Source of the DNA: a virus
Virus genome (UHGV): UHGV-0155908
Reading direction: 5' to 3' (one strand)
DNA: 11,632 nt
The notes under the pieces: generated by a model
Seen by the model: the letters and a program-made list of their open reading frames with translations, nothing else
What the model was told of the DNA's origin: nothing
Databases searched by the model: none
Shown here: piece after piece, positions 1 through 11,632 of the stretch
Numbering within the stretch: the stretch's first letter is position 1
How the letters are laid out: each line of letters begins with the position of its first letter
Position numbers and translations under genes: made by a program

Positions 1-47
1 CGGCCCAGATCCGCGAAATTTTAATCAGCGAGTCAGCTTGGGAAGAA

Positions 48-839
48 ATGACCTGCTTATTCGCACCTTCCTTAGCTTCCTTAGCTAATATGATACAGCC
101 TTTTGATGAATCAAAATTTATTGAGAGGTTGTACAATGATATTGATTTTATCATTACTGATCTTGAGAGAGCATCAAATAAGTATTATTGCGATGACGAG
201 GATAAAATAACTAATGTTATCGCTCTTGCTCTACGAATGAAAGGATATGATGCGACAGAACAAACAAACTCTAATGGCACTGTTGATTTAACTATTAGGG
301 ATAACACGAAGAAATTTACATGGCTGGCTGAGGCTAAAAGAGGTTATAGTTTAAACTCGGTTTTTGAGGGGCTTTTACAATTAGTTACTAGGTATTTGCG
401 AAGGGAAACGCATGCTGGATTATTAATTTATCATCAAAAAAAAGGAGCTATGGCATTCCTTAGAGATTGGCACACGTATCTTTCATCTGGTAGCTATAGG
501 AAGTATTCTAAGATCCAAGAAAGAATAGATGAGTGCGATAAGTGCTTTCGCTTGTCACCTGTTGCCTATTCAATGATTCCATCTAATAATTCTCATTACT
601 TTGATTTTACTGCGGTAAAACCGAATGATGGGCAAGTTAAAGTTCGTTGTTTTATTGCAGATTTAAACTTTGATCCAATTGATAAAAGTGCAAGAACAAA
701 TGCCAGTTTAGCAAAAGGACAATGTAAGATATCATTAACGGACATATGTACTCATTGGGAGTGTGAGGGCGAAATTCCAGGTGATGTTAATACGGTCTTT
801 CAAATGCTGAAAAACTTACACCCGGAATATTTCGTCTAA
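48..839 (+). CDS. hypothetical protein in AT-rich cargo locus; weak PD-(D/E)xK nuclease-like motif
   Basis: 263-codon ORF from the track. GC about 30% in sampled 60-nt stretches, well below the prophage core. The frame is open back to nt 3, so the true start may lie upstream of the window or at the internal Met near nt 90. Motif TVDLTIRD...(15 aa)...WLAEAKRG fits a D-x(n)-E-x-K nuclease core, by eye only. Confidence 0.55.
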   Translation: MTCLFAPSLASLANMIQPFDESKFIERLYNDIDFIITDLERASNKYYCDDEDKITNVIALALRMKGYDATEQTNSNGTVDLTIRDNTKKFTWLAEAKRGYSLNSVFEGLLQLVTRYLRRETHAGLLIYHQKKGAMAFLRDWHTYLSSGSYRKYSKIQERIDECDKCFRLSPVAYSMIPSNNSHYFDFTAVKPNDGQVKVRCFIADLNFDPIDKSARTNASLAKGQCKISLTDICTHWECEGEIPGDVNTVFQMLKNLHPEYFV

Positions 840-963
840 ATTTTTGACTTATTTAAAGTGGGACTCAATTTTATTTTTCGGTCATAAACCAATACTTGCG
901 ACTCTGTTTTATGACCACTAAATAATTTTTTTCTTTTCCTGAACCCTCGTAATCTGATATGCC

Positions 964-1100
964 TTATGCTTTGAGGTCATGGAAGGTACAATCAAGTAGC
1001 CTACCAAGTTTATTGGCAGCAGTTGTTCTGGCTTTTCGCCATGTCTCGTTAAACCCTTTGTAAGAGTACTGCTCTCCATACGCCGTTTTGGTAAGCGAAT
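964..1100 (-). pseudogene. 3' remnant of a second lambda-family integrase (about 45 codons, lacks catalytic-Tyr tail)
   Basis: Reverse-strand translation gives ...LTKTAYGEQYSYKGFNETWRKARTTAANKLGRLLDCTFHDLKA then TAA, colinear with the intact integrase segment IKTMYGERYSYKGFNEAWRKARAAAANHLGRPLDCTFHDLKA. The DNA is clearly similar (compare 1036-1090 with 2257-2311) but not identical. Homology is lost upstream of about nt 1100 and the fragment ends just before the region that encodes the catalytic tyrosine in the intact gene. Track ORF 918..1130 is an out-of-frame artefact over this remnant. Confidence 0.7.
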
Positions 1101-1384
1101 GGTGGAAGAGTTGAATGCGGAAGGAGGCACTTCTCAACTCGATGCCCGGGTGCTTGAGTTACTGGTTGAAACGTACAGTGGCATCTGGGATGGGACCGTT
1201 AAACCGAAGTGGGGGTAAATCCCTTCTCTCCGCCACTATTTAAGCATTTAGCACATCTTTAATCAGTGATACAAGTCTCGTTGAGGAAAAAGAGAAATTC
1301 ACTTAAAAAAATTCTGTTATCATTCCCTTCTTTATGCAAAAATCCCATCTATCCTTTTTTATAATAATTTTATAGAAAAACATA

Positions 1385-2050
1385 ATGAAGCACGAAAATG
1401 TTAATACAATTATTGCTCTGGCGGGACTGGGGTTAGCTGCCTTTAGTACATTTATGCAATTTAAACCTCAGCAGGATGTTTTGGATATAGTTGTAACAGC
1501 TGATAATTCTGATAACAGAGGTTTTTTCCTGAAAGGAAAACCACTTCCTGATGATATTTTTGGGGAGTCAAAAATCCTCGCTGGACCGTATAATTTGTTT
1601 TTCGAAATATCTAATAATATAAACAGACCTGTTACAATTAAGGGAGTTGACATAAAATTACTTGATGATACAGGGTCGTCAATAGATTATGGCGATATAG
1701 TTTACTCTGAAAGTGATAAAAAAACATTAACCAATCCTGTGCAATATGAACCTCATACAGTAAAAAGGTTTAACGTAGCTATCAATATACCAATCGTTTA
1801 TGGAAAAGAGTTCAATAAATGTTTTCATCCTACAGGCTTTATAGTTGAGCAGGGTAGATATTTTGGCGATATCCGTTTTTGCTATTATTCTGAGGGTGTT
1901 GATTTCTTTGGCAATAAAGTTAATTCCCGTGTTTTGGAAGGCGGTGGTATTTATTTTACTAAGGATGAAAGTAAGTATCTAAACTATAAAGTTACAGTAG
2001 TTACTGGTGATAACACTATTATCAGTAAGGTGGTCACTATTCGCGACTGA
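1385..2050 (+). CDS. hypothetical membrane-anchored protein (N-terminal hydrophobic helix) in the int-proximal cargo position
   Basis: 221-codon ORF; N-terminus TIIALAGLGLAAFSTFMQF is a likely signal-anchor or TM helix with no lipobox Cys. AT-rich like 48..839. Converges on the integrase 3' end with only 11 nt between stops. A TATAAT hexamer lies upstream at 1360-1365; the SD is weak. Confidence 0.6.
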   Translation: MKHENVNTIIALAGLGLAAFSTFMQFKPQQDVLDIVVTADNSDNRGFFLKGKPLPDDIFGESKILAGPYNLFFEISNNINRPVTIKGVDIKLLDDTGSSIDYGDIVYSESDKKTLTNPVQYEPHTVKRFNVAINIPIVYGKEFNKCFHPTGFIVEQGRYFGDIRFCYYSEGVDFFGNKVNSRVLEGGGIYFTKDESKYLNYKVTVVTGDNTIISKVVTIRD

Positions 2051-2061
2051 CCACCTGTGGG

Positions 2062-3045
2062 TTATTTATCAAGAGTAGGGGTTATCTTGATCTTTCTATC
2101 ATAGACAAGAACTTGAGATTCAGTTTTGTGACCGCTGAACTTCTGTTTATCTCTGGAAGAGCCTTCGTAGTCAGAAATGCTTTTAGCCTTCAGATCATGA
2201 AATGTGCAATCCAGAGGTCTTCCTAGATGGTTAGCTGCTGCTGCTCTTGCTTTTCGCCATGCCTCGTTAAACCCTTTGTAAGAGTAACGTTCTCCATACA
2301 TCGTTTTTATGACCGCACCATCTTCTCCCCATGCTCGACACCGATTCACTGCTGTTCGTAAACGTTCAGTCCATGCTTTTATTTGCTTAACACCCGTTTT
2401 GCCTTGCTGGATGAAAATCCCTTCATCCATTATCTGGGACCAATCCATCTTCAGAACATCGGATACCCTCGCTGCACACAGGTAAGCTATTTCCATTGCG
2501 GCTTTAACCGGTTCACTGGCGTGTTCATAAATCGCCAGGTATTCTTCATCCGTGATGTAGCGATCACGCTTTGGTTTTGGAAACTTGTCCACTCCTACAC
2601 ATGGATTACCAGGAACGAAGCCACGTTGATACCCCCAGCGATAAACTCGAGACATCGAGCTATGTTCATGGTTGGCCTGGACACGGCTTTTCTTTCCTCT
2701 GGCATCCATGTAGCGTCTGACATGTTCTGGCTTAATGGCTTTAGCCTCAGCATCACCGAAAACAGCCAGCAGATATTTTTCATGAGCCAGATAGTCTTTC
2801 TGTGTTCGCGGGGCTAAAGCTGCATAATCCGTGCTGTTTAGGAACTTCTTCCATAATTGGGAAAAGGTAAGTATATTTTTCCTGCCTTCAACCACCTTCT
2901 CAAAAGCGATCCATACCTCTGATTTTGAGGCGCCGGCAGGTGCCAGTTTTTCTGTTGTTCCACCTGGTTTCCAGTAATAACCAGAAGGGCGAAAGAAAAC
3001 GCCCTTTGGCATCCACTCGTTACCGGGTGCTCGTTTGCGACCCAT
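2062..3045 (-). CDS. int: tyrosine site-specific integrase, lambda Int family
   Basis: 327 aa. N-terminus MGRKRAPGNEW...PSGYYW parallels lambda Int MGRRRSHERRDLPPNLYIRNNGYYCYRD (arm-binding domain). Central QQGKTGVKQIKAW parallels lambda EQSKTGVKIAIP. C-terminus FHDLKAKSISDYEGS...GHKTESQVLVYDRK parallels lambda FHELRSLSARLYEKQ...GHKSDTMASQYRDDR, including the catalytic Tyr. Comparison is from recalled lambda sequence, not an alignment tool. Confidence 0.93.
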   Translation of the reverse strand: MGRKRAPGNEWMPKGVFFRPSGYYWKPGGTTEKLAPAGASKSEVWIAFEKVVEGRKNILTFSQLWKKFLNSTDYAALAPRTQKDYLAHEKYLLAVFGDAEAKAIKPEHVRRYMDARGKKSRVQANHEHSSMSRVYRWGYQRGFVPGNPCVGVDKFPKPKRDRYITDEEYLAIYEHASEPVKAAMEIAYLCAARVSDVLKMDWSQIMDEGIFIQQGKTGVKQIKAWTERLRTAVNRCRAWGEDGAVIKTMYGERYSYKGFNEAWRKARAAAANHLGRPLDCTFHDLKAKSISDYEGSSRDKQKFSGHKTESQVLVYDRKIKITPTLDK

Positions 3046-3049
3046 AATT

Positions 3050-3271
3050 TCACTCTATTGCGTTGAAGTTCATGCCCGGAGTGGGCAGAGACCCTGCTGG
3101 TGGATTTAACCTGAATGGATGATTTATATGATACCAAGTGGTTTTAACTGCACCATCGCGGCGTTCAATAAAATAAATACCATTCTGAGTTAAAACTTCT
3201 TTTTGCAGAGACTTCTGTGGTGATCCAGTAGCTTCTGCAAGTTCGTCATCAGTTAGGAAACGATCGCTCAT
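3050..3271 (-). CDS. xis: putative excisionase / directionality factor (by position; sequence unlike lambda Xis)
   Basis: 73-aa ORF immediately upstream of int on the same strand (stop 3052-3050, int ATG 3045-3043). GGAGA lies 7 nt upstream of its ATG. Small and basic/aromatic. Function is inferred from the conserved xis-int arrangement only. Confidence 0.6.
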   Translation of the reverse strand: MSDRFLTDDELAEATGSPQKSLQKEVLTQNGIYFIERRDGAVKTTWYHINHPFRLNPPAGSLPTPGMNFNAIE

Positions 3272-3329
3272 GAGACGTTCTCCACTTAGCCCAGCTGCAC
3301 CCAGGCTGTAACATCAAACAACGATCCGA

Positions 3330-3446
3330 CTAGTGCCATAGAGTTGCGATAATGCACCGAACTGTGGGCGTCTTTTTGTTGTTACCTTTGGCTATTTCAG
3401 CGCTAGTAGTGTTGGGGTGAGCCTGGAGATATTCAAATACGTTCAT
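3330..3446 (-). CDS. small ORF, 38 aa (MNVFEYLQAHPNTTSAEIAKGNNKKTPTVRCIIATLWH), possible small HTH protein
   Basis: Translated by hand; below the track size cut-off. Its ATG (3446-3444) overlaps the stop of the upstream small ORF in an ATGA arrangement. The segment TTSAEIAKG resembles an HTH start. Weak SD (AAAGG). Confidence 0.3.
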   Translation of the reverse strand: MNVFEYLQAHPNTTSAEIAKGNNKKTPTVRCIIATLWH

Positions 3447-3619
3447 GGCGTTTTACCTTTACGTTCCTGTTCCAGTTGCACCAGAGACTCTTTTAATGCT
3501 GCGAACGTAGCGTCCAGTCTGGTGGCGACTTCGCGCATAAGCGGTGCATGTTTTGGTGGTAATTCAGTAACGGAGGCAAAAGCCTCCGCTACGAGCTCTT
3601 TAACCTTCATGCGGCGCAT
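3443..3619 (-). CDS. small ORF, 58 aa (MRRMKVKELVAEAFASVTELPPKHAPLMREVATRLDATFAALKESLVQLEQERKGKTP), predicted helical
   Basis: Translated by hand; below the track size cut-off. GGTGGAG lies 8 nt upstream of the ATG at 3619; an alternative ATG at 3610 overlaps the upstream gene's stop as ATGA. It fills the otherwise empty 3272-3606 gap on the early-left strand. The + strand track ORF 3417..3644 is its antisense shadow. Confidence 0.35.
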   Translation of the reverse strand: MRRMKVKELVAEAFASVTELPPKHAPLMREVATRLDATFAALKESLVQLEQERKGKTP

Positions 3620-4146
3620 TGGCGCAGCTCCACCAGTTCGTTAAAGCGATTCATGAACAGGCCATAGGCTTGACCAGGACGGAGAGGGATGACCTGAACG
3701 AGATCAGAGCAGGGAATACCTTCGAGAATTTCCCACTTCGAACCGTCATCGATTTCCAGATCACGGCGCTCGGTGGCTAACATGGTGAGATCGGCATATT
3801 TCACGACAGCAGCTTGTTCAAGAGAGATACCGAATTTAAAGCGGATAAGACCATCAACATAAGTTTCCATGCGCTGGTAGTCAGGCAGCAATGCTTTGAG
3901 CTGGGCCGGAATATCCTGGCAATATGCCTCCGCAGCGTCGTGCATCAGCGCTTCAAAGGCGAACTCTGGCGGCACAATCTGGCTTACAAGCACAGAGTGC
4001 TGGGCTACGCTGTAGAACTCTGGCAGATGCCCAGCGAATCGACAGATGTTGGAAAGAGCAGTCGCGATATCCTCAACATCGATATCGTCGATTGTGGCGG
4101 TCAGGTAGTTAAATTTTTTACCGGATAATGTCTGAATGTAGCTCAT
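3607..4146 (-). CDS. HD-domain phosphohydrolase (YfdR-like, putative 5'-deoxynucleotidase)
   Basis: Track ORF 3607..4173 trimmed to the Met at 4146, which has GGAGA 6 nt upstream. His...HD signature (AGHLPEFYSVAQHS ... LMHDAAEAY) typical of the HD superfamily. At 179 aa and adjacent to the large upstream protein it matches my recollection of yfdR in E. coli cryptic prophage CPS-53/KplE1. Confidence 0.75.
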   Translation of the reverse strand: MSYIQTLSGKKFNYLTATIDDIDVEDIATALSNICRFAGHLPEFYSVAQHSVLVSQIVPPEFAFEALMHDAAEAYCQDIPAQLKALLPDYQRMETYVDGLIRFKFGISLEQAAVVKYADLTMLATERRDLEIDDGSKWEILEGIPCSDLVQVIPLRPGQAYGLFMNRFNELVELRQCAA

Positions 4147-4274
4147 GGTTTTCTCCATATTGGCGCGCTGCACCGCGCAGATTTTGGTTGCACGAATCCC
4201 TCGCCGGGTGGCGATAATTAATGGAATTACGCTTCAATAAATCCCCGCGGCGCCGGGGATTTAATGCAGAGCAA

Positions 4275-5102
4275 TTAGGCTTTAAAGTTACCGATGAAAG
4301 TTTCCACTGATTCACCTTCGAACTTGCTGATCAGCAAATCGCGGAATTCGTTGGCGATCTCTTCTTCCTTGGCTTCAAGTTGGACGATGCGCAGAACAAA
4401 GCAGGGTTCATCGCTGGTCAGCAAGCTGTTACGCAAGCTAAAGCGGCGTTCACCCAGACCTTCATACGGCACACATTTGAATTCAAACGCCACAGGCATT
4501 ACGTCTTTGCTGCTTGCTTCAACGCTTTGCATCAGGGATTTTTTACCAGCGAAATCACCAGTTTCATGGTCCTGCTGTGTTGCTTGCTGAATAGTGATAC
4601 GACGCACAGCCTGAGCTGCCTGGGAAATCTGCATCGTATTGCCATCAGCATCAAACGCCAGAAGGTAATCGCTCCAGTCTTCCAGCCATTCAGCGATTTG
4701 CTTTTGCTTCAGACGTTGACCATCGATCTGCAGTAACGCGCGGAATGGGGCGGTTTTCTTCAGGGTGATCGAAGCAACGTTATCTGCGTGACCGGGATTA
4801 TCCAGGGTGCCGATGTTGAACACTGAACGAGCGGTCATGTTGTCAGCATCAATGAAGCAACGGGCTGGATCGCTGGCGCTGGCGTAACCTATAGAATAAC
4901 GTGCGAAATCTTCAATACTGGTTGTTGTCATTGCACCACGGAAGCGGAAACGCTCCAGAGAAAAGCGCTCAAGGCTTTCAACGCTAGTACCATCTGGCAG
5001 CAATGCGGTCGGGCAAGCCAGACCATGAATATCATCCAGGTGGTAGCCAGAAAGGACCAGGTCTTTTACCTGCTGAAATGTACCGCTATCTAACTGAGAC
5101 AT
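4275..5102 (-). CDS. hypothetical phage protein, 275 aa (recalled as DUF2303 / YfdQ-like; unverified)
   Basis: 275-aa ORF with AAGGAA SD upstream; protein-like composition. Size and position directly upstream of the HD hydrolase match the yfdQ-yfdR pair as I recall it. Family assignment is from memory, not from a search. Confidence 0.7.
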   Translation of the reverse strand: MSQLDSGTFQQVKDLVLSGYHLDDIHGLACPTALLPDGTSVESLERFSLERFRFRGAMTTTSIEDFARYSIGYASASDPARCFIDADNMTARSVFNIGTLDNPGHADNVASITLKKTAPFRALLQIDGQRLKQKQIAEWLEDWSDYLLAFDADGNTMQISQAAQAVRRITIQQATQQDHETGDFAGKKSLMQSVEASSKDVMPVAFEFKCVPYEGLGERRFSLRNSLLTSDEPCFVLRIVQLEAKEEEIANEFRDLLISKFEGESVETFIGNFKA

Positions 5103-5158
5103 AGAAATTCCTTATTAACTGATGATCGAAGTGGTATCAGTGAGTTTGTTGTTGCGGA

Positions 5159-5530
5159 TCACTGAGCCGCTTTAAGCTTTCCATCCACCGCGCCAGTGAT
5201 CCCGAACAGCTGACCCTGATCTTCCTGCAGGATGGTGAGCTTCCCGCCTTTGTTGACCCACATCGGGGTTTCGGTTGTGTCCTCTTCGGAGGCTTTACCA
5301 CGCGGTGTTGGGGTGCTGTAGTTCAGCTTGTGCTTGATCTTGACGCGCTTCTCTTCAACGGAATTACCCATGCGCTCAAAATCAAATGTGAGGACTACTT
5401 TGCCTTTGTTGCCGTTGTTCAGAACGCCAAGCGCGGTGGTATTAAGTGCTGCCGCGATTTTGTTCATGAACACGCCGGCATCCAGTTCGCCAAGAAAATC
5501 TGGCACTACGGTCATGCGGTCATTACTCAT
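5159..5530 (-). CDS. hypothetical early-left protein, 123 aa (possibly YfdP-like)
   Basis: ORF with GAGGG SD 7 nt upstream of its ATG; protein-like composition; first ORF downstream of the long noncoding tract on the pL strand. Confidence 0.6.
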   Translation of the reverse strand: MSNDRMTVVPDFLGELDAGVFMNKIAAALNTTALGVLNNGNKGKVVLTFDFERMGNSVEEKRVKIKHKLNYSTPTPRGKASEEDTTETPMWVNKGGKLTILQEDQGQLFGITGAVDGKLKAAQ

Positions 5531-6711
5531 GGTTTTACCCTCGTTAAGGCGGCTGCAACCGCCGAACTTTCTCCATACACAACAGAGAAGAGCACCTGCA
5601 TTGGTCGGCGGCTTGCAGGGACCGCTTTCTTTTTGCCCGGGTGGATTGGGTTATGAGCCCGTCGCCCGGTGATGCTCTTTTCTGTTGCGTAAAAAGGGCG
5701 GTACCGAGGTAGAACATTATCTTCGTCCCCCTTGCATAAGGTTGAAGGCCCAGGTACCGCCAAGACTACACACATGGAACTACGGTTATCACAGTCCTAA
5801 GCGTGATTTGGTTGTGGTTGCTGGTGCTGAACTCCAGCTCAGTGGCGCGGTGTTTCAATATCGTAACCGCCCGTTCCATCCGCGTTCGATCAGTCCGTAT
5901 GCTCGCTTAGAACGTTTCGCCTGCTTATCTTTTCTCAACCGTTTGACGGTCAGCCCCGCCATTCACCACAACGAAGAGAGCACTGCCGGTATCCGAATTG
6001 AACGGACCTTTTCGTTGCCCATCACCGCTATCTGTATAGCGGTGGCAGGGATTGAACCTGCCGTTATGCCTTGCTCGTCAATGCTCTCATCGTTGTGTGC
6101 TGACCTTACAGCCAGCATGGTTGGAATGAAGACGCATCACGACTTTTCACCAACTGGGCGGGATCACCATGAAAGAGCCGCCCCTTTAGCCTTTCATGCT
6201 CCCCATCTTTCTAGGTAGTCAATGCCTCCAGTTGGGCATACAACCTTCGGTTATCGCTCCGTCGTCAGCGCCACTCTCCAGGACATTTATAAGGACCGTC
6301 TCCAAGTGGTAACTCTTCCAGTCCCGGTAAGCATCCTGCGAGATGCTTACCATGACCGGCTGATCTTCCCTGAAAAAGGCTGGCGGTTACCGGACAAACG
6401 GGAAAACACCGGGCCGCCAGAACAGGGAGTTACTTGTTATTGCTTTGGCCTGCTTTTAACCACATCAGGCGCGGTGGTAGGTATCTTCGGGCGGGGTGCT
6501 AAGGGGGTGATTAGCCCTTGCCCTTAACACTCCTGCTGGTTTTGGTATTCCTGGCTTGGGTATCGCCACCAGCTATAGGAATTTGACTACGAGTTGCGGT
6601 TAATCAGGCCGCGCCTCTGTTACCCCTCCCGAAGACACCTGTCAGCGAATCATCCGGTTATTCATATGCCACCGGCGGCTACTTCGTGGGCGTCCTGCCT
6701 GTTCGCTGTTG
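5531..6711 (-). other. ORF-poor, GC-rich, hairpin-rich tract between putative pL and the first early-left gene; candidate large structured RNA or leader
   Basis: No minus-strand ORF of 60 aa or more across about 1.2 kb (only 5527..5775, rejected). Perfect hairpins at 6023-6044 (9 bp stem, 4-nt loop), 6326-6351 (10 bp stem, 6-nt loop) and 6380-6420 (7 bp outer plus 4 bp inner stem). On the minus strand 6045-6061 reads GCAGG-TTCAATC-CCTGC, a tRNA T-arm-like stem-loop. GC about 58% in a sampled 60-nt stretch. Confidence 0.3.
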
Positions 6712-6719
6712 ATGAATAA

Positions 6720-6748
6720 AATCTAACTTAACTTAGCTTTTAGATCAA
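6720..6748 (-). promoter_or_regulatory. putative pL-type early leftward promoter
   Basis: On the minus strand: TTGATC (-35; + coordinates 6743-6748), 17-nt spacer, TAGATT (-10; 6720-6725). Lies just beyond the 3' end of the repressor gene and overlaps the operator repeats. Confidence 0.4.
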
Positions 6749-6774
6749 GAAAAAACACCAAACTATTCTTAGCT
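6721..6774. promoter_or_regulatory. OL-type operator repeats (CTTAGCT half-sites)
   Basis: ATCTAActtaACTTAGCT at 6721-6738 matches the OR copy at 7503-7520 in 15 of 18 positions. Inverted ends ATCTAA (6721-6726) and TTAGAT (6740-6745). A second CTTAGCT at 6768-6774. Confidence 0.45.
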
Positions 6775-6802
6775 TGATGTTAAGAGGAAGGTTAGAGGTG
6801 GG

Positions 6803-7429
6803 TTAAAGCTCGTACTGAACGCCTTTGACAACGCCGATGATCAGGCAATTACCGTTAATTGAAATGTTTGGATAGCGTGGATTTAAGGGAACTAAGAACT
6901 TTTGAGGCCCATCGATGACAAGTTTTTTTACAGTAGCCTCGTTTGTCCCATCAAGCCTGGCTACGACTATCTTTCCATGAAGTGGCTCTGCATCTGGATC
7001 TACTATGACTGTTGCCCCTTCAGGGATTGTCGGGAGGCCATTAGGGTTTGTCATCGAATCACCTTTAACCTCCAATGCAAAGGAGCTATCCCCTATGCGG
7101 AGTGATGTCTCTATCCACTTATCTACTTCGCTGAAAACTTCTGCTGCTTTACATTCTGTAAACTGTCCAGCCTGAACCCAGGATATCACCGGAATCCTTC
7201 GCATCTTGGTTATCAGATTGCCTTCAAATTCAGTGCCATAAAGTATGTAATCAATTGATGTGTTGAAATACTTTGCAAGTTTCGCAAGTGACTCGCCTCC
7301 AGGCACATTAACGTCTTTTTCCCAATACCCAACCGCCACATCACTAACACCGCAGAACTTACCCAGTTCTTTCTGCGAGGTTTTGGTTATGCGCCTGAGA
7401 GCTTTGATGCGCTGACCGACAGTTTCCAT
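6803..7429 (-). CDS. cI: CI-like prophage repressor (HTH plus LexA/S24-type autocleavage domain)
   Basis: 208 aa. N-terminal HTH (QKELGKFCGVSDVAVGYWEKD). C-terminal GDSMTNPNGLPTIPEGATVIVDPDAEPLHGKIVVARLDG...KKLV...LVPLNPRYP closely parallels lambda CI [40 protein letters not shown]...KKLI...LQPLNPQYP. An Ala-Gly (WVQAGQ) candidate cleavage site is present. Confidence 0.92.
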   Translation of the reverse strand: METVGQRIKALRRITKTSQKELGKFCGVSDVAVGYWEKDVNVPGGESLAKLAKYFNTSIDYILYGTEFEGNLITKMRRIPVISWVQAGQFTECKAAEVFSEVDKWIETSLRIGDSSFALEVKGDSMTNPNGLPTIPEGATVIVDPDAEPLHGKIVVARLDGTNEATVKKLVIDGPQKFLVPLNPRYPNISINGNCLIIGVVKGVQYEL

Positions 7430-7455
7430 TTGAACACCATAAATAAATTAAAAGG

Positions 7456-7523
7456 CTAAGCAATCTTAGTTTTTATTGACCAAAGTTAGATTGGTTATTA
7501 ATATCTAATCAAACTTAGCTAAG
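7456..7523. promoter_or_regulatory. OR-type operator cluster in the cI-cro divergent intergenic region
   Basis: Palindrome CTAAGcaatCTTAG at 7456-7469. Inverted repeat TTAGAT (7486-7491) / ATCTAA (7503-7508). Perfect 10-bp palindrome CTTAGCTAAG at 7514-7523. 18-mer ATCTAAtcaaACTTAGCT at 7503-7520, shared with OL. Confidence 0.55.
7476..7504 (+). promoter_or_regulatory. putative pR-type rightward promoter for cro
   Basis: TTGACC (7476-7481), 17-nt spacer, TAATAT (7499-7504), followed by AGGAGG (7522-7527) 4 nt before the cro ATG at 7532. Operator palindromes overlap the -10 and the RBS. Confidence 0.6.
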
Positions 7524-7531
7524 GAGGCGTT

Positions 7532-7759
7532 ATGACAACCGATGATATTGAAAACTACTTCGGCAGTACTGAGAAGGTTGCCGAATTTTTTGGAATCACA
7601 AGCGAGGCTGTTTACCAGTGGCGTAATAGAACTGGTCGCCTTATCCCAAAAGGGCGTGCAGCTGAAGCAGCATATCGAACCGGGGGGAAATTGGTTTTTC
7701 ATCCCGACCTTTACGAAAAGCGTAGCGATGCTTCAGTAAAACTCAAACCACAGGAATAA
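7532..7759 (+). CDS. cro: Cro-like HTH regulator
   Basis: 75 aa, divergent from cI across the operator region, strong SD. Segment GSTEKVAEFFGITSEAVYQWRN resembles the lambda Cro HTH [21 protein letters not shown]. Confidence 0.8.
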   Translation: MTTDDIENYFGSTEKVAEFFGITSEAVYQWRNRTGRLIPKGRAAEAAYRTGGKLVFHPDLYEKRSDASVKLKPQE

Positions 7760-7769
7760 GGGGGGAGCT

Positions 7770-8321
7770 GTGGGTAACGAACCTATTTGGAAAGTCGAAC
7801 GTCAGCCAGCCTGGCTGGTGGCGGCGATAAAAAAAACGATCACCGATCTTCCTGGTGGTTATGCCGAGGCGGCGGAATGGTTGGGCGTGACAGAGAACGC
7901 ATTGTTCAACCGCCTTCGTGTTGACGGCGACCAAATCTTCCCGCTGGGCTGGGCAATGGTTTTACAACGTGCTGGTGGTTCAACTCATATTGCTGATGCC
8001 GTTGCGCGCCATTCTCAGGGCGTATTTGTACCGCTGGCAGACGTTGATGATCTGGATAACGCCGATATAAACCAGCGCCTGATGGAGTCCATTGAATGGA
8101 TAGGTCGTCATTCTAATTTTGTACGTAAAGCCACGGCTGATGGGGTAATTGACGCAGATGAGCGTGCTCAGATTGAGGAAAACAGCTATCAGGTTATCGC
8201 GAAGTTCCAGGAGCACGTAACGCTTCTTTATCGAGTTTTTTGTGTCGCTGAAAAGAGTGACGCCCGCGAGTGTGCAGCTCCGGGCGCCTTGGCGAACAAC
8301 TCTTCGAGTATGGAGAAATAA
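7770..8321 (+). CDS. CII-position regulatory protein (putative phage regulatory CII-like family), 183 aa
   Basis: GTG start at 7770 with GGGGGAG SD 4 nt upstream, 10 nt after the cro stop. HTH-like segment GYAEAAEWLGVTENALFNRLR. Function is inferred from synteny (cro then regulator then replication); the family name is from memory. Confidence 0.5.
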   Translation: MGNEPIWKVERQPAWLVAAIKKTITDLPGGYAEAAEWLGVTENALFNRLRVDGDQIFPLGWAMVLQRAGGSTHIADAVARHSQGVFVPLADVDDLDNADINQRLMESIEWIGRHSNFVRKATADGVIDADERAQIEENSYQVIAKFQEHVTLLYRVFCVAEKSDARECAAPGALANNSSSMEK

Positions 8322-8493
8322 TCCGCATGAGCAGTTTAACGGCTTTTAACCGTCTACCGCAACTCAGGATGATCCCGGTTTCGGGTACTCCGTTGTTTCG
8401 GTATGAACGCAGATTATCAAACCGCTGGGTTCCGTGTAACCACAGTAGGGCGGTTTCAATTGTGGGGGTCTATAACCGGAGGGCAAAACGCCT

Positions 8494-8673
8494 GTGCGCG
8501 AACTTAACCGAAGGTTCAAAGACCACCGCGGAGTGTCTGTCCGTGTTATCCGCTGGGAACCAGAAACACAACGCGTTATCTACCTGCGTGATGGCTACCC
8601 GCACGAATGCTTCAGCCCACTTGAGCATTTCAGGCAAAAGTTCAGGGAGATAACGGACGATCATGAGCACTAA
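8494..8673 (+). CDS. possible small ORF, 59 aa (GTG start; ...RELNRRFKDHRGVSVRVIRWEPETQRVIYLRDGYPHECFSPLEHFRQKFREITDDHEH)
   Basis: Translated by hand; one codon under the track cut-off. GGAGGG lies 10 nt upstream of the GTG; its stop (8671-8673) overlaps the start of the O-like gene (8663). Protein-like charge pattern. It competes with the rejected low-complexity track ORF 8270..8653. Confidence 0.3.
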   Translation: MRELNRRFKDHRGVSVRVIRWEPETQRVIYLRDGYPHECFSPLEHFRQKFREITDDHEH

Positions 8674-9520
8674 ATTAACCGGCTACGTATGGGATGGTTG
8701 CGCGGCGTCGGGCATGAAGTTGTCTAGTGTCGCGATCATGGCTCGCCTCGCTGATTTCAGCAGCGATGAGGGAGTGTGCTGGCCGTCCATTGAAACTATT
8801 GCTCGCCAGCTTGGCGCAGGGCCGAGCACGATCAGAACGGCAATCGCAAAGCTTGAAAAAGATGGCTGGCTCACGCGTACACAGCGCCGTAATGGTAACC
8901 GTAATGCGTCGAACGTGTACCGCCTGAATGTGGCGAAACTTCAGGCTGCCGCATTTTCTCAACTGTCAGATTCTGACACGTCAAAATCTGACGCATCAAA
9001 TTTTGACGCCTCAAAAACTGACCCGTCGAAATCTGGCAAAAACGGCGGTTTTGACCCGTCAGAATCTGGCGGGGATCCGTCAGTAAAATCAAAACAAGAT
9101 CCACAAGTAACTTCAAAACCCTCTTGTCCGGTTGCGGCGCAACCAGACCCTGAAGTCGTGATTACTGATCAGGCAATTTTGGTTCTGACCCATTTGAACC
9201 AAATCAGCGGATCCCGGTATCAGAAATCAAAAACATCCCTGGAGAACATCCGTGCCCGACTGCGTGAGGGATACAGCGTTGCAGACCTGCAACTTGTTAT
9301 CGACCTGAAGCATGAGCACTGGCACGAGAACGACGAGCAGTACCAGTACATGCGACCGGAAACGCTGTTTGGCCCGAAGAAATTCGAGAGCTATCTGCAA
9401 AGCGCTACCCGCTGGGAGCAGAAGGGACGGCCTAAACGTGCTGACTGGGGAGCGAAAAAGCGCGATGTGATGGCTTTTGGTCCGGTTGAAACAACGATTC
9501 CAGAGGGGTTCAGAGGATGA
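8663..9520 (+). CDS. phage replication initiator, lambda O-like (N-terminal HTH domain, iteron-encoded linker, conserved phage C-terminal domain)
   Basis: 285 aa. N-terminal HTH region (PSIETIARQLGAGPSTIRTAIAKLEKDGWL). Low-complexity S/D/K linker encoded by DNA iterons. C-terminal ...RARLREGYSVADLQLVIDLKHEHW...RPETLFGPKKFESYLQ matches the conserved C-terminus of phage replisome-organiser proteins as I recall it. Confidence 0.85.
   Translation: MSTKLTGYVWDGCAASGMKLSSVAIMARLADFSSDEGVCWPSIETIARQLGAGPSTIRTAIAKLEKDGWLTRTQRRNGNRNASNVYRLNVAKLQAAAFSQLSDSDTSKSDASNFDASKTDPSKSGKNGGFDPSESGGDPSVKSKQDPQVTSKPSCPVAAQPDPEVVITDQAILVLTHLNQISGSRYQKSKTSLENIRARLREGYSVADLQLVIDLKHEHWHENDEQYQYMRPETLFGPKKFESYLQSATRWEQKGRPKRADWGAKKRDVMAFGPVETTIPEGFRG
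8974..9064. repeat. origin-type iterons inside the O-like gene (TGAC-N-C-N-TC-R-AAA units, 15-bp period)
   Basis: Copies at 8974-8986 (tgacacgtcaaaa), 8989-9000 (tgacgcatcaaa), 9004-9017 (tgacgcctcaaaaa), 9019-9031 (tgacccgtcgaaa) and 9052-9064 (tgacccgtcagaa), with a degenerate copy near 9034. Followed by an A-rich stretch at 9076-9120. Same logic as ori-lambda within gene O. Confidence 0.6.
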
Positions 9521-10398
9521 CGTTAAACAAATATTGCCAGGCGCTGGTGGCACTACGTAGCCAACCAGCCCACGAATTGAAAGAAGTTGGCGATCAGTGG
9601 CGGACACCGGACCTGCTTTTTTGGGGCATTAATGCGATGTTCGGCCCGCTGACGCTGGATCTCTTTGCTGATGACGATAACGCTAAGTGCCCTGTGTGGT
9701 ACACCGCCGAAGATAACGCGCTGGTACAAGATTGGGCGGAAATGCTGGAATCAATCGGCGGGGCCGCATTCGGTAATCCACCATATAGCCGTTCGCAGTA
9801 CCACGAGAAACAGGCGATAACCGGCATGACCCACATCATGGATCGCACAATGGAAATGCGTGAAAAGAGTGGGCGTTACGTGTTCCTCATTAAAGCGGCG
9901 ACAAGTGAAACATGGTGGCCGGAAGATGCCGATCACATCATGTTTATCCGCGGTCGTATTGGCTTCGATCTCCCTGTGTGGTTTGTTCCTGCTGATGATA
10001 AGCAGAAGCCCACTGGTGCTTTCTTTGCTGGTGCTATTGCAATCTTTGATAAGTCATGGCGCGGAGAGCGTTTCAGCTACATCAGCCGTACCGAACTGGA
10101 AGAAAAAGGGCGGGCGTTTATGGCTTTGGCTCAATTCGCCGTTGGTAAAGAGCAAACAATTGCAATGCAGGCAGCTAAGGAACCAGCAGCAACACCGGAA
10201 ACTGAGTCACGAATTTGGCCTCTCGAGGTTGGTCTGGTGTTTAACCAGGTGGAAGGCGTTGATGTATTGAGCGAGGCCCAGCAGAACAAACTGAAAGCCA
10301 ACATCAATCAACTCTGGCTGGAACGAACGGCCACCAGCGAAATTATCACAATTGCGCGTGGTCTTGTTGGCAGCATGCAGGGGGTAACCCATGCGTGA
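9517..10398 (+). CDS. phage N6-adenine DNA methyltransferase (Dam-like)
   Basis: 293 aa. N-terminal W-x-TP motif (DQWRTPDLLFWGINAMFGPLTLDLFADDDNAKC) and catalytic NPPY (AAFGNPPYS). Its ATG overlaps the O-like stop as ATGA. Confidence 0.85.
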   Translation: MTLNKYCQALVALRSQPAHELKEVGDQWRTPDLLFWGINAMFGPLTLDLFADDDNAKCPVWYTAEDNALVQDWAEMLESIGGAAFGNPPYSRSQYHEKQAITGMTHIMDRTMEMREKSGRYVFLIKAATSETWWPEDADHIMFIRGRIGFDLPVWFVPADDKQKPTGAFFAGAIAIFDKSWRGERFSYISRTELEEKGRAFMALAQFAVGKEQTIAMQAAKEPAATPETESRIWPLEVGLVFNQVEGVDVLSEAQQNKLKANINQLWLERTATSEIITIARGLVGSMQGVTHA

Positions 10399-11632
10399 GA
10401 TTATCGTTGATAACTTTGCTGGTGGCGGTGGTGCATCAACGGGTATTGAACTGGCGATCGGACGCAGCGTGGATATTGCGATCAACCACGACGAAAACGC
10501 CATTGCGATGCACAAGACGAACCACCCTGACACACTGCATTACTGTGAATCCGTATTTGACGTGGATCCGGTAGCCGCCACCGGCGGCAATCCTGTTGGC
10601 CTGGCATGGTTTAGCCCGGACTGCCGACACTTCTCAAAGGCCAAAGGCGCAAAGCCTGTGAAAAAAGAGATACGCGGTCTGGCCTGGATCGTTCTGCGTT
10701 GGGCACTGGCGAAGCGACCGCGCGTGATGATGCTGGAGAACGTGGAAGAGTTTAAAACGTGGGGACCGCTGCTGGCCGATGAAATGCGTCCAGACCCTGC
10801 CCGCACTGGCGAAACATTCAATGCTTTTGTCGGCATGCTTTCCACTGGCATTCCTGCCGATCACCCGGCACTGGCGGAGGTCTGCGAATTTCTTGCTATT
10901 GATCCTGGCAGCACGCAGGCCAAACAGCTGGTGGAAGGGCTTGGATATGATGTTGATTATCGCGAACTGCGCGCGTGTGATTACGGCGCGCCGACGATCC
11001 GCAAACGCTTCTTCATGGTTATGCGCTGCGATGGTTGCCCTATTCAGTGGCCTGTTGTAACCCATGGGGATCCCAAGTCACTGGAGGTGCAGAGCGGCAG
11101 GCTGATGCCATGGCGTACCGCTGCGGAATGTATCGACTGGAATGTTCCGGCTCTGTCCATCTTCGACCGCAAAAAACCGCTGGCAGAGAACACTCTGAAG
11201 CGGATCGCACGCGGCATACAGCGCTTTGTTATCGAAAGTGCGTCGCCGTTTATCGTGAAGTGCAACCACACGAGCTCAAAAAATGCGTATGACGCTTTTC
11301 GCGGACAGTCACTGAATGAGCCATTACAGACCATTACTAAAAAACTCGGCTACGCGTTAGCCGTTCCACACCTTACAAAATTCCGCACTGGCGCAACCGG
11401 GCAGCCCGTTACCGAACCTGTTCCGACGGTAACCGCTGGCACGTCAAAACGCCCGGGCGGGAACGGGCATGCTCTCGGGATTGTTGAGGCTGCATTGACA
11501 CCATTCCTGGCGGGTAATGGTGGTAGTGAATACCAGGCTAAACCGCGCCCGCTGAATAAACCTGCTCATACCATTCTGAAGCAATCCCGAGCCTGTCTTG
11601 TTGCGCCAGTGATAGCCCGCCAGTTTGGGGCC
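10391..11632 (+). CDS. DNA cytosine-5 methyltransferase-like protein, 3'-truncated by window end
   Basis: Hand-translated 414 codons, open to the window edge. Motif I-like IVDNFAGGGGAS. Cys-containing FSPDCRHFSKAKG at the spacing expected for the Pro-Cys catalytic motif, though the canonical form is PC rather than PDC. ENV motif at MMLENVEEF. Start overlaps the upstream gene's stop by 8 nt. Confidence 0.75.
   Translation, partial: MREIIVDNFAGGGGASTGIELAIGRSVDIAINHDENAIAMHKTNHPDTLHYCESVFDVDPVAATGGNPVGLAWFSPDCRHFSKAKGAKPVKKEIRGLAWIVLRWALAKRPRVMMLENVEEFKTWGPLLADEMRPDPARTGETFNAFVGMLSTGIPADHPALAEVCEFLAIDPGSTQAKQLVEGLGYDVDYRELRACDYGAPTIRKRFFMVMRCDGCPIQWPVVTHGDPKSLEVQSGRLMPWRTAAECIDWNVPALSIFDRKKPLAENTLKRIARGIQRFVIESASPFIVKCNHTSSKNAYDAFRGQSLNEPLQTITKKLGYALAVPHLTKFRTGATGQPVTEPVPTVTAGTSKRPGGNGHALGIVEAALTPFLAGNGGSEYQAKPRPLNKPAHTILKQSRACLVAPVIARQFGA

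Follow-up and report, generated by a model that had tools for sequence, protein, structure and literature searches.

Membrane proteins of the prophage-exclusion class include the lactococcal Sie2009-type proteins, which are encoded near the integrase, P22 SieA, T4 Imm, and HK97 gp15. Prophages also bear single-gene, N-terminally anchored anti-phage proteins, such as PdpSau and AbiP (PMC10127798). A third point of reference comes from P2-like phages, where the gpA–gpQ interval is a defense hotspot (PMC9122126). The survey of these hotspots by Rousset et al. 2022 lists in its Table S5B a system, #145 'DUF5939 / DpnII-MboI', with 14 occurrences, to which one of the cassettes analyzed here corresponds (PMC9122126). 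System #145 stands in that survey as a catalogue entry only, and we found no published phenotype or mechanism for it. About a third of the hotspot systems that were cloned protected, and P2 hotspots also hold non-defense cargo, for example partition systems and cytolethal distending toxin (PMC9122126). In a later study, six of eight randomly chosen P4-hotspot loci of unknown function were protective against phages (PMC13586616).

The DNA examined here is a stretch of 11,632 nucleotides from the virus genome UHGV-0155908, called the window throughout. Its AT-rich left end, positions 1–2060, had been described in a preliminary description as two unnamed proteins flanking an integrase remnant next to the integrase, possibly a small defense or exclusion module. 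We compare this region with related prophages and with the systems above.

Two phage-derived elements in tandem at tRNA-Ser(CGA)

Positions 1–2060 are the junction of two phage-derived elements that lie in tandem at tRNA-Ser(CGA), adjoining mtfA, in chromosomal surroundings of the E. coli/Citrobacter type. On the left lies a decayed prophage, of which the att-proximal cargo and the last 84 integrase codons are left over; on the right lies the resident ST64B-like prophage, whose attL–int slot carries one gene, ORF2. The AT-rich stretch is made up of the cargo slots of these two elements and is not one two-gene module. Its features and those of the adjoining resident prophage are as follows.

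1–71, plus strand: right end of an ISKpn26 (IS5-family) element, from alignments and annotated copies
56–71: terminal inverted repeat, the reverse complement of GGAAGGTGCGAATAAG
72–75: TTAG, target site of 4 bp where the IS joins gene C, placed by alignment, within codons 10–11 of gene C
72–839, plus strand: gene C (ORF1), codons 11–265 and stop, a predicted PD-(D/E)XK nuclease whose C-terminal part is helical
848–1098, minus strand: integrase pseudogene, a 3′ remnant corresponding to Int residues 244–327 (blastx)
1211–1236, plus strand: degenerate copy of the tRNA-Ser(CGA) 3′ end, the att core at the junction of the decayed element and the resident prophage
1237–1290, plus strand: phage-side att arm of the resident prophage
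1385–2050, plus strand: ORF2 (221 aa), sole cargo gene of the resident prophage
2062–3045, minus strand: intact tyrosine integrase of the resident ST64B/SfII-like prophage (Pfam Phage_integrase, 6.5e-12; phrog_1)
3050–3271, minus strand: DUF4224 protein in the excisionase position upstream of int (Pfam PF13986)

The contrast in base composition that first drew attention to the region holds: GC content is 35.3% over the gene C part (72–839) and 34.5% over ORF2 (1385–2050), against 45.9% in int and 51.2% in the phage core (3272–11,632), and it is 25.7% in the spacer upstream of ORF2 (1237–1384). The proposal that foreign cargo occupies the int-proximal position also agrees with the data, as both genes are AT-rich and lie directly downstream of an integrase stop codon; the stop codon of the intact int is 11 nt from that of ORF2. 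Neither a tRNA gene nor any Rfam match turned up in the window itself, and apart from the IS the locus was not found in 5426 complete E. coli genomes.

The integrase remnant between the two genes was correctly recognized in the preliminary description. Positions 848–1098 match the window's own integrase with ~73% amino-acid identity in two frames (blastx) and form a 74% repeat of the intact int at the DNA level, with one in-frame stop and one frameshift. A full-length integrase frame with a catalytic domain is not present at 848–1098, which is a pseudogene: the stub left by an older prophage, now decayed, that carried as cargo the three-gene cassette A-B-C, to which ORF1 belongs. Beyond it, 1211–1236, a feature that the preliminary description overlooked, aligns to the tRNA-Ser 3′ end of the allele L001 (6970–6997) and includes, at 1226, the one occurrence of CTCTCCGCCA in the window. 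The arm that follows (1237–1290) is ~74–78% identical to the arm after the genuine tRNA-Ser, where the decayed element starts. Because a copy of the tRNA-Ser 3′ end lies at 1211–1236, ORF1 and ORF2 belong to different integrated elements.

This layout bears directly on the suggestion that ORF1 and ORF2 form one small two-gene defense or exclusion module of the resident prophage. The two genes are adjacent on the same strand, are both AT-rich, and co-occur in the alleles L001–L005; they are nevertheless separated by the integrase pseudogene and the att copy, and they keep different company elsewhere. The partners of ORF1 are A and B, which accompany it, with ORF2 absent, in at least 12 independent contexts, most ORF2 loci have another cassette or none in place of ORF1, and the ORF1-side cassette gets swapped while ORF2 stays. 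A single module is hardly credible on this evidence. Closer still to negligible is the notion that both are chance frames in the AT-rich debris of a decayed prophage. The region does contain a pseudogene and an IS, and our promoter and terminator scan of the window gave no sigma-70 or terminator signal above chance, but both protein families are kept across genera at 30–55% identity with invariant motifs, ORF2 evolves under purifying selection (dN/dS ~0.16), and AF2 gives confident folds for both proteins.

The attL–int slot of the resident prophage family is, as a comparison across related prophages of the kind proposed earlier supports, a variable hotspot. Among 80 related prophages, about 45 have the att core 100–125 nt from the int stop codon and so an empty slot, and the filled slots hold A-B-C, AbiLi/AbiLii, a DUF4325 cassette, or a pair of 72-aa and 176-aa proteins. 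AbiLi/AbiLii and the HATPase_c/DUF4325 cassette occupy the same att–int slot in the loci L067, L038, L072, and L009; the DUF4325 cassette recurs among the contents of P4/P2 hotspots. Neither has any sequence relationship to ORF1 or ORF2, and they indicate only the kind of cargo that the slot receives.

ORF1 and the A-B-C cassette

Insertion of ISKpn26: The contig starts within ISKpn26, and the transposase gene lies outside the window. Bases 1–71 match a multi-copy sequence found in 1887 E. coli genomes; NZ_CP032986 has this sequence after a gene annotated as 'IS5-like element ISKpn26 family transposase', and identity over 1–71 (to 82) is 97–99% to copies downstream of annotated ISKpn26-family transposase genes. 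The junction between positions 71 and 72 was set by alignment with the uninterrupted alleles L001 and L005 and with an independent ISKpn26 copy. Insertion of an IS5-family element creates two copies of a YTAR tetranucleotide; the second copy of the TTAG found here is expected outside the window. Matches of 72–96 in E. coli were considered as a longer IS end and rejected, being chance similarity at another ISKpn26 target site. The insertion falls at codon 10/11 of gene C, a 265-aa gene that is uninterrupted in L001 and L005. Of the two reading frames reported previously (48–839 and 1385–2050), both are open, but the start at 48 is IS-derived: the ATG lies inside the ISKpn26 end, outside gene C proper, and ORF1 is a chimera in which eight IS-encoded residues stand in place of the first ten, with 72–839 as the gene C part.

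Gene C nuclease fold: The nuclease-like motif noted earlier is real. Residues E53, D82, E97, and K99 (numbering of the intact gene) are invariant in 21 gene C sequences of 31–87% identity, and the catalytic motif E...D...ExK is kept in the window copy, as DDEDK at 49, VDL at 79, and EAK at 95 of the chimeric frame. A confident AF2 model has the restriction-endonuclease-like α-β-β-β-α-β fold. Gene C belongs to the PD-(D/E)XK superfamily and is a predicted nuclease. Since Pfam Mrr_cat (PF04471) scores 14 bits (E 0.056), over residues 54–107 only and below its gathering threshold of 21 bits, ORF1 is placed in the superfamily and not in the Mrr family. The same catalytic fold and E/D/ExK motif are found in BamHI/BglII-type enzymes, McrC, Hachiman HamA, and CdiA-CT EC869. 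In McrBC and Hachiman the nuclease works with partner proteins, as we propose for gene C.

Composition and spread of the cassette: The intact cassette, an operon at 7064–9465 of L001, comprises A (~355 aa), B (~145 aa, pI 4.5–4.8), and the nuclease C (~265 aa), in neighboring reading frames that overlap or abut; B is small and acidic in all orthologs. In L001 and L005 the intact cassette adjoins tRNA-Ser/mtfA. The complete cassette is not in the window, where only C from codon 11 is in view, cut off from A and B by the IS, and this copy of the cassette is probably inactive or deregulated. ORF1 homologs are always accompanied by A and B, and the three genes are kept across taxa at 30–47% identity. 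They occur in a P4-like satellite of Rouxiella, in Cronobacter, in an Aeromonas island, precisely in the interval that separates the portal gene from gpA in a P2-like prophage, in Stx1a phages between Q and stx1A, and in a Vibrio phage of the Vinavirales adjoining the integrase. Seven prophages with intact integrases of the resident's family carry A-B-C in their att–int slot, and in other strains the cassette of the remnant slot has been swapped cleanly between conserved flanks.

Comparison with system #145, for which the intact L001 allele supplied A and B, shows homology of all three proteins by BLASTP: 38% identity for C (E 2e-62), 32% for A (2e-67), and 26% for B (2e-14). Both systems consist of the same three proteins and both are prophage-hotspot cargo. 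System #145 lies between gpA and gpQ of P2-like phages, whereas the cassette here belongs to the att–int slot of a lambdoid ST64B-like element, forms a divergent subfamily, and in the window is reduced to the IS-truncated gene C.

Candidate defense role: The locations of A-B-C recur in validated defense hotspots, namely the P2 gpA–gpQ interval, a P4-like satellite, and the att–int slot shared with AbiL. From this pattern we infer that A-B-C is a candidate anti-phage defense cassette, in which C would act as the DNA-cutting effector and A and B as sensing or restraining partners. No above-threshold match to ORF1, ORF2, A, B, or C came out of sequence searches in Pfam, NCBIfam, and PDB, and no domain was recognized in A or B, so the roles given to these two proteins are guesses. 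The PADLOC check that had been recommended for the region was run and matched neither ORF1 nor ORF2; across PADLOC-DB v2.0 no family was hit at E up to 1 by ORF1, ORF2, A, B, or C. The A, B, C, and ORF2 proteins are absent from the DefensePredictor supplements, looking up the accession numbers and 'DUF5939' in the literature returned nothing, and our literature search found no published phage-protection test of A-B-C or ORF2.

The cassette could instead be a toxin–antitoxin-like addiction or stabilization module, in which the acidic B neutralizes the nuclease C and persistence requires no protection from phages. The consistently small, acidic B would suit an antitoxin, the gene overlaps suggest tight co-expression, the cassette has survived the decay of its prophage, and non-defense cargo does occur in P2 hotspots. 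The large conserved third protein A is atypical for simple pairs, however, and at least three independent samples tolerate a C with an intact frame but separated by the IS, which is hard to explain for a free toxin unless it is silent. Addiction as the sole function therefore appears unlikely; toxin–antitoxin modules are, besides, often anti-phage themselves, so that this alternative overlaps with a defense function for A-B-C.

ORF2, a membrane protein of the resident prophage

Structure and topology: The N-terminal membrane anchor predicted earlier is found in ORF2 as a transmembrane helix at residues 3–26, followed in the high-confidence AF2 model by an Ig-like β-sandwich. A cysteine pair, Cys146/Cys166, is kept in at least 90% of the family sequences, homologs have K/R-rich N-terminal extensions, and the protein is acidic (pI 5.7). 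Because of the positive-inside rule and the cysteine pair, ORF2 is predicted to be bitopic, with the N-terminus inside, an anchor in the inner membrane, and a disulfide-bonded Ig-like domain in the periplasm. The fold itself is a generic β-sandwich. ORF2 has no PHROG, Pfam, NCBIfam, or BFVD match, with nothing at E up to 0.001 in the BFVD fold search, and it does not resemble annotated exclusion proteins in PHROGs or BFVD; tblastn against phage and plasmid collections gave no match. Two other assignments were considered and rejected: a gtr-like serotype-conversion protein, as ORF2 has a single transmembrane helix and no glycosyltransferase fold, and a lipoprotein, as there is no lipobox cysteine.

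Distribution: The ORF2 family is small and always found on mobile elements. Its cluster at ≥90% identity is mostly from Citrobacter, and a contig scan with a narrow ORF2 alignment recovered three loci only, one of them frameshifted. Elsewhere ORF2 homologs stand beside other cassettes or occur singly on further mobile elements, and one of them neighbors ToxN. Synonymous divergence of the ORF2 allele is ten times that of the adjacent int. The defense-location evidence for ORF2 is limited to the att–int slot and the ToxN neighbor.

Likely function: As a prophage-encoded membrane protein whose gene lies between att and int, ORF2 has one trait of the exclusion class. Like the Sie2009-type proteins, SieA, Imm, and gp15, it is a small membrane protein that a prophage encodes in an accessory slot close to the integrase, and it is presumably made in the lysogen and exposed at the envelope; it differs from them in lacking any sequence or structural similarity, and a periplasmic Ig-like domain with a conserved cysteine pair, as predicted for ORF2, is not a described exclusion-protein architecture. 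We infer that ORF2 is most likely a superinfection-exclusion protein, which at the envelope would hinder the adsorption or genome entry of other phages.

A rather unlikely alternative is that ORF2 is a lysogenic-conversion factor facing the periplasm, which would affect the properties of the envelope, the tolerance of stress, or the interaction with a host. Periplasmic Ig-like or E-set domains are indeed present in many envelope and adhesion proteins, virulence and serotype-conversion genes are among att-proximal morons, gtr-like glycosyltransferases lie nearby in a related degraded prophage, and ORF2 shares no similarity with known exclusion proteins. Against conversion stand the contents of the same slot in related prophages, which hold a known abortive-infection system and hotspot cassettes, the homolog that abuts ToxN, and the tiny size of a family confined to mobile elements; the tenfold synonymous divergence relative to int fits hotspot turnover. 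The architecture of ORF2 also superficially resembles that of PdpSau and AbiP, and PdpSau (278 aa, transmembrane segment 5–27) provides a precedent for a single-pass, N-terminally anchored abortive-infection protein of a prophage (PMC10127798). By analogy, ORF2 might be an effector with a cytoplasmic domain that kills or arrests the infected cell. The C-terminal domains of PdpSau and AbiP, however, are cytoplasmic, OB-fold-like, and basic, with nucleic-acid-binding properties (PMC10127798), whereas that of ORF2 is an acidic β-sandwich; together with the cysteine pair and the K/R-rich N-termini of its homologs, this points to a periplasmic domain and makes an abortive-infection effector very unlikely. 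Exclusion is the function that we retain as most likely for ORF2.

Significance of the tandem arrangement

The full explanation that we favor combines the tandem elements, A-B-C as a defense cassette, ORF2 as an exclusion protein, and cargo that benefits the lysogen, and we consider it somewhat more probable than its negation. Cargo of value to the lysogen would keep both slots filled, and we propose that the cargo and the integrase stub outlasted the rest of the left prophage because this cargo benefits the lysogen. A bolder version is possible but doubtful: the att–int slot would be a new defense hotspot with two new systems, a three-component one with a BamHI-like nuclease controlled by A and B, and, in ORF2, a class of envelope-level exclusion proteins whose membrane-anchored, disulfide-bonded Ig-like domain would block the entry of other phage genomes from the periplasm.

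For work on this locus, one of the two 'unknown proteins' of the preliminary description is an IS-disrupted fragment, and ORF1 and ORF2 should not be cloned or read as a unit; each of them, the ORF1-side cassette and ORF2, is on its own a candidate for an anti-phage function. If these roles prove correct, the slots supply two or three uncharacterized anti-phage candidates well suited to cloning and testing: A-B-C, ORF2, and the GHKL-ATPase/DUF4325 cassette that occupies the same slot in other strains. The tandem layout illustrates how cargo and an integrase stub can survive the loss of a prophage and then undergo cassette exchange between conserved flanks. The phage-borne defense hotspots known so far are the cos-proximal loci of P2 and P4; if the defense role is true, the integrase-proximal slot of lambdoid prophages that integrate at tRNA-Ser would join them.

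Two tandem elements at tRNA-Ser(CGA)

The left part of the window, up to the integrase gene (int) of the resident ST64B-like prophage, is composed of the following features:

1-71, end of an insertion sequence (IS)
48..839, plus strand, ORF1, a chimera of IS codons and gene C (72-839, 35.3% GC)
848..1098, minus strand, integrase remnant
1099-1210, about 110 nt from the truncation point of the remnant to the att copy
1211-1236, att copy
1237-1384, spacer, 25.7% GC
1385..2050, plus strand, ORF2, 221 aa, 34.5% GC
2062..3045, minus strand, int, 45.9% GC

The remaining phage DNA has 51.2% GC. The preliminary description of an AT-rich locus was largely right as observed, both ORFs being present and the integrase remnant between them being real, but it mis-delimited the locus; the IS end and a second att site had been overlooked, which changes the picture. 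The gene order in L001, a 728-kb contig, is tRNA-Asn, mtfA, tRNA-Ser(CGA), the three-gene operon A-B-C (361, 146, and 265 aa), integrase remnant, ORF2, and int. The tRNA's final 15 nt together with ~55 nt downstream are repeated at 1211-1290 with 74-78% identity, which reveals two elements in tandem: tRNA-Ser, then a phage arm, A-B-C, and an int stub; then the att copy, a second phage arm, ORF2, int, and the rest of the prophage. ORF1 and ORF2 belong to different elements with an att copy between them, and their assignment to one defence or exclusion module was wrong. The proposal of foreign cargo in the integrase-proximal slot is borne out. Each cargo set has an att site on one side and an integrase stop codon on the other, ORF1 ending 8 nt short of the remnant and ORF2 11 nt short of int. 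Translated in two frames, the remnant is ~73% identical to Int residues 244-327, with one stop and one frameshift. The ~110 nt at 1099-1210 may represent the distal end of the decayed prophage. Positions 1218-1311 (query 1147-1240 of window:72-2061) show a 77.6% match to unannotated DNA of Salmonella plasmids. In L002/L004 (metagenome contigs, 2040-2477) and locus L015 (8678-9148), the int beside ORF2 is cut down to 145-156 aa, with unrelated phage DNA after it, so the survival of cargo plus an integrase stub recurs for ORF2.

From ~2060 rightwards, the window is a temperate-phage early region. It encodes int, a DUF4224 protein positioned like an excisionase, DUF2303/YfdP-like genes, a CI-like repressor, Cro, a replication protein, and Dam, and the phages that resemble it at ~79-83% identity include Eeyore, phiNP, and ST64B. 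Positions 72-3400 had no match among deposited phages, and the ENA metagenome contig ERZ773500 NODE_1199 is identical to the window. The 1.27 kb that separates the YfdP-like gene from the CI-like repressor (5531-6802) holds no confidently assignable gene, only ORFs of 177 and 101 aa on the plus strand, and an Rfam search of it gave no match.

Truncation of gene C by an insertion sequence

Of 5426 complete E. coli genomes, 1887 contain multi-copy DNA that matches bases 1-82, on chromosomes and plasmids, and one such copy directly follows a gene that carries the annotation 'IS5-like element ISKpn26 family transposase'. Base 71 is the last of the IS and TTAG comes next, according to two alignments, one to the uninterrupted alleles of contigs L001 and L005 and the other to an independent ISKpn26 copy. 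The intact 265-aa product of gene C begins MSQLNLPPEV-LASLANMIQ...; in the window, eight IS-encoded codons stand in place of the first ten, and the ATG at 48 is a chance start. L002 and L004 begin at the same junction, which rules out an assembly artefact and identifies an established allele. With C split from A and B by the IS, A-B-C is probably inactive or deregulated in the window.

The A-B-C operon and its putative nuclease

The nuclease-like motif noted in one of the ORFs is real and belongs to ORF1: gene C encodes a protein of PD-(D/E)XK nuclease fold, from a small family (21 clusters among 5.8 billion proteins) in which E53, D82, E97-x-K99, and Q113 are invariant, and its match to Pfam Mrr_cat is under threshold. 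Homologues of C with 30-47% identity always have the same two genes upstream, the neighbouring reading frames overlapping or abutting. The operon occurs in a Rouxiella P4-like satellite, in Cronobacter, in an Aeromonas integrase island, in a P2-like prophage, precisely in the interval from the portal gene to gpA, in Stx1a-converting phages between Q and stx1A, and in a Vibrio temperate phage of the Vinavirales, adjoining the integrase. The Stx1a-converting phage Stx1_499 (LC567825; 3550-5657) carries a divergent version (350/130/221 aa) with a nuclease devoid of the C-terminal extension; this version sits on the opposite strand, flanked by the antiterminator gene Q and by stx1A. Vibrio phage 10N.247.311.62_PE001, which is small, tailless, and temperate, has a cassette of 339/140/276 aa beside its integrase (1351-3626), indicating that A-B-C moves between very different virus types. 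A and B match only PHROGs of unknown function, with no match in Pfam, NCBIfam, PADLOC, or PDB; C likewise had no PADLOC match. B is acidic in every orthologue examined.

ORF2, a conserved membrane-anchored protein

A word-index search found four clusters of ORF2 relatives; when 1.84 billion representatives were searched exhaustively with a profile, the number rose to 58, nearly all of them ~220 aa. The cluster at ≥90% identity comes mostly from Citrobacter freundii/farmeri, with some E. coli, every member being a 'hypothetical protein'. ORF2 had no match in PADLOC, Pfam, PHROGs, NCBIfam, or BFVD, nor in 50,697 phage and 72,556 plasmid records. The AF2 model, predicted with high confidence (pLDDT 91.8), consists of a helix (residues 3-26), in agreement with the N-terminal anchor described earlier, followed by a beta-sandwich. 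The family conserves an N-terminal motif (MKHExxN...QFxPxxD), N77, C146, C166, and D173-x-x-G-N, and where homologues reach further at the N-terminus, the extension is K/R-rich. These extensions and the conserved cysteine pair suggest that the N-terminus of the protein is inside and its domain in the periplasm. A dN/dS of 0.16-0.18 between the window allele and those of loci L009, L011, and L030 demonstrates purifying selection. Synonymous divergence between the window and L009 is tenfold higher in ORF2 (0.135) than in the adjacent int (0.014), so the ORF2 allele has a history different from that of the integrase 11 nt away. More distant homologues reside on other mobile elements, in Dickeya directly beside ToxN. 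The Dickeya fangzhongdai homologue (54% identity; L006, 8001-9191) is convergent to a ToxN-family toxin gene 34 nt apart, on an island that also carries transposases and a MobA relaxase. We infer that ORF2 would work at the envelope, its most plausible role being superinfection exclusion.

Occupancy of the att-int slot

Occupancy of the slot, whose comparison across related prophages had been proposed, proved variable in 80 IMG/VR prophages whose integrases share 81-98% identity with that of the window. In ~45 of the 80, the att core lies 100-125 nt past the int stop and the slot is empty, as in E. coli CUWW10; the others hold varied cassettes of 33-41% GC. These include the A-B-C operon adjoining an intact integrase (seven loci), a pair of 72 and 176 aa, a transmembrane protein with a DUF4325 protein and a 292-311 aa protein of no family match, and AbiLi/AbiLii (PADLOC 1e-16 and 2e-8). 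The last, an abortive-infection system (AAA_21 + RloB), occupies the slot at 1939-3758 in L067, a prophage whose integrase is 87% identical. The slot behaves as a hotspot, and in the decayed element, too, cassettes are swapped cleanly between conserved flanks: A-B-C in L001, a GHKL-ATPase/DUF4325/152-aa cassette in L009-L016, and, in L030, the 72-aa and 176-aa pair in place of A-B-C, beside ORF2. The GHKL cassette is the content of the remnant slot in most ORF2-carrying strains; in L009 (5522-7444; also L010-L016, L038, and L072) it encodes a GHKL-type ATPase of 370 aa (HATPase_c 9e-5), a STAS-like DUF4325 protein of 117 aa, and the 152-aa protein. It had no PADLOC match, and the HATPase_c|DUF4325 type, which occurs in P4 and P2 hotspots, is P4-hotspot system #69 of Rousset et al. 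2022 (PMC9122126). The 72-aa and 176-aa cassette, with no Pfam or PADLOC match, recurs in the slot downstream of int in L030, L034, L079, and L096.

Relation to catalogued defence hotspots

Rousset et al. 2022 (PMC9122126) defined the gpA-gpQ interval as a P2 defence hotspot and list, in Table S5B, system #145 ('DUF5939 | DpnII-MboI', 14 occurrences), which consists of three proteins, homologues of B, A, and C. The system appears to have been catalogued but not assayed for protection, as it is absent from the main text. Only about one third of the hotspot systems cloned in that study protected, and hotspots carry non-defence cargo too (PMC9122126). In a 2026 follow-up (PMC13586616), six of eight randomly picked unknown P4-hotspot loci gave phage protection; compared by description, A-B-C matched none of the new systems named there. 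By inference, A-B-C is a candidate anti-phage system in which C would be the effector. One of the genes is already catalogued in the literature, and the type of locus to which these uncharacterised genes belong, the phage-borne accessory or defence hotspot, is a known one.

What the first reader, a model, noticed from the sequence alone, without database searches (positions are those of the whole stretch)
964..1100. Remnant 3' end of a second, diverged integrase: footprint of an earlier recombination event
About 137 bp encode the segment colinear with residues IKTMYGERY...FHDLKA of the intact integrase, with several amino-acid and nucleotide differences, so this is not a simple duplication. 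It terminates at a TAA exactly before the part that would encode the catalytic tyrosine. This suggests tandem or sequential integration at the same locus, or cargo exchange by recombination within int. The junctions near 964 and 1100 may mark att-related or recombination breakpoints.
Basis: seen in the sequence. Interest (0 to 1): 0.45.

Follow-up and report, generated by a model that had tools for sequence, protein, structure and literature searches.

The report
Fossil integrase end carried inside prophage
The short integrase-like stretch is a real but dead leftover of a second, related phage that once sat next to this one at the serU tRNA gene; the surviving phage now carries that leftover and its neighbouring cargo genes from host to host, which is a known way for mobile elements to pick up genes and not a new kind of system.

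Summary
Homology runs from about 1089 down to the natural stop at 836-838. It passes the TAA at 964-966 and includes the catalytic Tyr codon (884-886) after a 1-nt frameshift. So 964 is a point lesion, not a junction.

The real breakpoint is at 1089-1095. There the integrase 3' end is fused to a 27-codon piece of a P27-type small terminase gene (1095-1177). A decayed tRNA-Ser-like att site (about 1188-1235) and a decayed P' arm follow.

Related contigs give the order serU / P' arm / variable cargo / int' / terS' / att' / ORF221 / intact int / prophage. An E. coli prophage (L040) has the same cargo cassette beside a full-length 330-aa integrase, colinear with window 72-1068.

One version of the whole block is virtually identical (1 difference in 5.5 kb) in three host backgrounds whose flanks are only 77-91% identical. 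Identity begins inside serU.

The remnant is therefore a pseudogene scar of tandem integration followed by deletion, now carried inside one mobile phage genome. This is a new example of a known process, of moderate interest.

The parts
1..71 (.). End of an IS5-family insertion sequence (terminal inverted repeat CTTATTCGCACCTTCC at 56-71). The contig breaks here.
   Evidence: Window 1-83 matches at 95-99% in 1888 of 5426 E. coli genomes, up to 43 places per genome. The boundary was fixed by comparison with the uninterrupted locus L034. The match of the repeat to the IS5 end is from my own knowledge of the IS5 sequence.
72..839 (+). Cargo gene of module A: codons 15-265 of a 265-aa protein, the last gene of a 361/146/265-aa cassette. 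It is cut by the IS at target TTAG (72-75). GC is about 35%.
   Evidence: 100% identical over 251 aa to the L034 265-aa protein and to P0001, which its source names as an E. coli protein. No Pfam or PADLOC hit.
836..1089 (-). int': pseudogene remnant of the last ~84 codons of a 330-aa-type tyrosine integrase. Nonsense codon at 964-966, 1-nt frameshift about 921-929, catalytic Tyr codon 884-886, natural stop 836-838.
   Evidence: Colinear with the cargo plus full-length int of L040 at 81.5% nt.
1089..1095 (.). Deletion junction between int' and the terminase fragment. It is shared by all three cargo types.
   Evidence: Integrase homology ends at 1089. terS homology starts at 1095. The same junction appears in the alignment of L003-L012.
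1095..1177 (+). terS': internal 27-codon fragment (RMVEELNAEGGTSQLDARVLELLVETY) of a P27-type small terminase (Terminase_4).
   Evidence: 84% nt identity to the terS of Escherichia phage phi467 and to the Terminase_4 gene of L035.
1188..1235 (+). att': decayed copy of the 66-nt serU-like core. It has internal deletions of about 5 and 15 nt, a 1-nt deletion in the C-run, and no P arm to its left.
   Evidence: Local alignment to serU scores 49.5 against a shuffle mean of 21.1 +/- 4.2; 0 of 2000 shuffles reach it. ARAGORN finds no tRNA in the window. For comparison, serU and the L005 attR carry perfect 66-nt copies.
1236..1311 (+). Fossil P' arm of the intact prophage's original attachment site. 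Its presumed arm-type repeats have decayed (TGAGGAAA, AGAGAAAT).
   Evidence: 77.6% nt identity to the P' arm of the ST64B-like phage F1055 attP. It has 0 exact TGAGAAAA, against 3 at +47/+57/+70 in F1055, P7641 and the alpha serU-proximal arm.
1385..2050 (+). ORF221: low-GC (about 33%) cargo gene between att' and the intact integrase.
   Evidence: No Pfam or PADLOC hit. Types differ by 3-5% here while the adjacent int is identical.
2062..3045 (-). Intact 327-aa tyrosine integrase of the ST64B-like prophage (serU-specific family).
   Evidence: PF00589. 75% nt identity to the ST64B, F1055 and Klebsiella phage integrases.
3050..3271 (-). Excisionase-like gene (DUF4224). The right edge of the integration module is near 3318.
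   Evidence: PF13986. The homologous ST64B gene is annotated as excisionase. L034 shares window 72-3318 at 98% and then continues into a different phage backbone.

Best explanation
[quoted passage not shown] Module A has an L040-like 330-aa integrase and a three-gene cargo cassette between its attachment site and int. I infer that module A once lay in tandem with the present prophage (B) at the serU tRNA-Ser gene.

Two internal deletions removed nearly all of A. What remains is its P' arm, its cargo, the last ~84 codons of int, and a 27-codon piece of terS. The attachment site between the two elements (att', 1188-1311) then decayed.

The surviving phage now recombines through the outer, serU-proximal site. 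The whole block (P' arm - cargo - int' - terS' - att' - ORF221 - int) therefore excises, transfers and integrates as one genome. In effect, phage B captured A's cargo by accretion.

The remnant does nothing itself. At most it offers a short stretch of homology at the edge of a cargo region that differs between variants.

Shown: the homology and its lesions; the junction; the decayed att'; colinearity with an intact counterpart; identity of the block across hosts.
Inferred: the tandem intermediate; the order of events; use of the outer site by Int.
For: 1. int' is homologous to int over about 250 nt and carries a nonsense codon and a frameshift.
2. The three variants carry different lesions, so no reading frame is conserved.
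3. L040 (E. coli) has serU / 361 / 146 / 265 aa / full-length 330-aa int / xis. Window 72-1068 is colinear with it at 81.5%, and int' shares its C-terminal tail. L015 (Atlantibacter) has the same layout.
4. int' is fused to a terS fragment at the same point in all variants. L035 and L037, the same lineage as the window, show the intact int itself cut to 145 codons and followed by holin-terS-terL-portal. That is the same decay route caught in progress.
5. The structure is two successive [core - P' - cargo - int 3' end] modules.
6. att' has lost parts of the core. It has 0 of 3 exact TGAGAAAA repeats, which sit at +47/+57/+70 in the F1055, P7641 and alpha serU-proximal arms.
7. Six alpha-type loci lie in three host backgrounds. 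One is E. coli, whose flank is 99% identical to E. coli HS; the other two have flanks 77% identical to E. coli and 91% to each other. Across these six loci there is 1 difference in 5.5 kb (a single base in L010), from serU position 25 through int. Upstream flanks differ by about 35 per 100 nt.
8. The attR of L005 carries a perfect 66-nt copy of serU positions 25-90.
9. The gamma block (window 72-3318) is joined to two different phage backbones.
Against: - No full tandem A-B intermediate was found.
- No excised or circular form, and no virion sequence, containing the int'/terS' junction was found. The junction pattern and the att' pattern gave no hit in viral contigs, and the junction pattern none in metagenome contigs. 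No sequenced phage is a near match.
- The far attR of a full-length copy was not retrieved; only that of the truncated L005 copy.
- One of the three host backgrounds for the alpha type (L003, E. coli) is a metagenome scaffold.
- The divergence gradient between variants (int 0%, ORF221 3-5%, terS'/att' about 10%, int' 25-30%) shows further recombination that this simple history does not fully explain.
- TGAGAAAA as the Int arm-binding site is inferred from position and conservation, not tested.
Confidence: 0.72

Rival explanations
1. In-situ chromosomal scar. The remnant is a relic left in this particular chromosome by an earlier prophage, and the intact prophage integrated beside it independently in each strain.
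For: 3'-only integrase fragments next to tRNA-Ser genes are common. Eight of 19 loci in a scan of GTDB species genomes are C-terminal fragments, and five of them lie within about 125 nt of a tRNA-Ser gene. E. coli HS has an annotated int pseudogene 'missing N-terminus' beside serU. L005 has a further int fragment beyond its attR.
Against: The same cargo - int' - terS' - att' - ORF221 - int block shows 1 difference in 5.5 kb across hosts whose flanks are 77-91% identical, and identity starts inside serU. Independent relics could not be that alike or share one deletion junction.
Confidence: 0.08
2. Same composite, different origin. The duplicated att-int module arose from an Int-mediated or illegitimate recombination between two co-infecting or replicating phage genomes (a cointegrate), not from two prophages sitting in tandem in a chromosome. 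Deletions followed.
For: The end product, P_A-core-P'_B between two modules, is the same as for tandem lysogeny. The mosaic patterns show that these phages recombine often.
Against: Nothing distinguishes this from tandem lysogeny with the present data. A genome of double size cannot be packaged, so deletions would have had to occur before packaging. That is easier in a prophage.
Confidence: 0.12
3. Functional element. The fragment is kept because it does something, for example encoding a C-terminal Int peptide, providing an antisense RNA against int, or serving as a dedicated homology pad for swapping cargo cassettes.
For: Its position is conserved at the edge of a cargo region with three variants. 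The int' alleles are mosaic: the window and the beta type are nearly identical over 925-1000 but differ by 19 of 50 nt at 997-1046. All copies and the intact int share a perfectly conserved 22-nt patch (CGTTAAACCCTTTGTAAGAGTA).
Against: Each variant carries different nonsense and frameshift lesions. Sequence divergence between variants is 25-30%, the highest in the region, which is the opposite of purifying selection. A passive role as a recombination substrate needs no selection on the fragment itself.
Confidence: 0.05
4. Simple internal duplication of the phage's own integrase 3' end, followed by divergence; or a chance resemblance.
For: The two copies are direct repeats 1.2 kb apart.
Against: E 6e-34 excludes chance. 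The copy is 27% diverged from the adjacent int but matches the tail of a different, 330-aa integrase type together with that integrase's neighbouring cargo gene. A terS fragment and a second att and P' arm lie between the copies.
Confidence: 0.02

Closest known systems
Accretion and cis-mobilisation of decayed integrated elements (CIME-ICE tandems of Streptococcus thermophilus ICESt1/ICESt3; review PMC5704250, which cites Pavlovic 2004 and Bellanger 2011)
   Same: A decayed element that has lost its recombination genes lies in tandem, at the same tRNA or gene 3' end, with a functional relative. The composite can move using the outer att sites, so the functional element captures the decayed one's genes.
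   Different: Here the functional partner is a temperate phage, not a conjugative element. The middle att site has itself decayed, so the capture looks fixed rather than optional. Movement of the composite is inferred from sequence identity across hosts, not shown by experiment.
Truncated integrase remnant beside a prophage in Streptococcus thermophilus TP-778 (PMC3952083)
   Same: A truncated, diverged integrase gene from an older phage remnant lies next to a prophage that has a complete integrase of the same family.
   Different: In TP-778 the remnant is in host DNA on the far flank, and excision happened by homologous recombination between the two int copies. Here the remnant is on the int-proximal side, inside the mobile unit, and no int/int' recombinant was seen.
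Ordinary prophage decay at tRNA attachment sites (grounded or cryptic prophages; PMC6379469). One example is the PGAP-annotated 'integrase, missing N-terminus' beside serU in E. coli HS.
   Same: The att-proximal 3' end of int survives while the interior is deleted. Pseudogene lesions accumulate.
   Different: Those relics stay in the chromosome. This one travels within an active-looking phage genome.
Cargo or defence hotspot between att and integrase in P2-like phages and PICIs, with small intergenic core-gene pseudogenes read as recombination remnants (PMC13586616)
   Same: Variable low-GC cargo lies between the attachment site and int and is carried with the element. Short pseudogene scraps of core genes lie in the hotspot.
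   Different: This is a different phage family (ST64B-like, serU). The cargo here has no recognised defence annotation. The scar, which still shows int', terS' and a dead att site in order, records how the cargo got there.

Membership tests
Tyrosine recombinase / phage integrase (PF00589), ST64B-like serU-specific group | Sequence homology to the catalytic C-terminal domain, including the box II H-x-x-R/K motif, the G-H motif and the nucleophile Tyr | tested here: met
   int' reads FHDLKA ... SGHKTESQVLVYDRK. It is 80% identical over 81 aa to the intact int once the lesions are bridged.
Tyrosine recombinase / phage integrase (PF00589), ST64B-like serU-specific group | A complete, uninterrupted gene able to encode an active enzyme (arm-binding, core-binding and catalytic domains) | tested here: not met
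   Only the last ~84 of 330 codons remain. The window copy has a TAA at 964-966 and a frameshift about 921-929, and the alpha and beta copies have other lesions. It is a pseudogene fragment, not a member in the functional sense.
Tandem accretion with capture (CIME-like decayed element plus functional element) | Two modules of the same att specificity in direct order at one target gene | tested here: met
   The order is serU core - P' - cargo - int', then att' core - P' - ORF221 - int. Both P' arms are homologous to ST64B-type attP arms.
Tandem accretion with capture (CIME-like decayed element plus functional element) | The decayed partner keeps both of its att sites (the definition of a CIME) | tested here: not met
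   The inner site att' has deletions in the core, no P arm, and 0 of 3 exact arm-type repeats. Strictly, the remnant is not a CIME; it is fused into the phage.
Tandem accretion with capture (CIME-like decayed element plus functional element) | The composite moves as one unit using the outer att sites | tested here: met
   Indirect only. There is 1 difference in 5.5 kb across six loci in three host backgrounds, identity starts at serU position 25, and the attR of L005 holds a 66-nt perfect repeat. No excision product was observed.
Tandem accretion with capture (CIME-like decayed element plus functional element) | Excision and transfer demonstrated experimentally | not testable with these tools
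   This needs induction followed by junction PCR or virion sequencing.
P27-type small terminase (Terminase_4, PF05119) | Homology to the family over a complete gene | tested here: not met
   Only 27 internal codons (1095-1177) match, at 84% nt identity to the terS of phi467 and L035. It is a fragment.

The most novel reading that the evidence does not exclude
The dead integrase end may be more than a scar. In this reading it is the right-hand homology arm of a natural cassette-exchange site. Any incoming ST64B-like phage that integrates at serU, or recombines through the shared 66-nt tRNA core, can cross over with int'. That would replace the P' arm, the cargo and the distal part of int' in one step. 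It would explain the three cargo types, the mosaic int' alleles, and divergence that rises steadily towards the cargo. Temperate phages would then gain and shuffle att-proximal cargo, probably anti-phage cassettes, by accretion followed by int/int' recombination, a route so far documented mainly for conjugative elements.
Probability: 0.25. Interest if true: 0.55.

Novelty: new member of a known kind. Interest (0 to 1): 0.35.

Why it matters
On its own the remnant is an ordinary pseudogene scrap. What makes it useful is that it still sits in order with a terminase scrap and a dead attachment site, inside a phage that has spread virtually unchanged between E. coli and two other enterobacterial backgrounds.

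That order records how a temperate phage acquired genes between its attachment site and its integrase, a position described as atypical for mobilised cargo (PMC13586616). The route was absorption of a decayed neighbour rather than imprecise excision of host DNA.

It also flags a rare three-gene cassette and two other cargo sets as likely accessory or defence genes worth testing.

For annotation there is a practical lesson. The true left end of this prophage is serU, not the att-like site next to the integrase, so prophage-boundary tools that stop at the first att-like repeat would cut off the cargo.

Tried and rejected
- tRNA and Rfam scans of the window found nothing. The att' site is too decayed to be called a tRNA.
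- Megablast of window 1-3100 against 5426 complete E. coli genomes found only the IS end and one 79% integrase. The element is rare in finished E. coli genomes.
- No near-identical sequenced phage exists.
- Exact-pattern scans for the att'/P' sequence (viral contigs) and for the int'/terS' junction (viral and metagenome contigs) returned nothing. I have no free-phage or circular form.
- I considered that the element left of int' might be a PICI-like satellite because of the terS fragment. I dropped this after L040 and L015 showed the same cargo beside a full-length integrase in ordinary ST64B-like prophages, and L035 showed int-to-terS deletion in this very lineage.
- I considered vertical inheritance of the scar with the host. 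I rejected it because of the near-complete identity across divergent hosts.
- Pfam and PADLOC searches of all cargo proteins gave nothing, except HATPase_c (below Pfam's cut-off) and DUF4325 in the alpha cassette.
- I tried to decide whether the three int' alleles come from separate donors or from one old pseudogene. The identity matrix is star-like (64-81% aa) and does not settle it.
- I did not walk the contigs to the far attR of a full-length copy.
- I did not identify the species of the two non-E. coli backgrounds.

Full report
**Observation**

The window is a whole 11,632-nt metagenome contig (ENA ERZ773500 NODE_1199). On the minus strand an intact 327-aa tyrosine integrase occupies 2062-3045.

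The minus-strand translation of 964-1137 aligns with integrase residues 244-287 at 34/44 identities, E 2e-16. At nucleotide level 870-1089 aligns with 2087-2307 at 73% over 221 nt, E 6e-34.

Homology continues past the TAA at 964-966. After a 1-nt frameshift in an A-run (about 921-929) the sequence still reads KLFSGHKTESQVLVYDRKIKLSPTLNKSKI*, with the catalytic tyrosine codon at 884-886 and the natural stop at 836-838.

The TAA is therefore a point lesion inside a pseudogene fragment of about 250 nt, not its end and not a junction. Two related variants read AAA (Lys) at that codon.

**Anatomy around it**

- **Junction.** Integrase homology stops at 1089. From 1095 to 1177, on the plus strand, the sequence is a 27-codon internal piece (RMVEELNAEGGTSQLDARVLELLVETY) of a P27-type small terminase. 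It is 84% identical in nucleotides to the terS of Escherichia phage phi467 and to the Terminase_4 gene of a sister contig.
- **Decayed att site.** About ten bases later lies a decayed copy of the 3' two-thirds of tRNA-Ser(CGA), serU, at about 1188-1235. It has several internal deletions, but its alignment score is not reached by any of 2000 shuffles. ARAGORN and Rfam call nothing there.
- **P' arm.** Positions 1236-1311 are homologous to the P' arm of the attP of ST64B-like Salmonella phage F1055.
- **Cargo and integrase.** A low-GC gene, ORF221 (1385-2050), follows, and then the intact integrase.
- **Left of the remnant.** A low-GC gene (72-839) converges on the remnant. An IS5-family element, whose end fills 1-71, has cut it at a TTAG target.

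**Context from related contigs**

Contigs encoding the identical integrase give this chromosomal order: asnT, mtfA, serU, a P' arm, a variable cargo set, int', terS', att', ORF221, int, xis, then the prophage. There are thus two successive modules of the form [tRNA-like core - P' arm - cargo - integrase 3' end].

The cargo beside serU comes in three types:

| Type | Cargo proteins (aa) | Notes |
|---|---|---|
| alpha | 370 + 117 + 152 | 370-aa protein gives a weak HATPase_c match, below Pfam's cut-off; 117-aa protein has DUF4325 |
| beta | 350 + 152 + 265 | proteins 41-46% identical to gamma |
| gamma | 361 + 146 + 265 | the window's type |

All three types share the same int'/terS' junction and the same att' architecture.

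**What the remnant came from**

A search with the truncated cargo protein found only 14 relatives in 5.8 billion proteins. Two of them sit in the arrangement the remnant must once have had.

- In E. coli locus L040 the order is mtfA, serU, 361, 146, 265 aa, a full-length 330-aa integrase, then xis and the early genes.
- Atlantibacter locus L015 has the same layout.

Window 72-1068 is colinear with L040 at 81.5% nucleotide identity, running from the cargo gene straight into the integrase 3' end. int' shares the L040 integrase's longer C-terminal tail, KLSPTLNK(S/P)KI, whereas the intact neighbour ends KITPTLDK.

So the fragment is the end of a second, diverged integrase in its native position beside its own cargo. 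It is not a duplicate of the intact gene.

The deletion route is also visible in this same lineage. Contigs L035 and L037 match the window at 99.5% up to position 2465. There the intact integrase is cut to 145 codons and is followed by HicAB, holin, terS, terL and portal.

**The scar travels with the phage**

The six alpha-type loci lie in three host backgrounds.

- One is E. coli. The L003 flank is 99.3% identical to that of L034, and the L034 flank is 99% identical to E. coli HS.
- The other two backgrounds have mtfA-serU flanks 77% identical to E. coli's and 91% identical to each other.

Across all six loci there is 1 difference in 5.5 kb (a single base in L010), from serU position 25 through the P' arm, cargo, int', terS', att', ORF221 and int. 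Immediately upstream, the hosts differ at about 35 of every 100 positions. The last host-specific differences are at tRNA positions 12 and 24.

In L005 the other end of the element carries a perfect 66-nt copy of serU positions 25-90, preceded by a P arm. The unit that integrates therefore begins at the serU-proximal site, and the remnant is internal to it.

In agreement, the gamma block (window 72-3318, through xis) is joined to a quite different phage backbone in L034.

**Which site is alive**

Attachment sites taken to be functional carry three exact TGAGAAAA repeats at +47, +57 and +70 after the tRNA CCA end. This holds for F1055, Klebsiella phage P7641 and the alpha serU-proximal arm.

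| Site | Exact TGAGAAAA | Near copies (one mismatch) |
|---|---|---|
| F1055, P7641, alpha serU-proximal arm | 3 | not relevant |
| beta and gamma serU-proximal arms | 1 | 2 |
| internal att' arm | 0 | 1 (TGAGGAAA); AGAGAAAT has two mismatches |
| relic beyond the L005 attR | 0 | 0 |

That these repeats are the arm-type Int binding sites is my inference from their conservation and fixed spacing. Together with the damaged core, this marks att' as a dead site.

**Most likely history and mechanism**

1. A phage like L040 (module A) and the present phage (B) came to lie in tandem at serU. This step is inferred.
2. Deletions from int codon ~247 into terS, and from terS to the edge of the middle core, removed A's body. 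The junctions are shown.
3. The middle site decayed. This is shown.
4. B's Int/Xis now act on the outer sites, so A's P' arm and cargo became part of B's genome. The co-transfer is shown; the enzymology is inferred.

The remnant itself does nothing.

This is the accretion and gene-capture route described for conjugative elements and their decayed relatives (PMC5704250). It also resembles the truncated-integrase relic next to S. thermophilus prophage TP-778 (PMC3952083).

3'-only integrase relics next to tRNA-Ser are common. Eight of 19 loci in the GTDB scan are C-terminal fragments. E. coli HS has one annotated beside serU, and L005 has another beyond its attR.

**Unresolved**

Between cargo types, divergence rises steadily towards the cargo:

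| Region | Divergence between types |
|---|---|
| int through about 11.3 kb | essentially 0 |
| ORF221 | 3-5% |
| terS' and att' | about 10% |
| int' | 25-30% |

int' also shows mosaic patches, for example near-identity between the window and the beta type over 925-1000.

This requires further recombination. It is compatible with cassette exchange using the tRNA core and int' as flanks. However, each int' allele has its own lesions and the identity matrix is star-like. I therefore cannot tell separate donors from one old pseudogene that has since been partly overwritten.

No tandem intermediate and no excised form were found.

**Verdict**

- It is a new example of a known process and of moderate interest. 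Its main value is as a clear natural record of how a temperate phage acquired cargo between its attachment site and its integrase (compare PMC13586616).

Noticed in passing
window 1-75: The contig starts inside the end of an IS5-family element (inverted repeat 56-71) inserted at a TTAG target (72-75) in codon ~15 of the 265-aa cargo gene. The ATG at 48 lies inside the IS, so ORF 48-839 is a fusion artefact. Sister contigs L035 and L037 break at the same IS.
   Followed up: yes
window 72-839; L034 7159-9456; L040 4501-6798; L015 11021-13320; L042 4507-6798: A rare three-gene cassette (about 360/146/265 aa). The 265-aa protein has only 14 homologues in 5.8 billion proteins, and none of the three has a Pfam or PADLOC hit. 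The cassette sits between att and int of ST64B-like prophages in E. coli and Atlantibacter, and next to P4-like primase and Ogr/Delta genes in Rouxiella badensis. It looks like an uncharacterised accessory, possibly anti-phage, system.
   Followed up: partly
L003 12218-14140 (alpha cargo): An alternative cargo at the same position: a 370-aa protein with a weak HATPase_c match (below Pfam's cut-off), a 117-aa DUF4325 (STAS-like) protein and a 152-aa protein. No PADLOC match.
   Followed up: partly
window 1385-2050: ORF221 is low-GC (about 33%), has a hydrophobic N-terminus and has no family match. It differs by 3-5% between variants although the integrase 11 nt away is identical in all of them. 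This puts a sharp recombination boundary near the integrase stop codon.
   Followed up: partly
L035 and L037, equivalent to window 2040-2477 onward: In contigs of the same lineage as the window (99.5% identical over 23-2465), the intact integrase is itself cut to 145 codons and joined to HicAB, holin, terS, terL and a portal gene. This shows prophage decay repeating the pattern that produced the remnant.
   Followed up: yes
L005, about 120-330 nt beyond its attR (reverse-complement index 17423); L039 4611-5189: There are further integrase 3' relics at the serU locus outside the mobile unit. One is a ~35-codon scrap beyond the attR of L005. Another is an annotated 'integrase, missing N-terminus' followed by terminase fragments beside serU in E. 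coli HS. serU appears to collect such relics.
   Followed up: partly
P' arms: L003 and L004 just after serU; L001 2520-2600; L002 2377-2460; window 1282-1300: Three TGAGAAAA repeats sit at fixed positions (+47, +57, +70 after the tRNA CCA end) in presumed working attachment sites of this integrase family. They have decayed in the internal att'. They are probably the arm-type Int binding sites.
   Followed up: partly
window 3318 and 11345-11632: These are mosaic boundaries of the prophage. L034 shares 72-3318 at 98% and then switches to a different early region. The window differs from both other types again after about 11,345.
   Followed up: no

Follow-up and report, generated by a model that had tools for sequence, protein, structure and literature searches.

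What does a small protein with a hydrophobic N-terminus do when its gene lies between the attachment site and the integrase of a prophage? The question is raised by ORF221, an open reading frame in virus genome UHGV-0155908, of which we analysed one stretch of 11,632 nucleotides (the window). The original prediction, made from the letters alone, had placed a protein of 221 aa at 1385-2050 on the + strand, and a complete CDS running from ATG to TGA, with a GC content of 34.5%, was found exactly there. Compared with an E. coli allele, ORF221 showed 17 synonymous and 10 non-synonymous codon changes, a dN/dS of about 0.2 that indicates purifying selection. Because of this ratio, the existence of 58 full-length relatives and an AlphaFold model with a pLDDT of 91.8, ORF221 is a real gene and not a chance ORF; the selection and the family of relatives rule out a spurious reading frame. 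Rfam gave no match at the gathering score, and the one sub-threshold match, to the RNA STnc410 inside ORF221, was dismissed as chance (17.9 vs 50 bits).

The gene had been predicted to occupy an int-att slot, and the surrounding DNA bears this out. A tyrosine integrase of 327 aa (2062-3045, - strand; PF00589, E 6.5e-12) lies downstream, followed by a DUF4224 excisionase-like gene (3050-3271, - strand). Upstream, at 1211-1311 on the + strand, are the degenerate 3' end of a tRNA-Ser(CGA) (about 1211-1239) and an att arm with decayed TGAGAAAAT-type repeats. No tRNA gene was found in the window itself; the 1211-1311 segment matched the intact tRNA-Ser beside mtfA in related E. coli loci and is the left att copy of the prophage, which places ORF221 between att and int. 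The slot is empty in a related tRNA-Ser element, that of E. coli CUWW10, where only 115 nt separate the tRNA from the int stop, and homology of the window to this empty slot stops at about 1311 and restarts at 2069. The low GC content of ORF221 compares with 46% in int and 51% in the prophage downstream of position 3000. These boundaries show ORF221 to be a moron of about 750 bp in an E. coli prophage, acquired horizontally as a self-contained module whose ends coincide with the tRNA-Ser att arm and the int stop.

Like phage morons (in the HK97/HK022 sense) and P2/P4-type accessory hotspots, ORF221 is an extra gene between features that are adjacent in related elements. It shares with morons a GC content unlike that of the surrounding phage genome, and its candidate promoter and terminal hairpin, if active, would add to the likeness. 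P2/P4-type hotspots carry interchangeable cargo, as does the slot neighbouring ORF221: at 852-1137 (- strand) the window retains the 3' end of a second integrase gene, 73-78% identical, which marks a tandem upstream cassette with the layout att, variable cargo, int remnant, and about 10 nt lie between the end of the different cargo gene in this cassette and the point where homology to the int remnant begins. The ORF221 hotspot differs from the P2 and P4 loci in being the att-int junction of a tRNA-Ser-integrating prophage. None of 5,426 complete E. coli genomes matched the locus by megablast, the element was seen only in draft and metagenome assemblies, and a search with the integrase region returned only relatives at 78% identity or less. 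From Pfam matches, rather than direct comparison, we take the early genes of the prophage to be yfdP-, yfdQ- and yfdR-like and to resemble those of CPS-53.

We then considered where the protein would reside. The original prediction of a hydrophobic N-terminal helix followed by a soluble domain agreed with the hydropathy profile, in which the best 19-residue Kyte-Doolittle window spanned residues 6-24 (score 1.73), a second hydrophobic segment was absent and about 195 residues followed. Residues 1-33 (1385-1483, + strand) comprise a short cytoplasmic tail (MKHE..N), a TM helix at about 6-26 with a small-residue face (A11/G14/A18), and a juxtamembrane QF-P--D-L motif. Across the family the hydrophobic helix had a mean Kyte-Doolittle score of 1.83, and its N-terminal flank was more positively charged than its C-terminal flank in 48 of 51 members (+1.5 vs -1.1). 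A pair of cysteines, Cys146 and Cys166 in ORF221 (codons TGT at 1820-1822 and TGC at 1880-1882, + strand), was present in 47/51 members, with exactly two Cys in 39/51 and joint loss in three of the four exceptions; it would form a periplasmic disulfide. The remainder of the protein, residues 34-221 (1484-2047, + strand), is a predicted periplasmic beta-sandwich with an inserted helix pair. Structure prediction, which had been proposed as a check, yielded a confident AlphaFold model from the 51-sequence alignment (helix 3-26, then the beta-sandwich), superseding a poor 5-sequence model with a pLDDT of 63.

The helix, the charge bias, the co-varying cysteines and the beta-sandwich model all fit the type II, periplasm-facing orientation originally proposed, and the N-in/C-out topology and fold are strongly predicted, with a high likelihood of being correct. 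On the modelling, ORF221 is strongly predicted to be bitopic and to lie in the inner membrane, with a tail of 5 residues in the cytoplasm, a single conserved TM helix and a periplasmic beta-sandwich of ~190 residues, a domain that the cysteine pattern suggests is probably stabilised by a disulfide. The N-terminus may alternatively be a cleavable signal peptide instead of an anchor; a lipoprotein was rejected, there being no lipobox Cys. Residues 1-33 were among the two best-conserved segments of the family, with a mean top-residue frequency of 0.51 compared to 0.21-0.46 for all but one other segment. That the TM and juxtamembrane region is as conserved as the best periplasmic motifs suggests, from the alignment, that it may have more than an anchoring role. 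In the family N77, D173 and N177 were invariant, and P118, C146, C166 and G176 nearly so.

The closest solved folds to the ORF221 model were FixG-C, ApaG and the luminal domain of TMEM106B, a type II membrane protein; all are generic beta-sandwiches and the matches spanned only about 100-120 of 195 residues. The FixG/CcoG C-terminal Ig-like domain (PDB 2r39) and ApaG (1xvs, 2f1e) resembled ORF221 at the level of fold only (6-15% identity over about 100 residues), their architectures and contexts differ from those of ORF221, and these matches take its function no further than "binding module". The LEA-2-like luminal domain of TMEM106B (8b7d) likewise follows a single type II membrane pass, yet TMEM106B is a eukaryotic lysosomal protein with 12-18% identity to ORF221, aligned over only about 60% of the domain, to which ORF221 adds the Cys-bearing helix pair and a C-terminal beta-meander. 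ORF221 had no match to Pfam LEA_2 (PF03168), and superposition over the full domain was not reached. A BFVD viral fold search gave nothing below E 1e-3, and a PDB sequence-profile search gave only a chance match (E 0.23).

Sequence searches placed ORF221 in a rare family. A profile search of 1.84 billion representatives clustered at 50% recovered 58 clusters of full-length proteins of about 220 aa, with an extremely sparse and patchy distribution. ORF221 itself had zero matches in Pfam, NCBIfam and PADLOC and none in PHROG at E <= 1, and searching it together with the 51 aligned relatives returned nothing usable from these four collections, with stray weak PHROG matches for 4/51 relatives and stray PADLOC-DB v2 matches for 3/51. 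By tBLASTn, ORF221 and three relatives were absent from 50,697 phage genomes and 72,556 plasmids. Judged by these comparisons the family is an undescribed one: ORF221 belonged by sequence to none of the known Sie families (SieA/SieB, Imm, Sp, Cor, Ltp, Sie2009 and others) in PHROG, Pfam or NCBIfam, and to no catalogued anti-phage defence protein in PADLOC-DB v2.

The genomic contexts of the relatives were varied. One, in a P2-like prophage of Vibrio fluvialis, is flanked by int and the S24 repressor gene (cI), so that family members occupy the lysogeny region of two unrelated prophages, in the att-int slot (ORF221) and between int and cI (V. fluvialis); another is at the edge of a truncated prophage. 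Vibrio parahaemolyticus relatives are chromosomal-integron gene cassettes in which each ORF is followed by attC-like repeats of about 130 nt, and one locus includes IntI, whereas ORF221 has no attC and lies in a prophage. Getz et al. in 2025 reportedly tested 57 V. parahaemolyticus cassettes. A Tolumonas relative is in a cassette-like array with a Shedu-type domain (SduA_C), and a Dickeya relative is convergent with AbiQ/ToxN and near an Old/Gabija-like ATPase, neighbours that match PADLOC AbiQ and Old/AriA/GajA. One relative was found inside an island of type I R-M and reverse-transcriptase (retron-like) genes, and one adjoins a KAP NTPase and an integrase. Such guilt by association is weak evidence, as integron arrays and islands also hold many non-defence genes.

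Against this background we consider envelope-level phage exclusion, to which we assign a probability of roughly 40%, the most likely function of ORF221. A superinfection-exclusion or surface role, as originally suggested, is plausible, and the support for it comes from genomic context: the family also occurs in a second prophage, in integron cassettes and in defence islands. Some superinfection-exclusion proteins of prophages combine a membrane anchor with an extracytoplasmic domain, as in the lactococcal Sie2009-type proteins (their genes lie between int and repressor), HK97 gp15, T4 Imm and P22 SieA. ORF221 has the membrane and periplasmic location of such proteins by prediction, sharing with them an N-terminal membrane anchor (predicted here) and a bulk outside the cytoplasm, and like them it is a small single gene of atypical composition in the lysogeny/integration region; the int-repressor placement of the Sie2009 type is paralleled by the Vibrio relative between int and cI. 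ORF221 differs from them in having no sequence similarity to the PHROG families, among which the known exclusion proteins are represented, and in belonging to a family that also occurs outside phages.

Single-gene integron defence cassettes with a TM helix (Deva/BrcWGS21; Brigantia), compared by description, provide a second likeness, as they and the Vibrio relatives are small genes with a TM helix and no known domain. Deva is a predicted octameric pore with a proposed block of genome injection, and differs from ORF221 in that ORF221 is in a prophage and not an integron. Phage-defence genes abound in integron cassettes, TM helices are present in about a third of mobile-integron defence cassettes, and Deva, one such cassette, appears to block injection (bioRxiv 10.1101/2024.07.02.601719, 10.1101/2024.07.02.601686).

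For exclusion to operate, ORF221 protein would be made in the lysogen and would act at the envelope against other phages. ORF221 is essentially without a cytoplasmic part and so could not sense cytoplasmic phage molecules; any anti-phage action would therefore take place in the periplasm or membrane. The periplasmic domain might bind part of an arriving phage (its tail tip, tape-measure or ejection proteins), or the conserved TM helix might engage the inner-membrane entry route; either would block phage genome entry, as with superinfection-exclusion proteins. Only tentatively, and with some doubt, do we extend this to a broader proposal: that ORF221 founds a new family of single-protein periplasmic anti-phage factors, unrelated to catalogued proteins, whose gene of about 0.7 kb would travel in the att-int and int-cI slots of prophages, in integron cassettes and in defence islands of Gamma- and Alphaproteobacteria and which would block genome entry through a TM helix and a disulfide-locked beta-sandwich.

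An unlikely alternative is an envelope protein unrelated to phages, in which the sandwich binds lipid, metal or glycan and alters envelope physiology (stress tolerance or colonisation), as with the lysogenic-conversion genes bor and lom. The closest folds bind ligand or metal (FixG-C, ApaG, a Cu chaperone and the LEA-2-like TMEM106B domain), the invariance of the polar residues N77, D173 and N177 is more in keeping with a fixed binding site than with a surface engaged in an arms race, and selection on the alleles is purifying, not diversifying. In addition, a distant member on an alphaproteobacterial contig is co-directional among the core genes nuoLMN, birA, RNase J, proS and lolCD, a placement that faintly suggests a role outside defence for some members at least. 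Most contexts are nevertheless mobile elements and defence islands, and the sparse, patchy distribution fits an accessory trait under intermittent selection.

The predicted topology, in which an N-terminal anchor holds a small periplasmic domain with a disulfide, also matches an orphan immunity protein against a periplasm-acting antibacterial toxin (a bacteriocin, T6SS or Rhs effector), which would be anchored as the colicin M immunity protein is. In Serratia an Rhs toxin-immunity pair is found about 0.6 kb from a relative, and one E. coli prophage variant carries a CdiI-type immunity gene; however, the Serratia copy is a broken ORF on the strand opposite to the Rhs module, and none of about 12 contexts examined had an adjacent cognate toxin gene. 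Conservation of the TM helix and polar motifs also extends over both Gamma- and Alphaproteobacteria, which is unusual for fast-evolving immunity proteins. We regard this explanation as improbable. We place at the same low level an abortive-infection-type effector whose TM helix would oligomerise through its small-residue face and permeabilise the inner membrane once the periplasmic domain detects infection. Membrane effectors are common among defence systems, the A11/G14/A18 face is conserved within a highly conserved TM segment, and among the neighbours of relatives are AbiQ/ToxN, a cassette gene with an Abi_C domain and an ORF which, recognised by eye, we take to be AbiH-like. Yet the protein has just one helix of about 20 residues, which lacks an amphipathic or charged face that could line a pore, and it has no conserved sensor gene adjoining as a partner; both fit such an effector poorly.

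The junction with the integrase raised a separate issue of transcription. The stops of ORF221 and int had been predicted to be 11 nt apart, and the spacer (2051-2061, CCACCTGTGGG) is exactly that long; the further claim that this leaves no room for a terminator is weakened. A perfect 9-bp inverted repeat, AGGTGGTCA-N11-TGACCACCT (2028-2056, arms 2028-2036 and 2048-2056), straddles the ORF221 stop codon and is followed on the + strand by a U-rich tract, GUGGGUUAUUUAUC, that continues into the int stop; the coding ends can therefore double as sites of termination or 3'-end protection. This hairpin is a candidate to terminate the convergent transcripts or to protect their 3' ends. Such 9-bp repeats occurred at seven positions in the window, forming about five hairpins, compared to 0.44 expected from shuffles. 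At the other end of the inserted module, an AT-rich leader (1312-1384, + strand), which begins where the empty-slot homology ends, is a candidate promoter for ORF221: at 1360-1365 it carries TATAAT, the consensus for a -10 hexamer, but it lacks a good -35 and has only a weak Shine-Dalgarno. Promoter and terminator consensus scans of the locus gave chance-level matches, and no canonical intrinsic terminator was found by scan at the ORF221/int junction.

The short spacer and that scan result are what would favour a mainly regulatory locus, with transcription of ORF221 into the int 3' end producing an antisense RNA that damps integrase and the protein incidental, but we rejected a designed antisense regulator of int as highly improbable in view of the purifying selection on the protein, its conservation in contexts without an integrase (integron cassettes, beside toxN), the hairpin and U-rich tail at the ORF221 end, and the different cargo of the upstream cassette, whose equally tight junction means that the junction reflects a cargo-exchange point. 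Nor is convergence on int a family trait, as relatives converge on toxN or are co-directional cassettes.

The locus records precisely where cargo is exchanged in a tRNA-Ser prophage, at the stop codon of its integrase. If phage exclusion does not prove to be the function, ORF221 would be an ordinary gene, one more conserved hypothetical moron. If it does, ORF221 would represent a new family, as a compact protein that excludes phages at the envelope, and one cargo gene would be common to prophage lysogeny slots, integron cassettes and defence islands. Entry-blocking defences of this kind are under-represented in catalogues, which are dominated by cytoplasmic nucleic-acid sensors.

ORF221 is a 221-aa ATG-to-TGA open reading frame (1385-2050, + strand) for which a word-indexed search of 5.8 billion clusters returned four relatives, from E. 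coli (95% identity), Dickeya (54%), Symbiopectobacterium (52%) and a metagenome sequence (41%). When 1.84 billion representatives were searched exhaustively with a profile, 58 clusters matched at E <= 1e-3; nearly all were 210-240 aa long and matched end to end. Members occur in Vibrio (parahaemolyticus, alginolyticus, harveyi, vulnificus and fluvialis), Tolumonas, Pantoea and Serratia, and in the Alphaproteobacteria Pseudooceanicola, Rhizobium and Robiginitomaculum; all named members were annotated "hypothetical protein". No family-wide match was present in Pfam, NCBIfam, PHROGs, PADLOC or PDB sequences, and the family was absent from 50,697 phage genomes and 72,556 plasmids. The family is undescribed and rare and, judged by sequence membership, belongs to none of the known exclusion or defence families. 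Codon differences between ORF221 and a 95%-identical E. coli allele comprised 17 synonymous and 10 non-synonymous changes, and those from a second allele 10 and 7, corresponding to a dN/dS of roughly 0.2 with approximate counts of synonymous and non-synonymous sites. This pattern, combined with the full-length relatives, indicates that ORF221 is a real gene.

The sole hydrophobic segment of ORF221 is N-terminal (best 19-residue Kyte-Doolittle window at residues 6-24, 1.73) and is followed by ~195 residues. In an alignment of 51 family members, the N-terminal flank of this helix was more positive than the C-terminal flank in 48 (means +1.5 and -1.1), which under the positive-inside rule implies an N-in, C-out orientation. 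N77, D173 and N177 were invariant and P118, C146, C166 and G176 nearly so. Both C146 and C166 were present in 47/51 members, 39/51 contained exactly these two cysteines, and in three of the four exceptions both were replaced together; the co-lost pair therefore suggests a disulfide and hence an oxidising compartment. AlphaFold2, run on the same alignment (pLDDT 91.8, pTM 0.82), modelled a helix spanning residues 3-26, a beta-sandwich, and short helices at 141-147 and 160-169 bearing the two cysteines. ORF221 is thus strongly predicted to be a bitopic protein, oriented N-in/C-out, whose periplasmic sandwich carries a disulfide bond. The charge bias, the cysteine pair and the AlphaFold2 model agree, at the level of prediction, with the original prediction of a type II, periplasm-facing protein, and the hydrophobicity profile bears out its N-terminal helix and subsequent domain of roughly 190 aa. 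The N-terminus may be a cleavable signal peptide in place of an anchor; either way, the domain would be periplasmic.

Residues 1-33, comprising MKHE..N, a helix with an A11/G14/A18 face and QF-P--D-L, had a mean top-residue frequency of 0.51, against 0.21-0.46 in all other segments except residues 166-183 (also 0.51). Since this region is as conserved as the best periplasmic motifs, the transmembrane helix probably does more than anchor the protein. Structural matches to the model included a FixG-related protein (2r39, 10.5), Spo0M (5cl2, 9.4), the TMEM106B luminal domain (8b7d, 9.3) and ApaG (1xvs and 2f1e, 9.0-9.2). TMEM106B, which ranked first in Foldseek (E 7e-4), is a type II membrane protein, as is predicted for ORF221, and a fold search of BFVD gave nothing below E 1e-3. 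Matches to solved structures spanned ~100-120 of the 195 residues at 6-18% identity and establish the fold class of ORF221 but not its function.

From position 849 onwards the window shared ~99% identity with draft and metagenome contigs of E. coli, and in the matching E. coli contigs the prophage genes adjoin mtfA, tRNA-Asn and an intact tRNA-Ser(CGA). A degenerate attachment-site (att) copy at 1211-1311 consists of the last ~25 nt of tRNA-Ser(CGA) and ~80 nt of the downstream att arm, which places ORF221 between the left att copy of the prophage and its integrase gene, int. The intact att copy of L001, a matching E. coli locus, carries three direct TGAGAAAAT repeats (~7399-7435) just downstream of tRNA-Ser. 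These repeats probably serve as arm-type binding sites for the integrase and have decayed in the internal copy of the window (~1279-1311). A related tRNA-Ser element in E. coli CUWW10 (complete genome), with an integrase 78.8% identical to that of the window, has an empty att-int slot, with just 115 nt from the tRNA to the int stop. Homology of the window to this empty slot stops at ~1311 and restarts at 2069, giving an insert of ~750 bp that consists of ORF221 preceded by 73 nt of AT-rich leader, which includes TATAAT (1360-1365). The GC content of ORF221 is 34.5%, compared with 46% for int and 51% downstream of position 3000. Inserted where a related element has an empty slot, and deviant in GC content, ORF221 has the anatomy of a moron. 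Downstream in the CUWW10 locus (L030, 6782-13572) lie gtrA, gtrB and a glucosyltransferase gene (O-antigen modification), disrupted by IS1.

The slot is part of a tandem arrangement, in the order att arm, variable cargo, integrase 3' remnant, second att arm, ORF221 and intact int. The remnant of the second integrase (852-1137, - strand; ~285 nt, 73-78% identical) adjoins a low-GC (35.7%) cargo gene of 263 aa (48-839, + strand), which occupies the equivalent att-int slot of a decayed upstream cassette. This gene matched phrog_9664 (E 8.6e-43), a PHROG with no assigned function, and weakly the Mrr_cat and PD-(D/E)XK nuclease models (E 0.06-0.17), with no match in PADLOC or NCBIfam; it is a candidate nuclease-type defence gene. 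Comparison of the tandem cassette across loci (L001, 7268-10000; L019, 6289-8000) showed that first-slot cargo differs by assembly, with 370-aa, DUF4325 and 152-aa genes in L001-L006 and a 176-aa ORF in L019, while ORF221 is constant. The arrangement looks like a hotspot of cargo exchange, with the int 3' end and the att arm as its anchors. In another locus (L020; 3795-6686, - strand), a 963-aa ORF appears to join a tape-measure-like N-terminus to a UmuC/DinB-like C-terminus; either recombination with a polV locus truncated a prophage here, or the assembly is chimeric.

The integrase gene (2062-3045, - strand; 327 aa, Phage_integrase domain, E 6.5e-12) converges on ORF221 across the spacer CCACCTGTGGG, exactly 11 nt from stop to stop. 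Of 112 differences between the window from 849 and L001, 108 lie left of position 2000 and four in the 9.6 kb to its right, so that a sharp recombination boundary coincides with the int stop. The tight junction is simply the site of cargo exchange. Convergent transcription may interfere with int expression, but such interference is not a trait shared across the family. The ORF, its spacing to int and its position in the int-att slot were all as originally predicted; the accompanying claim that no room is left for a terminator is not established. A consensus scan of the junction found no canonical terminator, but a perfect 9-bp inverted repeat (2028-2036/2048-2056, loop of 11) straddles the ORF221 stop and is followed on the + strand by GUGGGUUAUUUAUC, a stretch extending into the int stop. 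Such repeats occur at seven positions in the window (~5 hairpins), compared with an expectation of 0.44 from shuffled sequence. The E. coli alleles share the hairpin unchanged, but they are nearly identical there anyway and so carry no evidence of covariation. Elsewhere, a perfect ~10-bp inverted repeat at 4238-4265, between the HD-domain (yfdR-like) and DUF2303 genes of a minus-strand operon, is probably a terminator or processing hairpin. The yfdP-like gene is separated from the cI-like repressor by ~1.27 kb (5531-6802) in which no Pfam-supported ORF or Rfam match was seen; this stretch contains several ORFs of 100-177 aa and two perfect 9-10-bp hairpins (~6023 and ~6326), and may hold a small or non-coding gene.

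Relatives of ORF221 were found in several kinds of mobile locus. In Vibrio fluvialis (L031, 4086-8235) a P2-like prophage (GPA replicase, CP76) carries the relative in the interval from int to the S24 repressor, classically a slot for lysogeny and exclusion genes; the relative is accompanied there by an 83-aa ORF and an LRAT/NlpC-P60-like gene, possibly as a multi-gene lysogenic-conversion module. An IMG/VR contig carries a relative at one edge of a truncated prophage, next to an HTH/ImmA-like pair. In Vibrio parahaemolyticus the relative is a chromosomal integron cassette, with IntI within the locus, ~130-nt attachment-site repeats of the TAACAAA...GCGTTA type after each ORF, and neighbouring cassettes that include Abi_C, PLD, NERD and HigAB. 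Getz et al. (2025) reportedly found that 9 of 57 tested V. parahaemolyticus cassettes defended. The Tolumonas relative lies in a cassette-like array alongside Shedu-type (SduA_C) and FRG-domain genes. In a Dickeya fangzhongdai island with a MobA relaxase (L007, 10001-11191), the 54%-identical relative and a toxin gene of the AbiQ/ToxN type (PADLOC AbiQ, E 1.4e-49) converge, 33 nt apart, with an Old/AriA/GajA-like (Old/Gabija-like) ATPase gene and a RelA/SpoT-like gene (PDC-S33) nearby; a similar island holds the Symbiopectobacterium relative. Among metagenome contigs, one relative is flanked by a type I R-M S-subunit fragment and hsdR, with a PRTase gene and a reverse-transcriptase gene paired downstream of it; another is near a KAP NTPase and an integrase, and a third shares a plasmid-like contig with Rep3, Hha and PrlF/YhaV. 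The Serratia fonticola relative (L018, 7980-8661) is a broken ORF, 148 aa open, in which tBLASTn covers residues 1-217; it neighbours tRNA-Sec, IS3, an Rhs toxin and immunity gene and, recognised by eye, an ORF that we take to be AbiH-like. Since no partner gene is conserved beside family members, the gene always travels alone.

ORF221 is a single gene, conserved, under selection and horizontally mobile, that has inserted at the att-int junction. Its cytoplasmic tail of just ~5 residues would not permit sensing of cytoplasmic events, and the protein would act at the envelope to exclude incoming phages. From this short tail and the recurrence of the family in the lysogeny slots of prophages, in integron arrays and in defence islands, we infer that envelope-level exclusion is the most likely role, with a probability of about 0.4. 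Defence genes abound in integron cassettes; of the validated mobile-integron defence cassettes, about one in three has transmembrane helices, and one, Deva, appears to block injection (bioRxiv 10.1101/2024.07.02.601719, 10.1101/2024.07.02.601686). This literature supports such a class of function.

A non-phage envelope or ligand-binding function, unlikely but deserving weight, would suit the invariant polar residues, the purifying selection and the core-gene context of one distant member (E 1e-13), a counter-example co-directional among nuoLMN, birA, RNase J, proS and lolCD. We give little credence to an orphan immunity protein whose periplasmic domain would counter a periplasm-acting toxin, and just as little to an Abi-type membrane effector. 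A purely antisense or regulatory role, for a reading frame with this pattern of codon differences, is very improbable. ORF221 is of a familiar kind, a prophage moron in the lysogeny/integration region for a predicted membrane-anchored, extracytoplasmic protein; what is new is the protein family, not the kind of locus.

Follow-up and report, generated by a model that had tools for sequence, protein, structure and literature searches.

Comparative analysis of the window (the whole 11,632-nucleotide stretch of viral DNA, from UHGV virus genome UHGV-0155908) showed that positions 5531-6711 are the noncoding stretch with which the early-left (pL) transcription unit of a lambdoid prophage of the ST64B/phiNP/LLS type opens. 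The RNA sense of this tract is the minus strand, the one read from pL, and the tract is made up of RNA modules that are evolutionarily conserved, fold independently and are arranged collinearly. In the RNA sense they run in the order 66-nt leader, C, T1, M5, A, M3, T2 and B, followed by the first gene. Judging from sequence comparison, we lean, with confidence only a little better than even, toward a processed, partly tRNA-mimicking RNA array combined with a put-like or attenuating leader.

A noncoding and modular transcript head

The tract is bounded on one side by a LexA-like cI repressor gene (6803-7429, minus strand; Peptidase_S24 and HTH domains) and on the other by yfdP/sb37 (5159-5530, minus strand), the first early-left gene. 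Terminator scan and folding showed that cI ends in an intrinsic terminator (6754..6781, minus strand), located immediately before pL; its hairpin (-12.3 kcal/mol, z = -4.0) is followed by UUUUUU. The pL promoter/operator region (6715..6750, minus strand) was read from the sequence; its sigma70-like elements, a -35 TTGATC at 6743-6748 and a -10 TAGATT at 6720-6725, score only 8/12, and related loci carry sigma70 promoters of 9-11/12 at the equivalent position. The first-pass annotation had called the tract GC-rich, and its GC content is indeed higher than that of the adjacent cI/promoter region (0.51-0.55 against 0.44), but the excess is modest.

The same annotation had seen no convincing coding sequence between pL and the first gene, and this was borne out. 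The four longest open reading frames of the tract (5685-6218 and 6222-6527 on the plus strand, 5527-5775 and 5963-6118 on the minus strand) are all interrupted by a stop or a frameshift in homologs with 83-97% identity, whereas yfdP, serving as the control, was intact in 58/58. No N-like ORF is present. Its ORFs had no match in Pfam and only weak matches in PHROG, to tiny families of unknown function that probably arose from ORFs miscalled within this very conserved RNA. The suggestion that the tract consists of heavily decayed protein genes (N, kil or recombination) could draw on a plus-strand ORF of 177 aa, several ORFs of 44-101 aa, the weak PHROG matches, and a real gene that occupies the same gap in some relatives (a ClpX-type zinc-finger protein, SfV orf33). 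Set against these are the empty Pfam result, the interruption of the ORFs in homologs 90-97% identical, indels whose lengths are not multiples of three, and substitutions that are paired across helices; we reject this explanation as scarcely credible.

A gap of 0.8-1.3 kb at this place is found in ST64B, SfV, phiNP, several Stx2-converting phages, LLS and many Enterobacterales prophages, and prophages with this gap occur in about 28% of complete E. coli genomes. Blocks of the array recur in varied combinations in Escherichia, Salmonella, Shigella, Klebsiella, Citrobacter, Edwardsiella and Stx phages, where they occupy the same cI-to-first-gene gap and are likewise unannotated. The tract of the window is the fullest version seen; other Enterobacterales phages, including ST64B, SfV, phiNP, Stx2 phages and LLS, carry subsets of the modules in the same order. 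Every one of the 58 architectures was collinear, with the order leader, C, T1, M5, stalk modules, B and first gene constant across phages. The 'large structured noncoding RNA' proposed earlier is thus half right: the tract has structure, encodes no protein and is conserved, but in place of one large fold it shows a mosaic of at least eight separable modules, found in differing combinations in other phages. In E. coli there is a median of one place per genome; 1758 of the 1766 places are chromosomal, and the two that were inspected both lie in prophages. A MITE or dispersed repeat of the ERIC or REP kind was ruled out by this single copy per genome. The SfV record carries annotated terminators in the equivalent gap.

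In related phages, compensatory changes were strong in the leader and in module A (0/500 shuffles for both, a test that overstates significance because most homologs are closely related) and occurred in smaller numbers in modules B, C, M5 and M3; the alignments were gathered with sequence patterns, so the apparent invariance of the seeded segments is inflated. All three stem-loops picked out by eye proved real: 6023-6044 is helix P3 of module A, 6326-6351 belongs to M5 and 6380-6420 to T1. The tract could not be assigned to a known RNA family; Rfam 15 gave no match at the gathering threshold over the whole window, and a permissive search of the window and its sub-regions returned only sub-threshold, microRNA-like noise. 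Our literature search found no description of these elements, and the preprints on the Pas sRNA and on the Salmonella prophage transcriptome omit the locus.

The leader, the terminator-like hairpins and the flanking modules

The pL leader RNA element (66 nt; 6643..6708, minus strand) was delimited by covariance model R1, which it matches with 98.1 bits (E = 3e-31), and by compensatory changes. It comprises three helices: a closing stem, a GGC-AGGAC-GCC hairpin and, beyond the conserved single strand CACGAAGUAGC, a second hairpin. Over 34 distinct sequences 95.9% of cells were paired, and 37 cells in six pairs carried compensatory changes (0/500 shuffles). In the window the leader starts at about +5 of the pL transcript, and across at least eight immunity types it lies some 5-8 nt beyond the pL start; in 56 of the 73 related upstream regions, which span at least eight operator (immunity) types, the -10 of the best sigma70 match ends 15-18 nt before GAACAGG. 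An exact 27-mer of the leader was present in 37 contigs, nearly all of them from more than 12 Enterobacterales genera. Two contigs with this 27-mer come from assemblies labelled Chryseobacterium and Lachnospiraceae.

The put RNAs of HK022 follow both early promoters, pL and pR, with one copy at each, and enable RNA polymerase to resist terminators by way of its beta' zinc-binding domain. They act in cis in processive antitermination, lie just downstream of the early promoter and are multi-stem elements of about 70 nt (PMC9378689). The description of phage LLS notes that N is absent and independently speculates that a put-like mechanism operates in this phage group (PMC12315714). The leader resembles put in its size of about 66 nt, its stems and conserved single strands, its position right after pL in an N-less lambdoid phage and the terminator-like hairpins downstream, and its extreme conservation is compatible with binding of a conserved host enzyme. 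Unlike put, it has no sequence or covariance-model similarity to putL; neither blastn-short nor covariance model R1 matched it to the HK022 immunity region, for which the putL sequence was taken from locus L193. It also has no putR counterpart, the window containing no second, pR-side copy and each related phage a single one, always on the pL side. Finally, it is absent from the viable phage LLS and from Stx2a_1447, mEp390 and EPP-1, all of which keep stalk modules, and therefore it cannot be a general antiterminator. LLS, the only leaderless phage whose array was read through, retains T1- and T2-like hairpins along with a class-4 stalk module and module B. The put-type element proposed at first pass is thereby matched in part, by a conserved leader behind pL, two terminator-like hairpins downstream and the lack of N, but not in likeness to putL, in copy number or in its presence in LLS. 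A cis-acting antitermination or processing leader with put-type logic is plausible.

T1 (6371..6420, minus strand) is a GC-rich hairpin, CUGGCGG...CCGCCAG at 6380-6420, that looks like a terminator because a CCUUUUU run (6371-6379) comes next on the minus strand; it folds at -20.3 kcal/mol. In other loci a stalk module directly follows T1, and relative to two E. coli loci (L001 and L002) T1 is a recombination junction. T2 (5691..5761, minus strand) likewise is terminator-like, with a stem GGCGGUACC...GGUACCGCC at 5697-5761 and a CUUUUU run at 5691-5696; it folds at -27.1 kcal/mol and sits directly 5' of module B. At the T2 position, locus L202 and phage LLS have a compact hairpin followed by a U-run. 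Both elements have a GC stem and a run of five U, but their loops are large or branched, the consensus terminator scan called neither, and their fold z-scores are only -1.6 and -2.1.

Module C (6478..6640, minus strand; about 165 nt), recognized from inverted repeat I1, is closed by a 26-nt imperfect long-range stem that pairs 6472-6497 with 6622-6647; its 17 distinct homologs are near-identical and show a few compensatory changes. Module M5 (6100..6364, minus strand) is composed of a hairpin at 6318-6359, a conserved core beginning GGGACUGGAAGAGUUACCACUUGGAGACGGUCC and a 3' domain. It shares 89% identity over 288 nt with an unannotated gap of the epsilon15-like phage PAT1. The M5 alignment contains compensatory changes, and within the conserved hairpin (6326-6351) GGUAAG/CUUACC alternates with GCUAAG/CUUAGC. 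Module M3 (5785..5966, minus strand) was defined by 83% identity over 199 nt to phage 15G, whose divergent copy displays four compensatory pairs.

Stalk modules and their likeness to parts of tRNA

The same CACAAC...GUUGUG stalk, a helix of 17-20 bp with an internal loop, closes module A and module B. In related phages at least 15 classes of cargo lie within CACAAC/GUUGUG ends, the upper helix covarying, and stalks overlap by 3-4 nt the 5' acceptor strand of an adjacent tRNA or of a giant tRNA-like element, which itself possesses a D-arm. One insertion junction falls at the border between stalk and U-run. Neither the shared closing stalk nor the tRNA-likeness of the modules was mentioned in the first-pass annotation.

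Module A (5967..6097, minus strand; alignment A5) is a cloverleaf-like four-way junction built of the P1 stalk, a P2 T-arm (6044-6062), a variable P3 hairpin (6024-6043) and a P4 T-arm (5991-6007). Immediately 5' of it is the P0 hairpin (6099..6116, minus strand), which covaries between loci as CCUGG/CCAGG, CCUCG/CGAGG and CCGG/CCGG. In A5 (34 distinct sequences, 39 pairs) 90.6% of cells were paired, compared with 35-53% in slid controls, and 120 cells in 17 pairs were compensatory (0/500 shuffles); P3 (6023-6044) was the strongest covarying helix. The large excess of G·U over A·C pairs (57 versus 11) establishes the minus strand as the one that folds, and the fold has z = -5.9 against dinucleotide shuffles. 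Canonical T-arms conform to G53-UUCRANY-C61 (U54 U55 C56 R57 A58). In module A the T-arm consensus was present in 34/34 sequences, as GCWGG-UUCRAUY-CCWGM in P2 and GUCCG-UUCRAUU-CGGAC in P4, giving two perfect T-arms without a D-arm or an anticodon loop. In epsilon15-like phages a tRNA-Arg(UCU) on the same strand begins within the A stalk, its first 3-4 nt coinciding with the 3' end of the stalk. Hammerhead-like strings (GAUGAG, UGACGAG...GAAA) in the module were dismissed, their stems being out of register and Rfam finding no ribozyme.

Module B (5578..5689, minus strand) consists of a P1 stalk around one hairpin and a second, optional hairpin; no other module ever comes between it and the first gene. 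Its apex, CGGGCUCAUAACCC (5648-5661), is identical over 14 nt to the anticodon stem-loop of metZ, the E. coli initiator tRNA (0/200 shuffles); the loop tolerates C33 and U37 variants, which counts against tRNA mimicry. Among 65 distinct versions the stalk covaries, GAGCA/UGCUC with GGGCA/UGCCC and ACAGA/UCUGU with ACACA/UGUGU, and the module folds with z = -4.8 against dinucleotide shuffles. Kissing between the B loop (CUCAUAA) and the start codon of the first gene was discarded as an explanation, since loop variants do not covary with codon context. Between module B and yfdP lies a conserved linker, UAUGGAGAAAG, with a hairpin and the yfdP ribosome-binding site (5538..5577, minus strand). The linker hairpin CGGCGG-UUGCAG-CCGCC (5548-5564; -11 kcal/mol) covaries, for example as CGACC/GGUCG, and the ribosome-binding site GAGGG is at 5538-5542. 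A 10-codon upstream ORF in the linker (MEKVRRLQPP) was also set aside; it is lost as an ORF in other linker types.

On these features, mimicry of tRNA by the modules would be partial. An actual tRNA was rejected: ARAGORN called no gene in the whole window at default settings and returned only noise in relaxed searches that included intron, tmRNA and mitochondrial modes, and the Rfam tRNA (E<=10), YrlA and tmRNA models had no match in the tract. YrlA-type RNAs are modular, tRNA-like RNAs bound by Ro60/Rsr that are also found in phages (PMC4201824). They share with module A the pairing of the ends in a long stem around a tRNA-like domain, in which a T-arm is followed by a hairpin of variable sequence, but module A has, as its third hairpin, a second T-arm in place of the D-arm that ends the YrlA series of T, acceptor-like and D stem-loops. 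The 5' strand of module A reads CAACGAUGAG, so that the YrlA motif GNCGAAN0-1G is absent from it, and no TROVE/rsr gene, the neighbour of YrlA genes, exists among the ORFs of the window. With motif and D-arm missing, and with the Rfam YrlA model giving no match on 186 nt even at E<=10, membership in the YrlA/Y RNAs was rejected.

Three further systems offer partial parallels. The species 1 and 2 RNAs of T4 are small, structured, stable RNAs of unknown function that are co-transcribed and processed with tRNAs; the overlap of 3-4 nt between A stalk and tRNA-Arg start in epsilon15-like phages recalls them, but host and phage group differ and this window holds no tRNA. RNase III cleaves stalks such as the rRNA precursor stems, the R sites of T7 early mRNA and the lambda N leader, for which no conserved terminal sequence is required. 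The candidate stalks are similar in being helices of 17-20 bp with an internal loop that flank structured RNA and are repeated along one transcript, and dissimilar in their strongly conserved CACAAC/GUUGUG ends. In the thrS operator, as in module B with its 14 nt of tRNA-fMet, the apex of a leader hairpin copies a tRNA anticodon stem-loop; the B apex, in contrast, is enclosed by a stalk and precedes the start codon by about 110 nt, and the genes downstream (YfdP, RdgC) are unrelated to methionine or initiation.

Possible functions of the array

Under the reading we favor, a processed array behind a put-like or attenuating leader, polymerase leaving pL after derepression would first make the 66-nt leader, which would modulate elongation or read-through in the fashion of put; that the leader is near-invariant across Enterobacterales suggests contact with a conserved host machine. 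T1 and T2 would meter the transcription that reaches the genes and also set the ends of abundant short RNAs. The A/B stalk would be a processing handle for host double-strand or tRNA-processing RNases, and RNase III, or RNase P at sites adjoining a tRNA, could free the cargo as stable small RNAs, stalk cleavage leaving a defined 5' end on the downstream mRNA. The freed cargos may mimic parts of tRNA, two T-arms in a cloverleaf for A and the initiator anticodon arm for B, and may target host tRNA-binding proteins in trans, their likeliest role being that of decoys for nucleases or enzymes directed at tRNA. They would then be RNA-only accessory or host-takeover functions encoded at the start of the first transcript of the phage. 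A more far-reaching claim, which we consider unlikely, is that the CACAAC...GUUGUG stalk defines exchangeable RNA cassettes throughout Enterobacterales temperate phages, with at least 15 cargos, placed either where the early-left transcript begins or next to the tRNA genes of epsilon15-like phages. Host RNases would excise these cargos, several of which copy tRNA parts (the double-T-arm cloverleaf, the initiator-tRNA anticodon arm, the giant tRNA-like element), and they would act in trans against tRNA-directed immune nucleases and tRNA enzymes, as decoys or inhibitors: a counter-defence arsenal shuffled like protein anti-defence genes.

A purely cis-acting leader, possible but in our view doubtful, would dispense with trans-acting RNAs altogether; the terminators would attenuate, the leader or the stalks would antiterminate or prevent pausing, and the stalks and final hairpin would govern how stable the mRNA is and how the first gene is translated. 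Put-like control was suggested for LLS (PMC12315714), and such a leader would suit an array that always lies between pL and the first gene in fixed order, with a leader at the 5' end of the transcript, two terminator-like hairpins, and B always last, before a conserved linker, a hairpin and a ribosome-binding site. It accords less well with epsilon15-like phages, in which A and M5 lie beside tRNA-Arg between terminase and head genes, without pL or cI nearby. Moreover, cargo is freely swapped while only the stalk is kept, which is hard to reconcile with one regulatory logic, attenuation needs no mimicry of T-arms or of an anticodon arm, and the B loop does not covary with the start-codon context.

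The stalk could instead matter as DNA, the CACAAC...GTTGTG repeats being sites of recombination or cassette exchange (attC-like and folding as ssDNA) or mosaic boundaries, with the modules as passengers. Integron attC sites have the consensus RYYYAAC/GTTRRRY; the stalk ends match R''/R' at 6/7 positions and share the attC-like layout of basal helix, unpaired centre, second helix and variable tip, as imperfect inverted repeats of 60-140 nt in exchangeable arrays. Content between and within stalks is highly mosaic, and the insertion junction at the stalk/U-run border fits as well. We nevertheless judge this very improbable: the only recombinase in the window is a phage integrase (Phage_integrase, 2062-3045), with no integron integrase IntI and no ORF cassettes; single copy per E. 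coli genome excludes MITEs; T-loops, the D-arm of the giant element and the overlap of stalks with same-strand tRNA starts point to RNA; and modules without a stalk (leader, C, M5) are also conserved. Very improbable, too, is that the modules are relics of a phage tRNA cluster, decaying pseudo-tRNAs and spacers devoid of present function. T-arms and an fMet anticodon arm are present, true tRNA-Arg genes adjoin modules in some phages, and ARAGORN calls none of the modules; opposed to decay are strong cross-genus conservation with compensatory rather than random substitutions, invariant junction sequences, an ordered architecture kept in hundreds of loci, and folds that are alternative and well paired rather than broken cloverleaves.

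An unannotated gap of 0.8-1.3 kb thus becomes a set of defined, testable RNA motifs, and structured RNA wrongly called as coding sequence probably accounts for several PHROG 'protein families' and RefSeq 'hypothetical proteins' within it. The motifs bear on the open question of how N-less lambdoid phages other than HK022 pass early terminators, for which the leader, T1/T2 and the stalks are candidates and LLS a cautionary counter-example. The tract may account for the way in which N-less lambda-like phages control, or arm, the early transcript. If the cargos do act in trans, they would represent a phage strategy based on RNA mimics of tRNA parts, one that bears on the expanding set of defence systems that cleave tRNA.

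Genomic setting and coding content

The window spans a lambdoid prophage's left arm together with its immunity region. The integrase gene (2062-3045, minus strand) lies beside that of a DUF4224 protein, a 188-aa ORF separates the latter from the YfdQ/DUF2303 gene (4275-5102), and YfdP (5159-5530) directly adjoins the tract (5531-6711) on its left; to the right are a LexA-like cI repressor (6803-7429), a P22-type Cro (7532-7759, plus strand) and a CII-like protein. The cI-gap-yfdP-yfdQ order is common to Salmonella ST64B, Citrobacter phiNP, Stx2a_1447, SfV and E. coli phage LLS, in which the equivalent gap measures 0.6-1.0 kb and is unannotated or holds only short 'hypothetical' calls. Left of the integrase, positions 1-2060 are low in GC (33-37%) and carry two plus-strand ORFs (263 and 221 aa), neither with a Pfam match; this region could be host flank, or a cargo/defence island beyond the attachment site.

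The first-pass annotation had seen no convincing coding sequence in the tract, and this held. Its ORFs are short or unconvincing, a Pfam search of them gave no match, and their PHROG matches were weak and to tiny families of unknown function. The four longest ORFs gain stops or frameshifts in homologs at 83-97% identity, whereas the yfdP control was intact in 58/58 homologs. Family phrog_33599 matches translated conserved RNA modules of the window (5547-5717, minus strand; E = 1e-9, 23 residues) and its homologs, as do other small PHROG families, and RefSeq 'hypothetical proteins' have also been called within the gap; such families appear to be spurious, with structured RNA read as ORFs.

A mosaic of conserved RNA modules

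The RNA that folds is the minus-strand one, read in the direction of the putative leftward early promoter, pL. G·U pairs outnumbered A·C pairs in the supported helices (57 vs 11 in module A, 44 vs 7 in the leader), and the module A stalk of epsilon15-like phages runs with its 3' end into the initial 3-4 nt of a same-strand tRNA-Arg(UCU) gene. The three hairpins singled out by the first-pass annotation are real, each being part of a conserved element: helix P3 of module A (6023-6044), the M5 hairpin (6326-6351) and the stem of the terminator-like hairpin T1 (6380-6420). Its suggestion of a large structured noncoding RNA stands as regards conservation and structure (folding against shuffled sequence, z = -5.9 for module A and -4.8 for module B), but not as regards a single RNA, the tract being a mosaic of separate blocks. 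Compared with phage records and about 300 fetched loci, these blocks recur in differing combinations; ordering of marker motifs in 259 loci yielded 58 architectures, all collinear (leader, C, T1, M5, stalk modules including class 4, A and others, B, first gene), the fullest being that of the window. Relative to two E. coli prophages, the window has 672 bp extra (5688-6359), bounded by the U-runs after T1 and T2.

Modules A (5967-6097) and B (5578-5689), both on the minus strand, are each closed by a 17-20-bp helix, the stalk, with CACAAC(R)/(Y)GUUGUG at its base, then a small internal loop and, above that, the upper helix, usually (A/G)AGAGCAYUG/CARUGCUCU. The upper helix covaries (GAGAGCA/UGCUCUC, AAGCGCA/UGCGCUU, AAUAUCA/UGAUAUU, AGUUCAC/GUGUACU), and a scan of the fetched loci for the stalk signature recovered cargos of 58-176 nt in at least 15 classes, all with the same ends. 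Module A is a four-way junction with invariant junctions; the tRNA T-arm consensus fits both P2 and P4, and pairing in P3 is kept despite entirely different sequences. Among 34 distinct sequences, compensatory change was found in 17/39 pairs (120 cells; 0/500 shuffles equal) and pairing reached 90.6%, against 35-53% in slid controls; since our alignments were seeded with conserved patterns and consist mostly of close relatives, invariance is overstated and the shuffle statistics are generous. The hairpin apex of module B, CGGGCUCAUAACCC, shares 14 identical nt with the anticodon stem-loop of the E. coli initiator tRNA metZ, and its CAU is invariant in 65 versions. This module is always last; between it and the first gene, which varies (YfdP or RdgC types), come a conserved linker, a hairpin that covaries and that gene's ribosome-binding site. 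A 10-codon ORF (5544-5576, minus strand; AUG GAG AAA GUU CGG CGG UUG CAG CCG CCU UAA) spans linker and hairpin directly upstream of yfdP; other linker types have GUG or run into the gene, and conservation as an upstream ORF is unlikely.

Conservation and predicted structure extend to modules C, M5 and M3, where informative substitutions are fewer. In some relatives a small protein gene (a ClpX C4-type zinc-finger protein, SfV orf33 or an 80-aa ORF) fills the module C slot (loci L001:3468-3833, L194 (SfV) orf33 and L010 mEp390_036), so that RNA and protein cargos alternate there. Another setting of modules A and M5 is a noncoding gap of 0.6-1.1 kb that separates terminase-side from head genes in epsilon15-like Uetakevirus phages (loci L004, L134, L143 and L190, and L007, PAT1), where there is no pL or cI.

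A search of Rfam 15, one of the checks left by the first-pass annotation, matched no known family. With its terminal stem, T-arm and variable hairpin, module A is laid out like the YrlA Y RNAs (PMC4201824), but is without their D-arm, 5' motif, rsr neighbour or any model match. The stalks are similar to RNase III processing stalks and, viewed as DNA, to attC sites; T-loops, tRNA gene adjacency and the lack of an integron integrase favour the RNA reading. The stalk 3' strands, GUGCUCUCUUCGUUGUGG (5967-5984) and GUGCUCUUCUCUGUUGUGUAUGG (5578-5596), are reminiscent of the rrn/lambda boxA (UGCUCUU...) with a GU-rich, boxC-like run after it; boxC of rrn operons lies within the 16S processing stalk.

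A giant tRNA-like element, absent from the window, sits between stalk modules in related loci (L198:6640-6790, L202:5865-5990, L176 on the minus strand, and L058, L171, L212, L213 and L231). Its acceptor stem is 7 bp long (UGUGGUG/CACCACA), and U8-A9, a D-arm (UAGCUCAAAUGGAUAGAGC) and a T-arm are present; a short GC hairpin replaces the anticodon arm, and an insert of ~60 nt carries an invariant UAUCUCAUGCGGC. ARAGORN did not call it. In several of these loci the stalk 3' strand overlaps the acceptor strand of the adjacent element by ~4 nt, the same overlap as with tRNA-Arg.

Leader and terminator-like hairpins

The 66-nt leader (6643-6708) is almost invariant in sequence. Its closing stem covaries (G-C alternating with A-U), as does its second hairpin (CCGG/CCGG, CCUGG/CCAGG, CCCGG/CCGGG, CCCCA/UGGGG); 95.9% of cells are paired, with 37 compensatory cells (0/500 shuffles equal). 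A survey of 73 distinct upstream regions, with at least 8 unrelated operator/promoter types, revealed in 56 of them a good sigma70 promoter whose -10 hexamer ends 15-18 nt before GAACAGG, a spacing that places the leader start roughly between +5 and +8 of the pL RNA. An exact 27-mer of the leader was found in Xenorhabdus, Photorhabdus, Yersinia, Serratia, Erwinia, Pectobacterium, Citrobacter, Enterobacter, Kosakonia, Kluyvera, Raoultella and Phytobacter genomes. The 27-mer and full covariance-model matches (87 bits) also occur in two non-enterobacterial assemblies (L283, Chryseobacterium sp.; L288, a Lachnospiraceae MAG), most likely through contamination or mis-binning.

HK022 putL, a cis-acting antitermination RNA, has the position and size of the leader (PMC9378689), and the likeness ends there: neither BLAST nor a calibrated covariance model detected similarity to putL. 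The leader occurs no more than once in any phage, and LLS (whose pL operators are those of the window), Stx2a_1447, mEp390 and EPP-1 have none; a put-like role is thus suggested rather than established. Towards its 3' end the leader contains an invariant NANNAT (-10-like) hexamer, GAUGAU (6649-6654, within GGAUGAUUCG); in putL a -10-like hexamer, differently positioned, has been proposed to bring about a sigma-dependent pause that aids folding (PMC9378689).

On the transcribed strand, T1 (6380-6420) is followed by CCUUUUU and T2 (5697-5761) by CUUUUU. Both stems are broken up by extra sequence and were not called in a consensus terminator scan; L202 and LLS have compact hairpins at these positions, and the SfV record annotates terminators in the corresponding gap. 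LLS (L300, PQ299149.1; 3000-3640) lacks the leader and module C, pL leading directly to a T1-like hairpin, a class-4 stalk module, a T2-like hairpin and module B. As a published phage that grows on E. coli K-12, it offers a ready experimental model.

A proposed processed RNA array

The main rival explanation is that the tract is a purely cis-acting regulatory leader. We infer instead a processed RNA array. Transcription from pL would produce the leader, acting as a modulator of elongation or read-through; T1 and T2 would meter read-through and set the ends of short RNAs, and the stalks would be the handles by which host RNases free the cargo RNAs. T-arm minihelices suffice for recognition by TruB/TrmA, the initiator tRNA anticodon arm is cleaved by enteric VapC toxins, and phage counter-defence functions are placed in the region transcribed first, all of which supports the array proposal. 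The tRNA-mimicking cargos would target host proteins that bind tRNA, possibly serving as decoys for tRNA-directed nucleases.

Follow-up and report, generated by a model that had tools for sequence, protein, structure and literature searches.

Two overlapping orphan methyltransferase genes of a lambdoid prophage: a Dam-family enzyme with a C5-linked tail and a C5 enzyme with an array of recognition-like repeats

The window analyzed here, an 11,632-nucleotide stretch of the virus genome UHGV-0155908, ends in two methyltransferase genes positioned 3' of cro, cII and the replication gene. The preliminary description of this DNA, made from its letters alone, had proposed a translationally coupled pair (adenine-N6 followed by cytosine-C5) in a replication operon. 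Both enzyme classes, the overlap of the stop and start codons and the placement were confirmed in our analysis. The genes and the elements around them are as follows.

7476..7504, + strand: PR-like sigma-70 promoter candidate 5' of cro (consensus scan, TTGACC-17-TAATAT; consensus match only)
8663..9520, + strand: replication initiator gene (HTH_36 and Phg_2220_C)
9517..10398, + strand: ORF1, phage Dam-family N6-adenine DNA methyltransferase, 293 aa (PF05869, TIGR01712)
10379..10398, + strand: coupling junction, with AGGGGG at 10379-10384, the ATG of ORF2 at 10391-10393 and the stop codon of ORF1 (TGA) at 10396-10398
10391..11632, + strand: ORF2, C5-cytosine DNA methyltransferase, first 414 of 644 residues (PF00145, homologs, Foldseek)

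The stop codon of the replication gene and the ATG of ORF1 overlap as ATGA (9517-9520). ORF1 and ORF2 overlap by 8 nt (ATGCGTGA), the stop codon of the former lying within the latter, and AGGGGG is found 6 nt 5' of the ATG of ORF2. The overlapping stop and start codons, as well as the purine-rich stretch at the junction, were kept in eight other loci. No convincing terminator was found between the promoter candidate at 7476..7504 and the window end. The host of the lambdoid prophage, whose early-right operon contains the methyltransferase pair, is probably Citrobacter or Salmonella. The candidate PR-like promoter would drive an operon with the two methyltransferase genes as its last members, so that the early-right promoter would serve them and the replication genes alike. 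From such transcription we infer the timing of expression: the two genes are expected to stay unexpressed in the lysogen, the enzymes being produced in lytic growth.

ORF1 was 100% identical to the Citrobacter freundii protein P0238. It matched the Pfam Dam family PF05869 (E 5e-44, 150.4 bits against a cutoff of 28.1), the match spanning positions 3-167 of the 169-position profile. TIGR01712, the equivalog model in NCBIfam, gave 201.5 bits (cutoff 97.05). The following parts were distinguished.

9571..10113, + strand: Dam catalytic domain, residues 19-199 (PF05869)
9655-9672, + strand: LDLFAD, within the Dam catalytic domain
9775-9786, + strand: NPPY, residues 87-90, within the Dam catalytic domain
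10132..10203, + strand: variable linker, residues 206-229 (alignment A1, length classes)
10204..10395, + strand: conserved C-terminal helical module, residues 230-293 (~64 residues)

NPPY, which conforms to (D/N)PP(Y/F/W), was invariant in alignments A1 and A6. As most gammaproteobacterial phage Dam-like enzymes target GATC (PMC5537653), GATC is likely the target of ORF1 by analogy. By length, the Dam relatives formed three groups (about 215-230, 283-303 and 388-444 aa). ORF1 had been regarded as about 100 residues longer than a minimal Dam; since the minimal relatives are of 215-230 aa, the excess is about 65-80 residues instead. The uncharacterized C-terminal extension (residues ~200-293) noted earlier does exist, but it is not a feature of Dam itself; it comprises a variable linker, replaced by about 175 residues in the 444-aa relatives (e.g., that of phage Flotzy), and a separate module linked to the downstream C5 gene (see below).

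ORF2 starts with the ATG at 10391 and continues for 414 codons with no stop up to the window end, confirming that the gene is cut there. The loci L080 and L081 encode a C5 protein of 644 aa, of which residues 1-414 are identical to those in the window, and the homolog P0001 (also 644 aa) was 97% identical to ORF2. The second protein had been open to reassignment by HMM searches, which placed it within C5-methyltransferases by PF00145 (53.3 bits, cutoff 22). TIGR00675, the dcm superfamily model of NCBIfam, gave 37.5 bits for the window fragment and 53-55 bits for full-length homologs, and these scores, being under the cutoff of 100.65, indicate a divergent C5 subfamily. The top 50 PDB matches in Foldseek were all C5 methyltransferases or Dnmt2 (E 1.5e-09 to 4e-07), and the catalytic core was predicted by AlphaFold2 with pLDDT mostly of 70-96. 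The motifs in the window are listed below.

10415..10432, + strand: motif I, FAGGGG (cofactor binding), residues 9-14
10613..10636, + strand: motif IV variant, SPDCRHFS, residues 75-82, with the catalytic Cys78 (aligned to GGPPCQGFS of 3g7u)
10736..10744, + strand: motif VI, ENV, residues 116-118 (invariant in alignments A3 and A4)
10997..11014, + strand: motif VIII, IRKRFF (RxR), residues 203-208 (R204 and R206 invariant in A3 and A4)

These motifs appear in the expected order, with PDCR in place of the canonical PCQ. Motifs IX and X are outside the window; the protein of L080 and L081 runs on to MRMLQPHELYKAQGFP and GNAVPPP, and both motifs are likewise present in the full-length phiNP homolog. 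All of the 237 family members examined bore SPDC[R/K]HFS, alongside the intact Cys, ENV, RxR and GN[A/S]V. The Asn of motif X was kept in 230 of the 237; for the other seven, nothing in the final 90 residues matched motif X. Thus, the departure from P-C-Q-x-F-S pointed out in the preliminary description is present in the sequence, but its invariance in a family with the other motifs intact makes it a family hallmark rather than a sign of aberrant catalysis. Judging from the intact Cys, ENV, RxR and GNAV, we expect an ordinary SAM-dependent mechanism. Related C5 enzymes were found in phages of enterobacteria, Burkholderia, Pseudomonas, Rhizobium, actinobacteria and haloarchaea, and the homolog from Rhizobium phage RR1-A that PMC5537653 names was matched over its full length.

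In the interval from motif VIII to motif IX, where C5 methyltransferases have the recognition domain, the 644-aa protein contains seven diverged repeats of about 35 residues (range 33-48) with the core (D/E)xPxxT[V/I]T[A/T]. The target-recognition domain had been considered unseen, yet residues 209-414, past motif VIII, lie in the window with three of the seven repeats.

11261..11368, + strand: repeat R1, residues 291-326, core PLQTITK
11369..11500, + strand: repeat R2, residues 327-370, core PVPTVTA (missing from the phiNP homolog)
11501..11608, + strand: repeat R3, residues 371-406, core PAHTILK (missing from 570-aa homologs, e.g., P0094)
11609..11632, + strand: repeat R4, beginning only, cut by the window end

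Nine repeat types were distinguished in the family. When each type was scored against a model built from the remaining eight, the leave-one-out scores were 10.9-23 bits, and none of 300 shuffles scored as high. Close homologs (82-96% identical to P0001) differed by clean whole-repeat insertions or deletions of R2, R3, R5, R7 and R9 (alignment A2), and the 237 proteins carried 5-10 repeats each in at least 40 architectures. The repeats are therefore real and are gained and lost as modules. Between the enterobacterial and Burkholderia phage proteins, the identity was 86% in R5, 62% in the catalytic core and 18% in R1-R4. The repeat core resembles the mapped recognition cores EPAFTVNTIDRHGVAV of Bacillus phage enzymes and NEPAFTVQA of M.HaeIII, with insignificant scores: the repeat HMM landed in register on EPAFTVNTIDRHGVAV (SPR, rho11s, phi3T) with at most 1.4 bits and on VRQWNEPAFTVQASGRQC (M.HaeIII) with -0.8 bits, both within the shuffle range. 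The repeat profile found no meaningful match in the PDB. AlphaFold2 gave pLDDT below 50 for residues 250-579, so that the recognition-domain reading draws no support from the fold. From their position and core pattern, the repeats are probably tandem target-recognition-like units giving the relaxed or multi-site specificity that has been measured in relatives.

The C-terminal module of ORF1 (residues 230-293) was predicted by AlphaFold2 as three helices with pLDDT of 67-80 from a shallow alignment, and had no match in Pfam. Among 1.84 billion cluster representatives, only 27 carried it, every time at the C-terminus. Its pattern is WPxEV...hhQxxLKxxINxhWLE, and conservation at the protein level reaches down to 30-45% identity over about 190 nt. 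The presence of the module and that of a downstream C5 gene were associated (contingency table 31/6/5/21, Fisher p 3.7e-7), in a collection of loci for which one search pattern lay within the module itself and two loci were moved to positive after the HMM scan. Neighboring stretches of DNA are in any case linked through their position. The module also forms the end of unrelated, non-Dam proteins encoded directly 5' of the same C5 methyltransferase, and four of the five divergent non-Dam carriers are immediately 5' of a PF00145 gene of 627-693 aa. Altogether, the module is genetically linked with the downstream C5 gene. Six loci (ST64B, L012, L024, L025, L026 and L071), plus L087, possess the module without a C5 gene. 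In three Shewanella loci the C5 gene was present and no module was detected by the HMM scan, and the same scan found no module at all in distant C5-family members; the module is thus not required by the C5 family. We consider the module most likely to be a docking or accessory element for the C5 enzyme, with which it may be in contact.

No endonuclease gene was found within 10 kb on either side of the pair in L078-L081, nor was one present in phiNP, in Flotzy or in an E. coli prophage. The matching full-length contigs therefore bear out the earlier remark that a restriction partner is missing. An adjacent endonuclease gene, the criterion for a Type II restriction-modification system, is absent, and both methyltransferases are orphans. 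The window ends within the C5 gene and genes further 3' are invisible in it, which leaves room for the idea of a restriction-modification system in which the pair would be the modification half and the endonuclease would lie past the window end. We regard this as extremely improbable. In L080 and L081, where residues 1-414 of the C5 protein equal those of the window, the C5 gene is followed by genes for RusA, Ant, DUF968, Q, an N6_N4 methyltransferase, holins, endolysin and terminase, with no endonuclease among them, and none is downstream in phiNP, Flotzy or the E. coli prophage. An endonuclease past the window end is thus refuted, provided that the genes in the source of the window are ordered as in L080 and L081. 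The matching contigs accordingly carry a third methyltransferase (N6_N4) ahead of the lysis genes. Almost as improbable is the transfer of a group other than methyl, as by the carboxymethyltransferase CmoX, which would explain the unusual motif IV. The CmoX structure 8yf3 was among the Foldseek matches of the C5 enzyme, and C5 methyltransferase folds have been put to new uses by phages (PMC12783734). CmoX is, however, marked by Arg replacing the Asn of motif X (N304 of HhaI) and by a neighboring cmoA gene (PMC12783734), whereas motif X here is GNAV, with the Asn kept as described above, and cmoA is absent from the neighborhood of the C5 gene. Furthermore, the m5C activity of relatives was assigned from restriction-protection assays (PMC3925955).

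What the array, the module and the pair as a whole do can each be read in another way. The array might be one large, flexible DNA-binding or spacer region of an enzyme that recognizes just one very short motif, e.g., CC, with the repeat number merely tuning affinity or processivity. The lack of discrete domains in residues 250-579 of the AlphaFold2 model, the enrichment in Gly (12%) and Thr (10%), the absence of significant similarity between the repeat profile and known recognition domains, and the summary that at least one cytosine of a CC motif is modified by the Paracoccus relatives (PMC5537653) are consistent with such a spacer. We nevertheless find it rather unlikely, as each repeat type has orthologs across distant phages (R5 at 86%), which is not expected of a spacer, and whole modules are gained and lost in near-identical enzymes as they are in Bacillus phage enzymes. 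In addition, AGCT and GCN7GC, neither of which contains CC, are among the sites (CCNGG, CCWGG, AGCT, CCGG and GCN7GC) partially protected by the Paracoccus prophage enzymes (PMC3925955). As for the module, its link to the C5 gene could be merely physical and translational, the module DNA being the 5' flank of a mobile C5 cassette that supplies a ribosome-binding site and the stop/start overlap without any protein-protein function. Every junction retains the overlap and the purine-rich stretch within the last module codons, mosaic boundaries in lambdoid phages are frequently near gene ends, and the module was retained after C5 gene loss in ST64B and the other C5-lacking loci listed above. Against these points, the protein-level conservation of about 190 nt, with its helical pattern, far exceeds the needs of a ribosome-binding site, and a folded three-helix unit was predicted despite the shallow alignment; we hold the flank explanation to be possible but doubtful. 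Finally, the methyltransferases might act in replication, packaging or gene regulation of the phage itself instead of in anti-restriction, for instance by marking replicated DNA, much as P1 depends on Dam methylation at pac. The genes are directly 3' of the replication initiator in one operon, a placement from which the authors working on relatives speculated on a role in replication (PMC5537653), and P1 Dam is required for packaging in dam- hosts (PMC12707154). This role seems unlikely, since closely related prophages (e.g., ST64B) have no C5 gene and can thus dispense with it, relaxed specificity fits protection better than site-specific regulation, and the third methyltransferase before the lysis genes suggests a general pattern of methyltransferase stacking.

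We therefore favor, as reasonably probable, that a temperate lambdoid phage carries two orphan methyltransferases, namely a Dam-family enzyme and a 644-residue C5 enzyme with recognition-like modules, that pre-methylate its DNA against restriction, the tail of Dam being a module linked to the C5 enzyme. The two enzymes together would pre-methylate replicating phage DNA before restriction is met in the next host. Both this purpose and the sequences recognized by the two enzymes are deduced from relatives: anti-restriction is plausible by analogy because the characterized relatives have relaxed specificity (PMC3925955, PMC5537653). The enzyme families are already known, and the repeat array and the Dam module are the only novel parts, moderately so; the recognition-like array has apparently not been described before. 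More tentatively, the seven to ten repeats may be independent, exchangeable cassettes that each direct methylation to a short sequence of their own, and the module a dedicated partner subunit of the C5 enzyme in the enterobacterial branch. If so, the multispecific C5 methyltransferases of the family would form a combinatorial library in nature that goes far beyond the Bacillus phage examples, and a cassette-to-sequence code could be read from the methylomes of at least 40 natural architectures.

M.HhaI and M.HaeIII are canonical, monospecific C5 methyltransferases whose complexes with DNA have been solved. The C5 enzyme shares their catalytic fold and motifs I, IV (Cys), VI, VIII, IX and X in the same order, but has PDC[R/K]H where they have PCQ in motif IV, and about 300 residues of repeats where they have a recognition domain of ~80-100 residues between motifs VIII and IX. 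Phage T1, HP1 and VT-2 Dam are members of the phage Dam family, to which ORF1 is likened by a catalytic domain matched end to end above the curated cutoffs of PF05869 and TIGR01712, by NPPY and by being an orphan enzyme of temperate phages; the minimal members (215-230 aa) are devoid of the linker and the ~64-residue helical module of ORF1. The three Dam enzymes also appear as references in PMC7556043 and PMC5537653.

Among the relaxed enzymes, ARM81ld_p31 of an Aeromonas phage has been reported to be an active m5C methyltransferase whose specificity is relaxed (PMC5537653, citing Dziewit and Radlinska 2016). Other large (~550-700 aa) relaxed m5C enzymes are ARM81mr_p29 and the Paracoccus aminophilus prophage enzymes JCM7686_0772 and JCM7686_2655 (PMC3925955, PMC5537653), the latter two being likened to the present enzyme by description. 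Repeat architecture is not mentioned in the accessible literature on these large phage enzymes. P0001 and ARM81ld_p31 were 40.5% identical at 100% coverage (E 1e-138). They had the same N-terminus and the same SPDCRHFS, and units of the repeat types R6, R8 and R9 occur in ARM81ld_p31. Enzymes of the ARM81ld_p31 type are orphans too, often in replication modules. ARM81ld_p31 has fewer repeats (three strong HMM matches, about five by eye) and, unlike the locus studied here, no Dam gene or module upstream.

The Bacillus phage enzymes M.SPRI, M.Phi3TI, M.Rho11sI and M.H2I and the B. cereus prophage enzyme M.BceSV (PMC12707154, PMC3592412) are prophage-borne orphans as well. Between motifs VIII and IX of a single catalytic core, they likewise have several tandem units of ~40 residues, each built around a T[L/I/V] core, and their natural variants also differ by whole units. 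Their core EPAFTVNTIDRHGVAV resembles R6 (DEPAHSVTTVDHHAVV) and R9 (DEPLGTVTTNDRFGLV), with an insignificant profile match, and the profile of the repeats described here had no significant match to their units. They differ from the present family in the canonical SPCQSFS motif IV, a length of 439-503 aa and 2-4 units. P1 Dmt joins a Dam-like and a C5-like half in one polypeptide, and it too is an adenine and a cytosine methyltransferase expressed as a unit by a temperate phage. In PMC12707154, P1 dmt is mentioned for its Dam function only. The two activities are fused in P1 Dmt, whereas here they are encoded by two overlapping genes.

The window covers the left part of a lambdoid prophage, in which the two methyltransferase genes follow the gene of the replication initiator:

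2062-3045, minus strand, integrase
within the window, excisionase-like gene
6803-7429, minus strand, cI-type repressor
7476-7504, candidate for a PR-like promoter
7532-7759, cro
7770-8321, cII-family gene
8663-9520, replication initiator with HTH_36 and Phg_2220_C domains
9517-10398, ORF1, the Dam-family N6-adenine methyltransferase (293 aa), the ATG of which overlaps the stop of the replication gene as ATGA
10391 (ATG) to the last base of the window, ORF2, the C5-cytosine methyltransferase (C5), 414 codons and open

The ATG of ORF2 lies 8 nt ahead of the ORF1 stop (ATGCGTGA) and is preceded by AGGGGG 6 nt upstream, and no convincing terminator was found between the promoter candidate and the two methyltransferase genes. 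Therefore, the placement of both genes in the replication operon and their stop/start overlap, as proposed in the preliminary description, were confirmed at the sequence level, and we infer that ORF1 and ORF2 are translationally coupled. Between a yfdP-like gene and the cI repressor, 1.27 kb (5531-6802) contain no convincing gene; only patches of this region match E. coli prophages, which carry a ClpX-type zinc-finger gene at the same position. No Rfam match was obtained for this region or for the rest of the window.

The ORF1 protein matched Pfam Dam (PF05869) over residues 19-199 with an E-value of 5e-44, scored 201.5 bits against the NCBIfam equivalog TIGR01712 (cutoff 97) and bears NPPY at residues 87-90. 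An identical protein is present in records of Citrobacter freundii and Salmonella. ORF2 scored 53.3 bits against PF00145 (cutoff 22), albeit under the cutoff of TIGR00675, and bears motifs I (FAGGGG), IV (SPDCRHFS), VI (ENV), and VIII (IRKRFF). Contigs encoding the identical Dam protein were retrieved to extend the C5 enzyme beyond the window. In two of these loci, L080 and L081, C5 is 644 aa in total with residues 1-414 identical to those in the window, and the part past the window end contains motif IX (MRMLQPHELYKAQGFP) and motif X (GNAVPPP). The AlphaFold2 model of P0001, a C5 homolog of 97% identity, has a confident catalytic core, and every one of its top 50 Foldseek matches in PDB is a C5 methyltransferase, with 3g7u (the enzyme of prophage CP-933R), DNMT1, MET1, HhaI, HaeIII, and Dnmt2 among the matches. 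Altogether, the profile matches, motifs and structural matches agree with the order first described, an adenine-N6 enzyme followed by a cytosine-C5 enzyme. The pair are ordinary orphan prophage methyltransferases whose relatives are already characterised, and both proteins have been annotated in thousands of Enterobacterales genomes.

Some Dam homologs bear the public label ‘phosphoadenosine phosphosulfate reductase’, namely sb44 of phage ST64B (L004) and CDS0062 of phage Flotzy (L002). The label stems from PHROG 33262, a fusion family in which positions 284-490 (the C-terminal half) correspond to the Dam domain. The identity as PAPS reductase was rejected for the Dam relatives, as these proteins contain no PAPS reductase domain. 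In Rhizobium phage RR1-A (L090, 3642-4853), a large C5 gene is followed by an overlapping gene annotated as PAPS reductase.

No endonuclease gene was found near the C5 gene in the loci L078-L081, and the same pair occurs without an endonuclease in Citrobacter phage phiNP, Escherichia phage Flotzy, and an E. coli prophage, in agreement with the orphan status initially assigned. A restriction partner hidden beyond the window end is thus effectively excluded. Downstream of C5, L079-L081 encode RusA, an antirepressor, DUF968, and antiterminator Q; beyond Q, L080 and L081 possess a third methyltransferase gene, followed by lysis and terminase genes. The order in L078 is similar, except that KilA-N, AntA, and an ORF of no assigned family separate RusA from DUF968 and that the third methyltransferase is absent. 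The third enzyme (PF01555, N6_N4_Mtase; 350 aa) is encoded at 16178-17230 in both L080 and L081, approximately 4.5 kb beyond the window end and between antiterminator Q and the holin genes, and the element therefore encodes three DNA methyltransferases. An equivalent gene is annotated at the same position in phiNP and an E. coli prophage. Other methyltransferase genes likewise flank the C5 gene in distant members of its family, as in Aeromonas phage LPM4 (L005) and Pseudomonas phage F116 (L007, 2072-5789). In the latter, C5 is preceded by a 284-aa DNA methyltransferase gene with stop/start overlap and followed by a class I SAM methyltransferase gene. Methyltransferase stacking around the C5 enzyme seems to be general. 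At the other end of the window, two plus-strand ORFs (48-839 and 1385-2050; 263 and 221 aa) are located past the integrase end of the prophage, and the L080 genes at the neighbouring position include one for a DUF4325 protein.

The overall observation of tandem overlapping methyltransferases was confirmed, and its interpretation was supported in part: it held for the enzyme classes, the orphan status and the operon, but the recognition region is not wholly unseen, and the non-canonical catalytic segment is no anomaly. SPDCRHFS is indeed present in ORF2, but all of the 237 C5-family proteins collected share it as SPDC[R/K]HFS. In an alignment reaching F116, a Gordonia phage, and Halobacterium phage phiH, motif IV is invariant at its Pro, Cys, and Ser, ENV at its Glu, motif VIII at both Arg, and motif X at its Asn, and the SPDCRHFS segment aligns residue for residue with GGPPCQGFS of 3g7u. 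ARM81ld_p31 of an Aeromonas phage bears the identical octapeptide and the same N-terminus, and shares 40.5% identity with the full-length protein along its entire length. According to the account in PMC5537653, which cites Dziewit and Radlinska (2016), ARM81ld_p31 is an m5C methyltransferase of relaxed specificity; large phage enzymes of this kind (~700 aa) are widespread, often in replication modules (PMC5537653). Since the motif is family-wide and identical in a described m5C enzyme, it is a subfamily signature compatible with activity, and no longer gives a reason to suspect a defective or exotic enzyme. Carboxymethyl transfer was considered separately. The marks of CmoX are an Arg where motif X otherwise has Asn and a cmoA gene in the neighbourhood (PMC12783734). 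Neither is present here, and a CmoX-like activity is effectively excluded.

As for the recognition region, close C5 homologs vary in length from 570 to 695 aa, and the alignment attributes nearly all of this variation to the presence or absence of whole blocks of ~35 residues between motifs VIII and IX. Each block comprises a hydrophobic stretch, Gly, (D/E)xPxxT[V/I/L]T[A/T], and another hydrophobic stretch. We distinguished nine repeat types, R1-R9, with a mean pairwise identity of 21%; a model built without a given type gave that type 10.9-23 bits, a score reached by none of 300 shuffles per type. The window-type enzyme is arranged as R1-R2-R3-R4-R5-R6-R8, and the window contains R1, R2, R3, and eight residues from the start of R4 (11261-11632). 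The 237 proteins possess 5-10 repeats each in at least 40 architectures, in which R3, R5, R7, and R9 can be missing, with occasional shifts in order. Natural variants include P0094 and P0069 (lacking R3), P0007 (lacking R5), P0012 (with R7 added), P0099 (with R9 added and R5 lacking), and the phiNP enzyme (lacking R2). The Thr of the core is conserved, as with T346 in PVPTVTA. The repeats were also found in ARM81ld_p31, RR1-A, and distant members from Burkholderia, Aeromonas, F116, RcapNL, Gordonia, and phiH. The repeats are real, and have been gained and lost as modules. When an enterobacterial protein was compared with one of a Burkholderia phage, R5 showed 86% identity, the catalytic core 62%, and R1-R4 18%, and such uneven conservation suggests module-level constraint or exchange. 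Residues 548-565 of the L080/L081 enzyme (FLETYCGESDDEWLVT) align with R9 of other homologs but without the 17 residues holding the PxxT core, and look like a decapitated ninth repeat.

The extension of the Dam protein was split by an alignment with the homologs of phiNP (293 aa) and Flotzy (444 aa) into a variable linker, 24 residues here and ~175 in Flotzy, and a conserved C-terminal module of ~64 residues (ESRIWPLEVGLVFNQVEG...INQLWLER...SMQG). The Dam relatives fall into three length classes (~215-230, 283-303, and 388-444 aa). Neither the module nor the long Flotzy linker matched Pfam, even at an E-value of 10. Three helices are predicted for the module by AlphaFold2 (pLDDT 67-80), in a run on a shallow alignment (86-100% identity) that left the Dam domain itself unfolded. 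The module is rare, with 27 carriers among 1.84 billion cluster representatives, and is always C-terminal. For 63 loci of Dam relatives with enough downstream sequence (59 species-genome loci and the phage or prophage loci L001-L004), the presence of the module and that of a downstream C5 gene were associated (table 31/6/5/21; Fisher p = 3.7e-7), and the module HMM shifted two more loci into the double-positive class. The more telling result on this linkage is that the module also occurs in proteins other than Dam, namely P0380 (248 aa, with weak class-I methyltransferase matches), P0378 (245 aa), and two small proteins of 86-134 aa, P0375 and P0379. Four of the five such carriers looked up are encoded directly upstream of a PF00145 gene (627-693 aa), with stop and start overlapping or nearly abutting. 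As exceptions, the module occurs without a C5 gene in ST64B, L012, L024, L025, L026, L071, and L087, and a C5 gene without the module in three Shewanella loci and in all of the distant phages. The module is thus a mobile element, and what it is linked to is not Dam but the C5 family in its enterobacterial branch.

What the repeats and the module do can be weighed on these grounds. The array occupies the position where C5 methyltransferases keep the recognition domain, and the repeat core is similar to the T[L/I/V] element found in known recognition domains, such as GEPAFTVNTIDRHGVAV, SPTITTNKGEG, and SHTLSASDWRG in multispecific Bacillus phage enzymes and NEPAFTVQASGRQ in M.HaeIII (all checked against GenBank or PDB records). 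When run on the Bacillus phage enzymes, M.HaeIII, and M.HhaI, the repeat HMM fell in register on the known elements but scored -0.8 to 1.4 bits, no better than shuffles, and the repeat profile retrieved only chance matches to IGFBP4 from PDB sequences. From an alignment of 48 sequences, AlphaFold2 produced a folded catalytic core, but pLDDT stayed under 50 across residues 250-579, and therefore the repeats allow no fold comparison. The rival reading is that the enzyme recognizes a single short motif, the repeats being a flexible DNA-binding region. We consider the chances roughly evenly balanced that the repeats are recognition units and account for the relaxed specificity measured for relatives. 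For the module, we prefer a docking or accessory role, tentatively and at somewhat less than an even chance. The main rival is pure cassette linkage with translational coupling, in which the link between the module and C5 would be non-functional.

In the best-supported picture, both enzymes would be made from the early-right operon in lytic growth, the C5 enzyme would put 5mC at many sites, and methylation by both would thereby protect the progeny DNA in new hosts. Alternatively, the enzymes could serve the replication or packaging of the phage itself. The methyltransferase genes are probably silent in lysogens and SMRT sequencing detects 5mC poorly, so that the activity would be unseen in most published methylomes.

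The pair belongs to known kinds, and what merits experiment is the repeat array and the C5-linked module. With the array, the relaxed specificity reported in a widespread family gains a concrete structural explanation that can be tested. If the modules act separately, the natural variants would be a ready resource for mapping recognition rules, predicting the restriction systems that a prophage can evade, and engineering 5mC writers. In the literature searched (REBASE was outside the search), we found no description of a repeat array in the SPDC C5 family, nor of multi-domain C5 enzymes in enteric phages, but only Bacillus cases. [quoted passage not shown] The enzymes described here may represent a Gram-negative counterpart to the classic multispecific enzymes of Bacillus phages.
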